This document shows positions 1-64,000 of a DNA stretch of 64,000 nucleotides, piece by piece. Position 1 is the first letter of the stretch; each line of letters opens with the position of its first letter. Made by a program: the position numbers and the translations under genes. Below the pieces are notes generated by a model. That model was not told the origin of the DNA. It searched no databases and was given only the letters and a program-made list of their open reading frames with translations. This DNA comes from an uncultured Planctomycetaceae bacterium (GTDB taxonomy: Bacteria; Planctomycetota; Planctomycetia; Pirellulales; UBA1268), in contig CAIXGY010000139.1 in the NCBI GenBank assembly GCA_903919035.1, positions 6,144-70,143 of the forward strand, written 5' to 3'.

Positions 1-274
1 ATGCCCGCCGGGTGGACAAAATCGCCGCCCTCGAGCCCGACTGCGGCGGGTGAAGGGCCGGTGCCGTCGGCCTGGCAAGCGGGGGCGACGCGGCGGGCGG
101 CGAAAACTCGTCGCGTCGTAGCGGTCGTGCCGGGCGCGGCGGGCAAAAAAGCCTTTTTGGATCGCTTTTTTGCGTTGAAGCCCGTGATGGGCTGGGTATC
201 GTCGGCATCATGGAACCGCGGTGGACCGGCTCGCGTGGGCGGCCCGCGGACACTCCGTCGGAAGCACCCTCGGC

Positions 275-847
275 ATGCCACTCGCCCGCCATCCAGATCC
301 CGAAGAGGTCGACTGCCTGATCCGCAACGGTGAGTTGCGGGACGCGATCGAGCCCTATCTCGACGAGGCCGTGTGGGAGGTCGATTTCCGCGGCCTGTCG
401 ACCGAGTCTGAGAACCGGTTCCTGGAGTCGATGCTGGCGTGGGAACTCGCGCCGACGGTGCCGGTGGCCCGGTGGTTCGACCCTCCGCTGGCCCTGCAGC
501 CGGCCTGCACGCTCGACGACGACCAACTCCACGAGCGGCTGTGGGAAACGATTGAGCGGCTCTATGCGGGCCGGGTGGTGCTCGACTTCACCGATCACCT
601 CTCCGATCGCGAGCTCTATTCGCTCATTCGCCGCGACATCCTGCCAGCCCCGGTGAAGCGGGTCGATCTCGCCGACAACTTCGTGCACTGGGATTGCAGC
701 GCCTCCGAAGATGCCGATCCGTCGGCGTGGCTGATGTACTACGCCAGCGACGAGGAGCGGGAGGAATGGCGGCTCGAAGAGGGCCGCGATCCGCCCCCCC
801 GCCGCGTGCCCGCCCACCCGCGAGCCCTGCCGACGGCCCCGGTCTGA
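275..847 (+). CDS. hypothetical protein (about 190 aa, acidic)
   Basis: Track ORF 221..847 with an in-frame ATG at 275 (MPLARHPDPEEV...). Third positions are G/C-dominated. No motif I recognise. The start (221 vs 275) is unresolved. Confidence 0.5.
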   Translation: MPLARHPDPEEVDCLIRNGELRDAIEPYLDEAVWEVDFRGLSTESENRFLESMLAWELAPTVPVARWFDPPLALQPACTLDDDQLHERLWETIERLYAGRVVLDFTDHLSDRELYSLIRRDILPAPVKRVDLADNFVHWDCSASEDADPSAWLMYYASDEEREEWRLEEGRDPPPRRVPAHPRALPTAPV

Positions 848-972
848 TCTGGGGTCCTCGTGAGCCTCGCGCATGGGGAGGCCTCTCGTTCGCAGCCGGC
901 GTTGCTGGCCGAGCGCGGCACGGATTGCGAAGCGCGGCCGGCATCGAGTGAGCAACGGGCACGACGCCCGTC

Positions 973-1009
973 GCGAACGTCCGAGCGAGACGGCACGGGC
1001 AGCCCCGAC
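973..1009 (+). repeat. copy of the GCGAACGTCC...GGGCAGCCC intergenic motif (family of the element at 34432..34676)
   Basis: GCGAACGTCCGAGCGAGACGGCACGGGCAGCCCCGAC matches 34644..34680 at 34 of 37 positions (hand alignment). It is followed by the hairpin TGACCGATCCCGGTCA at 1055..1070, and the other copy has a similar hairpin at 34677..34695. Confidence 0.7.
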
Positions 1010-1188
1010 GCCGGGACAGGCGCGGTGACGCGCGAGGATCGCGTGTGAGCCGGATGACCGATCCCGGTCACCGTCGGGCGGAGTCACCGCGGAAAGTTTC
1101 CCCACGGGTGCAGGAGTTTCCGCGAGCGGGCCGCAGCCCCTATCCTTCCGACTGGGATCGCGGCCGCGATTCGCCTCCGGAGGTTTTC

Positions 1189-2307
1189 ATGTCGTCGTCA
1201 CTCGTTTTTCGTCGCGCCGCGCTCGTCGCCGGTGTTGCCGTGCTGGTCGCGCCCGCCGTCCGGGGGGCCGACGCTGCCGCCATTCGTGCCGCGATCGACA
1301 GGGCATCGGCGCATCTCTCCACGCACGGTCAGGCGGCCGACGGGAGTTTCTCGGCGGAGATCGGCCCGGCGGTGACCGCGCTCGTCGTGACGGCGCTCGT
1401 GCGGACCGGCACACCAGCCGACGCCCCCGTCGTGACACGCGGCCTCGATCACCTGCTGTCGTTCCGGCGGACCGACGGCGCAATCGCGCCACCGGAGTCC
1501 CCTGTCGCCAACTATGAGACATCGATCGCATTGATGGCACTTCACGCCTGCAACGCCGACGGCCGCCACGACCGGGCGATCCGCGAGGCCCAGACGTTTC
1601 TCCGGGGCCTGCAGTGGGACGACGGCGAGGGCAAGGGGGCCTCCGATCTCGCGCACGGCGGTGCGGGCTACGGTCGCACGTCGCGTCCGGACCTCTCCAA
1701 CACGGCCTTCATGATCGAGGCGCTGCGGACCGCCGGCGTGAGCGCCGATGACCCGGCCATCCAGAAGGCGCTCGTGTTCGTGTCGCGGACGCAGAACCTC
1801 GTCGGCCCCGACAACACGGCCCCCTTCGCGGCACGAAACACGAACGCCGACGACACGGGGGGCTTTTATTACACGCCGGCGGCCGGCGGCGAGAGCCAGG
1901 CCGGCGAGCGGCCCGAGGGGGGCCTGCGGAGCTACGGTTCGATGACCTACGCCGGCCTGAAGAGCATGATCTTCGCGGGCCTCACGCGGGACGACCCGCG
2001 GGTGCAGGCCGCGGTGGACTGGCTGCGGCGGCATTACACGTTCGCCGAGAATCCAGGCATGGGTGACGCGGGCCTCTTCTACTTCTTTCACACCGCCTCC
2101 AAGGCGCTCGACGCGCTGGGTGAGGACTCGTTCACCGACGCGGCAGGCGTGGCCCACGACTGGCGGGCCGAACTCTCCGACGCGCTGCTCGCCACGCAGC
2201 GCGAGGATGGGTCGTGGGTCAACGCCAACCCGCGCTGGCTGGAGGACGATCCCAACCTGGTGACGGCCTACGCGCTGCTGGCGCTGGCCAACTGCCTGCC
2301 CGAGTGA
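1189..2307 (+). CDS. secreted prenyltransferase/squalene-oxidase (alpha/alpha-toroid) repeat protein
   Basis: Track ORF 1045..2307. ATG 1189 gives the signal peptide MSSSLVFRRAALVAGVAVLVAPAVRGADA. Toroid-repeat-like segments are present (SNTAFMIEALRTAG, GGFYYTP, GSMTYAGLKSM, DGSWVNANPRW..NLVTAYALLALA). Confidence 0.7.
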   Translation: MSSSLVFRRAALVAGVAVLVAPAVRGADAAAIRAAIDRASAHLSTHGQAADGSFSAEIGPAVTALVVTALVRTGTPADAPVVTRGLDHLLSFRRTDGAIAPPESPVANYETSIALMALHACNADGRHDRAIREAQTFLRGLQWDDGEGKGASDLAHGGAGYGRTSRPDLSNTAFMIEALRTAGVSADDPAIQKALVFVSRTQNLVGPDNTAPFAARNTNADDTGGFYYTPAAGGESQAGERPEGGLRSYGSMTYAGLKSMIFAGLTRDDPRVQAAVDWLRRHYTFAENPGMGDAGLFYFFHTASKALDALGEDSFTDAAGVAHDWRAELSDALLATQREDGSWVNANPRWLEDDPNLVTAYALLALANCLPE

Positions 2308-2320
2308 ACCCCGCCGACGA

Positions 2321-3592
2321 TCAATCGTTCAGATCGAAGAGCCGCTTGAGCGCGTCGAGCAGGCCGTGCGGCGGGCCCGAGCGGCTCTCGCTCCGCAGGC
2401 TCGCCAGCGGCGGATGGAGGAGCTTCGCGGCATAGCGCTCGAAGGCCTGGCGGATCTCGGCCCGCTCGGCCTCGCCGAGTTGCGGCAATCTGCGGAAGAG
2501 CCGGTCGAGCTCCGACTCACCCGTCTCGCTCCAGCCAGCCCGCAAGCGCTCGATCACGGGCGCTGTCGACCTGTGGTGAAGGTCGCCCATGAAGCGGTGC
2601 GTCTCCTCGTCGACGATGGCCCGCGCCGCCGGCAACTCACCACGACGCCGTTCCCGGTTGGCGTCGCAGGCGGCGGCGAGATCGTCGATCGAGTAGAGCC
2701 AGACGCCGGGCCGGCCGTTGATCCGCGGATCGAAGTCGCGCGGCACGGCGAGGTCGAGCACCACGAGGGGCCGGCCGCCGCGGGCGGCCTCGGCCTGGGC
2801 GAAGAGTTCGGTCGTCACCACCGGCACGGCGGCCCCGGTCGTGCTGACGACGAGATCCGCGGCGGCGAGTTCCGCGGCCAGTTCGTCGAAGCGACCGGGC
2901 CGGGCGCCGAGCCGGGCCGCGAGTTCGACGGCGCGGCCGGCGGTGCGGTTGACGACCGTCACGTCCCGGGCCCCGGCCTCCCGGAGATAGCGGAGCGTCT
3001 CGGCGGCCATCTTGCCGGCACCGACGAGCAGCACACGCTTGTCATCGAACCGCTCGAAGACGCCGGCGGCGAAGTCCGACACCGCGACGCTGGGGATCGA
3101 CACCCGTTCTCGGCCGAGCGCCGTCTCGGTCGCCACCCGCTTCGCGGTCCGCAGCGCCGCCTGGAACATCTCGCCGGTGAGCGGACCGGCCGTGCGGCTT
3201 TCCTGGGCCAGGGCCCAGGCCTGCTTCACCTGGGCGAGGATCTGCGGCTCACCGAGCACCATGCTGTCGAGGCCCGCGGCCACACTGAACAGGTGGCGGA
3301 CCACGGCGTCGTCGCGGCGGCGTGCGAGCACGGGCGCGAGTTGCGTGACCTCGAGGCCGCGGCACTCGGCGAGGAACGCGAGGATGTCGTCCTCGGCCGG
3401 CACGGCATCCCGCTCGCTCGCCGCGTAAAATTCCACGCGATTGCACGTCGAGAGCAGCACCCCCTCGCGACCCGGGAAGCGAGCCCGGAACCTGGCGAGC
3501 GCGTCGGCCGCCTGCTCGGCGGAGAAGGCCAGACGCTCGCGGAGGTCGAGCGGCACCGTGCGATGGGTGCCGCCCACGAGTGCCAGCGTCAT
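2321..3592 (-). CDS. hemA: glutamyl-tRNA reductase
   Basis: C-terminal 423 aa of track ORF 2321..5830, starting MTLALVGGTH at CAT 3590-3592. Has the catalytic-Cys motif LSTCNRVEFY and the NADPH fold VLLVGAGKMAAETLRYL. Confidence 0.9.
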   Translation of the reverse strand: MTLALVGGTHRTVPLDLRERLAFSAEQAADALARFRARFPGREGVLLSTCNRVEFYAASERDAVPAEDDILAFLAECRGLEVTQLAPVLARRRDDAVVRHLFSVAAGLDSMVLGEPQILAQVKQAWALAQESRTAGPLTGEMFQAALRTAKRVATETALGRERVSIPSVAVSDFAAGVFERFDDKRVLLVGAGKMAAETLRYLREAGARDVTVVNRTAGRAVELAARLGARPGRFDELAAELAAADLVVSTTGAAVPVVTTELFAQAEAARGGRPLVVLDLAVPRDFDPRINGRPGVWLYSIDDLAAACDANRERRRGELPAARAIVDEETHRFMGDLHHRSTAPVIERLRAGWSETGESELDRLFRRLPQLGEAERAEIRQAFERYAAKLLHPPLASLRSESRSGPPHGLLDALKRLFDLND

Positions 3593-4470
3593 GGCATGGC
3601 CTCGCCGGTGACGGCCGCAGCATGCCGGGGCACGCCGTGCTGCGATCGGCCAAGCAGCCCCCACAGGATCGAGAGGGCGAGCACGCCGAGGCTCACGAGC
3701 GACAGCCAGGCCGTGATGCGCCCACCGTCGGGCCGGCGACGGGCCGCATGGCCAAGCGCGTCGGCCGCGATCAGCCAGGCCACCACGACGCCCATCCGCA
3801 GCACGACAGGGTCGGTCCAAGGCACGGTCTCGAGCAGTCCGTGCCGACGATTGACGGCATTGAGCACGATGCCCGAGGCGAATCCCGCGGCTGCCGTCCA
3901 GGCGGCGACCGCAAGGGAGCGGTGGGTGAGGTGGGCGAGCCGCTCGAGGCTCGGCATCCGGAAGCCGCGGAGCGGTGGACGCTTCCGCGCGAGCCGGCCG
4001 GCCTGGATGAGCCACATCAGTCCCGCCGCGGCCCCGACCGCCACGGCCACGCTGGCGGCGAGGTTGAAACTGCCGTGGATCCGGCCCCAGACGCGGCTGG
4101 CGGGGCTTTGCAGGAAGGGCTCGCGACTGGCGAGCGTGGCGGCACCGACCAGGGCCAGCACGACCGGCAGGATGAACAGACCCACCGGCGTCCGCGGATT
4201 GGCGAGCGTGAGCCATAGCGAGCCGGCGGCAAGGACCCATGCCGCCAGCAGGTACCAGTCGAAGGGGCTCGAGAGTGGGGCGGTCGACTCGTTCAGACCG
4301 CGCCACACGAGAAACAGCGTGTGTGCGACGAGGCCGGCGATCGCGAAGCCGATCATCGCGGCCCCGCGCAGGCCGGAGCGAAACACCGGCCGCGACGCCT
4401 CGCAGACGAGCGCCACCGCATAACTCGCCGCGAAGCAGAGAATCGAGATGCCGGAGACGAATTCGGCCAT
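3589..4470 (-). CDS. cytochrome c assembly family membrane protein (CcsA/HemX-like)
   Basis: Track ORF 3589..4668 trimmed to MAEFVSGISILCFAAS (CAT 4468-4470). Polytopic membrane protein. Its stop overlaps the hemA start by 4 nt (3589-3592), which recalls the hemA-hemX linkage known in Bacillus. Confidence 0.7.
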   Translation of the reverse strand: MAEFVSGISILCFAASYAVALVCEASRPVFRSGLRGAAMIGFAIAGLVAHTLFLVWRGLNESTAPLSSPFDWYLLAAWVLAAGSLWLTLANPRTPVGLFILPVVLALVGAATLASREPFLQSPASRVWGRIHGSFNLAASVAVAVGAAAGLMWLIQAGRLARKRPPLRGFRMPSLERLAHLTHRSLAVAAWTAAAGFASGIVLNAVNRRHGLLETVPWTDPVVLRMGVVVAWLIAADALGHAARRRPDGGRITAWLSLVSLGVLALSILWGLLGRSQHGVPRHAAAVTGEAMP

Positions 4471-4579
4471 GCCGTTGCCCGTGCGAAACCCTGCCTCGTG
4501 CGGACCCCGAGGGCCCACGTCGCATTGTAGTTGCATCCCGCCGGGTGCCACGCGGGGTCGCGGCGTATACTCCGACGCG

Positions 4580-5668
4580 ATGGCACGTCCCTCCCCGCAC
4601 GATCCGGTCGCCGGATCCCCGCCGCCCCCCGCCGGGCCGTCCGATCCGCGGAGCCGAAGCCTGCTCATGCGGGCCTGCCGCCGCGAGCCGGTCGAGCGGA
4701 CACCGGTCTGGCTGATGCGGCAGGCGGGCCGCTATCTGCCCGAATACCGCGCCATCCGCGAGCGGGTGTCCTTCATGGAACTCTGCACGACCCCCCGGCT
4801 GGCCGCGGAGGTGATGATCGCCACGGTGCACCGCCTGGGTGTCGATGCCGCGATCATCTTCAGCGACCTGCTCCCGATCCTCCAGCCGATGGGGCTGGAT
4901 CTCGAGTTCACGGCCGGCGAAGGACCGGTGATCCACAATCCCGTCCGCGATGCCGCCGATGTCGCCCGCGTTCATGAGCTCGACGACGTGGGCCGCGTGG
5001 GCTACGTCATGGACGTGGTGGCCGCCACCCGGTCCGGGCTCGACGACTCGATACCGGTGATCGGCTTCGCCGGTGCGCCCTTCACCCTCGCCGGCTACTG
5101 CATCGAAGGGGGCACGAGCAAGTCGTGGCAGGCGACGAAGACGTTCATGCTCCGCCACGAGTCGGCCTGGCACGATCTGCTCGCGCGGATCGCCCGCGCG
5201 GTGAGCCGCTACCTCGTGGCTCAGCTCGACGCCGGCGCCCAGGTCGTGCAGCTCTTCGACAGCTGGGTCGGGTGCCTCGGCCCCGACGACTATCGTCGCT
5301 TCGTGCTGCCCCACTCCCGCGCGGCGCTCGCCGAGGCGGCGCGACGGGCCCCGGTGATCCACTTCGCGACGGGCAACCCCGCGCTGTTGCCCCTGCTCGC
5401 CGAGGCGGGCGGGTCGGTGATCGGCGTCGACTGGCGGATCGACCTTGCCAGCGCCTGGCGGATGGTGGGCGAGGATCGTGGGGTGCAGGGCAATCTCGAT
5501 CCCGTCATCCTGCTGGCCGACCGCGACACGGTCCGCCGGCGCGTCCGCGCCGTTCTCGACGCGGCCGGCGGCCGTCCGGGGCACATCTTCAACCTCGGCC
5601 ACGGCATCCTGCCGCAGACGCCCGTCGAAAACGTCCTCGAACTGGTCGCAGCCGTGAAGGACACGTGA
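4580..5668 (+). CDS. hemE: uroporphyrinogen decarboxylase
   Basis: Track ORF 4448..5668. Has the URO-D signature PVWLMRQAGRYLPEYR. ATG 4580 is chosen; ATG 4667 (MRACRREPVERTPVW) is an equally plausible start. Confidence 0.9.
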   Translation: MARPSPHDPVAGSPPPPAGPSDPRSRSLLMRACRREPVERTPVWLMRQAGRYLPEYRAIRERVSFMELCTTPRLAAEVMIATVHRLGVDAAIIFSDLLPILQPMGLDLEFTAGEGPVIHNPVRDAADVARVHELDDVGRVGYVMDVVAATRSGLDDSIPVIGFAGAPFTLAGYCIEGGTSKSWQATKTFMLRHESAWHDLLARIARAVSRYLVAQLDAGAQVVQLFDSWVGCLGPDDYRRFVLPHSRAALAEAARRAPVIHFATGNPALLPLLAEAGGSVIGVDWRIDLASAWRMVGEDRGVQGNLDPVILLADRDTVRRRVRAVLDAAGGRPGHIFNLGHGILPQTPVENVLELVAAVKDT

Positions 5669-5774
5669 GGCGGGGGACTGTCCCGATCGGCTCTCGGCGG
5701 GGTACAGTGGCGCGTTGCGCGCCGCCCGGCGTGACACGCCCATGTGATCGCCCCCACGCCCCACGCCCGGCAGC

Positions 5775-8700
5775 ATGAAGAACCTCGAGCAGCGTTTCTC
5801 CCGCCTCTTCTCCCCCTCGGACCTCGACACCGCTCGATCACTGACGCCGGCGCGGGTCTCGTGTCCGCGAGTCGGTCAGGTTCGCGGCACGGTGTCCGCT
5901 CCCGACGGCGGAACCCACGACGTGTTTCTCGAACTCGCCGCCCATCGCAAGGGCGGCATGACCCTCGAAGCCCGCTGCACGAGCCCGGCGGGCCGCTCGG
6001 GCCGGCCCTGTGCCGCCCTCGCGGCGGTGCTGCTCGAGGTCGATCGTCGTGGCCTGCTCGCCGGCATTCCCGACCAGACGCCGGTGGTGCTCGACGTGGT
6101 GGCGGACGAGGGCACGCCGGACGATGACCTCGACACCCCGCCGTTCGCGACCGATGACGATGACGAGGGCGACGGCCGCCCCGCCACCGGCACCGGTCGG
6201 CAATCCCGGGTGGAGCCGGCCACCGTGGTCGCCGCCCGCCGAGGTGCCGGCAGACCGCCGGCGTGGGTCGCCGAACTCGAGGATCGTCGTCGGCTCGTCG
6301 AGCCCGCGATCCGCACCGCCGGCCTCGATATTCCCGACGGCCGCCGGTCAGCCGGCGCGCTCGTCTTCATGCTCGATCTGTCGGCATCGGCGGACTCGCG
6401 GGGCGTGATCCTCGTCCCATGCCGGATGCAGTTGGACGTGGCGGGCAACGCGACCGGCCGGCCGCGGCCGATCGAGATCGGGCCCGGCGGCGTGGAGTTC
6501 GACGAGTTCGACGCGGCGGAACGCGACATCCTCGAGCGGCTCGTGGGGGCCGTGCCGCTGGCCGGTCCCGGCATGGCGGAGCCGGCTGCGGGCCGCACGA
6601 TCGCGCGGATCGCGGTGGGCACGCGGGCGGTCGCGGCGCACCTGTCGCTGCTCTGCGAGACGGGCCGTCTCGTGCTCCAGCCCGAGCCTCGGCGGTCGCC
6701 GGAGCACGTCGTGCCCCTGACCTGGGATGCGGGCCGACCCTGGGAATTCGCCTTCGTGCTCGAGCCCGACGACGACGATCTGCGGCCGGCACGATCCGCT
6801 GCCGACGATGAGGCGGCGCCGCGGCCGGCGAAAGCCACGCTGCGGGGCATGCTCGTCCGGGGCAGCCAGCGGAAGGAGCTTCGTGAACCGCGGGCCATTC
6901 TCCGGGCCGGTGTCGTCGTGTTCGCCGATCGCATCGCGCGGCTGGCCATGCCCGAGGCCGGGGGCGACGTGGCCGGCTGGATCGATCAATTCGAACGGCG
7001 CGGCCCGATCGAGATCGCCGGCTCCCAGGCCGACGGTCTCATCGAGCGGCTCGCGACCCTCGCCGATGCGCCGCGGGTCGTGCTGCCGGCCTGGACCGGA
7101 TGGCGGATCGAGTCGGGGGTGCCACAGCCGAAGCTCGTGCTCGACGACTCACCGGCGATCGACGAGGAGTCGCCGGCCGGCCGCCGCCGCGCCGCACCGC
7201 GGGTGCAACTGGCCGGGCGGATCTGGTTCGACTACGGAGGCACGCTCGTGGCCGCCGACGATCCGGCCGGCGGCGTCGCCGACACCACCCGGCGGATCCT
7301 CGTGCGGCGCGACCGAACGGCGGAGCGGGCAGCGCTCGCCGTGCTCCCGCGACACGGCGCCACGCCCGTCCGCGCGGGAGACGAGCCGGCCGGCGCCGCT
7401 CCCCACGTGCTCATTCCGCGGAACCGCCTCGACGCCTCCGTCTCCCAGTTGGCGGCCGCCGGCTGGACGGTGGAGGTGGCCGGCCGCCGCTACCGTCCCG
7501 CCGGCAGCGTGGCCTGGAACGTGACGAGCGGCATCGACTGGTTCGAGCTGTCGGCGGCCGTCGATTTCGGCGGCGTGACCGCGGAGTTGCCCGCGCTCCT
7601 CGAGGCGCTCGCGCGTGGCGAGCGGTCTCTGGAATTGTCCGACGGCTCGCTCGGCTACATTCCCGACGAACTCGCCAGGCAGTTCGAGCCGATGGCGGCG
7701 CTCGCGCAGAAGCACGACGGCCGGCTCCGCTATGGCCGCATCCAGGCGGCGCTGCTCGACGCGCTCCTGGCCGGTCAGCCGCAGTCGCAGGTCGACGAGG
7801 CATTCGAGCGGATTCGCGAGGAACTCGCCCGAGGCACCCGACCCGAGGCGGCCGATGAGCCCGAGGGCTTCCAGGGCACGCTGCGTCACTACCAGCGTGA
7901 AGGCCTGGGGTGGCTCATGTTCCTCGAGCGCATGGGGCTGGGGGGCTGCCTCGCCGACGACATGGGCCTGGGCAAGACGATCCAGGTGCTGGCGCTCCTG
8001 CTGCGGCGCCAGGCCGAGGTCCGAGCCGCCGGCGTCGGCGAGCGGCCGTCGCTCGTCGTCGTGCCGAAGAGCCTGGTCTTCAACTGGATCGAAGAAGCCC
8101 GCAAGTTCGCCCCGGGTCTGCGGGTCGCCAACTACACCGGCAACGACCGCGCCGAGGTGACCGGATCCCTCACCGACTGGGACGTGGTGATCACGACCTA
8201 CGGCACACTCCGGCGCGACGTCGTCGCCCACCGTGCCGTCGAGTTCGACTACGTGATCCTCGACGAGGCCCAGTCGATCAAGAACGCCGCGAGTCAGGCA
8301 GCGAAGGCCTGCCGCCTGCTGCAGGCTCGCCACCGGCTGGCGCTGACCGGCACCCCGGTGGAGAATCACATCGGAGAACTGTGGAGCATCTTCGAGTTCC
8401 TGAACCCGGGCCAGCTCGGCAGTGCCGGGCGACTGAGGAAGTTCCTCGCCGAAGGCCGCAGCAGCACCGAGATCGTGGCCCGTGCGGTGCGGCCCTACCT
8501 GCTGCGGCGCACGAAGTCGCAGGTGCTCTCCGACCTGCCCGAGAAGACCGAACAGACGCTGTTCGTGGAGCTCACCGACGAGCAGCGGAAGGCCTACGAC
8601 GAACTCCGCGAGCATTACCGTCTGGAGCTCGCGGGCAGGATCGGCCGGCTCGGCATCGGTCGTGCCCGGATCGCCGTGCTCGAGGCGCTCCTGCGACTGA

Positions 8701-9260
8701 GGCAGGCGGCCTGCCATCCCGGGCTCGTCGATCCCGCGCGGGTCGACGAACCCGGCGCCAAGATCGAGACGCTGCTCGAACAGCTCGAGGAAGTGCTCGA
8801 CGAGGGACACAAGGCGCTCGTCTTCAGCCAGTTCACGAGTTTCCTCTCGATCCTGCGGCGGCGGCTCGACGAGCGGAAGACGGTCTACGAGTATCTCGAC
8901 GGCCGGACGACCGACCGGCAGGCCCGCGTGCAGCGGTTCCAGGAGGATCCCGACTGCCGACTGTTCCTCGTGAGCCTCAAGGCGGGGGGGCAGGGGCTCA
9001 ACCTCACCGCGGCCGACTACATCTACATTCTCGACCCGTGGTGGAACCCCGCCGTCGAGGCGCAGGCCGTCGACCGAGCCCACCGCATCGGCCAGACTCG
9101 CCGCGTGTTCGCCTACCGTCTCATCGCCCGCGACACGGTGGAGGAAAAGATCGTGGCGCTCCAGGACCGGAAGCGGGAATTGGCCGACTCGATCGTGCGC
9201 GCCGACGACGGCGTGGTGGCCGGGCTCACCGCCGAGGACGTGGAACTGTTGTTTTCCTGA
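5775..9260 (+). CDS. SNF2-family DNA/RNA helicase with a long uncharacterised N-terminal region
   Basis: 1161 aa. Helicase motifs LRHYQREGLGWL, DDMGLGKT, VILDEAQSIKN, LALTGTPVEN, KALVFSQFTSFL and GGQGLNLTAADYIYILDPWWNPAVEAQAVDRAHRIGQ sit in the C-terminal ~500 aa. Confidence 0.9.
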   Translation: MKNLEQRFSRLFSPSDLDTARSLTPARVSCPRVGQVRGTVSAPDGGTHDVFLELAAHRKGGMTLEARCTSPAGRSGRPCAALAAVLLEVDRRGLLAGIPDQTPVVLDVVADEGTPDDDLDTPPFATDDDDEGDGRPATGTGRQSRVEPATVVAARRGAGRPPAWVAELEDRRRLVEPAIRTAGLDIPDGRRSAGALVFMLDLSASADSRGVILVPCRMQLDVAGNATGRPRPIEIGPGGVEFDEFDAAERDILERLVGAVPLAGPGMAEPAAGRTIARIAVGTRAVAAHLSLLCETGRLVLQPEPRRSPEHVVPLTWDAGRPWEFAFVLEPDDDDLRPARSAADDEAAPRPAKATLRGMLVRGSQRKELREPRAILRAGVVVFADRIARLAMPEAGGDVAGWIDQFERRGPIEIAGSQADGLIERLATLADAPRVVLPAWTGWRIESGVPQPKLVLDDSPAIDEESPAGRRRAAPRVQLAGRIWFDYGGTLVAADDPAGGVADTTRRILVRRDRTAERAALAVLPRHGATPVRAGDEPAGAAPHVLIPRNRLDASVSQLAAAGWTVEVAGRRYRPAGSVAWNVTSGIDWFELSAAVDFGGVTAELPALLEALARGERSLELSDGSLGYIPDELARQFEPMAALAQKHDGRLRYGRIQAALLDALLAGQPQSQVDEAFERIREELARGTRPEAADEPEGFQGTLRHYQREGLGWLMFLERMGLGGCLADDMGLGKTIQVLALLLRRQAEVRAAGVGERPSLVVVPKSLVFNWIEEARKFAPGLRVANYTGNDRAEVTGSLTDWDVVITTYGTLRRDVVAHRAVEFDYVILDEAQSIKNAASQAAKACRLLQARHRLALTGTPVENHIGELWSIFEFLNPGQLGSAGRLRKFLAEGRSSTEIVARAVRPYLLRRTKSQVLSDLPEKTEQTLFVELTDEQRKAYDELREHYRLELAGRIGRLGIGRARIAVLEALLRLRQAACHPGLVDPARVDEPGAKIETLLEQLEEVLDEGHKALVFSQFTSFLSILRRRLDERKTVYEYLDGRTTDRQARVQRFQEDPDCRLFLVSLKAGGQGLNLTAADYIYILDPWWNPAVEAQAVDRAHRIGQTRRVFAYRLIARDTVEEKIVALQDRKRELADSIVRADDGVVAGLTAEDVELLFS

Positions 9261-9264
9261 CCCG

Positions 9265-10485
9265 CTACCAGGCGGCCTCGAGGCCCAGCGTGGCGCCGTG
9301 CAGGAAGACGGAGCCGGTGCGGAGTTGCGTGCCGCTGGTCGGCGTGTCGCTGAAGTCCCACTGGTTCGCGGCCGGCGCCACGTCGGCCAGCCAGAGCAGC
9401 GTGTAGCCCGCGCGGATGCCCCAGCGGTCGCCGATCCGACGGACGACGCTGGCGTTCAGGTCGCCGATCATGCCCAGGCCGATGCGGGTGGACGAAAACG
9501 GGGCGCGGACCTGCACGAGATCCTGAGGGCCGACGATCGCACTCTGCGACTGCGTCAGGGTGCTGGCCATGAGCCCGGCCTTCGCCCAGCCCTCGACGGA
9601 CCAGTCACCCCAGTCGACCCGGCGTCTGTGGCCGATCTGCGGACCGATGAGTTGCGACGACGTCGTCGTGCGGTAGCTGGTCGTATTCGCGCTGTCGGCG
9701 GTCACGGCGAGCGTGGCCGTCTCGTCGAGACCCGCCCAGCGGATGCCGAGCAGCCAGTCGGCGGTCGCCACCGTCTCGGCGAGCACACCCCACGATCGCC
9801 GCCAGGGCAACGGATCGTGCCGCTGGCAGCCGTCGTAGATGCGGGTGGCGAAGACATTGCACTCCGCCGAGTTCAGGGTGCTCGAGAGTGTCGGCGCGAT
9901 CGCCGTGGCGGCGTCGAAGCCGCTTCCGCCCACGACACCGAGTTGACCCGGCAGGGCGAGCAGGGCGTCGGGCGAAACCGCCAGCGCGTCGGCGTGCATG
10001 TTCCAGATCCCGATGTAACCCACCTCGATGCCAGTGCAATCCGAGCGTCGCCAGCCCTGGAATATCCGCAGGCCGGGCGTTGTCGGATACCGCACGTCGC
10101 CGGCCGTGATCACGGGTACGCCTCGGTCCAATGCCGCCTCGCTTCGAACCGCCAACGGGCCCACGAGATTTGTCCGCTGGATGAACAGCGCGTCGACGCT
10201 CGTGAAGCCGACCCATGCAGGCTCCTCATCGACGCACGAATCCCCGAAGGCCTTGGTCTCGCAGGCCGATCCGATGACGGGCGTCGTCGGATCGTCGATC
10301 ACGGCGCCGTCCACCGGCGGAAGCTCCGCCGCAGCGTTCTGCTCGACAGGGACGGCGTCCGGCTCTGAGACGTCGTGACCCGCCTCGCCGAGCACGAGCA
10401 ACGAGTCGCCCGTCGGCTCCTCGGCCCACGCGGCCTGTGAGACGGCCACACCGAGCATCAGAGCGGCCAGGATCCTCGCGAGCAT
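9265..10485 (-). CDS. putative outer-membrane beta-barrel protein (planctomycete BBP7-like)
   Basis: Track ORF 9265..10845 trimmed to the signal peptide MLARILAALMLGVAVSQAAWA (CAT 10483-10485). Shows an alternating beta-strand pattern and the aromatic C-terminus ...HGATLGLEAAW. Confidence 0.55.
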   Translation of the reverse strand: MLARILAALMLGVAVSQAAWAEEPTGDSLLVLGEAGHDVSEPDAVPVEQNAAAELPPVDGAVIDDPTTPVIGSACETKAFGDSCVDEEPAWVGFTSVDALFIQRTNLVGPLAVRSEAALDRGVPVITAGDVRYPTTPGLRIFQGWRRSDCTGIEVGYIGIWNMHADALAVSPDALLALPGQLGVVGGSGFDAATAIAPTLSSTLNSAECNVFATRIYDGCQRHDPLPWRRSWGVLAETVATADWLLGIRWAGLDETATLAVTADSANTTSYRTTTSSQLIGPQIGHRRRVDWGDWSVEGWAKAGLMASTLTQSQSAIVGPQDLVQVRAPFSSTRIGLGMIGDLNASVVRRIGDRWGIRAGYTLLWLADVAPAANQWDFSDTPTSGTQLRTGSVFLHGATLGLEAAW

Positions 10486-10601
10486 CGAAACGCCCCTGTC
10501 GGAGAGGCCGGATCCGGCCGCGCCGGCTCCGCGGCCGGCACTGCCGGCACGACCCCTACGACAGGAGCGATCGGTTTCTGAAGCGCAGTCCTTGAGAATC
10601 G

Positions 10602-11870
10602 TCAGACCCGCGGCCCCGCCGCCGCAGGCTGGGCAACCTGCGCGGCTTCCTCGGCGAGCATGGCCTCCATCGGGGGCCAGAGCCGGTCGATCTCGGGATT
10701 GAAGATGTCGCCGATGAGCACGTCGGTGATGAGCCCCTTCAATTCCCCGTGGCGGCGGACGAAACTCCCGAAGTTGAGCCCGTCGTAGAAGGCGCACACG
10801 AGTTTTCGCATTCTCTCGAGGCCCGCCACGTAGTGCGGCCCCCACGAGCCGAGTCGCCGCTGCGAGGTGTCACCCGCGTCCAGTCCGGCCACGATCGCCT
10901 CGGCCGCCATCGCACCGCTGGTGAGGGCGAGCAGGATGCCCGACGAGTACAAGGGATCGAGAAATCCGAACGCATCGCCCACCAGCACCCATCCGTCGCC
11001 GGCGACCTGCCGGGAACGGTAGGAATATTCCTTGGCCACCCGAAACGGCCCTACCCGCTCCGCGCCGGCGATCCGGGGCTGCACGCCTGGGCAGCGCGAC
11101 ACCTCGTCGAAATAAATCGCCTCGGGCTCACGGCCGCGATCCCGAAACAGGTGGTCGAACGGCGCCACCACGCCCACGCTCACGATGTCGTCGGGCAACG
11201 GAATGCACCAGAACCATCCGACCTTGCCCTGCGTCTGGAGCACCAGCGTGGCCCCGGCGTCGCGACCGGTGTCGCGCCTGGCGCCCTTCCAATAGGTCCA
11301 CACCGCGGCCTTCTTGAGCACCGGATCCCATTCGCGAAGCCCGAGCCGATCCTGGATCACGCAACTCTGACCAGCGGCATCGACCACGACGCTCGCGTGG
11401 ACGACGTCCTCACGCCCGGTGTCATCGATCGTCCGCACGCCGACCGCCCGACCCCGCTCGAAGATCACGTCGCGCACGCGGACGCCCTCGCGCACGTCGG
11501 CTCCCTTCGCCCGGGCATTGTCGAGCATCAACCTGTCGAATTCGTCCCTGGTCACCTGCCAGGTTTGGGCGCTCTCGTGCGGCTTGTAATCCGCGAAGTA
11601 AAAAGGCTCGGAGAGCCGGCCATGCTCGTTGACGAACTGGACGGAATGCTTCTCGACAAACCGGCTGCCACGCAGCTTCGGCAGCATGCCGAGCCGTTCG
11701 AGCACCCAGAACGTCTCGGGGATCAGCGACTCGCCGATGTGGTATCGCGGGAAGCGGTCCCGCTCGAGCAGTCGCACCGATCGGCCGGCGGCTGCCACGA
11801 GGGTGGCCACCGTGGCCCCGGCCGGGCCGCCACCGATCACGACGACGTCCGGATGCACCGCGTCTACCAT
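10602..11870 (-). CDS. FAD-dependent halogenase-like oxidoreductase (tryptophan-halogenase family fold)
   Basis: Start MVDAVHPDVVVIGGGPAG (CAT 11868-11870). Has the GxGxxG motif, the WxWxIP motif (GWFWCIPL), an FxxPxxSxG-type motif (FGFLDPLYSSG), and FPRYHIGESL near the N-terminus. Confidence 0.8.
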   Translation of the reverse strand: MVDAVHPDVVVIGGGPAGATVATLVAAAGRSVRLLERDRFPRYHIGESLIPETFWVLERLGMLPKLRGSRFVEKHSVQFVNEHGRLSEPFYFADYKPHESAQTWQVTRDEFDRLMLDNARAKGADVREGVRVRDVIFERGRAVGVRTIDDTGREDVVHASVVVDAAGQSCVIQDRLGLREWDPVLKKAAVWTYWKGARRDTGRDAGATLVLQTQGKVGWFWCIPLPDDIVSVGVVAPFDHLFRDRGREPEAIYFDEVSRCPGVQPRIAGAERVGPFRVAKEYSYRSRQVAGDGWVLVGDAFGFLDPLYSSGILLALTSGAMAAEAIVAGLDAGDTSQRRLGSWGPHYVAGLERMRKLVCAFYDGLNFGSFVRRHGELKGLITDVLIGDIFNPEIDRLWPPMEAMLAEEAAQVAQPAAAGPRV

Positions 11871-11982
11871 CGCGAGAAACTCCCGTGCCTCGAGGCGTGC
11901 CGCCGGCGCGGACCGCCACCCTTCAAGCGTAGGCACCGCGCCGGGGCCGACAAGCGGCCCCGGCGCGACGAACCCGCCGGCA

Positions 11983-12339
11983 TCAGCCCTCGAACTGCTG
12001 CACGGCTTGAATCGCGGCGAGCGCCCGCTCCGCCCCGCCGAACTGGCCGATCACCTTCTTGGCGATGACCAGATCCTCGACGGAGATCGCGGCCCGTCGG
12101 GCCTTGGCGGGCTTGACGATCGCCCGGGCAACCCCAGCCTTCCGCCGCCGCCGGGGCCGGAAGCCCATGGCCTTGAGCACCATGCTCACCTGCGGCGACG
12201 AGACCACCACGCCCTGCTTCTTGAGCACGGCGATGATCGCGACCGGGCGGGGCTTTTCGCCCTTCTCCTTCATCGACCGCGCGATCTTGCGGATCTCCTC
12301 GGACTTGTTCGTGCCCTTGGGTTCTTTCTTGTCGACCAT
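11983..12339 (-). CDS. small Lys/Arg-rich hypothetical protein (118 aa)
   Basis: C-terminal part of track ORF 11983..13368, starting MVDKKEPKGTNKSEEIRK (CAT 12337-12339). GAGGAG lies 12 nt upstream. Preceded by an unusually AT-rich leader. Confidence 0.55.
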   Translation of the reverse strand: MVDKKEPKGTNKSEEIRKIARSMKEKGEKPRPVAIIAVLKKQGVVVSSPQVSMVLKAMGFRPRRRRKAGVARAIVKPAKARRAAISVEDLVIAKKVIGQFGGAERALAAIQAVQQFEG

Positions 12340-12360
12340 CGGAATGTCGGGCTCCTCGCG

Positions 12361-12380
12361 GATGTAAATGCGATGTAAAT
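12361..12380 (-). promoter_or_regulatory. tandem 9-mer GATGTAAAT-gc-GATGTAAAT in the AT-rich leader of the 118-aa gene
   Basis: Exact direct repeat at 12361-12369 and 12372-12380, 22-41 nt upstream of the start codon, inside the most AT-rich stretch of this neighbourhood (12361..12410). Confidence 0.4.
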
Positions 12381-12488
12381 CAACACTGTGGGGAAGTATA
12401 AAGTCGCGTTTCCACGCGGCAACCACCCTCGCGGAGGCACTGGCGCCGGTGGTTCGTCCGGCGGCATGAGACGTGTCCCACCCCCCTG

Positions 12489-13241
12489 CTAGGCGGCGAG
12501 GAGTGGCACGAGGAGCTTGACGGCCGCCACCGCGAGCACGACGGCCATCACGCCCTCGAGCACGCGGACCGGAAGGCGAAAGGCCCCGAGGTGGGAGCCG
12601 AGCGTGCCGCCGACGAGGGCGGCGGCGACCACCGCCAGGCTCACCACCGGCACGGTGCGGCCGGCGACCAGCCCGCCGGCGAGCCCTGCGACCGAGTTGA
12701 CGAGGATGAAGGCGGCCGAGACGCCGGCCACGTCGCGGAGCGGAGCCGCGCGGAGCGCGAGCAGCGCCGGCGACAGGAACACGCCGCCGCCCACGCCCGT
12801 GAGTCCCGAGAGCAGGCCGATCGCTCCGCCGAGTCCGGCCAGCACGGCGACGCCCAGCCGGGCCGGCGCGGCCGGAGCCGCCGCGGCCGGCGGCCTGAGG
12901 GCGCCTCGGGCCAACCGCACCGCCGATACCACGAGCACGGCGGCCACGACCGACTCGAAGACGGCCGGCGGCAGGCCGATCGAGCCGCCCACGAAGGCGG
13001 CCGGTGCACTCCCCACGACCAGCGGCACCAGCAGGGCGAACGGCAGGTGTCCGGCGCGGGCGAAGGTCGCGGTGGCGACCGTGGCCACGCACACGTTGAG
13101 CACGAGCGCCGTCGGCCGGATGATCTCCGGCGGCAGGCCGGCGAGCGTCATCACCGCGATGTAGCCCGTCGCCCCGGCGTGACCCACGCTCGCATAGAGC
13201 GAGGCCACGGCCAGGATGGCCGCAGGCAGCCAGAGCGTCAT
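12489..13241 (-). CDS. TauE/SafE family sulfite/anion exporter
   Basis: Track ORF 12489..13412 trimmed to MTLWLPAAILAVASLY (CAT 13239-13241). Has a duplicated 4-TM architecture with the LSGLTGVGGGVF motif. Confidence 0.8.
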   Translation of the reverse strand: MTLWLPAAILAVASLYASVGHAGATGYIAVMTLAGLPPEIIRPTALVLNVCVATVATATFARAGHLPFALLVPLVVGSAPAAFVGGSIGLPPAVFESVVAAVLVVSAVRLARGALRPPAAAAPAAPARLGVAVLAGLGGAIGLLSGLTGVGGGVFLSPALLALRAAPLRDVAGVSAAFILVNSVAGLAGGLVAGRTVPVVSLAVVAAALVGGTLGSHLGAFRLPVRVLEGVMAVVLAVAAVKLLVPLLAA

Positions 13242-13645
13242 CGCGGGGGCACCGCGTGCCGCTGGAGGAGTTCGAGCGGCACGACGGCGAGCGTCTTCTC
13301 GTGCGTGGCCTCGAGCACGACCGGCGGCGCCCGCCCCGCCTCGGCCGCCTCCCGCCAGCGGGCCGCACACAAGCACCAGCGATCGCCCGCGACGAGCCCG
13401 GGGAATCCCCACTCGGGCCGTGGCGTGACCAGGTCGTTGCCCGCCTGCACCGTGAACTCGAGGAAATCCTTCGTCATCACGGCGCAGACGGTGTGCATAC
13501 CGGCGTCGTCGGCCCCCGTACGGCAGCAGCCGTCGCGGAAGAAGCCCGTGAGCGGTTCGCGCGAGCAGGCCGCGAGCGGGCCTCCGAGCACGTTTCGCTC
13601 CTCGAGTCCTCGGCCGGATGTCGCCGGACGGTCGAAGGCGATCAT
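13238..13645 (-). CDS. DUF2237 family protein
   Basis: 135 aa containing NVLGGPL..C..EPLTGFFRDGCCRTG..D.G.HTVCAVMT..FLEF and GDRWCLCA.RW, the pattern I recall for DUF2237. 4-nt overlap with the downstream TauE start. Confidence 0.75.
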   Translation of the reverse strand: MIAFDRPATSGRGLEERNVLGGPLAACSREPLTGFFRDGCCRTGADDAGMHTVCAVMTKDFLEFTVQAGNDLVTPRPEWGFPGLVAGDRWCLCAARWREAAEAGRAPPVVLEATHEKTLAVVPLELLQRHAVPPR

Positions 13646-13819
13646 GGGGGCGCCCTCAGCGATGAACGATCTTCGGCCACCGTGGCCGGAACCAGTCCTC
13701 CGGTATCATGGCGCCCCGACGGCCACGACGACAAGCATCGCGGGCCAGCGCTCCCCACGTTTCGGTTCCCGCCGGCAGCCTGACGCGCCGCCCCGCGGCC
13801 GACGCCTTCCGCCCACCCC

Positions 13820-14395
13820 ATGCTCAATCTCCAGTCGCCGACGTCCGACCGCTGGTTCGCACAGGTCGACGCCGGACTCGACGAGGTGCTCGTCGACCAC
13901 GCCCACTGCGAGAAGAAGGCGGCCAGCGTGGCGATGAACCTTCTCTTCTCCTACGTGGATCACGTCGCGCTCGCGCGGGCGATGACGGAGATCGTCGTGG
14001 AGGAACTGGAGCATTTCCGGCTGGTGCTCGATCTGCTGGAGCGGCGTGGCATCCCGTTTCGCAAGCTCCGGCCGAGTTCCTACGGGCAACGGCTCCACGA
14101 ACGCATCCGCCGCGATGAGCCGGGCAAGGCGATCGACCGCCTGCTCGTGGCGGGGCTCATCGAGGCCCGCAGTTGCGAGCGATTCGCGCTGCTCGCCGAC
14201 CACGTGTCCGACCCGGAACTCCGCGACTTCTACCGCGGCCTCTTCGAGTCGGAGGCCCGTCATCACGCGACCTACGTCCGTCTGGCGTGCGAGTGCGCCG
14301 ACGACGACTCCGTTCGCGAACGGCTTCTCTGGCTCGCGGCCGAGGAGGCCGCGATCATCGCCGAGGGCGATCCATTTCCACGGATGCACAGCTGA
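13820..14395 (+). CDS. miaE: tRNA-(ms2io6A)-hydroxylase
   Basis: 191 aa with the diiron four-helix motifs [22 protein letters not shown] and ESEARHH. Confidence 0.85.
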
Positions 14396-14415
14396 TTCCG
14401 CCCATCGAGCACGCC

Positions 14416-16359
14416 ATGCCCACAGGCCCATCCACCGATCGGCGCCCACCACGCGGGCTGCCCGTCAACGAGGTGATCGCGGTCGGAGCCCTGGTGGCGC
14501 TCGCGACGTGGGCCTGGCTCGTCTGGAGCGGCCGGGGCGCCGCACCGGTCGACCTGGGGCCGCTCGATCCGGGGCGTTGGTTTCCCGGGCGGTCGCTCGC
14601 GGTCGCCGACCTGCCCCTGGTCGTGGCGCTGGTGTTCGGTGGCGTGCCCCTGGTGTGGGATCTGCTCACGAAGCTCTGCGCCGGCACCTTCGGCTCCGAT
14701 CTGCTCGCCGGAATCTCGATCATCACGAGCATCGTGCTCGGCGAGTACGTCGCGGGGGTGCTCGTCGTGCTCATGCTCTCCGGAGGCGAGGCGCTCGAGG
14801 CCCGCGCGGTAAGCCGCGCCGGCGACGTGCTCAACGCCCTCGCCAAGCGGATGCCGACGCTGGCGCACCGCAAGACGCCCGCCGGTCTCGACGACGTGGC
14901 GCTATCCGACGTCGCCATCGGCGACGTCATCGTGGTGCTGCCGCACGAGATCTGCCCGATCGACGGCATCGTAGTCGCGGGTCGCGGCTCGATGGACGAG
15001 AGCTACCTCACCGGCGAGCCCTATCGGATGGCAAAGGCGCCCGGCTCGGCCGTGCTGTCGGGATCGATCAACGGCCAGGCCGCGCTCGAAGTCCGCACCG
15101 AGAGGGTCGCGGGCGACAGCCGCTACGCGAAGATCATGGAGGTGCTGCGGACGAGCGAGGAGCGTCGACCCCGGCTCCGCCGGCTCGCCGACTCGCTCGG
15201 TGCCTTCTACACGCCGCTGGCCGTGGCGATCGCCGCGGCAGCCTGGTTCGCCAGCGGCGATCCGCGCCGGTTTCTCGCCGTCCTCGTCGTGGCCACTCCC
15301 TGCCCGCTCCTGATCGCGATCCCCGTGGCGATCATCGGCGCCGTGTCGCTGGCGGCCCGCCGCGGCATCGTCATCAGGGATCCGGCGATCCTCGAGCGAC
15401 TGGCCACCTGCCGCACCGCGATCTTCGACAAGACCGGCACGCTCACCTACGGCACCCCGCACCTCATCGACGTCACGACTCTGGGCACGCTGCCCGAGGC
15501 CGACGTCATCGCGCTCGCAGCGAGTCTGGAGGCCTACTCGAAACACCCTCTCGCGGCCGCCGTGGTGCAGGCCGCCGCCGACCGCTGCGTGCGCCTGCTC
15601 GACGTGGAGAACCTGGCCGAGAAGCCGGGCCAGGGGTTGGTCGGCAAGGTCAAGCGGCTCAATGGCGGCACCGAGACGCACGACGTGGCGATCACGAGCC
15701 GTCAGAAGCTCGGAGCCGACGCGGCCACGCTTCCCCCGGCGGCCGGCGGCCTCGAATGCGTGGTCGTCGTGGATGGCACGCCGCAGGCGGTGCTCCGCTT
15801 CCGCGACTCCCCGCGGGCCGACGGCCGTTCGTTCGTCAGCCACCTCGGTCCGGCCCATCGGCTGTCGCGGGTCATGCTCGTGTCGGGCGATCGCGAGAGC
15901 GAGGTCCGCTGGCTGGCCAACCTCGTCGGCATCGAGGAGGTGCATGCCGGCATTCAGCCCGAGGGCAAACTCGAGATCGTCGAGGCGGCGACCGCCGAGG
16001 CCCCGACCATGTTCGTGGGCGACGGCATCAACGACGCGCCGGCGCTGGCTGCGGCCACGGTGGGCATCGCCATGGGCACGGCCAGCGACGTCACGAGCGA
16101 GGCCGCGGGTGCCGTCGTGATGGACTCGGCGCTCGAGCGCGTCGATGAACTCTTCCACATCGGCTCCCGGATGCGGTCGATCGCGCTGCAAAGCGCGGTC
16201 GGGGGCATGGCCGCGAGCCTGGCGGGCATGGCGGTCGCCGCCGCCGGATACCTGCCCCCGGCCGCCGGCGCGCTGTTGCAGGAGGCGATCGATGTCGTCG
16301 CGGTGCTCAACGCGCTCCGCGTCGCCTGGCGGCCCGGCGACCTGACGGATTACCGCTGA
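14416..16359 (+). CDS. heavy-metal P1B-type ATPase (TM motif TPCP, P1B-5-like)
   Basis: Track ORF 14173..16359 trimmed to ATG 14416 ([10 protein letters not shown]). Motifs: [31 protein letters not shown]. No CxxC or His-rich N-terminal metal-binding domain. Confidence 0.9.
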
Positions 16360-16372
16360 CCGGAGGACCGCG

Positions 16373-18262
16373 ATGCGCATCCTGATCGCTGCCTGCCTTG
16401 CAGGGGCGGCCGCCGGCACGGCCGCGGAGTCCGGCGATCGGCCAAACATCCTGTGGATCTCTGCCGAGGATCTCTCCGCCGCGACGCTCGGCTGCTACGG
16501 TGGCGCGGCCCACACGCCGCGGATCGACGCTCTCGCGCGCGACGGCCTCCGGTTCGACGCCGCGTTCGCCGCCGCGCCAGTGTGTGCGCCGTCGCGGAGC
16601 GCAATCATCACGGGCGTGATGCCCACCACGCTCGGCAGCCTGCCGATGCGGTGCAGCGCGACGCCCCCGCACCACATCGTGGGCTTTCCGACGCTCCTGC
16701 ATGCGGCCGGCTACAGCTGCACGAACAACGCCAAGACCGACTACAACGTCGGCCGCGGCTTCACGGCGGGCTGGCAGGAGTCGAACCGCAAGGCGCACTG
16801 GCGAAACCGGCCCGATCCCGCCCAGCCCTTCTTCGCGGTCTTCAACCTCGAAACCACGCACGAAAGCGGCCTGTTCGGCGACAGGCGTGCGGCCGAGCGG
16901 CGGTCGCTGCCGCGCGAGGCCCGCCGCGATCCCGCAACCGTGACCGTGCCCCCCTGGTATCCCGACACGCCGGTCGTCCGCGAGTGTCTCGTCGCGCGGC
17001 TCGAACTCGCCGCCCTGCTCGACCGCCAGGTCGGGGCCCTCCTCGACGAGCTCGCGGCCGACGGCCTCGCCGACGACACGATCGTGTGCTTCTGGGCCGA
17101 CCACGGCGAGGGCGTCCCGCACGGCAAGCGGGCGCTCACGGAGCACGGCCTGCGGGTGCCGCTGGTCGTCCACGTGCCGAGGCGGTTTCGTGCGACGGCC
17201 ACGCTCCCGGGCGGTGAGCCGCCGGCCGGCGCGACCGCGAACCTCGTCAGCCTCCTCGACCTCGGACCGACCGTCCTGGCGCTCGCCGGCGTCGCAACGC
17301 CGGCCTGGATGGAAGGCCGGCCGTTTCTCGGGTCCGGAGCATCCCGGCGCGATCTCGTCTTCGGGGCCTGCGATCGGATGGACGCTCCACCCGGCTTCGG
17401 CCGCACCTCACGCGACGCCCGCTTCCGCTACGTGCGCAACTTCCTGCCGTGGATCGACGGCGACGACCTCCCCGACTATGCCGCGGGTGTGCCGATCGCG
17501 GGCGAGTTGCGCGCCGCGCGGCGGGCCGGCACACTACCCGCCGGGGCACGCTGGTTTTCGCGGACGACCCGGCCGGCGGAGGAGCTCTACGACGTCGCGG
17601 CGGATCCCGATGAGCTCGCGGACCTCGCGGCCGACCCGACGCGGGCGGACGACGTGAAGCGGCTTCGGGCCGCGGTCGTGTCGTGGATGCGCGAGACCAG
17701 GGACACGGGAATCCTTCCCGAACCCATCCTGCGGCGCGAGGCCCGCGCGGCCGGCAGTGAACAGGCGATCTTCCACCCGCCGGCACCGGACGAAGCCGCC
17801 CGGGCCGCGAAGCGCTACGACGTGATCCTCGAAACGGCCTGGGCCGTGGCCGACGGCCGCGACGCGACGCAGTTCCGGGCCGGCCTCGGCAGTCCCGACT
17901 CGGCCGTGCGCTTCTGGGCCGTCGCGGGCACGGGCTGGGACGCGCAGCGTCGCCACGACGATCCCACGCCGGCCCTCACGCCCATGCTCGCCGATCCGGA
18001 GCCGACGGTGCGGATCGCCGCGGCGACCTGGCTCCTGCGGTGCGGTGCCGCCGCCGACCGCTCGCGCCAGGTGCTCGCAGCCGAGATCGACGCCACCGAT
18101 CCCGACATCCGACTGGCCGCGCTCGTGGCGATCGACGAGCTCGGCATCGCGACGCGCCCGCTATGGCCCGACGCCGCCGCGCTCGACCTTGGCGACGACG
18201 AGGCATATTCGCGCCGCACCGTCGAGCGGATTCGCCGTCGGCTCGCCGACGAGCCGCGGTAG
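16373..18262 (+). CDS. formylglycine-dependent sulfatase fused to C-terminal HEAT-like repeats
   Basis: Signal peptide MRILIAACLAGAAAGTAA. Sulfatase motif PVCAPSRSAIITG. C-terminal repeats (DSAVRFWAVAG, PTVRIAAATWLL, PDIRLAALVAIDEL). Confidence 0.85.
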   Translation: MRILIAACLAGAAAGTAAESGDRPNILWISAEDLSAATLGCYGGAAHTPRIDALARDGLRFDAAFAAAPVCAPSRSAIITGVMPTTLGSLPMRCSATPPHHIVGFPTLLHAAGYSCTNNAKTDYNVGRGFTAGWQESNRKAHWRNRPDPAQPFFAVFNLETTHESGLFGDRRAAERRSLPREARRDPATVTVPPWYPDTPVVRECLVARLELAALLDRQVGALLDELAADGLADDTIVCFWADHGEGVPHGKRALTEHGLRVPLVVHVPRRFRATATLPGGEPPAGATANLVSLLDLGPTVLALAGVATPAWMEGRPFLGSGASRRDLVFGACDRMDAPPGFGRTSRDARFRYVRNFLPWIDGDDLPDYAAGVPIAGELRAARRAGTLPAGARWFSRTTRPAEELYDVAADPDELADLAADPTRADDVKRLRAAVVSWMRETRDTGILPEPILRREARAAGSEQAIFHPPAPDEAARAAKRYDVILETAWAVADGRDATQFRAGLGSPDSAVRFWAVAGTGWDAQRRHDDPTPALTPMLADPEPTVRIAAATWLLRCGAAADRSRQVLAAEIDATDPDIRLAALVAIDELGIATRPLWPDAAALDLGDDEAYSRRTVERIRRRLADEPR

Positions 18263-18266
18263 CCGC

Positions 18267-19004
18267 TCAGACTCGCACGTTTCGCCGCGACGCGGCCGGG
18301 ACCACGGCCGCCACGACCGACCCGGCCAGCCACGCGGTCGCGCCGGCGAGCGCGCCGGCCACGATGCCGGAGGGCCCCGCCGGCAGGCCGGCGACCGCAC
18401 AGGTACCCATCGTCGCCACGAGCCCGGCAGCCTCTCCGGTGCGGCGGCTCGCACGCCGGCTCGCGCCGCGCTGGTGCGCCCGCCACTCGGCCACGAGCGC
18501 CGCCGCCTCACCCGCGAGCACCGCGGGGACGAGCGTGCGCAGCCCGACCCGCACGGTGGAACCGGCGAGCGTGCGGACCACGATTCCGCCGTTGGCCCGT
18601 GCAGAAACCGCGGCGGCCACGCGGCCCGCGGCCGCGGAGATCCGGTCGACGACCAGGTCGACCTGACGGCTTGCACGACGGCCGGTGGCGCACCACGTGG
18701 CGAAGTGCTCGCAGTTGTCTACGACGGGGCAGTAGCCGTCGCGGCCCACGTGCTCGAGTGCCCGAGCCACGATCTCGTCCGGCGAAAACGCCGCGGGTGG
18801 GTCACGGCGGATCCGCACCCCCGTGCCGGCCGCGAACTCGTCGAGGCCGGTGCGGATCACGCGGCCGCCGCCGAACGGGCGGCGATCGTCGTCCGGCCGG
18901 GCGTGGACGACGGTGCCGTCGCCCACATCGATGCCCATGTGCGCGTAGGTGACGGTCGATCCGATCACCCTCCGCTCGACCTCGAGCCTGTCGCCGCGTG
19001 CCAT
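18267..19004 (-). CDS. LRAT/NlpC-P60 (papain-like) domain protein with Gly/Ala-rich hydrophobic C-terminus
   Basis: 245 aa. N-terminal YAHMGIDVGDGTVVHA plus the catalytic-Cys block DNCEHFATW (LRAT/H-Rev107 NCEHF signature). C-terminal TMGTCAVAGLPAGPSGIVAGALAGATAWLAGSVVAAVV. Confidence 0.7.
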   Translation of the reverse strand: MARGDRLEVERRVIGSTVTYAHMGIDVGDGTVVHARPDDDRRPFGGGRVIRTGLDEFAAGTGVRIRRDPPAAFSPDEIVARALEHVGRDGYCPVVDNCEHFATWCATGRRASRQVDLVVDRISAAAGRVAAAVSARANGGIVVRTLAGSTVRVGLRTLVPAVLAGEAAALVAEWRAHQRGASRRASRRTGEAAGLVATMGTCAVAGLPAGPSGIVAGALAGATAWLAGSVVAAVVPAASRRNVRV

Positions 19005-19055
19005 GCCGGATGCGCCTCCGAGATCACTGTATGCGATGCGGGGCGCCGCGTCCTG

Positions 19056-19963
<908 letters not shown>

Positions 19964-19967
<4 letters not shown>

Positions 19968-20884
19968 GGTCCCGCACTCCCCGCGGTGGCGACCACACCG
20001 AACCACTCCGCATGCCGCGCGGTCGCCCGCTGCGGCGTGGCGGCGAAGAGCCCGCGGGCCCCCCAGTCCTCGATCGCGAAACTCGCCGCCACGATCCCCT
20101 GCTCGACCGCCCGCTGCAGGTCGCCGTGCATGAGAAGGCCGGCGAGGAAACCTCCCACGAAGGCGTCGCCGGCTCCCGTCGCATCCACGACGCGATCCGC
20201 GCGGCCGCTCCAGGGATGGCTCGTGCCCGCGGCCAGGTCGACGAGCCTGCCACCGGCGGCCCCGGCCTTGAGGGCGACCAGGCCGAGCCGGCCCCCCGCG
20301 AGCCTGGTCACGAGCGCGTCGGGGGTGGTGCCGACGCGGATCTCGTCGCGGCTGGGAAAGAAGGCGTCCACGTGGGCCAGCACCCGCGACCAGTCGGCCA
20401 GGTTGTCGTCGCGGAGGAGTTCGAAGGGATCGAGCGAAAGGAAGGGCCGGTCGGCGAGGGCAATGGCGAGTGTTCGCTGCCGCTGGAGGGGCATCGGCGC
20501 CAGGTGGAAGCCCCGTGCGGCGCGATAGGCGTCGGGCAGGTCGGCCGGCAGGGGCGAGACGTCGTCGTGGCTCGGGCAGTCGAGTTGATGGATCACGCGA
20601 CGGATCTCGCGCTCATACAGCAGCCAGGCCCGACCACCGGGCCGACCCAGCGGCCGCACGCCAGCCAAATCGACACCGCGTTCGGCCAGCCCATCGAGGG
20701 CCGCGGCGGGGTAGTCGCTGCCCACGACGCTGACGAGCCCCACGCCCAGCCCCCACAGCCGCGCCCCCAACGCCGCGTGCACGAGCGCGCCGCCGGCCTC
20801 GCCCATCAGCGTGCTGCCGTCCCGGCGGACGATGTCGTCCACGAGCAGGTTGCCGAGGATCACGAGATCGGGTGCGGCGGACAT
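19964..20884 (-). CDS. psuK: PfkB-family carbohydrate kinase, probable pseudouridine kinase
   Basis: 306 aa with the PfkB signature DATGAGDAFVGGFLAGL. Its stop overlaps the psuG start by 4 nt. Confidence 0.75.
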
Positions 20885-20888
20885 GCGG

Positions 20889-21713
20889 TCAGCCCCCGTC
20901 GTCGGCGAGCAAGGCTCGGGCGGCGGCGACCGCCGCGACCCGGGCAGGGTCGAGTGGGCCAGCCCAGTGGCCGTCGCGCTTCACGGTCGAGCCCACGATG
21001 AAGCCGGCGGCGGCGTACCGGCGGAGGTTGGCCGGGGTCACGCCGGAGCCGACGAGCGTCGGAATGTCGACGGCATCGGCGACCGCCGCCACCTCGGCCG
21101 CATCGGCCTCGCAGCCGGTGGCGGTGCCGGTGACGATGACACCGTCGGCCAGGCAGAATTCCGCGGCCCGCGCGGTCTCGACGAGGTCGACGTCGGCCGT
21201 GAGCGCGTGGGAGGCGTGCTTCTTCTTGATGTCGGCGAACACGAGCACGCCGTCGGCCCCGATCCGCCGCCGCTCGCGGAGCAACTCTCCCGCGTCGGCG
21301 TCGATGAGCCCCTCGTCGGCCACGTGCCCGAAGACGAATCCCTCGACCCGCACGAAGGCCGCGCCACTCGCCGCGGCCACGGCGAGCGCCTGCCGGTTCG
21401 CCCCGGCGAGCACCTGCACGCCGAGCGGCAGTGGCACCTCCCGCCGCACCTCGCGGCCGACCACCGCCATCGCCGCCACCACCTCGGCGCCCACGTCGCG
21501 CCGGAGGTACGGACGGTCGTGCATGTTCTCGATCATCAGCCCGTCGAAGCCGCCGTCGCGATAGATTCGCGCCTCGGCGACGGCATGGGCCACGATCCCG
21601 TCGATCCCCGCCGCCATGCCGGGGCTGCCGGGCAGGGCCGGCAGATGGAGCATGCCGATGAGTGGGCGGGATCGGCGGAACAGCCTGCGGAACGTGTCGC
21701 GCCGGTCGGTCAT
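20889..21713 (-). CDS. BtpA/SgcQ family TIM-barrel protein
   Basis: Track ORF 20889..22127 trimmed to MTDRRDTFRRLF (CAT 21711-21713). LIGMLHLPALPGSP...GFDGLMIENMHDRPY...VRVEGFVFGHV are typical of the BtpA family as I recall it. Confidence 0.75.
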   Translation of the reverse strand: MTDRRDTFRRLFRRSRPLIGMLHLPALPGSPGMAAGIDGIVAHAVAEARIYRDGGFDGLMIENMHDRPYLRRDVGAEVVAAMAVVGREVRREVPLPLGVQVLAGANRQALAVAAASGAAFVRVEGFVFGHVADEGLIDADAGELLRERRRIGADGVLVFADIKKKHASHALTADVDLVETARAAEFCLADGVIVTGTATGCEADAAEVAAVADAVDIPTLVGSGVTPANLRRYAAAGFIVGSTVKRDGHWAGPLDPARVAAVAAARALLADDGG

Positions 21714-21778
21714 GGGCTGGGTCGACTCCGGCGGCAGGCGATGCGGCACGCGGGCATGGCGGGTCGTCTCCCGGTTCC

Positions 21779-23008
21779 TCAGAGCATCATTCCGGCGATG
21801 GCGGCCGAGAGGGCGTTGGCCAGCGTGCTGATCACGAGCATCTTGAGGCCGAGCTGGGCGAGTTCGCCCCGCCGCTCCGGGATCAGGGCGCCGATGCCGC
21901 CGAGCTGGATGCCGATGCTCGAGATGTTGGCGAAACTGCACATCGCGATCGTGGCCAGCGAGAAGGCCTTGGGAGTGAGCATGTCCTTGAGCTTGCCCAG
22001 CTCGAAGTAGGCGATCATCTCGTTGAGCACGGTCCGCGTGCCGAGCAGGCCGCCGATCGTCTGGCAGTCCTGAGTGGGCACGCCGATCAGCCACGCGAAC
22101 GGGGCGAACACGAGCGACAGGAGCCACTGGAGCGAGAGCTCGGGGTGGCCGACGAGCCCACCGACCCAGGCCAGGGCGAGATTCACGAGCGCCACGAGCG
22201 CGATGAACGAGATCAACACCGCCCCCACGTTGGCCGCCAGCATCATGCCCTCGCGGGTGCCGCGGGCGGCCGCGTCGAGGACGTTGGAATCGAGCCGGTC
22301 CTTCGCGACCTTCATGGTGCCGAGCGTCTCCGGATCGCCCATCTCCGGCACGAACATCTTGGTGAGGAAGATCGTCGCCGGAAAGCTCATCAGGATCGCG
22401 GTGAGCAGGTCGCGAAGCTCGCAGCCTGCGGCCTTGTAGGCCCCCAGGATGCCCCCCGACACGAGGCCCATGCCGCTGACCATGACCACGGCCAGTTCCG
22501 ACCGCGTGAGCCGCGGAAGATAGGGACGAATGACGAGCGGCGCCTCCGTCTGTCCGAGGAAGATCGAGGCGGCGGCATTGAGCGTCTCGGCGCCGCTACT
22601 CCCCAGGATCTTGGCGGTCACCCAGGCGAACGCCCGCACAACCTGCTGCATGATGCCGAGGTGGTAGAGCACGGCGAACAGCGCCGCCACGAACACGATC
22701 GTGGGCAGCACCCGGAACGCGAACACGAAGCCGGTGGGACCGGCCGGGTCGGCGAGTTTGTCGCCGAACACGAATCGCGCCCCGGCATCGGAACAGGCGA
22801 GCACGGTGTCGACCCAGTTGGCGGCCGCCTCGAGCGCCGCCTGGCCCGTGGACGACCGCAGCAGGATGAATCCGAGCACGACCTGCATCGCGAGGCCGCC
22901 GACCACCATTCGGGGCGAGATCTTGCGACGATTCTCGGAACAGAGCCACGCAGCGCCGAGGATGGCCGCCACACCCAGCAGCCCGCGAAACCGGTCGAGA
23001 TCGCCCAT
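21779..23008 (-). CDS. nupC: NupC/CNT-family concentrative nucleoside transporter
   Basis: Track ORF 21779..23329 trimmed to MGDLDRFRGLLG (CAT 23006-23008). Polytopic protein with conserved LNAAASIFLGQTEAPL and CSFANISSIGIQ segments. Confidence 0.85.
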   Translation of the reverse strand: MGDLDRFRGLLGVAAILGAAWLCSENRRKISPRMVVGGLAMQVVLGFILLRSSTGQAALEAAANWVDTVLACSDAGARFVFGDKLADPAGPTGFVFAFRVLPTIVFVAALFAVLYHLGIMQQVVRAFAWVTAKILGSSGAETLNAAASIFLGQTEAPLVIRPYLPRLTRSELAVVMVSGMGLVSGGILGAYKAAGCELRDLLTAILMSFPATIFLTKMFVPEMGDPETLGTMKVAKDRLDSNVLDAAARGTREGMMLAANVGAVLISFIALVALVNLALAWVGGLVGHPELSLQWLLSLVFAPFAWLIGVPTQDCQTIGGLLGTRTVLNEMIAYFELGKLKDMLTPKAFSLATIAMCSFANISSIGIQLGGIGALIPERRGELAQLGLKMLVISTLANALSAAIAGMML

Positions 23009-23034
23009 GATCGAGTCCCCCGTGAAGAATCCGG

Positions 23035-24345
23035 CTACACGCGTTCCAGAATCAGCGGCCGGGCCGGCGGCCGACTCGAGGTGATCGTGGTCGCCTCCCC
23101 GAGCATCGCGAGCACCTGCGGAACGGACGAGGCGTGGGTCGGATTGACGTGGATCTCCGCGATCACGTCGCCGGACCGCACCTCGTCGCCCACGCCCTTC
23201 CTGAACACGATGCCTGCCGCCGGGTCGATCGTCGAATCGACCCGCGCCCGGCCCGCACCCAGGAGCATCGACGCCTGCCCCACGGGCCAGGCGCGGATGC
23301 CCGCGATGAAGCCCGCGGCCGGGGCGCAAAAGGGCTCCACATGGGCCGCCCGCGGCAGCACGCCGAGCGGATCGTCGCAGACCCGCGGATCACCCCCCTG
23401 CGCCGCCACGACCCGGCGGAACCGCTCGAGCGCCGAGCCGTCGGCGATCACGGCGCGGCAGCGGGCCAGCGCCTGCTCGCGGTCCGCGGCCACCCGCCCG
23501 AGCACGAGCATCTCGGCCGCCAGCTCGAGCGAGACTTCCATGAGATCGTCCGGGCCGCGGCCCCGGAGACACTCGACGCTCTCCCACACCTCGAGCGAGT
23601 TGCCCACCGTGCGGCCGAGCGGCGCGTCCATGCTCGTGATCAGGGCCTGCACGGGCTTGCCGAGTTGGCGACCAATCCGGGTCATGCTCTCGGCCAGGGC
23701 CCGGGCGTCCTCGCGCCGCGCCATGAACGCGCCGTCGCCCGTCTTCACGTCCAGCACGAGCGCGTCGATGCCTTCGGCGAGCTTCTTCGAGAGGATCGAG
23801 GCCGTGATGAGCGGGATGCTTTCGACGGTGGCCGTGGCGTCGCGGAGGGCGTAGAGCACTCGGTCGGCCGGTGCGATCTCCGCCGTCTGGCCGATGAGCA
23901 CGAGCCCGCACTCCCGAGCCACGCGGCGATAGGCGGCGAGGTCGAGGTCGATGCGGAAGCCGGGAATGCTCTCGAGTTTGTCGAGCGTGCCGCCGGTGTG
24001 GCCCAGGCCCCGGCCCGAGACCATCGGCACCGTGACGCCGCAGGCGGCGGCGATCGGCGCGAGAATCAGGCTCGTCTTGTCCCCCACGCCGCCGGTCGAA
24101 TGCTTGTCGACCTTCGGGCCCGGGATGTCGGAGAGGTCGATCACCGTTCCAGAATGGAGCATCGCCTCGACGAGGGCCGCGGTCTCGACCGGCGTCATGC
24201 CCCGCCAGAGGATCGCCATCGTCAGGGCCGACCACTGGTAGTCGGGGACCTCGCGGGTGGCGATGCCGCCGACCAGAAAGCGGATCTCGTCGCCGGTGAG
24301 TTCGCCGCCGTCTCGCTTCCGGCGGATGAGATCGACGGCCCGCAT
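23035..24345 (-). CDS. deoA: thymidine/pyrimidine-nucleoside phosphorylase
   Basis: Start MRAVDLIRRKRDG (CAT 24343-24345). Motifs DKHSTGGVGDKTSL and SGRGLGHTGGTLDKLE. Confidence 0.9.
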   Translation of the reverse strand: MRAVDLIRRKRDGGELTGDEIRFLVGGIATREVPDYQWSALTMAILWRGMTPVETAALVEAMLHSGTVIDLSDIPGPKVDKHSTGGVGDKTSLILAPIAAACGVTVPMVSGRGLGHTGGTLDKLESIPGFRIDLDLAAYRRVARECGLVLIGQTAEIAPADRVLYALRDATATVESIPLITASILSKKLAEGIDALVLDVKTGDGAFMARREDARALAESMTRIGRQLGKPVQALITSMDAPLGRTVGNSLEVWESVECLRGRGPDDLMEVSLELAAEMLVLGRVAADREQALARCRAVIADGSALERFRRVVAAQGGDPRVCDDPLGVLPRAAHVEPFCAPAAGFIAGIRAWPVGQASMLLGAGRARVDSTIDPAAGIVFRKGVGDEVRSGDVIAEIHVNPTHASSVPQVLAMLGEATTITSSRPPARPLILERV

Positions 24346-24404
24346 GACGACGTACTCCCCGGTCGTGTCGCTCCGCGGAGGTCGGCGCCCCCGCTCCCCT
24401 CGCG

Positions 24405-25040
24405 TCAGCGCGGCGGCGCCGTGCCGAACTGGCGGTCGCCCGCGTCGCCCAGGCCGGGCACGATGAAGCCCGAGTCGTTGAGGCCCTCGTCGAGAGCCGC
24501 CACATGGATGGTCACGCCCGGCATGCCGCGCTCCAGGCAGGCCACGCCCTCCGGCGCCGCGATGAGCGCGAGGTAGATGATCCGCGGCACGCCGGCGTCG
24601 CGGAGGATCTCGCATGTCCGCACGGCCGAGCCGCCGGTGGCGAGCATCGGATCGACGACGATGGCCACCGCCGCGCCACAGTTCCGCGGCAGCTTGTTGT
24701 AGTACTCCTGCGGCTTGAGCGTGCGCTCGTCGCGAAACAGCCCGATGTGCCAGACCTCGGCGTCGGGAATCATCTCGAGCAGCCCGTCGGCCATGCCGAG
24801 GCCGGCCCGGAGGATCGGCACGATCGCGATCCGATCCATCACCCGGCGGCCGGCAGCGGTTCCCAGCGGGGTCACCGCGGGACACTCGCGGGACGGCAGG
24901 TCACGGGTGGCCTCGTAGCCGAGCAACCGCGTGAGTTGGCGGACGACGCGGCGAAACTCCGGAGGCCGCGTGGCCGGGTCGCGGAGCGCCACCACGTGGT
25001 GCGCGACGAGGGGGTGCGCGGACACGTGGAGGCCGGCCAT
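24405..25040 (-). CDS. upp: uracil phosphoribosyltransferase
   Basis: Start MAGLHVSAHPLV (CAT 25038-25040). PRPP motif VVDPMLATGGS and the C-terminal IVPGLGDAGDR. Confidence 0.9.
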   Translation of the reverse strand: MAGLHVSAHPLVAHHVVALRDPATRPPEFRRVVRQLTRLLGYEATRDLPSRECPAVTPLGTAAGRRVMDRIAIVPILRAGLGMADGLLEMIPDAEVWHIGLFRDERTLKPQEYYNKLPRNCGAAVAIVVDPMLATGGSAVRTCEILRDAGVPRIIYLALIAAPEGVACLERGMPGVTIHVAALDEGLNDSGFIVPGLGDAGDRQFGTAPPR

Positions 25041-25063
25041 AGACGCGAGGTTCCCGGGGATAG

Positions 25064-25078
25064 TGGCACGAGCATAGC
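25064..25078 (+). promoter_or_regulatory. sigma-54-like -24/-12 element TGGCACGAGCATAGC
   Basis: Exact TGGCAC followed by N5 and TAGC (consensus TGGCAC-N5-TTGC), about 105 nt upstream of the cdd start in the upp/cdd divergent region. Confidence 0.25.
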
Positions 25079-25184
25079 GGTTTGCAGGCCCGCGTCGACT
25101 GGCGGCCGGTTGCCGGCCGCGCGGCGATCCGCTAGACCGATGGCGCCGGGGGTTCGACCACCACTCCGCCGCGAGGGTCACGCG

Positions 25185-25622
25185 ATGCCTTCAGACCACG
25201 AGACCGCTCCCGACCCGCTCGTCGCCGCCGCACGAAAGGCGGCCGACAACGCCCACTCCCCATACTCGGGCTGGCGGGTCGGCGCCGCGGCCGTGTTCGC
25301 CGGAGCCGAGGGGCCACCGTTCGTCGGGGCCAACGTGGAGAACGGTTCCTATGGCCTCACGATCTGCGCCGAGCGCACGGCGATTTTTGCAGGGGTCGTC
25401 GCAGGGTACCGCCGGCTCCTGCGGATCGCCTTGACCTGCACGGACGCCGCCGGCGACCGCGTCCGCGGGATCGTGCCGTGCGGCGCGTGCCTGCAGGTGA
25501 TCGCGGAGTTCGGCACCCGCGACACGGAGATCGTGATCGACGGCGGTGGCACGTTCCGACTCGCCGACTTCCTGCCGCGGCCGTTCGGATCCGACGTCAC
25601 GGTGCCAGGGAGAGGCACGTGA
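25185..25622 (+). CDS. cdd: cytidine deaminase
   Basis: Track ORF 24504..25622 trimmed to ATG 25185 (MPSDHETAPD). Zinc motifs CAERTAIF and PCGACLQVI. Confidence 0.85.
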   Translation: MPSDHETAPDPLVAAARKAADNAHSPYSGWRVGAAAVFAGAEGPPFVGANVENGSYGLTICAERTAIFAGVVAGYRRLLRIALTCTDAAGDRVRGIVPCGACLQVIAEFGTRDTEIVIDGGGTFRLADFLPRPFGSDVTVPGRGT

Positions 25623-26829
25623 GCCGGTCGTCGTCCCTCAGATAGAGCCTGCCGCCGGCGAGCGCCGGCAGCGCCCGCACCGTACCGGCCAGCGGGCGGC
25701 AGCGGGCGAGCACGTCGAGGCCGGCGGGGTCGGGCCGCACGAGCAGCAGTTCCCCGTCGGTCTTGGCCACGACGAGTTTTCCGTCGGCGCAGACGAGCGT
25801 GCCATAACCGAATCCCCGGTCCCGCCAGGTCTCCCGGCCCGTGGCGGCCTCGACGCAGACGAAGTCGGCCGGAGGCACGTCGTCGCGGCCGTCGATGCAA
25901 TACAGGTGGTCTCCAACGAGGATCGGCGTGCAGTACTGCGTCGCCAGTGGCCCCGCCCCCTGCCAGAGCGGCGTCGCACCGTCGCGGTCGAAGGCCGCGC
26001 ACACGCAGCCGATCCCGTAGGCACTCGTCACGAGGAATCGGTCGCCGCCGATCACGACGGGGGTGGCCGCATTGACGGTCGGGCCGCGCTGGCCGAAGGG
26101 AAACCGCCAGCGCACGTCGCCCGTGGCCGGATCGAGAAGCAGGCACGAGAGCCGGGTGACCATCAACACGTGCGTCGCGCCCGCCACGGCCACCGTCACC
26201 GGCGCCGAGTAACTCGCTCCCTCGGCCGTGCGCTGCCAGAGGGTTTCCCCGGTCTCCAGCGCGAAGGCTGCGATGCCTGAGTCGCCGCGGCCGCCAAGGT
26301 TCACGATCACGCGATCGCCCACGACCAGCGGCGTCGAGCCCGCCCCGAAATAGCCCACGGACACCGTGAACTCGCGTTGGGTCGACCGCGACCAGAGCCG
26401 CCGACCGGTCGCGAAGTCGTCGCACGAGAGCACACCTTCCGCGCCGAACGTGATCACCCGGCCTGCGTGGACCACGGGGGTGCACAGGGGCCCATCGCCG
26501 CCGCCGACCTGGGGCACGAACGTGGTGTCGTGGTCGGACTTCCAGAGCGTTCTTCCAGTGGCCGCCTCGAGCGCCTCGACGACCTCGCGGCGGCCGACCC
26601 GATGGAAGAGCACCGCGCGGTCCCCGGCCACGGCCGGGCCCGCGTAGCCGCTGCCGACATCCCGCGACCAGACCACGGGCGGGCCGTCCGCGGGCCACGT
26701 GGCGGCCAGCCGTTCGTCTGCCGCCGCGACGCCGGTGCGATTCGGCCCCAGGATCTGCGGCCAGTCGCCGCCGTGGGCGGCCGCCGCGACGACCGCGAGC
26801 ACCGCCGCCGCCCGCAGGATCGCCGTCAT
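25597..26829 (-). CDS. secreted PQQ-like (BamB-type) beta-propeller repeat protein
   Basis: 410 aa with signal peptide MTAILRAAAVLAVVAAAAHG and repeated ...G.LW... propeller blades. 4-nt overlap with the upstream kinase gene stop. Confidence 0.8.
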   Translation of the reverse strand: MTAILRAAAVLAVVAAAAHGGDWPQILGPNRTGVAAADERLAATWPADGPPVVWSRDVGSGYAGPAVAGDRAVLFHRVGRREVVEALEAATGRTLWKSDHDTTFVPQVGGGDGPLCTPVVHAGRVITFGAEGVLSCDDFATGRRLWSRSTQREFTVSVGYFGAGSTPLVVGDRVIVNLGGRGDSGIAAFALETGETLWQRTAEGASYSAPVTVAVAGATHVLMVTRLSCLLLDPATGDVRWRFPFGQRGPTVNAATPVVIGGDRFLVTSAYGIGCVCAAFDRDGATPLWQGAGPLATQYCTPILVGDHLYCIDGRDDVPPADFVCVEAATGRETWRDRGFGYGTLVCADGKLVVAKTDGELLLVRPDPAGLDVLARCRPLAGTVRALPALAGGRLYLRDDDRLTCLSLAP

Positions 26830-28532
26830 GTGGCCTGCCCGCGCTGCCGGAAATATTTGAGTCCGGGAATGAAGAAGCAGGCCCCGCTGACGAGGCCGAA
26901 GATGATGTGCTGATACTCACGCATCACGCACATGACCAGCGCCGTGGCGAAGAGCACCGTAGCCTGCACGTAGAACGTGCCCGAAAGAATGCCGGCCTTG
27001 ACGAAGAACACGATGCCGGCGAGCAACGCCAGCACCGGCGAGAGCTTGAGCGCGGGCTCGCCGAGCAGCCACTCGATCGAGAACAACAGCGAACTGGCGA
27101 TCATGCTCCCCGCCCAGACGTGGGCGATCTGCCGTTCGACGGCCGTCACCGGACCGCGGCGGTGCCGCAGGGCCCAGAAGATCGGGGCCCACAGCGCGAG
27201 TCCGCCACCCCACAGCGCCACGTAGGGCAACCGGCTCGCCAGCCCCCGCCAGGCCAGCACGTCGGTGATCACGCACAGGGCGAGGATCACCACCGAGTGC
27301 CACATCCAGAGCAGGCCCCAGTTCTCGAGCACCACCGCGTGGTGCGTTTCACGGAACAGCCGGGCGACGACGTCGCCGAGCCCCCCGCGCCGGGCGGCGA
27401 CCGGCTCGCCTGCCAAGGCCGCCCGCAGGTCGGCGGCCAGCGCGGCAGCCGACGCGTAGCGAAGATCCTGCGGCTTCTGCAGGCTCTTGAGGGCGATCAG
27501 TTCCAGGTCGCGATTCACCGCGGCGTCGATCGACCGCGGCAGGGGCGGATCGCTCTCGAGCACCGCCAAGAGCGTGTCCATCGCGGTGCCCGCCTGGAAT
27601 GGCGGCCGGCCGGTGAGCATCTGGTAGAGGATCGCCCCCAGGCTCCACACGTCGCTCGTCGGGCCCACGTCGCCACGGCTGCCGGCGGCCTGCTCGGGTG
27701 ACATGTAGCAGGGCGTGCCGAGGATCGCGCCGGTGTGGGTGACCGACAACTCGTCCGTGAGCAGTTTGGCGAGTCCGAAGTCGGACACGCGCGGCTCGCC
27801 CGAGGCGTCGATGAGGATGTTGGACGGCTTCAAATCACGATGGAGCACGCCGCGGTCGTGCGCGGCCTGCACCGCATCGGCCACCTTGGCCAGGAGCGCC
27901 GCCGCCTCGCGGGCAGGAAGAGGTCCGGCGGCCAGTCGCTTCGCCAGCGTGGTGCCCTCGACGAACTGCATGCTGTAGAAGGGCAGGCCGTCCTGATCTC
28001 CCACCTCGAAGATCGACACGATGCCGGCGTGGTCGAGCCGGGCCGCGGCCTCGGCCTCGCTGCGAAACCGTGCCAGGTCCGCCGGGGTCGCAAGGTCGCG
28101 GCGCAGGAGGGTTTTCAGGGCCACGACGCGGCCCAGACTCCGCTGCGCGGCGCGGTAGACGATGCCCATGCCACCGCGGCCGATCTCCTCGATGAGGTCG
28201 TAGTCGCCGAACGTGCAGGGGAGGGGAGTGTTGCCCGGCACGAAGCCGCCGCCGACCCACGGGTCGGCCACTGCCGGAGCCACCCCGCCGGGAACCGCCA
28301 GGATCGTCGAGCGTTCGGCGACCGCGTCGGCGACCGACATCGCGGCGAACACCTCCCGCAAATCCCCTGCGATGTCGGGGTTGGCCCGCGCGAGCCGCTC
28401 GAGTTCGGCCTGCGCCGCCACACCGCGGACCTCCGAGAGCGCCTCGACGAGCGCGGCCAGACGGTCTTCCCGCTCGGGATCGAGCGGTGCGGTACCGGGG
28501 CGGATCGACGCTGTCGTGGTCGGGGCGGTCAT
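26826..28532 (-). CDS. Ser/Thr protein kinase with polytopic C-terminal membrane domain
   Basis: Start MTAPTTTASI (CAT 28530-28532). Kinase motifs GRGGMGIVY, HRDLKPSNIL, DFGLAK and GTPCYMSPEQ. About six hydrophobic helices in the last ~200 aa. Confidence 0.9.
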   Translation of the reverse strand: MTAPTTTASIRPGTAPLDPEREDRLAALVEALSEVRGVAAQAELERLARANPDIAGDLREVFAAMSVADAVAERSTILAVPGGVAPAVADPWVGGGFVPGNTPLPCTFGDYDLIEEIGRGGMGIVYRAAQRSLGRVVALKTLLRRDLATPADLARFRSEAEAAARLDHAGIVSIFEVGDQDGLPFYSMQFVEGTTLAKRLAAGPLPAREAAALLAKVADAVQAAHDRGVLHRDLKPSNILIDASGEPRVSDFGLAKLLTDELSVTHTGAILGTPCYMSPEQAAGSRGDVGPTSDVWSLGAILYQMLTGRPPFQAGTAMDTLLAVLESDPPLPRSIDAAVNRDLELIALKSLQKPQDLRYASAAALAADLRAALAGEPVAARRGGLGDVVARLFRETHHAVVLENWGLLWMWHSVVILALCVITDVLAWRGLASRLPYVALWGGGLALWAPIFWALRHRRGPVTAVERQIAHVWAGSMIASSLLFSIEWLLGEPALKLSPVLALLAGIVFFVKAGILSGTFYVQATVLFATALVMCVMREYQHIIFGLVSGACFFIPGLKYFRQRGQAT

Positions 28533-28651
28533 GGCTCGGTGGTCGGACGAACGAATCCCCTGCTCATGGTAGACACGGCCGCCACGACGCGTAGCCGGCC
28601 GGCCGGCGAGACTTTTCCCGGCTCGCACGACGCGGGCGGCCGGGCGAGTGA

Positions 28652-29296
28652 TCAGGCTCCGGGCTCCAGGAGCGTGCGCAGGCGGCGCATCGCCCGCAGG
28701 TAGCGCATGCCTGCCGCGGGCTTCGACAGGCCGAGCACGTCGGCCGCCTCGGCCGTGGAAAGATGCTCGAAGTGCTTGAGGAGCACGATCTGCCGGTCGG
28801 CCTCATCGAGTTCGTCGACGGCCGCCGCGAACCGGCGTTCGAGCTCGTGCCAGGTTGCAGCGGCCGCTGGCGTGAGTTCGCGGTCGGCGAGATCGGCAGC
28901 CGGCCCCGCGCGTGACTCGTCCGTGTCGGCGCCGCCGAGCGGCACCTCGCGATCGATGCTCCGCGTGGCCGCGACCCGGTGCCGGCGGTGGGCGTCGATG
29001 AGCCGGTCGCGGGCCATGTGCCGAAGCCAGAGTTGGAATGGCATGGCCGGATTCGCCAGGTACTCGCCGAGACGGCGATTGGCCTCGACGAGCACGTCCT
29101 GCACGATGTCGCTGGCATCCACCCGCCGCTGCACGACGCGATCCATCCGCCGGTCGATCATCCGCCGGATCGCGGCGCGATGCCGCTCGAGCAGCCGGTT
29201 GACGGCATCGCCGTCGCCACGCCGCACCTGGTCGAGCAGAGCCAACGTCGGGAACTGCTCCCCGTCCCCACGTCCGGTGTCGGCGGTACTGGTCAT
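28652..29296 (-). CDS. ECF-type RNA polymerase sigma factor
   Basis: Start MTSTADTGRG (CAT 29294-29296). Sigma-2 region DIVQDVLVEA..FQLWLRHMARDRLID. Sigma-4 HTH LSTAEAADVLGLSKPAAGMRYLRAMRRLR. Confidence 0.85.
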   Translation of the reverse strand: MTSTADTGRGDGEQFPTLALLDQVRRGDGDAVNRLLERHRAAIRRMIDRRMDRVVQRRVDASDIVQDVLVEANRRLGEYLANPAMPFQLWLRHMARDRLIDAHRRHRVAATRSIDREVPLGGADTDESRAGPAADLADRELTPAAAATWHELERRFAAAVDELDEADRQIVLLKHFEHLSTAEAADVLGLSKPAAGMRYLRAMRRLRTLLEPGA

Positions 29297-29532
29297 GGCG
29301 GTCGCAGGGGCCGGAAAACTGATCTCCCCATCGTACCAACGTGTCGCTCGGCGCGGTGGTGACGGTCGCGTCGGGAATTTCGCCGGCGACCGCGTGCCGC
29401 CCGCAAAATTTGCTTCCGCGGCGGCTTGGGCGTTTTGCCCGACCGCTGGACGTGATCCATAATCGCCGGCGGTCACGGAGAGGCCGCTGTCGCCGCGACA
29501 GGACGCGGCTTCCTGGCGAACGGATCGCTCCA

Positions 29533-31203
29533 GTGACTGGCGTCTTCACCTCGACGTCGCTTCTTCTGCGGCTGTGTGCCGCGGCGGCCCTGTCTCTGGC
29601 CGTGTTCGGGGGCGGCACTGCCGGCGCCCAGGTCCATTCCCCGTCCCACGCCGACGACCTGGCGGTTCGTGCGGAGTCGCTCGCCCTCGAGGGCCGCTGG
29701 GCGGACCTCGTGAGCATCTGCGAGACGGCCGCCCGCAAGGGCGGTCTGCCGCCGGCGCTCACGGATCGCTACGACCTCGCCAAGCTTCATTGCGACGTCG
29801 CCAGGCGGCACGCCGAGCCCGCCTTCCGCCGCCAGCTCGCAGAACTCTCCGAGGCCGATGCCCGGCTCGTGTACGGTGAGGTGCTCGGCCGGATCGCGTC
29901 CCACCATGTCGACGCACCCGACTTCGCGCGGCTGGCCGCCCGCGGCCGGCGGGCCGTCGATGTGGCGATCGGCGAGCCGTCCTTCGTCGCCCTCCACGCT
30001 CCGCAGGCCACGCCGGATCGGCTGGCGCTGTATCGCGATCAGGCGGCACGCATCGCCGCCGCCCGCCCGGTCGCCACGCAGGCCGACGCCGAGGCCAGCG
30101 CCGCCTGGATCGCACGGGCCGCCCACTCGATCCTGGGAGTCGCGCCGTCGGTGACGCTGCTGGAGATGGCCGCGGCCGCCGTGGGCGGGCTCGACGAATA
30201 CTCGGCCTTTCTCACGAACGGCCAACTCGACGACCTCTACGCCCAGATCGAGGGCCGCTTCGTCGGTCTCGGCGTGGAACTCAAGACGGCGACCGACGGC
30301 CTGCTCGTCGTGCACGTCATCCCCGGCAGCCCGGCCGAACGATCGGGCTTGCGTGCCGGCGATCATTTGGTCGGCGTCGGCGGTCGGTCGATCGGCGGCC
30401 TCGGCGTGGACGAGGCGGCCCAACTCCTGCAGGGTCCGGAAGGGTCGCTCGTGACGCTCGCGATCCTCCGCGGCCCCGGCCCGGCACGGGCGGTGACCGT
30501 CCGCCGGGAGCATGTCGATGTGCCGAGCATCGAGGACGTGCGGATCGTCGATCCCGCCACGGGTGTCGCGGGCCTGAAGATCACCTCGTTCCAAAAGACC
30601 ACGGCGGCCGACCTGGAGGCCGCGCTGCGGCGGCTCGAACAGGCTGGCATGCGATCGCTCGTCGTGGATCTCCGCGGCAACCCGGGCGGCCTGCTCTCGG
30701 CGGCAGTGGACGTGGCCGACGTGTTCCTGGAGCGAGGCCTCGTGGTGGCCACCCGCGGCCGCAGCCCCGAGGAGGACTTCAACTACTCGGCCGGCCGTCC
30801 CGGCACCTGGCGGATGCCGCTGGTCGTGCTCATCGACGGTGATTCGGCGAGTTCCAGCGAGATCTTCGCCGGGGCCATCCGCGACCACGCCCGTGGCACG
30901 ATCGTGGGGGCGCGGAGCTACGGCAAGGGATCGATCCAGGGCATCTTCCCGCTCCAGCATGCCGGTGTCGGGATGCGGCTGACGACGGCGAAGTTCTTCT
31001 CGCCGCGCGGCCTGCCCTTCAGCGGCGTGGGCGTGTCCCCCGACGTGCCGGTGCAGGTGGCCTCCCGACCCGCCGCCGACGGCACGCTCGTGGAGCCGGT
31101 GGGCGATCCCGCCCTCGACGCGGCGGTCGAGGTCGCCCGCCGGGCGAGCCTCCCGCGGCCCGTCGCCGCCCAGCCGTCGCCGCGATCGACCGCCGCCCGG
31201 TGA
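29533..31203 (+). CDS. S41 C-terminal processing peptidase with PDZ domain
   Basis: Track ORF 29341..31203. GTG 29533 is chosen to give the signal-like VTGVFTSTSLLLRLCAAAALSLAVFG. Motifs GNPGGLLSAAVD, IDGDSASSSEIFAGA and YGKGSIQ. The start is uncertain. Confidence 0.8.
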   Translation: MTGVFTSTSLLLRLCAAAALSLAVFGGGTAGAQVHSPSHADDLAVRAESLALEGRWADLVSICETAARKGGLPPALTDRYDLAKLHCDVARRHAEPAFRRQLAELSEADARLVYGEVLGRIASHHVDAPDFARLAARGRRAVDVAIGEPSFVALHAPQATPDRLALYRDQAARIAAARPVATQADAEASAAWIARAAHSILGVAPSVTLLEMAAAAVGGLDEYSAFLTNGQLDDLYAQIEGRFVGLGVELKTATDGLLVVHVIPGSPAERSGLRAGDHLVGVGGRSIGGLGVDEAAQLLQGPEGSLVTLAILRGPGPARAVTVRREHVDVPSIEDVRIVDPATGVAGLKITSFQKTTAADLEAALRRLEQAGMRSLVVDLRGNPGGLLSAAVDVADVFLERGLVVATRGRSPEEDFNYSAGRPGTWRMPLVVLIDGDSASSSEIFAGAIRDHARGTIVGARSYGKGSIQGIFPLQHAGVGMRLTTAKFFSPRGLPFSGVGVSPDVPVQVASRPAADGTLVEPVGDPALDAAVEVARRASLPRPVAAQPSPRSTAAR

Positions 31204-31525
31204 GACGCGTGTGGATGCCCCGTGACGGCCACGAGTGGCGGTCCGGTACCCGGTCGGTTTTCAGCCCCCGCACGCCGCCACTTGAAGGCCCACTGTCGCA
31301 CCGGTACCTTCGTGATTGTCGGTCGTCCGAAACGTGCCCGCCGTTGAAAAATTTCTTCTTCTGGCTGCGGCGGTCACCGGGGACGGGTGCAGCGGCGCAC
31401 GCGCCGGTGAACCGCGTTTCCGTCGGCGTCCCGCACGGGCTTGGCGGAGCCGGTGCGACGAGCGGCCGTAGCGTCGAGCCACCGAAACCACCTTCGTTTC
31501 CGGAACCCACAGGAAGGAACTCTCC

Positions 31526-33700
31526 ATGACCACCGCCCGCGCCAGTGCCATCGCCGCCATCAACAGCTACAAGTCGAAGGGCGCAGGCTGGAACTTCCGC
31601 GAGACGCCCACGAGCGAGATCTTCGGCGCCAACGTCTTCAGCGACGCGGTCATGAAGGACCGCCTGCCGAAGAGCGTCTACAAGGCGCTCCAGGCGACGA
31701 TCAAGCAGGGCAAGCCGATCGATCCGGGCATCGCCGACGCGGTGGCCCTGGCGATGAAGGACTGGGCCATCGAGAAGGGCGCCACCCACTACGCCCACGT
31801 CTTCTATCCGCTCACGGGTCTGACCGCCGAGAAGCACGACAGCTTCCTGACGCCCACCGGCGACGGCGACGCGATCGCCGAGTTCTCGGGCAAGGAACTG
31901 ATCCAGGGCGAGCCCGACGCGTCGAGCTTCCCGTCCGGCGGCCTCCGCGCCACGTTCGAGGCCCGCGGCTACACGGCCTGGGATCCGACGAGCCCTGCCT
32001 ACATCCTCGAAAACCCCAACGGCACCACCCTCTGCATCCCCACGGCCTTCTGCTCGTGGACGGGCGAGGCGCTCGACAAGAAGACGCCGCTCCTGCGGTC
32101 CATGCAGGCGGTGGACAAGCAGGCCCGCCGCGTGCTCGCCCTCTTCGGCCACAAGGACGTGGGCCAGGTGATGGCCTCGGCCGGCCCCGAGCAGGAATAC
32201 TTCCTCATCGACCGCAACTTCTTCTTCGCCCGGCCCGACCTCACGATGACGGGCCGCACGCTCTTCGGCGCCAAGCCGCCGAAGGGGCAGGAGTTCGAGG
32301 ATCAGTACTTCGGCGCGATCCCGGAGCGGGTGCTGGCCTGCATGATGGACGCGGAGCGTGAGCTCTACAAGCTCGGGGTGCCGGTGAAGACCCGCCACAA
32401 CGAGGTCGCCCCCAGCCAGTACGAGATCGCCCCGATCTACGAGAACGCCAACATCGCGACCGACCACCAGCAGACGATCATGCAGACGCTGACGCGGGTG
32501 GCGCAGAAGCACGGCATGGCCTGTCTGCTCCACGAGAAGCCCTTCGCCGGCATCAACGGCTCGGGCAAGCACGTCAACTGGTCGATGGGCTGCAGGCTCG
32601 GCAACCTGCTGGAGCCGGGTGAGACGCCGCACGCCAACATGCAGTTCCTCGTGTTCTGCGCCGCCGTGATCCGCGCCGTGCACCTCCACGGCGACCTGCT
32701 CCGCGCGGTCGTGGCGAGCAGCGCCAACGACCACCGGCTCGGTGCCAACGAGGCCCCGCCGGCCATCATCTCGATCTTCCTCGGCGACCAGCTCTCCGAC
32801 GTGTTCGCCCAGATCGAGAAGGGCAAGGCGACCTCGTCGAAGCAGACCGGCACGCTGACGGTGGGCGTCGACACGCTGCCGCCGCTGCCCAAGCACGCCG
32901 GCGACCGCAACCGGACGAGTCCCTTCGCCTTCACGGGCAACAAGTTCGAGTTCCGGGCCGTGGGCTCGAGCCAATCGATCGCCGGTCCGCTCGTGGCCCT
33001 CAACACGATCGTGGCCGAGAGCCTCGACTACGTGGCCACGGAACTGGAGAAGGCCACGGGCGGCGACGCCGCGAAGCTCGCCGGCGCCGTCGAGAAGTTG
33101 CTCCAGAAGATCGTGGCGGATCACAAGGCCGTCATCTTCAACGGCAACGGCTACTCGCAGGAGTGGCACGACGAGGCCAAGAAGCGTGGCCTGCCGAACA
33201 ACCGCTCGACGCCAGAGGCCCTCGACCAGCTCGTGGCGCCGAAGACGATCGCCATGTTCGAGAAGTACGGCGTGCTCTCCGAGCGGGAGATGCGGAGCCG
33301 CTACGACATCTACATGGAGCGGTACTGCAAGGACATCAACACCGAGGCCCAGGCCGCGCTGCAGATCGCCAAGACGATGATCCTGCCGGCCGGCTACCGC
33401 TATCAGGGCGAGCTCGTCGACATCGCGACCAAGCTCAAGGGACTCGGCCAGTCGCCCCACCTGGGCACGCTCGAGAGCCTCACGAAGCTCGTCGGTGATT
33501 TCGAGAAACGGATCGGGGCGTTGGAGAAGGCGCTCGCCCACCATGGCGGCGGCGACCTGCGGGCCGAGGTCGGCCACTTCCACGACGACGTGATCCCGGC
33601 GATGGTGGCGCTCCGTGAGACTGCCGACCACATGGAGGTCATCCTGCCCGACGACCTCTGGCCGCTGCCGACCTACCGCGAGATGCTGTTCATCAAGTGA
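31526..33700 (+). CDS. glnN: type III glutamine synthetase
   Basis: 724 aa with AGGAAGGA 8 nt upstream of the ATG. GS-III-type N-terminus ([23 protein letters not shown]) and catalytic core ([24 protein letters not shown]). Confidence 0.9.
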
Positions 33701-33712
33701 GTCGCCCAGCCC

Positions 33713-34381
33713 GTGAATGACAGCGACCTGGCCGGGGATCTGGCCGCCGCGTGCGGCCGCCTCGGCCTCGACGTGACTCCCGATGCCATGCCGAGGCTCG
33801 CCGCGTTCGCGGCGAGCCTCTGGTCTTGGAATGAGCGGCTGAATCTCACGAGGCACACGACGCCGGAATCGTTCGCGGCCCGCGACGTCGCCGATTCGCT
33901 CGCGCTCGTGCCGCACCTGGCGGCCGGCGAACGGGTGCTCGACGTGGGCACGGGCGGCGGCGTGCCGGGGGCGATCCTGGCGATCCTGCGGCCGGATCTG
34001 CGGGTGGACCTCTGCGACAGCGTGGCCAAGAAGGCCCGCGCGGTCGCCGAGATCGTGAAGGAGGCCGGCCTCCGGGTGCCGGTGCATGCCTCGGCGGCTC
34101 AGGAGTTGGTCGTAGCCCGGGCCAAGGGCCCGAACCGGTTCGACACGCTCGTGGTCCGGGCGGTCGCACCCCTGGAAAAGCTCCTCCGCTGGTTCGAGCC
34201 GCTTTCAGGATCGTTCGGCCGGATGCTCGTGATCAAGGGGCCGCGATGGGAGGCGGAGAAGGCCGAGGCCCGACACCAGGGACTCGGAAAGAAGGTCTCG
34301 ATCCGCCGCCTCGCCTCGTGGCCGCTGCCGGGGAGCGACAACGAGAGCGTGCTGCTCGAGATCAAGGTCCGCGCGTCCTGA
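33713..34381 (+). CDS. rsmG: 16S rRNA (guanine527-N7)-methyltransferase
   Basis: 222 aa with WNERLNLT and the SAM motif VLDVGTGGGVPG. Lies 12 nt after the glnN stop. Confidence 0.85.
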   Translation: MNDSDLAGDLAAACGRLGLDVTPDAMPRLAAFAASLWSWNERLNLTRHTTPESFAARDVADSLALVPHLAAGERVLDVGTGGGVPGAILAILRPDLRVDLCDSVAKKARAVAEIVKEAGLRVPVHASAAQELVVARAKGPNRFDTLVVRAVAPLEKLLRWFEPLSGSFGRMLVIKGPRWEAEKAEARHQGLGKKVSIRRLASWPLPGSDNESVLLEIKVRAS

Positions 34382-34431
34382 CGCATCGGCTCGTGGCTCG
34401 TGTGGCGACGGTCAACGCGCCCAACCGGCTC

Positions 34432-34676
34432 GGGGCTGCCCACGCCCTCTCGCGGGACGTTCGCTACGGGCCTCCAGCCCTCCGCTCTCTGCATGTCCGC
34501 TGCGCTTCGACATCCTGTCTGCGCTTGCTCCCATAGCCCCGCTCAAGGGGATGGGCAGCCCCTCGCCCACCTTCAGCGTCGAACGGCGAACCGGTCAGAC
34601 AGTCGGTCAATACGGCCAGAACTCCAGGGAGGGGCTGCCCGGAGCGAACGTCCGGGCGAGACGGTACGGGCAGCCC
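34432..34676. repeat. inverted-repeat-bounded ~245-nt intergenic element (MITE-like or structured RNA)
   Basis: The arms 34432-34464 (GGGGCTGCCCACGCCCTCTCGCGGGACGTTCGC) and 34644-34676 (GCGAACGTCCGGGCGAGACGGTACGGGCAGCCC) are imperfect inverted copies. Internal GGGCAGCCCC (34553-62) and GGGGCTGCCC (34631-40) allow perfect 10-bp helices. The right arm recurs at 973..1009. Confidence 0.65.
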
Positions 34677-34702
34677 TGACCGATGCGGGCCGTCACTCGT
34701 GC

Positions 34703-35194
34703 CTACAGGTTCATGCCCAGGTAGCCGCCCGCGGCGTCGCTCGCCGCCTGCTCACGGGCGAGACGCTCCAGCGCCCGGGAGAGGTCGCCGGCTGCGATGT
34801 AGCGGTCGAACTCCGTCTCCACGGCGTGCTTCACCGACAGTTTCAGCCACTCCACGGCCGGCTGCGTGAGCCAGTCGCAGGTTTCCAGCGCGAGCCCGAT
34901 CTCCACGTCGCTGCCGATCGTCCGGGCGTCGAGCTCGTCGGTGAGCACGGTACCCTCGAAGGTGAACCGCACCCAGCCGGAATCGGCGTCGTTCGTGAAT
35001 CGGAACGTGCAGGCGCCGTCCGTGAGATAATAGGTGTTCCGCGTCCCGTGACGGCCGACCGCCCGCTGCATCTTCTCGAGGCGGCGGCGGTAGCCGGGGG
35101 AGGCATCGAGCGGAATGTCGAGCCTGGGCACGCTGCGCAGCGGCGTGCAGTCGAACGTGATCGCCACGGCCGGAAGTGAGACGTCGCCACCCAT
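34703..35194 (-). CDS. hypothetical protein (163 aa)
   Basis: Track ORF 34703..35389 trimmed to MGGDVSLPAV (CAT 35192-35194), because the plus-strand apbE frame carries the coding signal above 35193. G/C third positions run throughout. No motif recognised. Confidence 0.55.
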   Translation of the reverse strand: MGGDVSLPAVAITFDCTPLRSVPRLDIPLDASPGYRRRLEKMQRAVGRHGTRNTYYLTDGACTFRFTNDADSGWVRFTFEGTVLTDELDARTIGSDVEIGLALETCDWLTQPAVEWLKLSVKHAVETEFDRYIAAGDLSRALERLAREQAASDAAGGYLGMNL

Positions 35195-36230
35195 GATGAC
35201 CGCAGTGTACCGCAGCGGGATTCGGACGGCAGGCGCGATCACGATCGCCTGCCTGCTCGCGGGCTGCCGCGAGACCGCCGCCCCGGACGCGTCCGGGCAG
35301 CGCTGGGCCGAGACGCGGCGGCTCATGGGCGTGGCCTGGACGATCACCGTCTGCTCCCCTGATCCAGCCTCGGCCGGGGCCGCGATCACCGCGGCCTGCG
35401 CCGAGGTCGAGCGGCTGGAGCGGGTGTTTTCCGACTACGATCCCGAGAGCGAACTCTCCCGACTGTCGGCACGTGCGCCGATGGCCGAGGCGACTCCCGT
35501 GAGCGACGACCTGTGGCGGGTCCTCGTGCGGGCGGCAGAGATCCGCGATGCCACCGCCGGGGCCTTCGACGTCTCCATCGGGTCACTGACCACACTCTGG
35601 CGACAGGCCCGCCGTTCCGGACGACTCCCGGCGCGGGCGACACTCGACGCGGCACGGGCTGCCGTGGGTCCCGGGGCCGTGGAACTCGATCACGATCGCC
35701 GGGCCGTGCGCCTGCCGCAGCCCGGATCTCGGCTCGACCTGGGTGGCATCGGCATGGGCTACGCAGCCGACCGCGCCCTCGAGGTGCTCGCCCGACACCG
35801 CATCTCCGCCGCCATGATCGACGCCTCGGGCGACGTCGTCGTGTCGGGGCCGCCGCCTGGCACGCCCGGCTGGCGGATCGCCCTCGACCCTCTCGGCACG
35901 GGAACCGGAGGACGCGGGCCGCTCGTGCTCGCCCACGCGGCCGTGACCACGTCGGGCGACGCCGAGCAGGCCGTCGAGATCGACGGCCGCCGTTACAGCC
36001 ACATCGTCGATCCGCGGACGGGACTCGGCGTGGCCGGGCCCGCCGCGGTCACCGTGATCGCCCCGGACGGCGCGACGGCTGACGCCCTGGCGACCGCGGC
36101 GAGCGTTCTCGGGCCGGAAGCGGGTCGGGCCGTGATCGAGCGGTTCCCGGGAGCAGCCGCCCTGTTCACCTGGCAGGACGGGCAAGGGAGGCGACGCGAG
36201 TCGTCCACGTCCGATTGGCCGTCCCGCTGA
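35193..36230 (+). CDS. apbE: FAD:protein FMN transferase (ApbE family) lipoprotein
   Basis: Track ORF 35115..36230. ATG 35193 gives the lipoprotein signal MMTAVYRSGIRTAGAITIACLLAGC. ApbE motifs AFDVSIG, DLGGIGMGYAADRA and YSHIVDPRTG. Confidence 0.85.
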   Translation: MMTAVYRSGIRTAGAITIACLLAGCRETAAPDASGQRWAETRRLMGVAWTITVCSPDPASAGAAITAACAEVERLERVFSDYDPESELSRLSARAPMAEATPVSDDLWRVLVRAAEIRDATAGAFDVSIGSLTTLWRQARRSGRLPARATLDAARAAVGPGAVELDHDRRAVRLPQPGSRLDLGGIGMGYAADRALEVLARHRISAAMIDASGDVVVSGPPPGTPGWRIALDPLGTGTGGRGPLVLAHAAVTTSGDAEQAVEIDGRRYSHIVDPRTGLGVAGPAAVTVIAPDGATADALATAASVLGPEAGRAVIERFPGAAALFTWQDGQGRRRESSTSDWPSR

Positions 36231-36460
36231 ACGGCTTGTGCCCTTGCTGCTTTGCCCAGCTTGCCGCTGGCAACGGACGAGGGTGGCGACCATGACGATT
36301 ATCCCAAGTTTGCCGGTCGGGGGGTCGATACCGATGGTGCTGCCGCTGCGCCCAGGCGTACGGAGCGTGCGGGCATGGCGTCGGGGGGCACCGTGCCGGG
36401 CAGGTCCGTTCGCGCGGACCGACCTCCCCTTGGGCGCAGCGGCGGCAGTTTCGAGGTTCC

Positions 36461-38605
36461 TTGGCCCAGTCGCCGGCTCCGGTCGGTGCCCCCGCCGTGC
36501 CACGAACGATCCGCAAGATATGGGCGGTGCTGACGAGCCTGACGCTCGTCGCCGGGGGCTGCGCGCCCCGCCAGCCGTTTTATTTCTTCGAGGACGGCGA
36601 CCTCTCGCACTACGTCGGCGCGATCCAGAAACTCGAGTATCCAGACACGACGCAGGAGCCGCTCGCCGAGGCCGCCGGGGCCGTCGAGCCGCTGACACTC
36701 TCCCACGCCGACTTCGACTCCTTCTGGGACCTGTCCCTCGAGGAAGCCATCCGCACGGCGCTTGAAAACGGCAAGATCCTGCGAAATCTCGGCGGCCGGT
36801 TCGCGAGCTTCGGCGGCCCGCGGCCACAGACCGGCGAGCCACCGGTGTCGCTGCTGACGGCGCCCGGCCTCACGCCGAGCATCTATGATCCCGCGATCAC
36901 CGAGACCGATCCATTCCGCGGCGTGGAAAGCGCGCTCGCGCTGTTCGACGCTCAGGTGTCGAGTTCGCTCACGTGGGACCGGCAGAACCGACCGCAGAAC
37001 TTCAACGCCGCCGGCGGCACGATCTTCCCCCAGCAACTGCTCGGCGACACGGGCAACTGGACGAGCGGCATCCAAAAGCGGACGGCGACCGGTGCCACCT
37101 GGGGCTTCGCCAACTCCACGATCTACGACAACAACAACTCGCCGATCCGCGAGGTGCCAAGCACCTGGACGACGAACTACGACTTCACGTTCAACCAGCC
37201 GCTCCTCCAGGGGGCCGGCGTGACCTACAACCGGATCGCCGGACCAGACTTCTTCGACAATCTCTACGGCCGCCCGAACTTCCGCGGCGTGCTCCTCGCG
37301 AGGATCAACGCCGACATCTCGCTCGCCGAATTCGAGGCCGGCGTCCGCAACCTCGTCAGCGACACCGAGCAGTCCTACTGGGAACTCGCCTTCGCCTACC
37401 GCAATCTCGAGGCCCGCAAGGCGGGCCGCGACAGTTCGCTCGAAGCCTGGCGGAAGGTCCACGCCCTCTATGTCGAGCAGTCCCGCGGCGGCGAGGCCGA
37501 CAAGGAGGCCCAGGCCCGTGAGCAGTATTTCTTCTTCCGTGCCGAAGTCGAGGCCGCGCTCACCGATGTCTACCGCTGCGAGAACCGCCTCCGCTACATG
37601 ATGGGCATCTCGGCGAGCGACGGCCGCCTCATCCGCCCCTCCGACGAGCCCACCACCGCCCGGATCTCGTTCGACTGGCAGCAGGCCCTCGTCGAGGCCC
37701 TGTCGCGGTCGGCCGAACTCCGCAAGCAGAAGTGGTTCATCAAGCAGAAGGAACTCGAGCTCGTCGCCGCGAAGAACCTCGTCCTGCCACGGCTCGACCT
37801 CGTGGGCCGCTGGCGGTTCCTGGGCATGGGGCAGGACCTCATCAACCAGAACTACAACCCCTACAACGCCGACAATATCGACCCGCTGGCCGGCACCGAC
37901 GCCTACTCGACGATGCTGTCGGGGAAGTTCCAGGAGTGGCAGGCGGGGGCACAGTTCCTCATGCCACTCGGCTTCCGCCGTGAGCTCGCCACGGTCCGCA
38001 ACCACCAGCTTCAGTTGGCCCGCGAGCGGGCCCGACTCCAGGACGAGGAACTGGAGGTCTCTCACGCGCTGGTCGAGGCCGTCCGCAACGTCGACACCAA
38101 CTTCGCCCTCACCCAGACCAACTTCAACCGCCGCGTGGCGGCCGATCGTCAGGTCGAGGCCGTGCAGGCGGCCTACGACGCCGGCACCGTGACGCTGGAC
38201 CAACTCCTCGAGGCCCAGCGGCGGCGGGCCGAGGCGGAAAGCGCCTACCACCGGGCGCTCGTCGACTACAACCGGTCGATCTCGCAGCTTCATTACCGCA
38301 AGGGCTCGCTGCTCGAATACAACGGCGTGTTCCTCGCCGAGGGCCCGTGGCCCGGCAAGGCCTACTTCGACGCCCACCGCCGCGCCCGGCAGCGGGACGC
38401 GAGCATCTACCTCGACTACTCCGCGTCGCGACCCGGCGTCTTCAGCCGCGGCGCGATCACGCAGAACTTCGAGTCGGTCGGCGCCGACGCCAGAGCCATG
38501 CAATTGCCGCCGCGGGATCCGGCCACCCGCGAGCCCACTCCGGCGGTCCCGCCCGCGACGCCTGAATTGCTGCCCGCCCCGGCGAGAAATCCGGCCGGAT
38601 CCTGA
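36461..38605 (+). CDS. TolC-family outer-membrane efflux protein (long form, lipoprotein-like signal)
   Basis: 714 aa. Signal IWAVLTSLTLVAGGC. LSLEEAIRTALENG opens the first OEP repeat. Two coiled-coil/beta repeats (LEARKAGRDSSLEAWRKV...; LQLARERARLQDEELEV...). Confidence 0.8.
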   Translation: MAQSPAPVGAPAVPRTIRKIWAVLTSLTLVAGGCAPRQPFYFFEDGDLSHYVGAIQKLEYPDTTQEPLAEAAGAVEPLTLSHADFDSFWDLSLEEAIRTALENGKILRNLGGRFASFGGPRPQTGEPPVSLLTAPGLTPSIYDPAITETDPFRGVESALALFDAQVSSSLTWDRQNRPQNFNAAGGTIFPQQLLGDTGNWTSGIQKRTATGATWGFANSTIYDNNNSPIREVPSTWTTNYDFTFNQPLLQGAGVTYNRIAGPDFFDNLYGRPNFRGVLLARINADISLAEFEAGVRNLVSDTEQSYWELAFAYRNLEARKAGRDSSLEAWRKVHALYVEQSRGGEADKEAQAREQYFFFRAEVEAALTDVYRCENRLRYMMGISASDGRLIRPSDEPTTARISFDWQQALVEALSRSAELRKQKWFIKQKELELVAAKNLVLPRLDLVGRWRFLGMGQDLINQNYNPYNADNIDPLAGTDAYSTMLSGKFQEWQAGAQFLMPLGFRRELATVRNHQLQLARERARLQDEELEVSHALVEAVRNVDTNFALTQTNFNRRVAADRQVEAVQAAYDAGTVTLDQLLEAQRRRAEAESAYHRALVDYNRSISQLHYRKGSLLEYNGVFLAEGPWPGKAYFDAHRRARQRDASIYLDYSASRPGVFSRGAITQNFESVGADARAMQLPPRDPATREPTPAVPPATPELLPAPARNPAGS

Positions 38606-38621
38606 CGCCGGCCTGTGCCAC

Positions 38622-38670
38622 AAAACAGCGAGGGGGCCGGACGAACGGTCGTCCGGCCCCCTCTGTTTTC
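38622..38670. terminator. bidirectional intrinsic terminator between the TolC-like and YTV genes
   Basis: Perfect 15-bp stem GAGGGGGCCGGACGA (38630-44) / TCGTCCGGCCCCCTC (38649-63) with loop ACGG. Flanked by AAAACAG upstream and TGTTTTC downstream, in the 94-nt gap between convergent stops. Confidence 0.8.
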
Positions 38671-38699
38671 ACGTCACCGGCCGGGTGGCCGGCACCGGC

Positions 38700-40511
38700 T
38701 TACCGGCAGCAGCGACGGCAGCCACGCAGGCAGCCGCAGCCACGCTTGGCACCGCAGCCACCGCAGGCACCGGCAGCGGCACCGCTGTCGCCACAGGCAC
38801 CGGCATCGCCGCACGCACCGGCAGCACCGCCGCAGGCGTCAACGGGCACCTCGACGGCGACCGTCACGCACTTCTGCACTGGCACTTCCTTCGTCACCTG
38901 ATGCGGGACGCGGACCGTGTAGCTCTCGGTCTTCGTCTCGGGAACGCAGTCGTACACCGTGACGGAGTACTTCTGCTCGTTCTGCTGCGGGACCATGACC
39001 GTGTAGGAAACCTCCTTGGTCATCGTCTCGGGCACGCACTTCGTGACCGTGTACTCGCGGGTGCGAGTCTCGGTCTTGTACTTGGTGACGCTGACCGAAC
39101 GGGTCTTCGTCTCCGGAACGTGCTTGGTCACCGTGTAGGTGCGGGTCCGCTCTTCCGGCACGCAGGTCGTGACGGTGTAGGTGCGGGTCCGCTCCTCGGG
39201 ACGGTGCTTCGTCACGCTGACGGTCCGGGTCTTCGTCTCGGGCACGCACTTCGTGACCGTGTAGGTCCGGGTGCGCTCCTCCGACTTGTACTTGGTGACG
39301 GAGACCTTGCGGGTCTTCGTCTCCGGCACGTACTTGGTGACCGTGTAGGTCCGCTCACGCTGCTCGGGGCGGCAGCTGGTGACCGTGTAGGTCCGCTGGC
39401 GCTCCTCGCTGCGATACTTCGTCACGTTGACCGTCCGGCTGCGCTGCTCCTGGCGGCACTTGGTGACGTTCACCGTGTGGGGAACCTCCTCGGTCACGCA
39501 CTGGTAGGTGGTGACGGGAACTTCCTTCGTCTCACACGTGGGCACCCAGACCCGCTTGCAGCACACCTTCGACGGGCACGGGCAGCCGCAGGCGTCGACG
39601 CCGCCGCCGACCTCGACCTGCTCGGTCGCCCAGTGGCCACCGCGGACCTGCACCGTGCGGGAACCCTGCACCGGCACCCGCTTCGTGACGGTGTGCGAGT
39701 GGGTGACCTGCTCGGTGTAGGGCACGTTGACCGTGTAGGTCTGCTCGACCTGCTCGGTGTAGGGAACGCTGACCGTGTAGGTGGAAACCTTCTCCTCGGA
39801 GACAGGCACCATCACCGTGTAGGTGGCGGTCTTCTGCTCCTGGACCGGCACGTTCACCGTGTAGGTCTGCTCGACCTCCTCGGTGTACGGGACCTGGACC
39901 GTGTAGGTCGAGGTCTTCTCCTCCGGCACGCTCGTCATCACCGTGTAGGTCTGCTCGACCTGCTCGGTGTAGGGAACGCTGACCGTGTAGGTCGAGGTCC
40001 GCTCCTCGGTCTTCGGGACCATCACCGTGTAGGTGGCGGTCTTCTCCTCGGACACGGGAACCATCACCGTGTAGGTCTGCTCGACCTGCTCGGTGTAGGG
40101 AACCTGGACGGTGTACTCGGCCGTCTTGGTCTCCGTGACGTTCTTGTTGACCGTGTAGTTCACGGTCTTCGTCTTCGTCTCGGGAACCATGACCGTCACC
40201 ATCCGGGACCGCTCCTCGGTCCGCGGCACCCGCTTGTTGACCGTGTAGGTCCGCTCGCGGGTCTCCGTCGTGTACTCCGTGGCAGTGACCGTCTTCATCT
40301 CGGTCACATACTGCCGCTGGTACACGGTCCGAGTGCCACCGCAGGCGGCACCGGCATCGCCACAACCACCGCAGGCGTCGCCACTGACGACGGCGCCCTC
40401 ACAACCACCGGCGCACCCGCCACAGTTCCCGCAATCCTTCGCCCACGTGCTCGTGCACAGGGCGACGACGGCGAGGACCGGCAGAACGCAGGAGAACATC
40501 TTGCGCACCAC
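38700..40511 (-). CDS. YTV-repeat, Cys-rich secreted (cell-envelope type) protein
   Basis: Track ORF 38700..40538. GTG 40511 lies 5 nt after GGAGG (40517-21); the alternative ATG is at 40499. Signal ..RKMFSCVLPVLAVVALCTSTWA. 20 exact YTV tripeptides by my count. The coding strand is confirmed by ACC TAC ACG GTG codons (G/C third positions). Confidence 0.85.
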   Translation of the reverse strand: MVRKMFSCVLPVLAVVALCTSTWAKDCGNCGGCAGGCEGAVVSGDACGGCGDAGAACGGTRTVYQRQYVTEMKTVTATEYTTETRERTYTVNKRVPRTEERSRMVTVMVPETKTKTVNYTVNKNVTETKTAEYTVQVPYTEQVEQTYTVMVPVSEEKTATYTVMVPKTEERTSTYTVSVPYTEQVEQTYTVMTSVPEEKTSTYTVQVPYTEEVEQTYTVNVPVQEQKTATYTVMVPVSEEKVSTYTVSVPYTEQVEQTYTVNVPYTEQVTHSHTVTKRVPVQGSRTVQVRGGHWATEQVEVGGGVDACGCPCPSKVCCKRVWVPTCETKEVPVTTYQCVTEEVPHTVNVTKCRQEQRSRTVNVTKYRSEERQRTYTVTSCRPEQRERTYTVTKYVPETKTRKVSVTKYKSEERTRTYTVTKCVPETKTRTVSVTKHRPEERTRTYTVTTCVPEERTRTYTVTKHVPETKTRSVSVTKYKTETRTREYTVTKCVPETMTKEVSYTVMVPQQNEQKYSVTVYDCVPETKTESYTVRVPHQVTKEVPVQKCVTVAVEVPVDACGGAAGACGDAGACGDSGAAAGACGGCGAKRGCGCLRGCRRCCR

Positions 40512-40858
40512 GCAAACCTCCAGAAGTGAAAAGAACACAGGGAAGCAATCGAGCAGGTTTTTCTCGAACGCGCCCGAACGTCGGTCGGTCGAAGAGACCC
40601 TTCTCTTGCGACGACCGAACGACTCGGCCGCCTGATAAGATGGAAAGACTACGTTGACTTATCCGGCTTGCAAGCGATGGGGGGGCGCCAAGCCCTTTTT
40701 TTCCAGCGGCCTGGGAAAACCCCGCCGTTCCACGGGATGCCCGCCGAACGCGAACCCATTTTTTCGGCTATTTTTGTGGTTTTTGGGGGCGGACACCTGG
40801 CGGCGGCCGCGGCGGCCCGCCTGCCGCCGACCGTCACCACATCCGGGGATGGCCGCGG

Positions 40859-41773
40859 TTACGAACGGCTCCGGGGCGGAGCGAACACGGCGCCGGTCGC
40901 CCGCGACAGGAGCCAGAGCGTGCCGAGGGGCAGCACGATCGTGGAGAGGGTGAAGTAGATGGCGAGATTCACGACCGACTCGCCCACCCCGGAGAGCGAC
41001 TCGTAGATCTGCCGCGCCCGGTCGCCGACGCCGTCGAGTGGGTTGTAGCGCTCGTACCACGGCCGGCCCGCCTCGTCGGCATCGGATCGCTCGATGCGCT
41101 CGGTCGTGGCCGCGACCGCCTCCGTCGCCGCCTGATAGTTGGATTCGAGGAACCGATCGGCCACCCAGGCATCGATGGCGCCAGCGGCCGGCAATGCCAG
41201 TCGCGCGAACAGCGCGAGGCCGAAGAGCCTGCGCCCCCAGGCCATGAGCGCGGCCCGCGTCGACCCACCGCAGGCCGCGGCGGCTGCAAGCATCGCGAGC
41301 GCCGGCAGGAAGAGCCGCCAGCCAAGTGCCTTCGTGACCTGCATCCCCAGCCGCTGCACGCCGAGCGCGGTCGTGCTCGTGAGCAGCAGGGCCGCGTACT
41401 GCTCGACGAGATCATTCACCGGGTCGAGCGCCTGGCCGATCCCCAGACTGCCGCCGGGGCCGAAACTGAAGCTCACCTCCGAACTCTGCGCGAGCGAGAT
41501 GGCACTGTCGAGCCCCCTGGTCGCCGCCAGCGCGCCGAGCGTGCGGGTGAATGCCCGCTCGATCCAGGCTTCGCCCCGCACGTCGACCGCGGGACCGATG
41601 GCGAGTACGACGACCGCCGCGATCACGGCCACGACCACAGACCGCGCGACGGGCTCGCGGAACCTGGCCGGCAGAACACCCAGCCAGACGCCTTGGTTCA
41701 GATCGCGGATCCAGCGGTCGATGCCGTCGGTCGGTTCCGGCGGCGCTCCTGCGGGCTGGTGCATGAGATTCAT
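40859..41773 (-). CDS. hypothetical membrane protein (304 aa)
   Basis: Track ORF 40859..41962 trimmed to [10 protein letters not shown] (CAT 41771-41773). Several hydrophobic helices ([55 protein letters not shown]). Confidence 0.5.
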
Positions 41774-42046
41774 CCCGGGGGTGAGCGAACGGGGCGGCAC
41801 CGCGACGCGGCAGCCGCCGTGATTCGTCCCCTTCATCGTGCCGTGAGCCGGAACGAATGGTCGAGTCCGGATTCCCCGGGGGCGGGAGCGAGCTCGCCGG
41901 CTCTGGCGGCCTCTCGACCATCCTGGGAGTTCTCCGGCCGGCTTCTTCGTGGTGGCCACCACGAGGTGTTTTCATCCGGGCGACGACCCCGTTATCTTGC
42001 GCGTGAACGCGTGCCTTCGGATCACCCGTCCCTCGGAGCCTCTGTC

Positions 42047-43609
42047 ATGCCCCGCGCCCGTGCGACGTTCATGTCCTGCATCGCGATCCTCACCGGCGTG
42101 GCGGTGGCCCGCGCCGACGTGTCGCTGAACAACATGTTCGGCGACCACATGGTGCTCCAGCAGGGCATGAAGAACAAAGTCTGGGGCAAGGCGGATCCCG
42201 GTGAGTCGGTGACGGTGTCCTTCGCCGGCCAACGCCACGCGACGACCGCCGGACCCGACGGCTCGTGGCACGTCTTCCTCGATCCCGTCGCCGAGTACGG
42301 CGGCCCCCACGTGCTCGCGATCCAGGGCCGAAACCGGATCGCCTTCGAGGACGTGCTCATCGGGGAGGTCTGGATCTGCTCGGGCCAGTCGAACATGCAA
42401 TGGAGCGTCAAACAGGTCAACGATCCCGACCTCGAAAAGGCCGCGGCGAAGTTCCCGCTCATCCGCCTGGTGTCGGTGCCGCAAGTCGGCACCCAGGAAC
42501 CCCGCTGGAACTTCGACGGGAAGTGGCAGGTGTGCTCGCCGGAGACCGTGGGCGACTTCTCGGCCGTGGGCTACTTCTTCGGCCGGCAGTTGCACCAGAC
42601 ACTCGGGGTGCCGGTGGGGCTCGTCGACAATGCCTGGGGCGGCAGTTCCGCCGAGGCGTGGGTGAAGCGCGACAAACTGGCCGCCCACGAGACGCTGAAG
42701 GCTCTCCACGAGCGGTGGCTGAAGCAGGAGGCCGACATCGCGACCGCGGTCAAGGACTTTCCCGTGAAACTGGAGTCTTGGAAGGCGGCCGCCGCGAAGG
42801 CGAAGGCCGAGGGCAAGCCCGCGCCCGACCAGCCGAAGAAGCCCGACGAGGGCGCGCTCAAGGGCAATCACCGCCCGGGCAACGTCCACGCGGGCGTGCT
42901 CACCCCGTCGATCGGCTACGGCATCCGCGGCGTGATCTGGTATCAGGGCGAGTCGAACGCCGGCAGGGCCCACCAATACCGCACGCTTTTCCCCTTCATG
43001 ATCGCGTCGTGGCGAGAGGAATGGGGCCAGGGCGACTTCCCCTTCTATTGGGTGCAACTCGCCGACTTCAAGGCGGAGAAGCCGGAGCCCGGCGACAGCG
43101 ACTGGGCCGAACTCCGCGAGGCTCAGACCATGACGATGCAGGCGCTGCCACAGACCGGTGAGGCGGTGATCATCGACGTCGGCGAGGGCCGCGACATCCA
43201 TCCGCGGAACAAGCAGGACGTCGCCAAGCGGCTCGCCCGCTGGGCGCTCGCCGAGACCTACAAGGTGCCCGACATCGTCTGCCGCAGCCCGCGCTACAAG
43301 GCCATGGAGACCGCCGGGGCAAAGATCATCCTGTCGTTCGACCATGTGGCCGGCGGCTGGAGGCCGTTCGACGTCCCCGAGCCCATCGGCTTCACGATCG
43401 CCGGTGAGGACCGAACGTTCGTCCCCGCGCAGGCGAAGATCCTCAAGGACGGTCGGATCGAGGTCTGGAGCGATGCCGTCGCCGCGCCGGTCGCCGTCCG
43501 CTACGCCTGGGCCGACAATCCGGTCTGCAACATGTACTCCGAGGCCGGACTGCCGCTGACGCCCTTCCGCACCGACGACTTCCCGGGCGTCACGGTCGGC
43601 AAGCAGTAA
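42047..43609 (+). CDS. sialate O-acetylesterase-like SGNH esterase
   Basis: Track ORF 41693..43609 trimmed to ATG 42047 ([23 protein letters not shown] signal). Has [11 protein letters not shown] and the catalytic block [12 protein letters not shown]. Confidence 0.85.
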
Positions 43610-43697
43610 TACGGATTCCTCCTGATCCTCGCGCGTCACCGCCTGTGCATGTGCCGACAAAACGGGTACCTTTTCCTCCCGGTTTTCGCCGCACCGC

Positions 43698-44996
43698 ATG
43701 GAGGTCTCGCACGTGACCAGGGGATGCTTCGCTCGTCGTTTCGACCGCCTCTGCCCGGTCGTGATCCTGCCCGTCGTCGTCGCCGTCGTGGGCTGTTCGG
43801 CAGGTGAAGGCCCGCGCTCGATCGGCAGCCGCCGCATGCCGGCCGCCGAACCCGAACTCGTGGCCGCCACGACGTCGGCGAATCCGTCGTCGACCGATGC
43901 CTCGCACCGCACGATCAAGCCCGTGCCGGAGGTCGTGAGCCGACCGAAACCGTTCCGCGTGCCGACCCGCCTGGTGGTGGAGCCGGCCGGCTTGCCGGCG
44001 CTCGAGGCCAACCCCCACGCGGATGCCGCTCGGCAGCCGCGGTTCGTCGAGGTGCCTGCGACGCCTGCGCCGCTGGCCGTGCCGCAGCCGTCGCAGGCCG
44101 GCACTCCGGTCGAGGGCGAGATCCGCGACATGCTGCGCAGCTACCTGCGGGCGTTCAACCGTCACGACGCGACCGCGCTTGCCGCCCACTGGAGCCCGGC
44201 GGGCGAGGCGGTGGATCTCGACAGCGGCGAAACGACGTCGGGCCGCGAGGCCGTCCGCGAGGTCTTCGCCGCACTGTTCGCCGAGGACGACGCCGCCACG
44301 ATCGACATCGACGTCACCGCGGTCCGTCCGCTTCGCGACGACGTGGCCGTGGTGGACGGCGTCACCCGAGTGGCCTTTGCCGACGGCCTGCCCGCCGGCA
44401 GTCGCTTCAGCGCCGTGGTCGCGCGGGAGGGGGGTCGCTGGCTCATCGAGAGCGTCCGCGAGGCCGCCCAGCCGACTGCCACGGGGATCCGTCGGCCGCT
44501 CGACGATCTCGCCTGGCTCGTGGGCTCGTGGGAAGACGCCGGCGCCGGCGTGACCGCCGGAACGCAGTGCTTCTGGAGCGCCGGCCGCGCGTTTCTCGTG
44601 CGCACCCATTCCGTGCGGCCCGACGCGGCGGCCGAACCGCGGGCCGTCGCGGTGGATCACGCCGCCCCCGCCCTGCTCCCGCCGGGCGATGCGGCGCCCC
44701 GCGAACTCACGGAGATCATCGGGTGGGATGCCGATCGTGGCGCGATCCGCTCATGGTTGTTCACCTCTGCCGGCAGGTTTGCCGAGGCCACGTGGAGTCG
44801 TGCCGCCGACGGCCGATCGTGGACGATCCGGGTCGAGGGCCGCGGCCGCGACGAGGGTGCCACCTGCACCTGCTCGGTCTCCGCCGATGGTGCCGACGCC
44901 ATGGCGATGACCTGCGATTCCGACGCGCTGGCCGGCCTGTTGCCACCCGCCTGTGGCTTCCTGCGGACGACCCGACTCGACGTCCCGGCCGAGTGA
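43698..44996 (+). CDS. lipoprotein with SnoaL/DUF4440-like (NTF2 fold) domain
   Basis: Lipobox VVAVVGCS. Central IRDMLRSYLRAFNRHDATALAAHWSPAGEAVD...GGRWLIESVRE resembles NTF2-like/DUF4440 domains. The C-terminal domain is unknown. Confidence 0.55.
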   Translation: MEVSHVTRGCFARRFDRLCPVVILPVVVAVVGCSAGEGPRSIGSRRMPAAEPELVAATTSANPSSTDASHRTIKPVPEVVSRPKPFRVPTRLVVEPAGLPALEANPHADAARQPRFVEVPATPAPLAVPQPSQAGTPVEGEIRDMLRSYLRAFNRHDATALAAHWSPAGEAVDLDSGETTSGREAVREVFAALFAEDDAATIDIDVTAVRPLRDDVAVVDGVTRVAFADGLPAGSRFSAVVAREGGRWLIESVREAAQPTATGIRRPLDDLAWLVGSWEDAGAGVTAGTQCFWSAGRAFLVRTHSVRPDAAAEPRAVAVDHAAPALLPPGDAAPRELTEIIGWDADRGAIRSWLFTSAGRFAEATWSRAADGRSWTIRVEGRGRDEGATCTCSVSADGADAMAMTCDSDALAGLLPPACGFLRTTRLDVPAE

Positions 44997-45976
44997 TGCG
45001 CCGGCACCTCGATGTCGCAGCCAACGCGTTTCCGCTCTGGGTGCTCGCGGCCTGCGGGTTGGCCTTCCTGTGGCCCGCGACCTTCGACTGGTTCAAGGGG
45101 CCGTGGATCACGTGTGGCCTGGCCCTCATCATGCTCGGCATGGGCCTCACGCTCACGCTCGACGACTTCGCCCGGGTGGCGACACAGCCGGGAGCGGTGG
45201 CCGCGGGATGCGCGGCCCAGTATCTGATCATGCCGCTGGCCGGCTGGGCGGTCGCCACGTCGCTCGGCCTGGAGCCGCCGTTCGCCGTGGGATTGATCCT
45301 CGTCGGGTGCTGCCCCGGTGGCACCGCGTCGAACGTGGTCACCTACCTCGCGCGGGCCGACGTGCCGCTGTCGGTGATCATGACCGCTTGCTCGACCGCC
45401 GCCGCCGTCGTGCTGACACCGCTGCTCACGAAACTCCTCGCCGGGCGACTCGTCGACGTCGACGCCGCGGGGCTGTTGGCTTCGACCCTCCAGGTGGTGG
45501 TGGCCCCGGTGGCCGCCGGCATGACGGCCAAACGCTTCTTCCCGGCGGCCGTGCGGGCCGTGCAGCCGGTAGCGCCCTTGGCGAGTGTCGTCACGATCGC
45601 GCTGGTGTGTGGCAGCGTGATCGCACAGAACGCCGCGGCCGTGCAGGCAAGCGGGCCGCTGGTGCTCGGCGCCGTCGTCATCCTCCACGCGGTCGGCTTC
45701 GGCCTCGGCTATGCGGCCGCGCGGCTGCTCGGCCACGACCGGCGGGTGGCCCGCACGATCTCGATCGAGGTCGGCATGCAAAACTCGGGGCTCGGCGTGG
45801 TGCTCGCCCAGCGGCACTTTCCCACCGAGCCGCTCACCGCGGTGCCCTGCGCCATCTCCGCGGTGACGCACTCCGTGCTCGGCAGCCTGCTCGCCGGGCT
45901 CTGGCGGCTGCTCCCCGTCGAAGCGGCAGCGACTACCGCTTCTTGGTCGGGGTCGTCGCCATCTGCGGACGCTTGA
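44996..45976 (+). CDS. bile acid:sodium symporter (BASS) family transporter
   Basis: Track ORF 44528..45976 trimmed to ATG 44996 (TGATG 1-nt overlap with the upstream stop). Motifs ILVGCCPGGTASNV and SIEVGMQNSGLG. Confidence 0.85.
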   Translation: MRRHLDVAANAFPLWVLAACGLAFLWPATFDWFKGPWITCGLALIMLGMGLTLTLDDFARVATQPGAVAAGCAAQYLIMPLAGWAVATSLGLEPPFAVGLILVGCCPGGTASNVVTYLARADVPLSVIMTACSTAAAVVLTPLLTKLLAGRLVDVDAAGLLASTLQVVVAPVAAGMTAKRFFPAAVRAVQPVAPLASVVTIALVCGSVIAQNAAAVQASGPLVLGAVVILHAVGFGLGYAAARLLGHDRRVARTISIEVGMQNSGLGVVLAQRHFPTEPLTAVPCAISAVTHSVLGSLLAGLWRLLPVEAAATTASWSGSSPSADA

Positions 45977-47123
45977 CGAAATAGACTTTGGGGTCGTCGA
46001 TGACCCACGGCGTGCTCCAGGTCTTGCCGTCGTCCCGCGAGCAGACGTTGAAGAAGTAGGTCTTCACCAGCTCGGTGCGATACCCGTATGGGTATTGCGA
46101 GGTGATGTGGTCATCCATGGTGAGGGCGTCCACACCGGGGCTCGCGAAGTAGTGCACCATGCCGTCGGGTGAGAACGAGAGTCCCAGCGTCCACCAGCCG
46201 AGTTCCGTGATTCGCGGGCCCATGACCTCACCGCCGTTGCGGCCGCCGCGGACCCGCAGGAAGGCGCCGTCCTGCTTGAACCGCTTCTCGTGGCTGCTTT
46301 CGAAGCAGATGAACATCCCAGGCCAGTATTCCTCGAGCCCCCAACGGCCTTCCTGCGGATGGTCGTCGCCGGTGATGATCGCATGGGTGTAGCACCCGGC
46401 CCGAAAGCCGAATGACGGACCGCTGCGGTTCTCCCACTGCTCGAACGGCGGCAGGTAGACCCGCACGACCACGCTCGGACTGTCGGCCACCGACATGCCG
46501 CGACCGGCCACCCGCATGAGATTGAAGACGAGATCGTCCTGCTGCATTTGGTGGGTGACGCGGTTGGGAATGCCGGCGTGCAGTGTGGAGATGAGCAGGC
46601 CGTGGGCGCTGCCCTCGATGCCCTGCGCGGGCAACTCGATCCGTTTCACCACGTCGGGCGTGCCGCGCTTCGGCCCCTCGAACCAATTGCCGTCGCGAGT
46701 GCGGCCGGTCGGTGCCCGCAACCGCTTGTCCTGCTCTTCAGAGCTCTTGGGATGGTTGTAGTACCACTGCCAATTCTCGGCCTCGAAGTCGTCACCGCCC
46801 CCCTTCACGACCGATCCCGTGCCCGGAACGAGCACCGGCTTCTTCGGCGGTGCCTTCGCGACGGCCGGGGCGGGCTTGGCGGGTTGCGCCGCCGGCCTGG
46901 CCGGCACGGCGGTCTTCTCCGCGGTGGCGGGCCGGGGTTCGTCAGCCGGTGTCGTCTCCGCGGCCTTCGGCGACTCGATGGAGTCGGGTGCCGCGGCCGT
47001 CGCGCTGACCGGTGCGACGTCCGTCACCTCGAGCAGCATCTTCTCGATGTCCCCAGCCACGGCGATGCCGGCCGTGGCTGCCAAGGCGACGACGAGACCG
47101 AACGACGCGTGACGCACGAGCAT
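45933..47123 (-). CDS. secreted hypothetical protein (Pro/Ala linker + ~270-aa globular domain)
   Basis: 396 aa. Signal MLVRHASFGLVVALAATAGIAVAG, then a PA-rich linker, then a Trp/Tyr-rich domain (ENWQWYYNHP, GWWTLGLSFSPDG, KTWSTPWVIDDPKVYF). Confidence 0.6.
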   Translation of the reverse strand: MLVRHASFGLVVALAATAGIAVAGDIEKMLLEVTDVAPVSATAAAPDSIESPKAAETTPADEPRPATAEKTAVPARPAAQPAKPAPAVAKAPPKKPVLVPGTGSVVKGGGDDFEAENWQWYYNHPKSSEEQDKRLRAPTGRTRDGNWFEGPKRGTPDVVKRIELPAQGIEGSAHGLLISTLHAGIPNRVTHQMQQDDLVFNLMRVAGRGMSVADSPSVVVRVYLPPFEQWENRSGPSFGFRAGCYTHAIITGDDHPQEGRWGLEEYWPGMFICFESSHEKRFKQDGAFLRVRGGRNGGEVMGPRITELGWWTLGLSFSPDGMVHYFASPGVDALTMDDHITSQYPYGYRTELVKTYFFNVCSRDDGKTWSTPWVIDDPKVYFVKRPQMATTPTKKR

Positions 47124-47286
47124 GGCGGATCCCCCGCAGAAAGGCCGCCGAAACCGCGGCTACCACGGGTGGTATCGGTTCGGCCGCGACGGCCCTTGCA
47201 CGCGGGCATCGCTCGACCGTCGAAACCGGCGCGGATCCCGCCGCCTCTGCACCTTCCGCCGTCGGCCACCGCTTGCGCAGTTTTCC

Positions 47287-49845
47287 TCACCAATTCACCT
47301 GCGCGATGTCACGCGACCAGTTCCCCCCGGCCGACCTCGCCGGCGGAGTCGGGGGCTGGAGCGATCGCCACGGGTCGGGGCCGCTGAACCAGCCTCCGGG
47401 CAGCGTGATCACCCACGGGCCGGCACCACCGGCCGATCGGGTGAACGAATCCTGCATCTGCCGCCGCTGGACCTCCTGCTGTCGCCGAATCCGCCGCCGC
47501 TCGGCCTCCGCGGTGGCGGCGGTGTAGGCGGCCTTGGCGGAGAGGGCGGCCTCGGCCGCCACCCTGATGGCATCCTCGTAGCGTTGTCGTTCGAACTGGG
47601 CCGTGGCGGTTTCCAGCATCTGCCGCGCGGCCCGGAGGTCGGCCTGCACTCCCTCGCCATACCACGCCGCCGCCCGCCGCACGACCGCCTCGGCCTCGTC
47701 GATCTCGCTGTCCGCCTGCCGCGCCAGGCGGTCGTCCTCCGCCGCGAGATCGGCGGCCCGCGTGAGTGTGGCGTCACTGGCCTCCACGAGTCGTTCCGCC
47801 TGCACGAGATCGGGCCTGGCTACTGCCAGGCCGGCATCCGCCGTCTCCAGCAGCCGCCCCGCTTCGCGACAGCGCTCGTTGGCCCGCGCGCGATCGGTTC
47901 GCTGCCGTTCGAGCTGCCGCGCGAGATCCACGACGCGGGTGGCGACGGCATCGCGCCGCGCGGGCAGCGTGGCGCGCAGGCCATCGAGCCGTTCGCGTCT
48001 CGCGGCCAGCGCGTCCTGACAGCCCGCCACCCACTCCTCCTGCCGGCCGGCCTCCTCGACGAGCGCCACGGCACGAAAATAGTGCTGGAGCCGCGGCTCG
48101 GCGGCGGCGCGAGCCTCGACGATCAGCGTCCGAGCCCGCTCCAGCCCCTCGTCGATCCTGGTCACGTTGTCGGCCACGTCGCTCCACGAACTCTCGGCGT
48201 ACAGTCGCTCCAGGTGCGCGACGGCCGCGACAGCCGGCTGCCGCGCGGTGGCGAGCGCCTCGAGACGGGCGGCGACCGGCGGCAGCAGTTCCTCGATCCG
48301 CGTTCGCGCCGCCACGATGCTCTCCAGCAGGGCCGCCGCCTCGCCGCACGACCCCTCGGCCCGTTCGACGGCGGCGGTCGCCGCCAGGGCGTCGCCAGCA
48401 TCGAGCAGTTGCTCGGCGAGGCCAGACTCCCGCCGCGCGGTGGCGAGCCGATCGTCGGGGTTCGCACCCGGCTCCGTGAGCAGCCAGCCCTCGGCCCGCC
48501 GCGCTGCAACCTGTGCGCCGATCCCGTCGGCCTGCGCGAGCGTCCTCTGACGTCGCTCGTCGGTGCTCTCGACGGCCTCGACGTGGTCGCGGATCGCGGC
48601 GAGCGCCGTGGCGGTCTCCTCGAGGATCCCGCGGGCTGCCACGGGATCCCGCTCGACCACGGCCGCGGCCCGTTCGCGGCCCCGTGCGGCGGCGGCGAGT
48701 TCGGCCTGGTAGGGTCCGCCCGAACGGCCGCGGCGGGCGAGGGCTTCCACGCGGCCCGCCACGGCAACGGCATCCGAGTCGACCGCGGCCCGCAGTTCGC
48801 GCGCCTTTTCATGCGCTCCTTCCAGCGTGTCGAGCGGTGCTCGACAGGCGCCGGCCACCTCGTCGAGCGGCGGCCGCGCCTCGGCCGAGTCGAGCAACCG
48901 GAGCGCCTCATCGGCCGCGGCGGTACCCAGAAACCATTCCGAGCCGACCTTCTCCTGGGCGCGTTCCCACACGTCCATGAGTCCCAGCCAGCGTTCCCGG
49001 TACCGGGCGATCGATTCCTGCACGCCGTCGTAGGCCGATCGGGTCAGGCCTTCCATCGGCGTCTGAAAATCCGGGTCGGTATGCGGCAGCATCCGATGCC
49101 GCTCCTGCTGCTCGTCGAGCATGTCCGAGAGCGCCACGACGTCGGCCTTGAAGGCCGCCAGCTTCTCCCGAGCGGCGGCGAGCCGGCGGGCGTGCCGCAA
49201 CCGCTGGGCGGCGAGCGCGACCACCGCGACCGTCGCGACCGCGGCCGCGATCCCGAAGGGGAGCGTGCGGGTGCGAAACACCCGGGCCGCCGCCTCCCGG
49301 GCCCGCTTCTCGTCGGCCCGCTCTCGCACCCAGGTCTCGGTGCCGTCGACGAGGGCCGCCACGGCCTCGTCGAGCCGGCCATCCTTTGCGAGTGGCACGA
49401 AAGACTTCGAGATCAGTTCCGACTCGAGCGTGGCCACGTCGAGGCCGGCGGCCACCTCGAGGCCCCAGGGCACGTCCATCGCGACCGACCGATCGTCCAC
49501 GGCCACGACGATCGTGACGTCGGCAGATGGATCGAACGCGTCCTCGCCCTGTCCCCGCCAGCGGTCCACGAGTCGGTCGAGCAGCCCGCGGGCTTGGCCG
49601 GCTTCACCGGCGGAGTCGACCACGACGACGCGATAGTCGCGGCCGGTCGTCGCCCGCGCGCGGTCCACCGCCGCGCGGGTGACCGTAAACGGCTCGTCGA
49701 CGCCCGTCACGAAAACGCTCTCCGGAACCGGGGCGTCGGGCAGTCGCGGTTCATCCGCCGCACCTGCTGACACGAAGAGGACGAGCCCGACGGCAGCCAG
49801 CCGCAGGAACGAGGGCCGGGCGGTCGGGCGACGGGGCGCGAGCAT
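47287..49845 (-). CDS. TPM-like domain / single TM / ~600-aa helical coiled-coil membrane protein
   Basis: Track ORF 47287..50070 trimmed to MLAPRRPTARPSFLRLAAVGLVLFVSAGA (CAT 49843-45). N-terminal TPM-like pattern (YRVVVVDS...VTIVVAVDDRSVAMDVPWGLE). TM segment LPFGIAAAVATVAVVALAA. Then an Ala/Arg/Glu-rich helical region. Confidence 0.65.
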   Translation of the reverse strand: MLAPRRPTARPSFLRLAAVGLVLFVSAGAADEPRLPDAPVPESVFVTGVDEPFTVTRAAVDRARATTGRDYRVVVVDSAGEAGQARGLLDRLVDRWRGQGEDAFDPSADVTIVVAVDDRSVAMDVPWGLEVAAGLDVATLESELISKSFVPLAKDGRLDEAVAALVDGTETWVRERADEKRAREAAARVFRTRTLPFGIAAAVATVAVVALAAQRLRHARRLAAAREKLAAFKADVVALSDMLDEQQERHRMLPHTDPDFQTPMEGLTRSAYDGVQESIARYRERWLGLMDVWERAQEKVGSEWFLGTAAADEALRLLDSAEARPPLDEVAGACRAPLDTLEGAHEKARELRAAVDSDAVAVAGRVEALARRGRSGGPYQAELAAAARGRERAAAVVERDPVAARGILEETATALAAIRDHVEAVESTDERRQRTLAQADGIGAQVAARRAEGWLLTEPGANPDDRLATARRESGLAEQLLDAGDALAATAAVERAEGSCGEAAALLESIVAARTRIEELLPPVAARLEALATARQPAVAAVAHLERLYAESSWSDVADNVTRIDEGLERARTLIVEARAAAEPRLQHYFRAVALVEEAGRQEEWVAGCQDALAARRERLDGLRATLPARRDAVATRVVDLARQLERQRTDRARANERCREAGRLLETADAGLAVARPDLVQAERLVEASDATLTRAADLAAEDDRLARQADSEIDEAEAVVRRAAAWYGEGVQADLRAARQMLETATAQFERQRYEDAIRVAAEAALSAKAAYTAATAEAERRRIRRQQEVQRRQMQDSFTRSAGGAGPWVITLPGGWFSGPDPWRSLQPPTPPARSAGGNWSRDIAQVNW

Positions 49846-49889
49846 GGAATCAATCCCCGGTGGTCCAGGCGAAAGCCGTGCAGTGTAGA

Positions 49890-50207
49890 TCACGGCTCGA
49901 CGACAGGCACGCCGAGTGCCGCGGCGGCGGCGCGGGCGGCGGCCACGGCTTCGGCGGCTCCCGCCGCCACCACCACGCGGGTGTCCCAGTCGCCCGCGGC
50001 CGTCTCGATATCCACGCCCGACAGGATCACGCGGTGCGGCAGGCCCGCGGCAGCAAACCCGCTGGCCCACGCGGGAGCCTCGGCCGCGATGGCGGTGGCA
50101 TCGGCCACCACGAGCACCGGGCCGCTCAGACCGAGAGCGACGAGCCGCGCGGCGATGTCCGAATCCAGTGCCGCGACGAAGCGGTGTGGTGCAGGTTCCT
50201 CCGACAT
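49890..50207 (-). CDS. hypothetical protein (105 aa)
   Basis: Track ORF 49890..50375 trimmed to MSEEPAPHRF (CAT 50205-07). G/C-rich third positions. Sits 13 nt after the EF-hand gene and 44 nt before the TPM gene. Confidence 0.4.
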   Translation of the reverse strand: MSEEPAPHRFVAALDSDIAARLVALGLSGPVLVVADATAIAAEAPAWASGFAAAGLPHRVILSGVDIETAAGDWDTRVVVAAGAAEAVAAARAAAAALGVPVVEP

Positions 50208-50220
50208 CGTGCCACCACGA

Positions 50221-51021
50221 TCAGTAGGGATCGTACAGATCCCGCGACGCGGTCGGCCGCGGCGGGGCCGCCGGTGGCGGTTGACGCGGCACCGGCACGA
50301 GCCCGCCGCGGGCCGGCGATTGCTTTCCGAGCGTTGCCGCGGGGCCCGGCTTCGGAACGATCGGCAGTCCGGCATTCAGCGGTGCCGCCGGCACTCCGGC
50401 ACCGTACCCTGCGCGGGCTGGCATGCCGCCGCCCCGGACGCCGCCGGTGATGGGCTGCCGCTTCTGATCCGCGGCGGCGCGGGTGCCGGCGAAGCCCGGC
50501 TTCGCAGCCGACGCCGCAGGTGGTGCGCCGTCCTTCGTGTCCTTCGCAGCCTTGGTGTCCGGGGCATTGGGGTGGCCTGCCCTCGGCACCGTGGGTCGGG
50601 GCACGCTCGTGCCGGGGAGTCGCTTCGACTCCTCGCCGGCGGTGGTCTTCTCGTCCTCCGCCGCCTGCTGTGGATCTGGCTCTGCGGCGGCCGCGCCGGG
50701 ATCGGCCGGTTCCTTGTCGCCCATCGCTTCGCCGCGCGGCAGGCCCGTGACGGGATCGATGCCCGAGTTCAGCCGCAACTCCGCCCGCTCCCGCCGCATC
50801 CGCGACGCGGCCACTTCCATTTCGCCGGCATCGATCTTGCCGTCGGAGTTGAGATCCCACTCCCGAACGAGTTCCTCGCGGGTCTTTCGCGGGGTGGGCA
50901 CGAACCCTCCCCCGCGGGCGGGCTCGGCTCCCACGGTCGGCGCGAGAATCGAGCCGTGGAGGATCGCGATCCCGATTCCGAGCATGCGCAGGGAATCAAG
51001 AATGTCGGGGCGACGTCTCAT
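50221..51021 (-). CDS. secreted EF-hand motif protein with low-complexity Pro/Ala/Gly tail
   Basis: 266 aa. Canonical EF-hand loop DLNSDGKIDAGEME. N-terminal hydrophobic segment MLGIGIAILHGSILAPTVGA. Confidence 0.6.
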   Translation of the reverse strand: MRRRPDILDSLRMLGIGIAILHGSILAPTVGAEPARGGGFVPTPRKTREELVREWDLNSDGKIDAGEMEVAASRMRRERAELRLNSGIDPVTGLPRGEAMGDKEPADPGAAAAEPDPQQAAEDEKTTAGEESKRLPGTSVPRPTVPRAGHPNAPDTKAAKDTKDGAPPAASAAKPGFAGTRAAADQKRQPITGGVRGGGMPARAGYGAGVPAAPLNAGLPIVPKPGPAATLGKQSPARGGLVPVPRQPPPAAPPRPTASRDLYDPY

Positions 51022-51086
51022 GTTCGGGCTCCGCTCGACGAGTCACGCTCGCCAGCTTTTCAGTATATGCGTCCGCAGAGCCGGCC

Positions 51087-53048
51087 TCATTCGAGCGTCG
51101 GTTTCCAGACGCTGGACAAGCCAGGTGACCAGTGGACGGCGCCGCGGAGGTCGAAGAGCTCGGCCCCGATGTCCCTGGCGATCCCGCGGTGCTCCTGCCG
51201 CCAGAAGAGCCACGTGCAGGGCTGATCCTCGGACACGATGTCCTGGATGCGGGCGTAGATGGCGGCACGGCGCTCCCTGTCGCGTTCGCGCCGGCCCTCG
51301 GCGAACAGCCGATCCACGTCCGGGTTGGCGTAGCCGCCGTAATTCTGCGGTCCGCCGCCACACCACAGGCTCTCGGCGGCATCCGGGTCGATGCCGGCAC
51401 CCCAGGAGACGAGACAGCCGTCGAACCGCCGCTGCCGGAGCCGCTCACGGAGCTCGTGAGGTTCGACCGTCAGCACGGTGCAGTTCAGGCCCACGCGGGC
51501 GAGGCTGTCGCGAAGCGCCGAGGCGATCTCGACCCGAAACGGCCGCCGGTCGCAGAGCAGCGTAAATGCGAACGGAACGACGCGACCGTCGATCTCCCGA
51601 TCGCGCGCTCCGTCGCCGTCGCGGTCGATCCAACCGGCCTCATCGAGCAGCGCCTCGGCCTTGGCGAGGTCCTGACGGTAGGGCTCGGGGCGCCCGCGGC
51701 CGACACTCCACGAGTCGGGCGCAAAGATGCCCGTGGGAGGCGTGGCCAGGCCGCGGCAGACCGTGTCGAGCAGCCGCGCTTGATCGATGGCGTAGCCCAC
51801 TGCCCGTCGCACCCTCCGGTCGGCGAACGGCGGCACGTCGAGATTCCAGATCACCTGGTGGCTTCGCCATTCCGGCGTCACGATCCGGGCCGCGCGGGCG
51901 GCGAACGCGGCATCGCCCGGCGCGGCCACCCACTCCGCCGGATCGAGCATGGCCTCGTCGACGATGCCCGACTCGAGCGCGGCGAGCGCCGCCGAAGAAT
52001 CCTCGAGCACCACGAGGCGGATCTCCGCGAAGGCCGCCGGCTCCCTGACCCTGCGACCGCGCACGACCGACCAGGCCGGCCGCCGCCGGAGCACGATCTC
52101 GCGCCCGGGAACCCGGGCGGCGATCTCGTAGGGCCCGCCCACCACGGGCCGCGACTCGCGGGCGGCGTGGGCCGGGCTCGCGACCAGGGTCGGATCTGCC
52201 TCCCACGTGGCCGCGTAGACGTGCCGCGGCAGGAGTGGGAAGTCGATGTTCCAGGCGTTGGTCGCCAACGGCTCGGCGTGGAAGAAGACGACCGTCCGCT
52301 CGTCATAGGCATGCACGGCGCGGAGCCGCGCCGCGCCGGAGCGAAACCCGCGGGCGGGCACCCGGGGATCGACGATCAACCGCCAGGTGAAGGCCACGTC
52401 GCGGGCCGTCACCGGCGTGCCGTCGCTCCAGAGCAGATCCCCCCGGAGGACGACCTTGTCGACGAGTCCATCGGCGCTCGTCGACCAACTGCGGACGGTG
52501 TCGGCATTGGCGAAGGGTTCGAGCGTGCGGTCGAAGCCGAACAGATCGACCGCCGTGAGGCCGAGCAGGTCGAACTCCGCGGGCGTCTCCGCGCGGATGG
52601 GATTGAGGCTGTCACAATCCGAGGCGAGATGCCGGCCCACCCGGGCCGACGTCGCGGGCCCGCGGGACGCCTGCGGGTGGGACAGGGCAGCCAGGATGCG
52701 GGCATTGGCCGCTGGCGAATCGTTCTCGATCGCGAACGCCTCGGCGACGGAGCAGGGCGGCGGGGCCATGGCCTCCCGCTCCCGATCGAGGGCGTAGGGA
52801 TCGCGCACCGGTCGATCGACCCACGTCACCTGGCCGTCGAGCGCGGCGAGCGTCGGCGGCGGAACGAACGCCGCCGGCGCATCGGGCGGCGTTTCCTGGG
52901 CCGCCACCCCCGTGCCGACCGTCTCGGGGGCGGGCATCTGCGCGGCGGTCCGTTCCCGACGGCAGCCCGGCGTCATCGCCGCGAGACACGCCGCGGCCAC
53001 GATCCACATGGAGCACCGGTGCCTGCTCACGTCGGCTCCTGCCCGCAT
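51087..53048 (-). CDS. ABC transporter substrate-binding protein, family 5 (peptide/nickel type), orphan
   Basis: Track ORF 51087..54227 trimmed to MRAGADVSRHRCSMWIVAAACLAAMTPGC (CAT 53046-48; alternative 53009). Family-5 features: LLWSDGTPVTARDV, GGPYEIA, SSAALAALESGIVDEA. Confidence 0.75.
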   Translation of the reverse strand: MRAGADVSRHRCSMWIVAAACLAAMTPGCRRERTAAQMPAPETVGTGVAAQETPPDAPAAFVPPPTLAALDGQVTWVDRPVRDPYALDREREAMAPPPCSVAEAFAIENDSPAANARILAALSHPQASRGPATSARVGRHLASDCDSLNPIRAETPAEFDLLGLTAVDLFGFDRTLEPFANADTVRSWSTSADGLVDKVVLRGDLLWSDGTPVTARDVAFTWRLIVDPRVPARGFRSGAARLRAVHAYDERTVVFFHAEPLATNAWNIDFPLLPRHVYAATWEADPTLVASPAHAARESRPVVGGPYEIAARVPGREIVLRRRPAWSVVRGRRVREPAAFAEIRLVVLEDSSAALAALESGIVDEAMLDPAEWVAAPGDAAFAARAARIVTPEWRSHQVIWNLDVPPFADRRVRRAVGYAIDQARLLDTVCRGLATPPTGIFAPDSWSVGRGRPEPYRQDLAKAEALLDEAGWIDRDGDGARDREIDGRVVPFAFTLLCDRRPFRVEIASALRDSLARVGLNCTVLTVEPHELRERLRQRRFDGCLVSWGAGIDPDAAESLWCGGGPQNYGGYANPDVDRLFAEGRRERDRERRAAIYARIQDIVSEDQPCTWLFWRQEHRGIARDIGAELFDLRGAVHWSPGLSSVWKPTLE

Positions 53049-53125
53049 GCTCGTCTCCGTGCGGCCCACAGCGTCGCTGCTCCATCGCGGCGATCCGCCG
53101 GATCGTCCGCCGGGTCGTCCTACGC

Positions 53126-54334
53126 TCACTCGGGAAAACGGTGCCCGAGCTTCTCGCGCTTCGTCGCCAGATAACGCTCGTTGAACTCGTGCACCGGCGG
53201 CAGGATCGGCACCTGGTCGACGACCTCCAGGTCGAAACCCCCGTAGATGAAGGCATCGGTCTTCTTGGGATTGTTGGTGAGCAACCTCACCCTTCGCAGC
53301 CCCAGGTCCTTGAGCAGCTGGATGCCGATCCCGTAGTCGCGCGAGTCGGCCTTGTAGCCGAGGGCCAGATTCGCCTCCACGGTGTCGAGGCCCTCGTCCT
53401 GGAGCGCGTAGGCACGGATCTTCTCCGCGAGACCGATGCCCCGGCCTTCCTGTGGCAGGTAGACGAGCACGCCCGCTCCCTCGCGACCGATCATGTCGAG
53501 CGCGAGGTGCAGCTGGTCGCCGCAGTCGCAGCGCAGGCTGTCGATCAGGTCGCCGGTGAAGCACGACGAGTGCAGCCGCACGAGCGGCGCCGCCAGGTTC
53601 GCGATGTCGCCCATCACGAGCACGATCGGCTGCTGGGCCTCGTGCTTGACGCCGTAGGCCAGGATGCGGAAGCGGCCCCACTTCGTCGGCAGGTCGGCCT
53701 CCGCGATCCGTTCCACGAGTTTCTCGCGGGTCCGCCGGTGGCGGATGAGTTGCTCGATGGAGATGATCTCGAGACCGTGCTCCTCCGCCAACGCGAACAG
53801 CCGGTCGCGATCGGCGCGATTGCCGGCCTCGTCGAGGATCTCGCAGAGCACGCCGGCCGACGCCGCGCCGGCGAGTCGCGCGAGATCCATCGCCGCCTCC
53901 GTGTGGCCTGCGCGACGAAGCACTCCCCCTTCCTTGGCAAGGAGCGGGAAGAGGTGGCCGGGGCGGACGAAGTCGCCCGGCCGGCTCGCGGGGTCGAGGA
54001 TCGCGGCGATCGCGGTGGCCCGCTCCGCAGCCGTGATTCCGGTTCGCGCGGAGACGTGGTCCACGGGCACGGTGTAGGCGGTGCCCAGCGGCGTGGAATT
54101 CGCCTGCACCATCGGGGGCAGGTCGAGCCGCTTCGCCGTCTCGGGCAGGATCGACATGCAGACCTGGCCCCGGCCGTGCGTGATCATGAAGTTCACGATC
54201 TCGGGGGTGGCCTTGTCGGCCGCGCACACGAAGTCACCCTCGTTCTCGCGATCCTCGGCGTCGACCACGATCACCACGGCCCCGCGGCGGATGGCGGCGA
54301 CGGCGGCCTCGATCGTGGAGAAGCGGGTGGGCAT
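53126..54334 (-). CDS. ribBA: bifunctional 3,4-dihydroxy-2-butanone-4-phosphate synthase / GTP cyclohydrolase II
   Basis: 402 aa. DHBPS motif DAEDRENEGDF. GCH-II zinc motif RLHSSCFTGDLIDSLRCDCGDQL. Confidence 0.9.
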   Translation of the reverse strand: MPTRFSTIEAAVAAIRRGAVVIVVDAEDRENEGDFVCAADKATPEIVNFMITHGRGQVCMSILPETAKRLDLPPMVQANSTPLGTAYTVPVDHVSARTGITAAERATAIAAILDPASRPGDFVRPGHLFPLLAKEGGVLRRAGHTEAAMDLARLAGAASAGVLCEILDEAGNRADRDRLFALAEEHGLEIISIEQLIRHRRTREKLVERIAEADLPTKWGRFRILAYGVKHEAQQPIVLVMGDIANLAAPLVRLHSSCFTGDLIDSLRCDCGDQLHLALDMIGREGAGVLVYLPQEGRGIGLAEKIRAYALQDEGLDTVEANLALGYKADSRDYGIGIQLLKDLGLRRVRLLTNNPKKTDAFIYGGFDLEVVDQVPILPPVHEFNERYLATKREKLGHRFPE

Positions 54335-54468
54335 GTGCGGGATCCCTGCGAACGGCCCGGCGGGGCGGCATGCGGCCGCGACGGATCAATTATAGGATGC
54401 CGACGTCCCGGGGCCGTTCCGCCGCGCGGCGGAGGGCCGCCATACGTCCGTCCCCACCGGCACGACCC

Positions 54469-55323
54469 ATGCTCGACCGTGAGGAATACATCGAGCAGGC
54501 CCACCTGTTCCGGGCGCTCGCCGACCGCGTGGCCGCCGGCATCGCCGCCCAGGAGGCGCTCGTCGCGATCGGCCAGGAGATCCTGGCGACGACGAAACTC
54601 CCCATGGCCGTCGACTACCTCGTCGGCGAACTCAAGCTCGTGGGCACGCTCTCCACGGCGATGGCCCGCATCCCGCACTACTTCACCCCATTCCAGACGT
54701 TCGTGATCGCGGCGGCCGAGGAGGAGGGGGGCCGCTTCGACATGCGCACGGCGCTGGCGATCCTCGAGCGCGAGGCGGCGTATCGCGCCGACGGCGCCTC
54801 CCCGCAGGGCCTCTTCCTCTACCGCTTCGAGTGCCTGTCGCGGAATCGCCTCGACTACGCGCGGGGTCTGTTGGCCGTCGCCGACGACCCGCTCTTCGAT
54901 GCCGACTGGCGGGCGTGGATCGCGACCGTCTCGCGGCAGGTGGGCCTCGTCGATCTTGCGGATCTGGTTGCCATCCGCAGTCCTGAATATTGGCGGATCG
55001 AGCGGCGCGACGCCCTGCTCGCAGGCCGCGAGCCCGCCACCCCGGATCGCGCGATCCTGTTCGGCGAGAAGGAGGGGCGGATCGCGCGGGCCAACCGCGG
55101 CAAGGATCCGCTGTTTTTCTTCGCGGCCCTGCAGCGGCAGCTCGGCTATCCGGCGGTGCCGCGGCCTCCGCGGCCCACGCCTGCCGAGGAGTCGCCGGCG
55201 CTGCTCGCGCGGCGGCTCGAGCGACTCGAGATGCGGGTGAAACTCCTCGAGGAGGAATCACGGGGAGGCATCGACCTGTCGGCCTTCGACCCCAAGCGGT
55301 TTCCCACGGAGCCCGGCGCGTGA
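54469..55323 (+). CDS. hypothetical protein (284 aa)
   Basis: Track ORF 54370..55323 trimmed to ATG 54469 (MLDREEYIEQAHLFRAL). The stop overlaps the GTG start of the next gene (GTGA at 55320-23). No motif recognised. Confidence 0.55.
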   Translation: MLDREEYIEQAHLFRALADRVAAGIAAQEALVAIGQEILATTKLPMAVDYLVGELKLVGTLSTAMARIPHYFTPFQTFVIAAAEEEGGRFDMRTALAILEREAAYRADGASPQGLFLYRFECLSRNRLDYARGLLAVADDPLFDADWRAWIATVSRQVGLVDLADLVAIRSPEYWRIERRDALLAGREPATPDRAILFGEKEGRIARANRGKDPLFFFAALQRQLGYPAVPRPPRPTPAEESPALLARRLERLEMRVKLLEEESRGGIDLSAFDPKRFPTEPGA

Positions 55324-56621
55324 TCGTCGAAACCGCCCGGCTCCGCACCGACACCGCCACGATCCAGGACGCCGCACTCCGGGCAGTGGAACCGGCAGCC
55401 CTCGTCAAGGCGCGGCTCTCCGTCGAGAACGGGGACCTGCGGCTGGACGGCCGGCCCTTCGATCCCCCGCTCGATCTCGACGCGGTCGGACGGATCGTGG
55501 TCGTCGGCGGCGGCAAGGCGGCCGCCGGCATGGCTGCGGGCGTCGAGTCGTTGCTGGGCGCCGAGCGGCTCGCCCGGCACGCGGTGACGGGGCCCGTGAG
55601 CGTGCCGGAGGGCTGCGGGCGGCAGCTCGCGGCCGTCGAGACGCGGTCGACCCGGCCGGCCGGGATCAACCTCCCGACCCCGGCGGTCGTGGCGGCCACG
55701 CGCGAGATGCTCGGACTGGTCGCCGGACTCGGGCCGCGCGACCTGGCCGTGGTGGTGATCACCGGCGGCGGCTCGGCCTTGCTCGCGGCGCCACGCGAGG
55801 GTGTGTCGCTGAACGACAAGATCTCGCTCACGCAGCGTCTCTCCGCGGGGGGCGCCGACATCGCCACCCTCAACGCCGCACGGCGACACCTGAGCGCCGT
55901 GAAGGGAGGCGGTCTCGCACGCGCGTGCACGGCCGGGCGGCTCGTGGCCCTCGTGCTCTCCGACGTGATCGGCGACGACCTTGACGTGATCGCCTCGGGG
56001 CCGTGCATGCCACCCGCTCCCACGGTGCCCGCGGGCGCGTGGACGACGCCCGCGGGTTGCGTGGTGCGACATGTCGTGGTGGGATCCAACGCCACGGCGG
56101 TCGATGCCGCGGCACGTGCCGCGAGGGCGCTCGGCTACGAGGTCGTCGTGCGGCACGCAACACCCGGCGCGGACACCGAGGCCGGAGCCGACGCGGTCGG
56201 CCGGCGGCTCGCCGTCGCCGGGCTCGATCTCCTGGCCACCGCGCGGGCCGACGGCCGGCCACGCGCCATCGTCGAAGGGGGCGAATCGACCGTTGTCGTG
56301 CCAGCCGATCACGGCACGGGTGGCCGCAATCAGCAGACGGTGATCGCGGCCCTCGAGACGCTGCTCTCACGCGGCGGCTGGCCGCAGGGGCTGCTCGTCG
56401 GCAGCGTGGGCACCGACGGCGAGGACGGGCCGACGACCGCGGCCGGCGGGATCGCCGACGCGGGTGTGGCCGCGGCGATCGCCGCGGCCGGCCTCGACGT
56501 CACCCGCGCCCGGCTCCACCGCGACGCATACCCACTCCTCTCGGCCGCGGGCGGCCTCGTGGTCACGGGGCCGACGGGCACGAACGTCTGTGACCTGCGG
56601 CTCATTCTGGCGCGACCGTGA
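55320..56621 (+). CDS. glycerate kinase / hydroxypyruvate reductase family (DUF4147 + MOFRL)
   Basis: Track ORF 54990..56621 with an in-frame GTG at 55320. Motifs VVGGGKAAAGMA, ITGGGSALL, SAVKGGGLA, GGESTVVV..GTGGRNQQ. Confidence 0.8.
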   Translation: MIVETARLRTDTATIQDAALRAVEPAALVKARLSVENGDLRLDGRPFDPPLDLDAVGRIVVVGGGKAAAGMAAGVESLLGAERLARHAVTGPVSVPEGCGRQLAAVETRSTRPAGINLPTPAVVAATREMLGLVAGLGPRDLAVVVITGGGSALLAAPREGVSLNDKISLTQRLSAGGADIATLNAARRHLSAVKGGGLARACTAGRLVALVLSDVIGDDLDVIASGPCMPPAPTVPAGAWTTPAGCVVRHVVVGSNATAVDAAARAARALGYEVVVRHATPGADTEAGADAVGRRLAVAGLDLLATARADGRPRAIVEGGESTVVVPADHGTGGRNQQTVIAALETLLSRGGWPQGLLVGSVGTDGEDGPTTAAGGIADAGVAAAIAAAGLDVTRARLHRDAYPLLSAAGGLVVTGPTGTNVCDLRLILARP

Positions 56622-56701
56622 CGGCGCCGGACCCGGCAGGGCTCGAAGGCGGGCTGCCGACGAGATGCCTCCCTGCGCGCGAGGCTCACGTGTGAGCCGT
56701 A

Positions 56702-57526
56702 TCACACGTCGCAGACCGCCACGGCCTGCCGGAGGCCCGCCAGGGCGTCGCGGGTGGGGATGAACTCCTGCCCGACCCAGCCGGTGTAGCCGATGTCGAG
56801 CAGTTTCCGCATCAGCGCAGGGAAGTTGATCTCCTGGTTCTCGTCGAGCTCGCCGCGGCCGGGACAGCCCGCCACGTGCACGTGGCCGATGATGTCCTGG
56901 CATTGTTCCACGCGGCGGATCAGATCGCCGTTCATCACCTGCACGTGGTAGAAGTCGAACAGCAACTTCACCCGCGGCGAGCCGACCGCGCGGACGATGG
57001 ACGCCACCGCATCGAGGTCGTCGCCCTGATAGCCCGGATGGCCCTTCATCGGATGCGTGTCGTCGCGGGTATTCAAGTGCTCGAGGCAAATGGTCACGCC
57101 CTTCCGCTCCGCGTGCCCGGCAATTCTCTTGAGACCCGCCACGCAGTTCGCGGCCCCCTCGGCGGCCGGGATCTCGCCGCTCCGCGGATCGTCGGCGTCG
57201 CGCCACTTGTAGCCGGTGAAGGCGATCACGGCCGGCACGCCGGCGGCCGCACAGGCGTCGATCGCCTCGGTCGTGCGGGCGATCACCTCGTCGTGATAGC
57301 GCGGGTTGTTGAAGCCTTTCATGAACGGCGCGCCGGGCATGCCGTTGAAGGCGAGCGCACAGGTGAGCCCGTGCTTCTTCAGCGTCGGCCACTGGTCGGG
57401 CGTGGTCAGTTCGATCGAACCGCAGCCGAGCTCCACGGCGACGCGGCAGGTGTGTTCCAGATCCCACTGGTCTCCGGCGGCGTTGAAACACCAATACACA
57501 AGCGATTGCTTGATGCGCCCCTTCAC
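56702..57526 (-). CDS. hydroxypyruvate isomerase-like sugar-phosphate isomerase/epimerase (xylose-isomerase TIM barrel)
   Basis: 274 aa: [14 protein letters not shown]..., [47 protein letters not shown]. Confidence 0.8.
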
Positions 57527-57651
57527 GGTGCAGTCTCCTGTGGCAGGGTAGAACGAGGTGCCGCACGACCAGCGCCGCGGCGAAAAACGTCGCTACACTA
57601 TCAGGCCGACCACTGCCTCCGGAAGCGGGGCCCCGACCACGCGGAACAGCC

Positions 57652-58626
57652 ATGTCCACATCGAAGCGAATCCTGGTGACCGGCGGCGCCGGCTTTCTCG
57701 GCAGCCACCTCTGCGAGCGGCTCGTGGGCGACGGCCACGACGTCGTCTGCGTCGACAACTTCTTCACGAGCCAGAAATCGAACGTCGCTCACCTGCTCGG
57801 CAAGCCCAACTTCGAGCTCATCCGCCACGACATCGTCCATCCGCTGTGGCTCGAGGTCGACGAGATCTACAACCTCGCCTGCCCGGCGTCGCCGGGCCAC
57901 TATCAGTTCAACCCGATCAAGACGATGAAGACGAGCGTGATCGGCGCGATCAACGTGCTCGGCATGGCCCGCCGCTGCCGGGCGAAGGTGCTGCAGGCGT
58001 CCACGAGCGAGGTCTACGGCGACCCGGAGATCCATCCGCAGCCCGAGAGCTACCGCGGTGCCGTGAACCCGATCGGCCCGCGGGCCTGCTACGACGAGGG
58101 CAAACGGGCGGCCGAGACGCTGTTCATGGATTACCACCGGACCAACAAGGTCAACGTCCGCATCGTGCGGATCTTCAACACCTACGGTCCGCGGATGCAT
58201 CCGTACGACGGCCGAGTGGTGTCCAACTTCATCCGCCAGGCCCTGGTCGGCGACCCGATCACGATCTTCGGTTCCGGCAACCAGACCCGCAGTTTCTGCT
58301 ACCGCGACGACCTCGTTGAAGCCATTATCCGAATGATGAACGGCCCCGACGACTTTCCCGGGCCCGTGAACATCGGCAATCCCGGCGAATTCACGATCCG
58401 CCAACTCGCCGAACTCACGCTGGAGTTGACTGGTTCGAAGTCCAAACTCGTGACAAAGCCGCTGCCGGTGGACGACCCGGAACGGCGGCGTCCCGACATC
58501 ACGCTGGCGAAGGCGCGACTCGGATGGGAGCCGCGGGTGCCCCTCCGCGAGGGACTCGCGAAGACGATCGAGTGGTTCAAGTCGGTGAATCTCGCCGACT
58601 ACCGTGCTCCGACACCGAACTACTGA
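57652..58626 (+). CDS. UDP-glucuronate decarboxylase (UDP-xylose synthase)
   Basis: 324 aa. [14 protein letters not shown], the catalytic YDEGKR, and [11 protein letters not shown], typical of UXS-type SDR enzymes. Confidence 0.9.
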
Positions 58627-59057
58627 CGCGGCTCGCCCGTTGCGTCGCGTCGACCGCCCGCGACGGCGGCCGCGGCCCAGACCAACGCCAAGCCCAGAGT
58701 GACGCCGGCGACGTCGAAGACCCAATCGAGCGGGTCGGCGGTGCGCCGGAACCAGGGTAGCGGCTGGGTGACCTCGTCGACGAAGGCGAAGACGGCCAAC
58801 GCCGCACCCGCGCCGAGCGCGGTGCGGAGCGTCGGCCGCGACGATGCGGCCAGCGTCGCCGCCACCAGTGCGCCGAGTACCGCGTAGGCACCGACGTGCA
58901 TGAGTTTGTCGGACGGCGGGTTGGGGCCGAGCAACTCCTGCGGCTTCGGGTAGTGCGTCGCCCAGACGAGGAATCCGGTGTAGGCGGCCGTGGTGGCTGC
59001 GAGCAGTCTGGCAAGCCGGTCGCGCGAGGCCGAGAGACGGTGGTCGGAGTCGCGCAT
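58620..59057 (-). CDS. VanZ-like family membrane protein
   Basis: Track ORF 58620..59099 trimmed to MRDSDHRLS. Motifs [14 protein letters not shown] and DEVTQ...[10 protein letters not shown]. The 3' end overlaps the UXS 3' end by 7 nt (convergent). Confidence 0.6.
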
Positions 59058-59221
59058 GACGTGCGGCCGGGGTGGGCACCTACCCGCGAAAACGTCCAAG
59101 ACTACCCCGATTTTTGGTCTTCGCCCAAGGCCATCGCTTCGCTACCGTCCGCCACCCTGGAGCCCGCCTCGGTGGTGCCGCCAGCCCGACATGCCCGTTC
59201 ACTCCCGGAGTCGCCGCCGCC

Positions 59222-59488
59222 ATGAACCGCTCGGACCTGTCGACCGTCGTCCTCGAGCTCCTGGAAAAGGAAACCGGTGAGACCTATGCCGGCATCGACG
59301 ACTCGACGACCCTCCGCGAGGGGCTGAATCTCGATTCACTCGACATGGCCGGCCTGGTGCTGCACATCGAGGGCCACTTCGGCATCCAGATCGAAACCGA
59401 ACTGCTCGAGAGCATCCTGACCGTGGGCGACATGCTCGACGTCCTGGAGCGGAAGCTCGCCGCCAAGGCGGGCAAGACCGCTGCCTGA
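59222..59488 (+). CDS. acyl carrier protein (stand-alone)
   Basis: Track ORF 59072..59488 trimmed to ATG 59222 (MNRSDLSTVV). 88 aa with the phosphopantetheine site GLNLDSLDMAGLV. Confidence 0.8.
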   Translation: MNRSDLSTVVLELLEKETGETYAGIDDSTTLREGLNLDSLDMAGLVLHIEGHFGIQIETELLESILTVGDMLDVLERKLAAKAGKTAA

Positions 59489-59540
59489 TCCGGCGGGCCG
59501 TTTCCGTAGTCCGGCGTCCGTCACGTCCGAGACAGCCGCC

Positions 59541-60470
59541 ATGCACACGACTCCATCAACAGCCCATGCCGGTCAGCCCGCCGCCTGCGGGATCACCGGC
59601 CACGCGCTGGTGTCGGCCCGGCTCTCCGACATTTCGGCACTCCGCGAGCGCCCCGCGCCCCCCGGCGCACCCGCGCTGCCGGCGCGATTCCTGCGCCACT
59701 GCGATGAGCACGCGGTCGTCGGCATGCACGCCATCCTCCGCGTGCTTGCCTCCCGCGGGCCCGAATGCTCCGATGTGTCGCGACACGCCGTGGTGTCGGC
59801 TTCGTGCCAGCTCGGTCGGCTCGCCGCCGCGAAGACGCTCGCGAATCTCGCGACGGGAGGTGGCGTGAGCGTGTCGCCCCACATCGTTCCCCAGTGCTCG
59901 CTGCATTCGGTCGCCGGCGCGGTGAGCGTGGGTCTCGGGATGCACGGTCCCCATCTCGGCGTGGGCGGCGGCACCGACGCGCTGGCCGAGGGTCTCTTCG
60001 CCGCGGCCACGCTGATGCGGGCGTCGGGGACGACGGGCGAACCGCCCTGCGTGTGGCTCGTGGCCACCGAGTGGGAGGGCGAGCCGGCGCTCGACGACGC
60101 GGGAACGCCGGTCGACGACCAGGTCTGCAGCGGACTCGCGGTGGCGATCGAGCCCGACGCACCCGACCAGGCCACCGACGATGACCGCCACCGCGTCGCG
60201 GCACCGTTTCGCACCGTCCCCGCACCACTGCGCAAGGCCGCGGTCACGACGTCATCGCTCTCGCTCACGCTCCGCTTCCCGGAGGCTGCGCGGCTCCGGG
60301 TGGTGACGCCGTCGGCAACGGGCCGGCTGGCCGACTTCGCCCGCGCGCTCGACATGTGCCGTGAGGGAACGGCTCTCGTGTCGTGGGCGCTCGAGTGCCC
60401 GTGGGGTGCCGAGATCCGCGTGTCCCGCCGGCCCGGCGCCGCGACAGAGCGGCTGCGGGGGGCGGCATGA
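59541..60470 (+). CDS. beta-ketoacyl synthase N-terminal-like protein lacking the catalytic Cys (CLF-like)
   Basis: 309 aa. VSPHIVPQCSLHSVAGAVSVGLGMHGPHLGVGGGTDALAEGL aligns by eye with the FabF block [38 protein letters not shown], but has no Cys at the nucleophile position. The His-bearing C-terminal half is absent. ATGA overlap with the next gene. Confidence 0.6.
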   Translation: MHTTPSTAHAGQPAACGITGHALVSARLSDISALRERPAPPGAPALPARFLRHCDEHAVVGMHAILRVLASRGPECSDVSRHAVVSASCQLGRLAAAKTLANLATGGGVSVSPHIVPQCSLHSVAGAVSVGLGMHGPHLGVGGGTDALAEGLFAAATLMRASGTTGEPPCVWLVATEWEGEPALDDAGTPVDDQVCSGLAVAIEPDAPDQATDDDRHRVAAPFRTVPAPLRKAAVTTSSLSLTLRFPEAARLRVVTPSATGRLADFARALDMCREGTALVSWALECPWGAEIRVSRRPGAATERLRGAA

Positions 60471-61717
60471 GCGGGATCCGCTCGGTCTCGAGCAACCGGG
60501 AACCGGTGGTGATCACCGGCGTGGGTGCCGTCTCGCCGCTGGGCAACTCGTTGGCAGAGATCGCCGACAACCTGCTCGCCGGCAGATCCGGCATCCGTGA
60601 CATCGACCCCGGCCCGCTGGCCCGCGAGCCGCGGCAATTCGCCGCGGCCGTGGCCGAGATTCCGGAACCGCCCGCTGGCGCCGCGTGCATGGCGGCCACC
60701 GATCCGGATCCAATCGACCGGCTGGGGCGGCTGTGTCTCGTGCCCACGGCGGCGGCGCTCGCCGACTCCGGATTGCCCCGGGATCCGGCCGCGGCCCCAC
60801 GAATCGGGCTCGTGCTCGGTCTTGGCGCGGAGCACCTCAAGGCGTGGGAGATCGACTTTCACGCCGGCGGCCGGCGGGTCTTCGTGCCGCGCCGCGAGGC
60901 GAGTCTCGCCCACGCGATCGCTTCCGCCGTCGGCATCGGCGGGCCGGTGGTGACCGCCGCCGCGGCATGCGCGTCGAGCGGCTACGCGCTGGCGCTGGCG
61001 AAGACGTGGCTCGACGCCGGCTGGGTCGATGCGTGCGTGGCCGGTGGATGCGACGTGCTCAGCCCCACGGCGATCGCGGCCTTCTACAACCTGCGGGCCC
61101 TGTCGCGGCGCGGCGACGACCCGACCAAGGCGTCGCGGCCGTTCGACCGCGACCGTGACGGCTTCGTGATGGGGGAGGGCGGGGCGATGTTCGTACTCGA
61201 ACGTCGTGCCGACGTGAAGGCCCGTGGCGGGCGGCTCTTGGGCGAACTCGCCGGCGTGGGCATGTCGAGTGACGGCGCCCACATGGTGATTCCGAGCAGC
61301 GATCCGGTGCACGCGGCGAGGGCCATCTCGGCGGCGCTCGCCGACGCGGGCGTCGCACCGGACGAGGTGGATTATGTGAACGCGCATGCCGCGGGCACTC
61401 CGGTGGGCGACGTGGCCGAGGCGGGGGCGATCCGGTTGGCGCTCGGTGCCGCCGCCGACCGCGTGCCGGTAAGTTCCACGAAGGGCGCCTCGGGCCATCT
61501 CGTGAGCGGCGCCGCGGCGTTCGAGGCGGTGGCGTGCCTCGCCGCCATCGACCGCCAGTCCATTCCGCCGACGCTCAACCTCGAGCAACCCGACCCGCAG
61601 TGCGCGCTCGATCACGTGCCCCTCGTGGCCCGGCCCCGGGCCGTCCGCGTGGCGGCGAGCAACTCGTTCGGCTTCGGCGGCTCGAACCTGTGCCTCGTGA
61701 TCCGCAGGGCCGCCTGA
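60467..61717 (+). CDS. beta-ketoacyl-ACP synthase (FabF/KAS-II-like)
   Basis: Track ORF 60383..61717 trimmed to ATG 60467 (MSGIRSVSSNREPVVITGVG). Catalytic Cys block AAACASSG; His blocks VNAHAAGT and ASGHLVSGAA; C-terminal NSFGFGGSN. Confidence 0.85.
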   Translation: MSGIRSVSSNREPVVITGVGAVSPLGNSLAEIADNLLAGRSGIRDIDPGPLAREPRQFAAAVAEIPEPPAGAACMAATDPDPIDRLGRLCLVPTAAALADSGLPRDPAAAPRIGLVLGLGAEHLKAWEIDFHAGGRRVFVPRREASLAHAIASAVGIGGPVVTAAAACASSGYALALAKTWLDAGWVDACVAGGCDVLSPTAIAAFYNLRALSRRGDDPTKASRPFDRDRDGFVMGEGGAMFVLERRADVKARGGRLLGELAGVGMSSDGAHMVIPSSDPVHAARAISAALADAGVAPDEVDYVNAHAAGTPVGDVAEAGAIRLALGAAADRVPVSSTKGASGHLVSGAAAFEAVACLAAIDRQSIPPTLNLEQPDPQCALDHVPLVARPRAVRVAASNSFGFGGSNLCLVIRRAA

Positions 61718-61756
61718 CCACGGCGCCGTCCATCGATTCCAGCCGGAGACCACACC

Positions 61757-62419
61757 ATGCAGAAACCATCGTCCGCAGCCAGCGCCGCCGCCCCGCAGCC
61801 GGCGGCTCCTCCCGTTCCCGTGGCCACGCTCGACGCCCTGCTCGTGCACCTCGTGGCCCACTGGCACGACTTCGAGGTGGAACACAGCGAACAGGGCCTC
61901 CACGGCAGGCTCTGCGACCTGCACCGCTTCAACTTTCTCCTCTGGCACGAGGAGGACATCGCCCGTTCACCGGCGGTGAGCGACGGCCGGATCGCGCGGG
62001 TCAAGCGGGCCATCGACCGCTACAACCAGGCCCGCAACGACGCGATCGAGAAGGTGGACGACTGGCTGGTCGCCGACCTCGCGGCCCGTGGCGTCGCGGC
62101 CTCTCCCGACGCGCCCGCGGCCACGGAGACTCCCGGCGCCGCCCTCGACCGGCTCTCGATTCTGGAACTTCGGCGCTACCACATGCGGGAGCAGGTGGAG
62201 CGTCGCGACGCGGTGGCCGAGCATCGGGAGAAGGCCGCGGGTCGGCTGGTGATCCTCGACCAGCAGCGTGACCATCTCGTGACGGCGCTCGATCGGCTCC
62301 TCGGGGAGATCTACGCGGGCGAGCGGCCGCTCCGGGTGTTCCGGCAGATGAAGATGTACAACGACCCGACGCTCAATCCGCATCTTTATCGGGCGAAGCA
62401 GTTGGGTGCCGCCGCATAG
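61757..62419 (+). CDS. hypothetical protein, possibly DUF4254-like
   Basis: 220 aa with His/Glu-rich helical motifs (HLVAHWHDFEVEH, HRFNFLLWHEEDIAR, LELRRYHMREQVER). The family assignment is from memory only. Confidence 0.5.
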   Translation: MQKPSSAASAAAPQPAAPPVPVATLDALLVHLVAHWHDFEVEHSEQGLHGRLCDLHRFNFLLWHEEDIARSPAVSDGRIARVKRAIDRYNQARNDAIEKVDDWLVADLAARGVAASPDAPAATETPGAALDRLSILELRRYHMREQVERRDAVAEHREKAAGRLVILDQQRDHLVTALDRLLGEIYAGERPLRVFRQMKMYNDPTLNPHLYRAKQLGAAA

Positions 62420-62489
62420 CGGCCGGGGGGCCGGCGGGTCGTGTTTCGGCGTCCGGTGGCCGGTAGACTTGTCGTGAGTTTTCCACGAC

Positions 62490-62562
62490 GCCCCCGTAGC
62501 TCAGTGGATAGAGCGACGGTTTCCTAAACCGTAGGTCACAGGTTCGATCCCTGTCGGGGGTA
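62490..62562 (+). tRNA. tRNA-Arg (anticodon CCT)
   Basis: Hand-folded cloverleaf: acceptor GCCCCCG/CGGGGGT, D arm GCTC-AGTGGATA-GAGC, anticodon arm ACGGT-TTCCTAA-ACCGT (CCT), variable loop AGGTC, T arm ACAGG-TTCGATC-CCTGT, discriminator A. No encoded CCA. Confidence 0.9.
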
Positions 62563-62679
62563 CTGAGTTTTTGGGTCATCCTCCACGTCGAGCGATTTTC
62601 GCGGGCCGCGTGAAGGGTTGATGGCTCCTGATGGCCCCCGAACGCTCTTGGGCGCACTGAATCGCGCATTGTTTTCCGG

Positions 62680-62847
62680 TCACAGCCACGCGACGTCACC
62701 AGCCGCCGCATGCTGATGAATATCGCGTAGCAACTCAACCGTTTCCGGTTCCGGGCAAGGCTCCGCTGCATCGGACGGCGGGATCACCATCTCCGTGTCA
62801 ACGGCCACGATCAGCTTCGCGGTTTGAATGGAGCGGGTTCGCTTCAC
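62680..62847 (-). CDS. possible small protein (55 aa, GTG start)
   Basis: In-frame GTG at 62847 within track ORF 62680..62964. GTGA overlap with the stop of the upstream 54-aa ORF. No recognisable motif. Confidence 0.3.
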   Translation of the reverse strand: MKRTRSIQTAKLIVAVDTEMVIPPSDAAEPCPEPETVELLRDIHQHAAAGDVAWL

Positions 62848-63008
62848 GCGTTTTCCAGGTATCCGTAGGGCTGCCGCATGGCCTTCACCGCCCGCCGCAG
62901 TCGGCCGCTGACGGTGTCTTCCGCAGCCGCCCGCTTGCCGGCTTGGTGTCGCTCGAGCAACCACGGGAGCTCGGCCCGCACGGCAGCCTCGATCTCGGCG
63001 TCGCTCAT
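62844..63008 (-). CDS. possible small protein (54 aa)
   Basis: Track ORF 62844..63035 with an internal ATG at 63008 (MSDAEIEAAVRAELPWLL) that forms an ATGA overlap with the stop of the HTH antitoxin gene. Confidence 0.35.
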   Translation of the reverse strand: MSDAEIEAAVRAELPWLLERHQAGKRAAAEDTVSGRLRRAVKAMRQPYGYLENA

Positions 63009-63364
63009 CGGCTTGATTGATTCCATGGGCGGCATGGTCGATCCGCGGCTGCGGACTCGAATTCGAACTGCTTCAAGCGGACGCGGCCCTGGGGAAATCG
63101 CACCGTCAGCTCGAGTTCGCCGCCCATCGCCTTCATCACCTTGCGCAGCGTCGAGATCAGCATGTCGGACTGTCCTTCGAGCTTGGCCCAGCTTGGCTGC
63201 TTCATGCCCGCAGCACGAGCCATCTGAGTCTGCGTCTTGCCGAGAGCCGCGCGGATCTCGCTCAGCACCATCTCCGCCAGCAGCTCCTGCGTGCGGCGCG
63301 CAGCGATCCGTTTGGTCTTGGCGTTGCCCGTTCGGGCGACAAGTTCCCGGAATGTCTTCGCCAC
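63005..63364 (-). CDS. XRE-type helix-turn-helix antitoxin (HigA-like)
   Basis: 119 aa. HTH GKTQTQMARAAGMKQPSWAKLEGQ. Starts 1 nt after the toxin stop. The toxin-first gene order is typical of HigBA-type modules. Confidence 0.7.
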   Translation of the reverse strand: MAKTFRELVARTGNAKTKRIAARRTQELLAEMVLSEIRAALGKTQTQMARAAGMKQPSWAKLEGQSDMLISTLRKVMKAMGGELELTVRFPQGRVRLKQFEFESAAADRPCRPWNQSSR

Positions 63365-63365
63365 G

Positions 63366-63746
63366 TCACTCTGCTCCGCGTTTCTTGGTCAGCTTCTTCA
63401 AGGTCGAAAGGTGTTCGGCATACAGGATGTCGGCCTTGGTGATCAGTTGGCGGTAAAACGGCTGCTGCGGCTTGCCGCGCTTGTCTCCGCCCACTAGCAG
63501 GATCGCCGCCCGCGAGGGGTCGAAGGCGAACGCGATCCGCAGTGTGTGGTCGGCCACGTCGGCCCGGAGTTCCTTCATGTTTGGGAATTTCGAACCGTTG
63601 AGCGTGTCGGCGTGCGGGCGTCCCAGAGCCGGCCCGAACAACTCAAGCAGATTCACCTTGGCCTCGATCTCAGCCCGTTCCTCGTCGCCCAGCGTCTGGA
63701 ACCACTCATCGAAGACATCGGTCGTGGCCGCCGTCCACATGAGCAT
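63366..63746 (-). CDS. RelE/ParE-superfamily toxin (HigB / phage Gp49-like)
   Basis: 126 aa. FDEWFQTL..., MKELRADVADHTLRIAFAFDPSRAAILLVGGDKRGKPQQPFYRQLITKADILYAEHL matches the Gp49/HigB-like killer-protein pattern I recall. Confidence 0.75.
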   Translation of the reverse strand: MLMWTAATTDVFDEWFQTLGDEERAEIEAKVNLLELFGPALGRPHADTLNGSKFPNMKELRADVADHTLRIAFAFDPSRAAILLVGGDKRGKPQQPFYRQLITKADILYAEHLSTLKKLTKKRGAE

Positions 63747-64000
63747 CTATAGCCTACGGGCTATTGCCTGAAAAGGCAAGAAAACTGCCGGCGATCGCGG
63801 CGACGCGTGGCCGCGAATACCAAAGTTGTCCCCTCGCTTTGGTAGGCTCTCCGCCCAGGTCGGGCCTACGCACCAATGCCGCCTTCTATGCCGCCCCGAT
63901 CTTCCCGATCCTCTGTGCCACGGAGGCTCGCGACGATCTCGACCGCGCGAGGCGCGCCGACCCGAAGGCCCGCATGGGCACCTCCCGCAACGCCGTCCGC
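63743..64000 (+). CDS. possible CDS fragment running off the window (start unresolved)
   Basis: The frame is open from 63743 to the window end. From about 63872 the codons have strongly G/C third positions (..NAAFYAAPIFPILCATEARDDLDRARRADPKARMGTSRNAVR). There is no in-frame ATG; TTG at 63839 is a candidate start. Confidence 0.3.
63749..63764 (-). promoter_or_regulatory. perfect palindrome ATAGCC-tacg-GGCTAT just upstream of the toxin start (candidate operator)
   Basis: 6-bp arms with a 4-nt spacer, beginning 3 nt upstream of the start codon at 63746. TA operons are commonly autoregulated at such palindromes. Confidence 0.4.

Follow-up and report, generated by a model that had tools for sequence, protein, structure and literature searches.

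Interspersed hairpin repeats such as REP, REPIN, ERIC and Correia are known mainly from Proteobacteria; their biology spans mobility, mRNA stabilisation and protein binding and is still a matter of debate. REPINs are doublets of repetitive extragenic palindromes (REPs) and are mobilised by RAYT transposases. ERIC/IRU (127-bp) and the Correia elements of Neisseria are intergenic, co-transcribed sequences of ~100–155 bp that form a long imperfect palindrome, fold as a single long hairpin and lack coding capacity; they are shared across genera, occur in internally deleted and insertion-bearing variants and, for Correia, come with TA duplications. In REP families head-to-head dimers predominate and larger folds form when the repeats are dimeric, and the described CGTC-tagged families have an 8–9-bp stem-loop (PMC3733652); the arm that follows CGTC in the repeat reported here is not of this form. 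CsrA binds RNA at A(N)GGA motifs that are presented by a hairpin (PMC10729762).

The locus under study lies in a window of 64,000 nt, the whole stretch of DNA that was analysed. The gene rsmG (33713–34381, plus strand; a match to Pfam GidB) and a convergent ORF of 163 aa (34703–35194, minus strand) are separated by a gap of 321 nt (34382–34702), in agreement with a first-pass annotation of this DNA. That annotation described a single ~245-nt element bounded by inverted repeats. The region is actually a head-to-head dimer of two units. What had been taken for inverted-repeat arms are the 3' arms of its two copies, which run in opposite orientation, and the 33–37-nt 'core' of that annotation corresponds to the 3' arm of a unit of ~131 nt, or 141 nt if a 5-bp extension of the stem is included. 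On balance it is probable that this dimer belongs to a dispersed, non-coding, non-autonomous repeat that is mobile and of the REPIN/ERIC/MITE-like kind. Three copies in the window match the covariance model R1, and their parts are as follows.

34432..34562, minus strand: complete copy, 131-nt core (5' arm, three-way junction, 3' arm); R1 120.3 bits, E=4e-21
34427..34567, minus strand: complete copy with its 5-bp closing-stem extension, a 141-nt unit (GGCGA...GAGCC)
34432..34464, minus strand: 3' arm of the complete copy (GCGAACGTCC-CGCGAGAGGGCGTGGGCAGCCCC), previously the left inverted-repeat segment
34542..34562, minus strand: 5' arm of the complete copy (GGGGCTGCCCATCCCCTTGAG), the P1 partner
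34509..34519, minus strand: P2a hairpin GACA-GGA-TGTC, loop GGA, with compensatory changes
34468..34480, minus strand: P3 hairpin GGGC-TGGAG-GCCC, loop GGA, with a P2a-like architecture
34412..34431, minus strand: 3' tail GAGCCGGTTGGGCGCGTTGA, which recurs in the 3' flanks of other copies
34563..34630, no strand: 68-nt spacer that separates the 5' ends of the two copies (head-to-head dimer)
34631..34677, plus strand: internally deleted mini copy; R1 21.7 bits, E=0.028
34644..34676, plus strand: 3' arm of the mini copy, previously the right inverted-repeat segment
875..1006, plus strand: third copy, of another subfamily; R1 68.8 bits, E=2.8e-11

The complete copy matches R1 across the full length of the model, and its 3' arm pairs with the 5' arm to give stem P1, which the extension continues with G-C, C-G and then a tandem G·A. 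The mini copy also aligns end to end with R1, with 83 model positions deleted; it retains the outer closing stem and the 3' arm, is without P2, P2a and P3, and is the positional ortholog of full plus-strand copies in the related loci L119 and L120. The third copy begins 28 nt past the stop of ORF 221–847, upstream of a squalene-hopene-cyclase-like gene; its 5' (left) arm has decayed and the GGA of its P3 loop is gone. The tail GAGCCGGTTGGGCGCGTTGA is present with ~1 in 5 copies and is also found 3' of the inverted L119 copy.

Segments 34432–34464 and 34644–34676 are, as had been noted, imperfect inverted copies with GGGCTGCCC, TCTCGC and GGACGTTCGC common to both, and two of the helices proposed earlier are real: 34432–41 with 34553–62 is the closing stem of the complete copy and 34632–41 with 34667–76 that of the mini copy. 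A further proposed pairing, CGGTCA with TGACCG, is local only and no feature of the family. The reported match between 973–1009 and 34644–34680 was reproduced at 34/37 identical positions. GGGCAGCCCC or its complement occurs at 34432, 34553, 34631 and 997 (4 observed vs 0.54 expected); within the window the 33-nt core, allowing up to 3 mismatches, has 2 matches on the plus strand and a gapped pattern recovers all three arms, each vs 0.00 expected. These counts bear out the view that the repeat is unlikely by chance: it is therefore real and far beyond chance, and a chance origin is ruled out. The TGACCGAT...GTCA hairpin does follow both plus-strand copies (34677 and 1055), as had been claimed, but it lies outside the element, because its offset differs (0 nt at 34677, 49 nt at 1055), the 2 occurrences of the TGACCGAT 8-mer equal the chance expectation and none of 124 copies elsewhere carries it in the 3' flank.

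A pattern scan found more than 116 loci, at least 112 of them in ~43 Planctomycetota MAG species, so the further copies that a repeat family implies are there; one MAG holds at least 11 loci, the highest number among the matches listed. Searching the 0.7 Mb of loci around the pattern matches with R1 gave 130 copies. As far as sampled, the family is confined to a clade of uncultured freshwater Planctomycetota. Viral contigs gave no matches, and a phage or viral origin was rejected on this ground. The flanking genes are unrelated at more than 100 loci, which removes the alternative that the copies are remnants of a duplicated gene end. One ORF of 52 aa overlaps the complete copy; 1-nt indels between copies nevertheless exclude a reading frame and with it a protein-coding or small-peptide remnant. 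A CRISPR-like or tandem array was rejected on the irregular spacing and on the units being mostly single or paired. A literature search for the sequence strings returned no papers, and the ~131-nt repeat is apparently undescribed.

No known RNA family accounts for the unit. An Rfam scan of the whole window at the gathering score returned tRNA-Arg only, and for 34300–34800 the top match at E up to 10 was sX9 (20.1 bits vs a gathering score of 44, E=0.22). Nothing credible emerged, in line with the earlier lack of a match, and CsrB/RsmX/Y/Z, ribozymes and riboswitches were rejected for the window and for 34300–34800. Two comparisons made by eye only were also dropped, one of CGAGUGAG...CGAAC, which looks like a hammerhead core, and one of P3 with domain V of group II introns; core positions differ and Rfam is negative.

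In the folded unit a closing stem of 18 bp encloses a three-way junction with two near-identical hairpins (P1, P2/P2a, P3). The unit's terminal inverted arms measure 18 bp, or 23 bp with the extension, and neither half is an inverted copy of the other. Each hairpin module starts from a GC base, followed by a 3x3 internal loop of purines, a covarying stem of 4–5 bp and a near-invariant GGA loop. In a MAFFT alignment of 68 sequences, which was not fitted to structure, 91.3% of paired cells can pair, vs 31–46% in slid controls; compensatory changes on both sides occur in 22/43 pairs (244 cells), and 0/500 shuffles reached the observed values. Over the 68 sequences P1 (18 pairs) is 96.6% paired with both-side changes in 5 pairs, P2a is 98.5% paired with compensatory changes in 4/4 pairs and P3 is 94.1% paired with compensatory changes in 4/5 pairs. 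The loop residues G49 (P2a) and G89 (P3) are invariant, and G48, A50, G88 and A90 are each conserved at 90% or more. Stem extensions in the flanks of 86 full copies covary as well (GCGA/TCGC, GCTC/GAGC, GTGA/TCAC, GGAC/GTCC, GCCA/TGGC), with GCGA/GAGC and its tandem G·A as an alternative. Mini-hairpins of the form GCGNAGC, which would compete with P2a, were rejected because the covariation favours P2a.

The fold is thus kept by compensatory change, and it is strand-specific. With the strand read in sense, G·U outnumbers A·C by 174 to 16, and one strand is therefore constrained as a single strand. The predicted fold of the complete copy is -79.6 kcal/mol (z=-5.85) for the sense RNA vs -66.1 for the opposite strand, and the sense strand is the more stable in 67/68 copies, by a mean of 9.2 kcal/mol. 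It is also purine-rich, and its unpaired stretches are conserved. A conserved interior of two hairpins with invariant loops is unexpected for an ordinary cut-and-paste MITE and more elaborate than REP/REPIN hairpins.

These features bear directly on the idea that the repeat is a cut-and-paste MITE derived from a DDE insertion sequence, in which the terminal inverted repeats matter and the internal fold is incidental. Terminal repeats of 18–23 bp on a multicopy, non-coding unit of 131–141 nt, and an empty orthologous site (see below), are what such an element would show. We nevertheless consider this very unlikely, as the internal helices carry compensatory changes and invariant loops, the G·U to A·C ratio is strongly asymmetric, and neither a target-site duplication nor a parent element was seen. 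The flanks of the 86 full copies hold no visible duplication and no direct repeat; the first 4–5 flanking bases are inverted, not direct, and lengthen the stem. Likewise, the 116 loci (~8 kb around each copy) contained no insertion sequence with the same ends and no orphan pair of 5' and 3' arms enclosing an ORF. An ORF fragment in L121 had no Pfam match.

The site between rsmG and the 163-aa gene differs among relatives. In L122 (RsmG 75% identity) it is empty, with a 31-nt spacer that holds a plain GC-rich hairpin. In closer relatives the site is rearranged: L119 (RsmG 90%) carries the same subfamily as the window copy on the other strand, and L120 (RsmG 86%) has a different subfamily into which a hairpin has been inserted as a nested element. 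Copies have been gained, lost, truncated and replaced between related genomes. Decayed forms include mini copies, 5'-truncated copies and ~20 solo 3' arms, and some loop tips carry small nested hairpins, which occur in both orientations. The many further copies, the empty orthologous site and the truncated and nested copies uphold the suggestion of a MITE/REP-like mobile repeat family, and we infer that the repeat behaves as a selfish or mobile element of the REPIN/ERIC/MITE type. At other sites the unit is highly conserved: orthologous copies in L019 and L061 show 0 differences in the 131-nt element vs ~7% in alignable flanks, and the 11 differences between those in L010 and L088 comprise 3 compensatory double changes (6), 4 unpaired changes and 1 disruptive change. 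This high conservation could reflect host-level selection or gene conversion, not recent mobility.

Genomic context was scored with crude gene calls from a self-trained codon-usage scorer, by which 0/130 copies overlap predicted genes. For 83 copies a gene is predicted on either side; of these, 30 are convergent, 29 tandem-sense, 20 tandem-antisense and only 4 divergent; copies avoid divergent (promoter) regions and mostly lie past stop codons, typically ~40–60 nt from the gene end. The weak orientation bias in tandem contexts (29 vs 20) is a poor fit to an obligatory function of the sense transcript through read-through. Adjacent pairs number 12 head-to-head, 8 head-to-tail and 1 tail-to-tail, with head-to-head spacers of -10 to 209 nt in other loci. 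Bias with respect to the replication strands is weak: the sense strand coincides with the C-rich strand 47 times vs 26 (p=0.02, from noisy 8-kb skews).

The position of the copies after stop codons could suggest modules that insulate or that terminate transcription in both directions, or else small-RNA genes with transcription of their own; the hairpin that occupies the empty L122 site between convergent genes, and a predicted fold that is very stable on both strands, would agree with this. The first-pass annotation had offered both terminator modules and small RNAs as options, and neither found support. No canonical terminator, sigma-70-like site or U-tract was found in 34200–34900, and the family 3' flank consensus (GAGCC...) is not T-rich. 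The flanks of the 86 full copies contain no conserved 5' stretch able to hold a promoter, nor was there an Rfam match. As, in addition, a conserved three-way junction is unnecessary for termination and the copies are polymorphic, truncated and nested, this explanation is most improbable.

Another explanation for the data is that a single-copy HUH/Y1 (RAYT-like) transposase moves a REPIN-like element strictly as single-stranded DNA, with no RNA role; recognition by the transposase would then account for the invariant loops, for the covariation and for the asymmetry in G·T. The strand-specific fold fits this, as do the predominance of head-to-head dimers (12/21 adjacent pairs), also reported for REP families, the resemblance of solo 3' arms to decayed REP singlets, the weak GC-skew bias of the sense strand and the small hairpins nested in loop tips in both orientations. 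An invariant CGTC inside the conserved tag GAACGTCC, directly 5' of the 3' arm, may point the same way, but it is partly paired in P1b. However, neither end has a GTAG tag, the unit is a three-way junction of 131–141 nt and not a 20–40-nt palindrome or simple doublet, and a tblastn search of the 0.8 Mb of fetched DNA with approximate sequences of IS200 TnpA and E. coli RayT, a weak test, found nothing at E<0.9. Orthologous copies are, moreover, better conserved than the flanking non-coding DNA, and transposase recognition alone gives no account of conservation after insertion. We regard this explanation as possible, if unlikely.

With its conserved single-strand structure the unit may also act at the RNA level. 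One proposal is a host RNA module, in which the unit, transcribed in sense within a 3' or 5' UTR, would present two A(N)GGA hairpins to a CsrA-type protein, and the units would either soak up the protein as a distributed sponge or regulate neighbouring genes in cis. The near-invariant GGA in both loops on covarying stems, the purine-rich sense strand with its conserved unpaired stretches and the conservation of orthologous copies (L019/L061, L010/L088) are consistent with this proposal, and CsrA is reported to be conserved in Planctomycetes. The common loops C-AGGAU-G and C-AUGGAU-G (AGGAU/AUGGAU being the majority in P2a) match the published CsrA site, A(N)GGA in a hairpin (PMC10729762). However, ~30–50% of loops are UGGAG or CGGAG, not A(N)GGA, copies in tandem contexts show almost no preferred orientation (29 vs 20), decay or truncation affects many copies and there is no Rfam match to CsrB/RsmX/Y/Z; csrA and fliW were not seen in the DNA fetched around the copies, a sample that is uninformative on this point. 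A host module of this kind is decidedly unlikely, and the resemblance to CsrA sites would be best treated as a lead and not as a test.

Returning to the mobile structured repeat that we favour, we propose that a copying enzyme acting in trans would recognise the folded single strand through its two GGA hairpins and its GCGAACGTCC-tagged 3' arm. Because the unit settles just downstream of genes, it would be co-transcribed and form a very stable RNA structure there (about -80 kcal/mol predicted), which could be a binding site for a protein or an obstacle to 3' exonucleases or to read-through. A bolder version, which we consider rather unlikely, takes the repeat for more than selfish DNA. As an RNA module scattered through the genome, it would offer its two invariant GGA hairpins to a CsrA-type or another RNA-binding protein, and with hundreds of copies in 3' UTRs a network for regulation or titration would span the genome in Planctomycetes. 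Alternatively, the branched, strand-specific fold would serve for recognition by a single-strand (DNA or RNA) mobilisation system as yet undescribed for bacterial repeats.

The family extends the hairpin-repeat phenomenon to uncultured freshwater Planctomycetes, and its branched covarying fold, duplicated GGA modules and strand asymmetry provide handles for finding the recognising protein, whether transposase or RNA-binding. There are practical consequences also. In this clade MAG assemblies break at the repeat, with at least 19 contig ends located inside copies, and annotation could mistake the repeat for small ORFs; R1 can be used to mask or annotate copies.

Compared with known systems, the planctomycete repeat shares features with several. 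Like CsrB/RsmY/Z and CsrA sites it displays GGA in short hairpin loops, with two sites per unit ~40 nt apart, and its CAGGAUG and CAUGGAUG loops fit the A(N)GGA-in-hairpin motif (PMC10729762); unlike CsrA-binding sRNAs it is a dispersed multicopy DNA repeat with no promoter or terminator of its own and no Rfam match, and many of its loops are UGGAG or CGGAG. It resembles bacterial MITEs in being small, non-coding and bounded by terminal inverted repeats, in its truncated and nested copies and in being present or absent at an orthologous site, and differs in its structurally constrained interior and strand-specific fold, with no target-site duplication or parent IS found. From their descriptions, ERIC and Correia are similar in size, long imperfect palindrome, intergenic location, presumed co-transcription, spread across genera, non-coding nature and deleted or inserted variants; judged on the same descriptions, the branched fold, covarying internal helices, absence of a visible duplication and different phylum set the planctomycete repeat apart. 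With REP/REPIN it has in common a multicopy, extragenic family that lies mostly downstream of genes, predominant head-to-head dimers, decayed singlets, a strand-asymmetric hairpin and a larger fold when dimeric. It departs from them in having no GTAG tag and no RAYT found (0.8 Mb, a weak search), and in being a unit of 131–141 nt with a three-way junction and two internal invariant-loop hairpins in place of a 20–40-nt palindrome. Whereas REP/REPIN are largely species-specific, here one unit is common to ~43 species.

The 321-nt spacer between rsmG (33713-34381, + strand; product assigned to Pfam GidB, public gene calls) and the convergent 163-aa ORF (34703-35194, - strand) carries two copies of an intergenic repeat of ~131 nt. 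R1, a covariance model built from an alignment (A1) of 68 distinct repeat sequences, was run unfiltered over the whole window and matched exactly three copies:

34432-34562, - strand: complete copy (120.3 bits)
34631-34677, + strand: mini copy in which the 3' arm and the two halves of the outer stem remain, with 83 interior model positions missing (21.7 bits)
875-1006, + strand: copy with a decayed 5' arm and the GGA of the P3 hairpin loop lost (68.8 bits)

As two R1 copies occupy opposite strands at 34432-34677, the 245-nt inverted-repeat-bounded element that the first-pass annotation had described here as one unit is instead a head-to-head dimer. The sequence features on which that description was built were all found in place: the segment 34432-34464 is an imperfect inverted copy of 34644-34676, and the 37-mer at 973-1009 is identical to 34644-34680 at 34 of 37 positions. 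The two 'arms' of the supposed element are 3' arms that belong to units of opposite orientation, and two of the helices that the annotation proposed are the closing stems of these units. The 37-nt core is real, but lining up the flanks of the loci shows that it makes up just one part, the 3' arm, of a longer unit. The plus strand of the window has two matches to a 33-nt core when up to three mismatches are allowed, and the gapped pattern GAACGTCC-N1-3-GCGAGA-N4-8-GGGCAGCC recovers all three arms; dinucleotide shuffles give an expectation of 0.00 for each. The TGACCGAT...GTCA hairpins said to follow both related sequences are present but are not a shared feature of the element, being offset by 0 nt in one case and 49 nt in the other; the hairpin 8-mer is no commoner in the window than expected by chance and is absent from all copies elsewhere (124/124). 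Transcribed from either strand, the whole spacer is also predicted to be able to form a single large hairpin by pairing of its 3' arms, as REP-type dimers are known to do (PMC3733652). Within the rsmG coding sequence itself (33793-33820) there is a perfect 13-bp inverted repeat, GAGGCTCGCCGCG-NN-CGCGGCGAGCCTC, the sequence having been read in the window only; a weak R1 hairpin match (14.6-21.3 bits) falls at the same rsmG position in L117, L119, L120 and L122.

The further copies whose existence the first-pass annotation had left to a wider search are abundant. The gapped pattern, searched for in one genome from each species, matched more than 116 loci; it is keyed on the 3' arm, so that the scan is biased towards solo 3' arms. 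Four matches (Streptomyces, Rhodocyclaceae, Acidimicrobiales and an unclassified bacterium) were rejected as chance, with no surrounding similarity and no model match. At least 112 repeat loci come from about 43 MAG species among the matches listed, labelled Planctomycetota, Pirellulales or Planctomycetaceae or evidently mislabelled lake bins. With R1, the set of 116 loci yields 130 copies. A partner arm could be detected in 86 cases, and in 69 of them the unit measures 130-135 nt; its consensus in A1 is GGGGCTGCCCGTGCCCTCGAGCCGGCGTTGG.AGC.AGCG.AGCCAGGATGGCGAAGCGCAGC...CACCGAGTGAGCGGAGGCC.GGAGGGCCG.AGCGAACGTCCGGCGAGAGGGCACGGGCAGCCCC. The closing stem can be lengthened by 4-5 more bases per side to give a 141-nt unit, with extensions that covary as Watson-Crick types (GCGA/TCGC, GCTC/GAGC, GTGA/TCAC, GGAC/GTCC, GCCA/TGGC) or combine G-C and C-G with tandem G·A (GCGA/GAGC). 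At least 19 true contig ends lie inside a copy, the effect that a high-identity multicopy repeat has on short-read assemblies.

The fold was assembled from RNAalifold plus inspection of subfamilies and was tested on a structure-blind MAFFT alignment. Its helices are:

P1: closing stem, 18 pairs
P1b: short helix
P2: long-range helix, 7 pairs
P2a and P3: two hairpins

Standard pairs fill 91.3% of cells, compared with 31-46% when partners are slid by 1-3 columns; 22 of 43 pairs have changed on both sides (244 cells), and none of 500 shuffles reaches the observed paired percentage, double-change counts or covariation score. P2a and P3 are one module in two copies, each built on a GC base, with a 3x3 purine internal loop (GNA/GAA), a stem of 4-5 bp whose pairs all or nearly all covary, and a loop in which GGA is either invariant or conserved at 90% or more. 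The sense strand, that with the conserved fold, is 61% G+A. G·U cells outnumber A·C cells by 174 to 16, or by 107 to 16 without one invariant pair (67 G·U cells), and the sense strand gives the more stable fold of the two strands in 67 of 68 copies (mean -80.3 vs -71.1 kcal/mol; window complete copy -79.6, z=-5.85, vs -66.1). Hence one of the strands has been under selection in single-stranded form, either as RNA or as single-stranded DNA.

Several other identities were considered. The first-pass annotation could not match the region to RNase P, SRP, tmRNA or any riboswitch that it knew, and Rfam likewise offers no match: the best sub-threshold hit is sX9 (20 bits vs 44), so that membership of a known Rfam family was rejected. 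The only Rfam match to the window at gathering score, and the sole RNA gene found there by Rfam or ARAGORN, is a tRNA-Arg (anticodon CCT, 62490-62563). Frame-breaking indels among copies led us to reject coding sequence, including a 52-aa ORF with a GTG start (34412-34570, - strand) wholly inside the complete copy and its flank; such ORFs may be misannotated as hypothetical proteins. A viral origin was also rejected, viral contigs having given no matches. No canonical promoter or terminator was found at the window locus, no conserved 5' flank across family copies, and no target-site duplication is visible in the flanks of copies. In 0.8 Mb of DNA, a tiny part of each genome, there was no autonomous partner and, in a weak test with IS200 TnpA and E. 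coli RayT queries, no Y1 transposase. A search for the repeat's sequence strings found them in no paper of the library searched.

The order GS-III, rsmG, 163-aa ORF, ApbE is maintained in relatives, in which the rsmG spacer differs (RsmG identity in brackets):

L119 (90%): plus-strand copy of the window complete copy's subfamily (7 differences/131 nt), with the 3' tail on the other side
L120 (86%): plus-strand copy of a different subfamily, with a nested hairpin
L121 (85%): low-GC foreign DNA 3' of rsmG, then the contig end
L122 (75%): empty site, a 31-nt spacer with a plain GC-rich hairpin

The window mini copy aligns in position with the plus-strand copies of L119 and L120. This spacer may be an insertion hotspot. 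The foreign-looking DNA of L121 (L121:3170-3638, ~470 nt, about 50% GC) starts straight after the rsmG stop, at the site of the window's dimer, and includes a minus-strand ORF that runs off the contig end and has no Pfam match. Two other orthologous pairs (L019/L061 and L027/L066) have no differences in the 131 nt of the element, while their alignable non-coding flanks are ~3-7% different. L010 and L088 differ at 11 element positions, six of them three compensatory double changes, four unpaired and one disruptive; in L016 and L028 different subfamilies occupy one orthologous site. From these comparisons it follows that the family undergoes gain, loss, inversion or replacement, and decay, and that intact copies are conserved in a structure-preserving way. 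Just 5' of the element in L027 (L027:2070-2118), ~45 nt are wholly different from L066, which comes from another species, with the element and both outer flanks 97-100% identical, which points to local replacement at this boundary.

Overlap with a predicted gene exceeds 30 nt in none of the 130 copies, the genes being crude calls from a self-trained codon-usage scorer that make all context counts approximate. Among 83 copies with predicted genes on both sides, these genes are convergent in 30, tandem with the unit co-oriented in 29, tandem with the unit antisense in 20 and divergent in only 4; the distance from the unit's 3' end to the end of the gene next to it is typically some 40-60 nt. Of the adjacent pairs of units, 12 are head-to-head, 8 head-to-tail and 1 tail-to-tail. 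Variants comprise minis with internal deletions (71-89 nt), copies truncated at the 5' end, additional 3' arms in tandem 3' of a full copy and, in a scan biased towards them, about 20 solo 3' arms that often start exactly at GCGAACGTCC. A hairpin repeat of ~30 nt, CGACCAATCCGCC-N4-GGCGGATCGGTG, is inserted in either orientation in the P2a or P3 apical loop in L011, L048, L055, L059, L095, L108 and L120 (e.g. L120:3405-3445) and nowhere in the window, which suggests a second small palindromic element with a preference for hairpin tips. Two further short repeat modules, neither of them present in the window, often adjoin the repeat, CCCCCATCGCTTACGCGATTGGGC with 11 matches in 7 loci and the hairpin GACAGGCTGAAGCCTGTC with 23 matches in 9 (L005, L025, L096, L099 and L109, in 3' flanks; L009, L067, L070, L083 and L113); together with the repeat they give BIME-like mosaics.

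The repeat is thus dispersed, polymorphic, extragenic and non-coding, with its sense strand constrained to a branched fold. We infer a mobile repeat of the REPIN/ERIC/MITE kind that is not autonomous and would be copied in trans by an enzyme that recognises its folded single strand. The obvious features for such recognition would be the GGA hairpins, which are duplicated, and the 3' arm with its GCGAACGTCC tag. Because the repeat settles downstream of genes, we also propose that it is co-transcribed into a very stable RNA structure. Published CsrA sites present an A(N)GGA motif in a hairpin, and CsrA is reported to be conserved in Planctomycetes (PMC10729762, PMC4682653); the GGA-loop hairpins, commonly CAGGAUG or CAUGGAUG, fit this pattern, which provides a lead. 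The repeat may owe its constraint to single-stranded-DNA recognition or to an RNA-level function. Among copies in tandem contexts, just 29 are co-oriented with the genes against 20 antisense (crude gene calls), and the sense strand is unrelated to the majority gene strand (32 vs 30); in 47 cases vs 26 the sense strand is the locally C-rich one (p=0.02, from noisy 8-kb skews and non-independent dimers).

As a bacterial interspersed hairpin repeat, it operates in the manner of REP/REPIN, ERIC and Correia elements. It differs from REP in unit size and shape, from classical MITEs in its lack of a duplication and its constrained interior, and from dedicated CsrA-sponge sRNAs in its lack of gene-like features and of an Rfam match. 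Of the REP tags, GTAG is absent from either end, and an invariant CGTC, partly paired in P1b, lies just 5' of the 3' arm. The distinctive features of the repeat are the covarying three-way junction, the duplicated hairpins with invariant loops and a clear asymmetry between strands, common, among the matches listed, to about 43 species of uncultured freshwater Planctomycetes.
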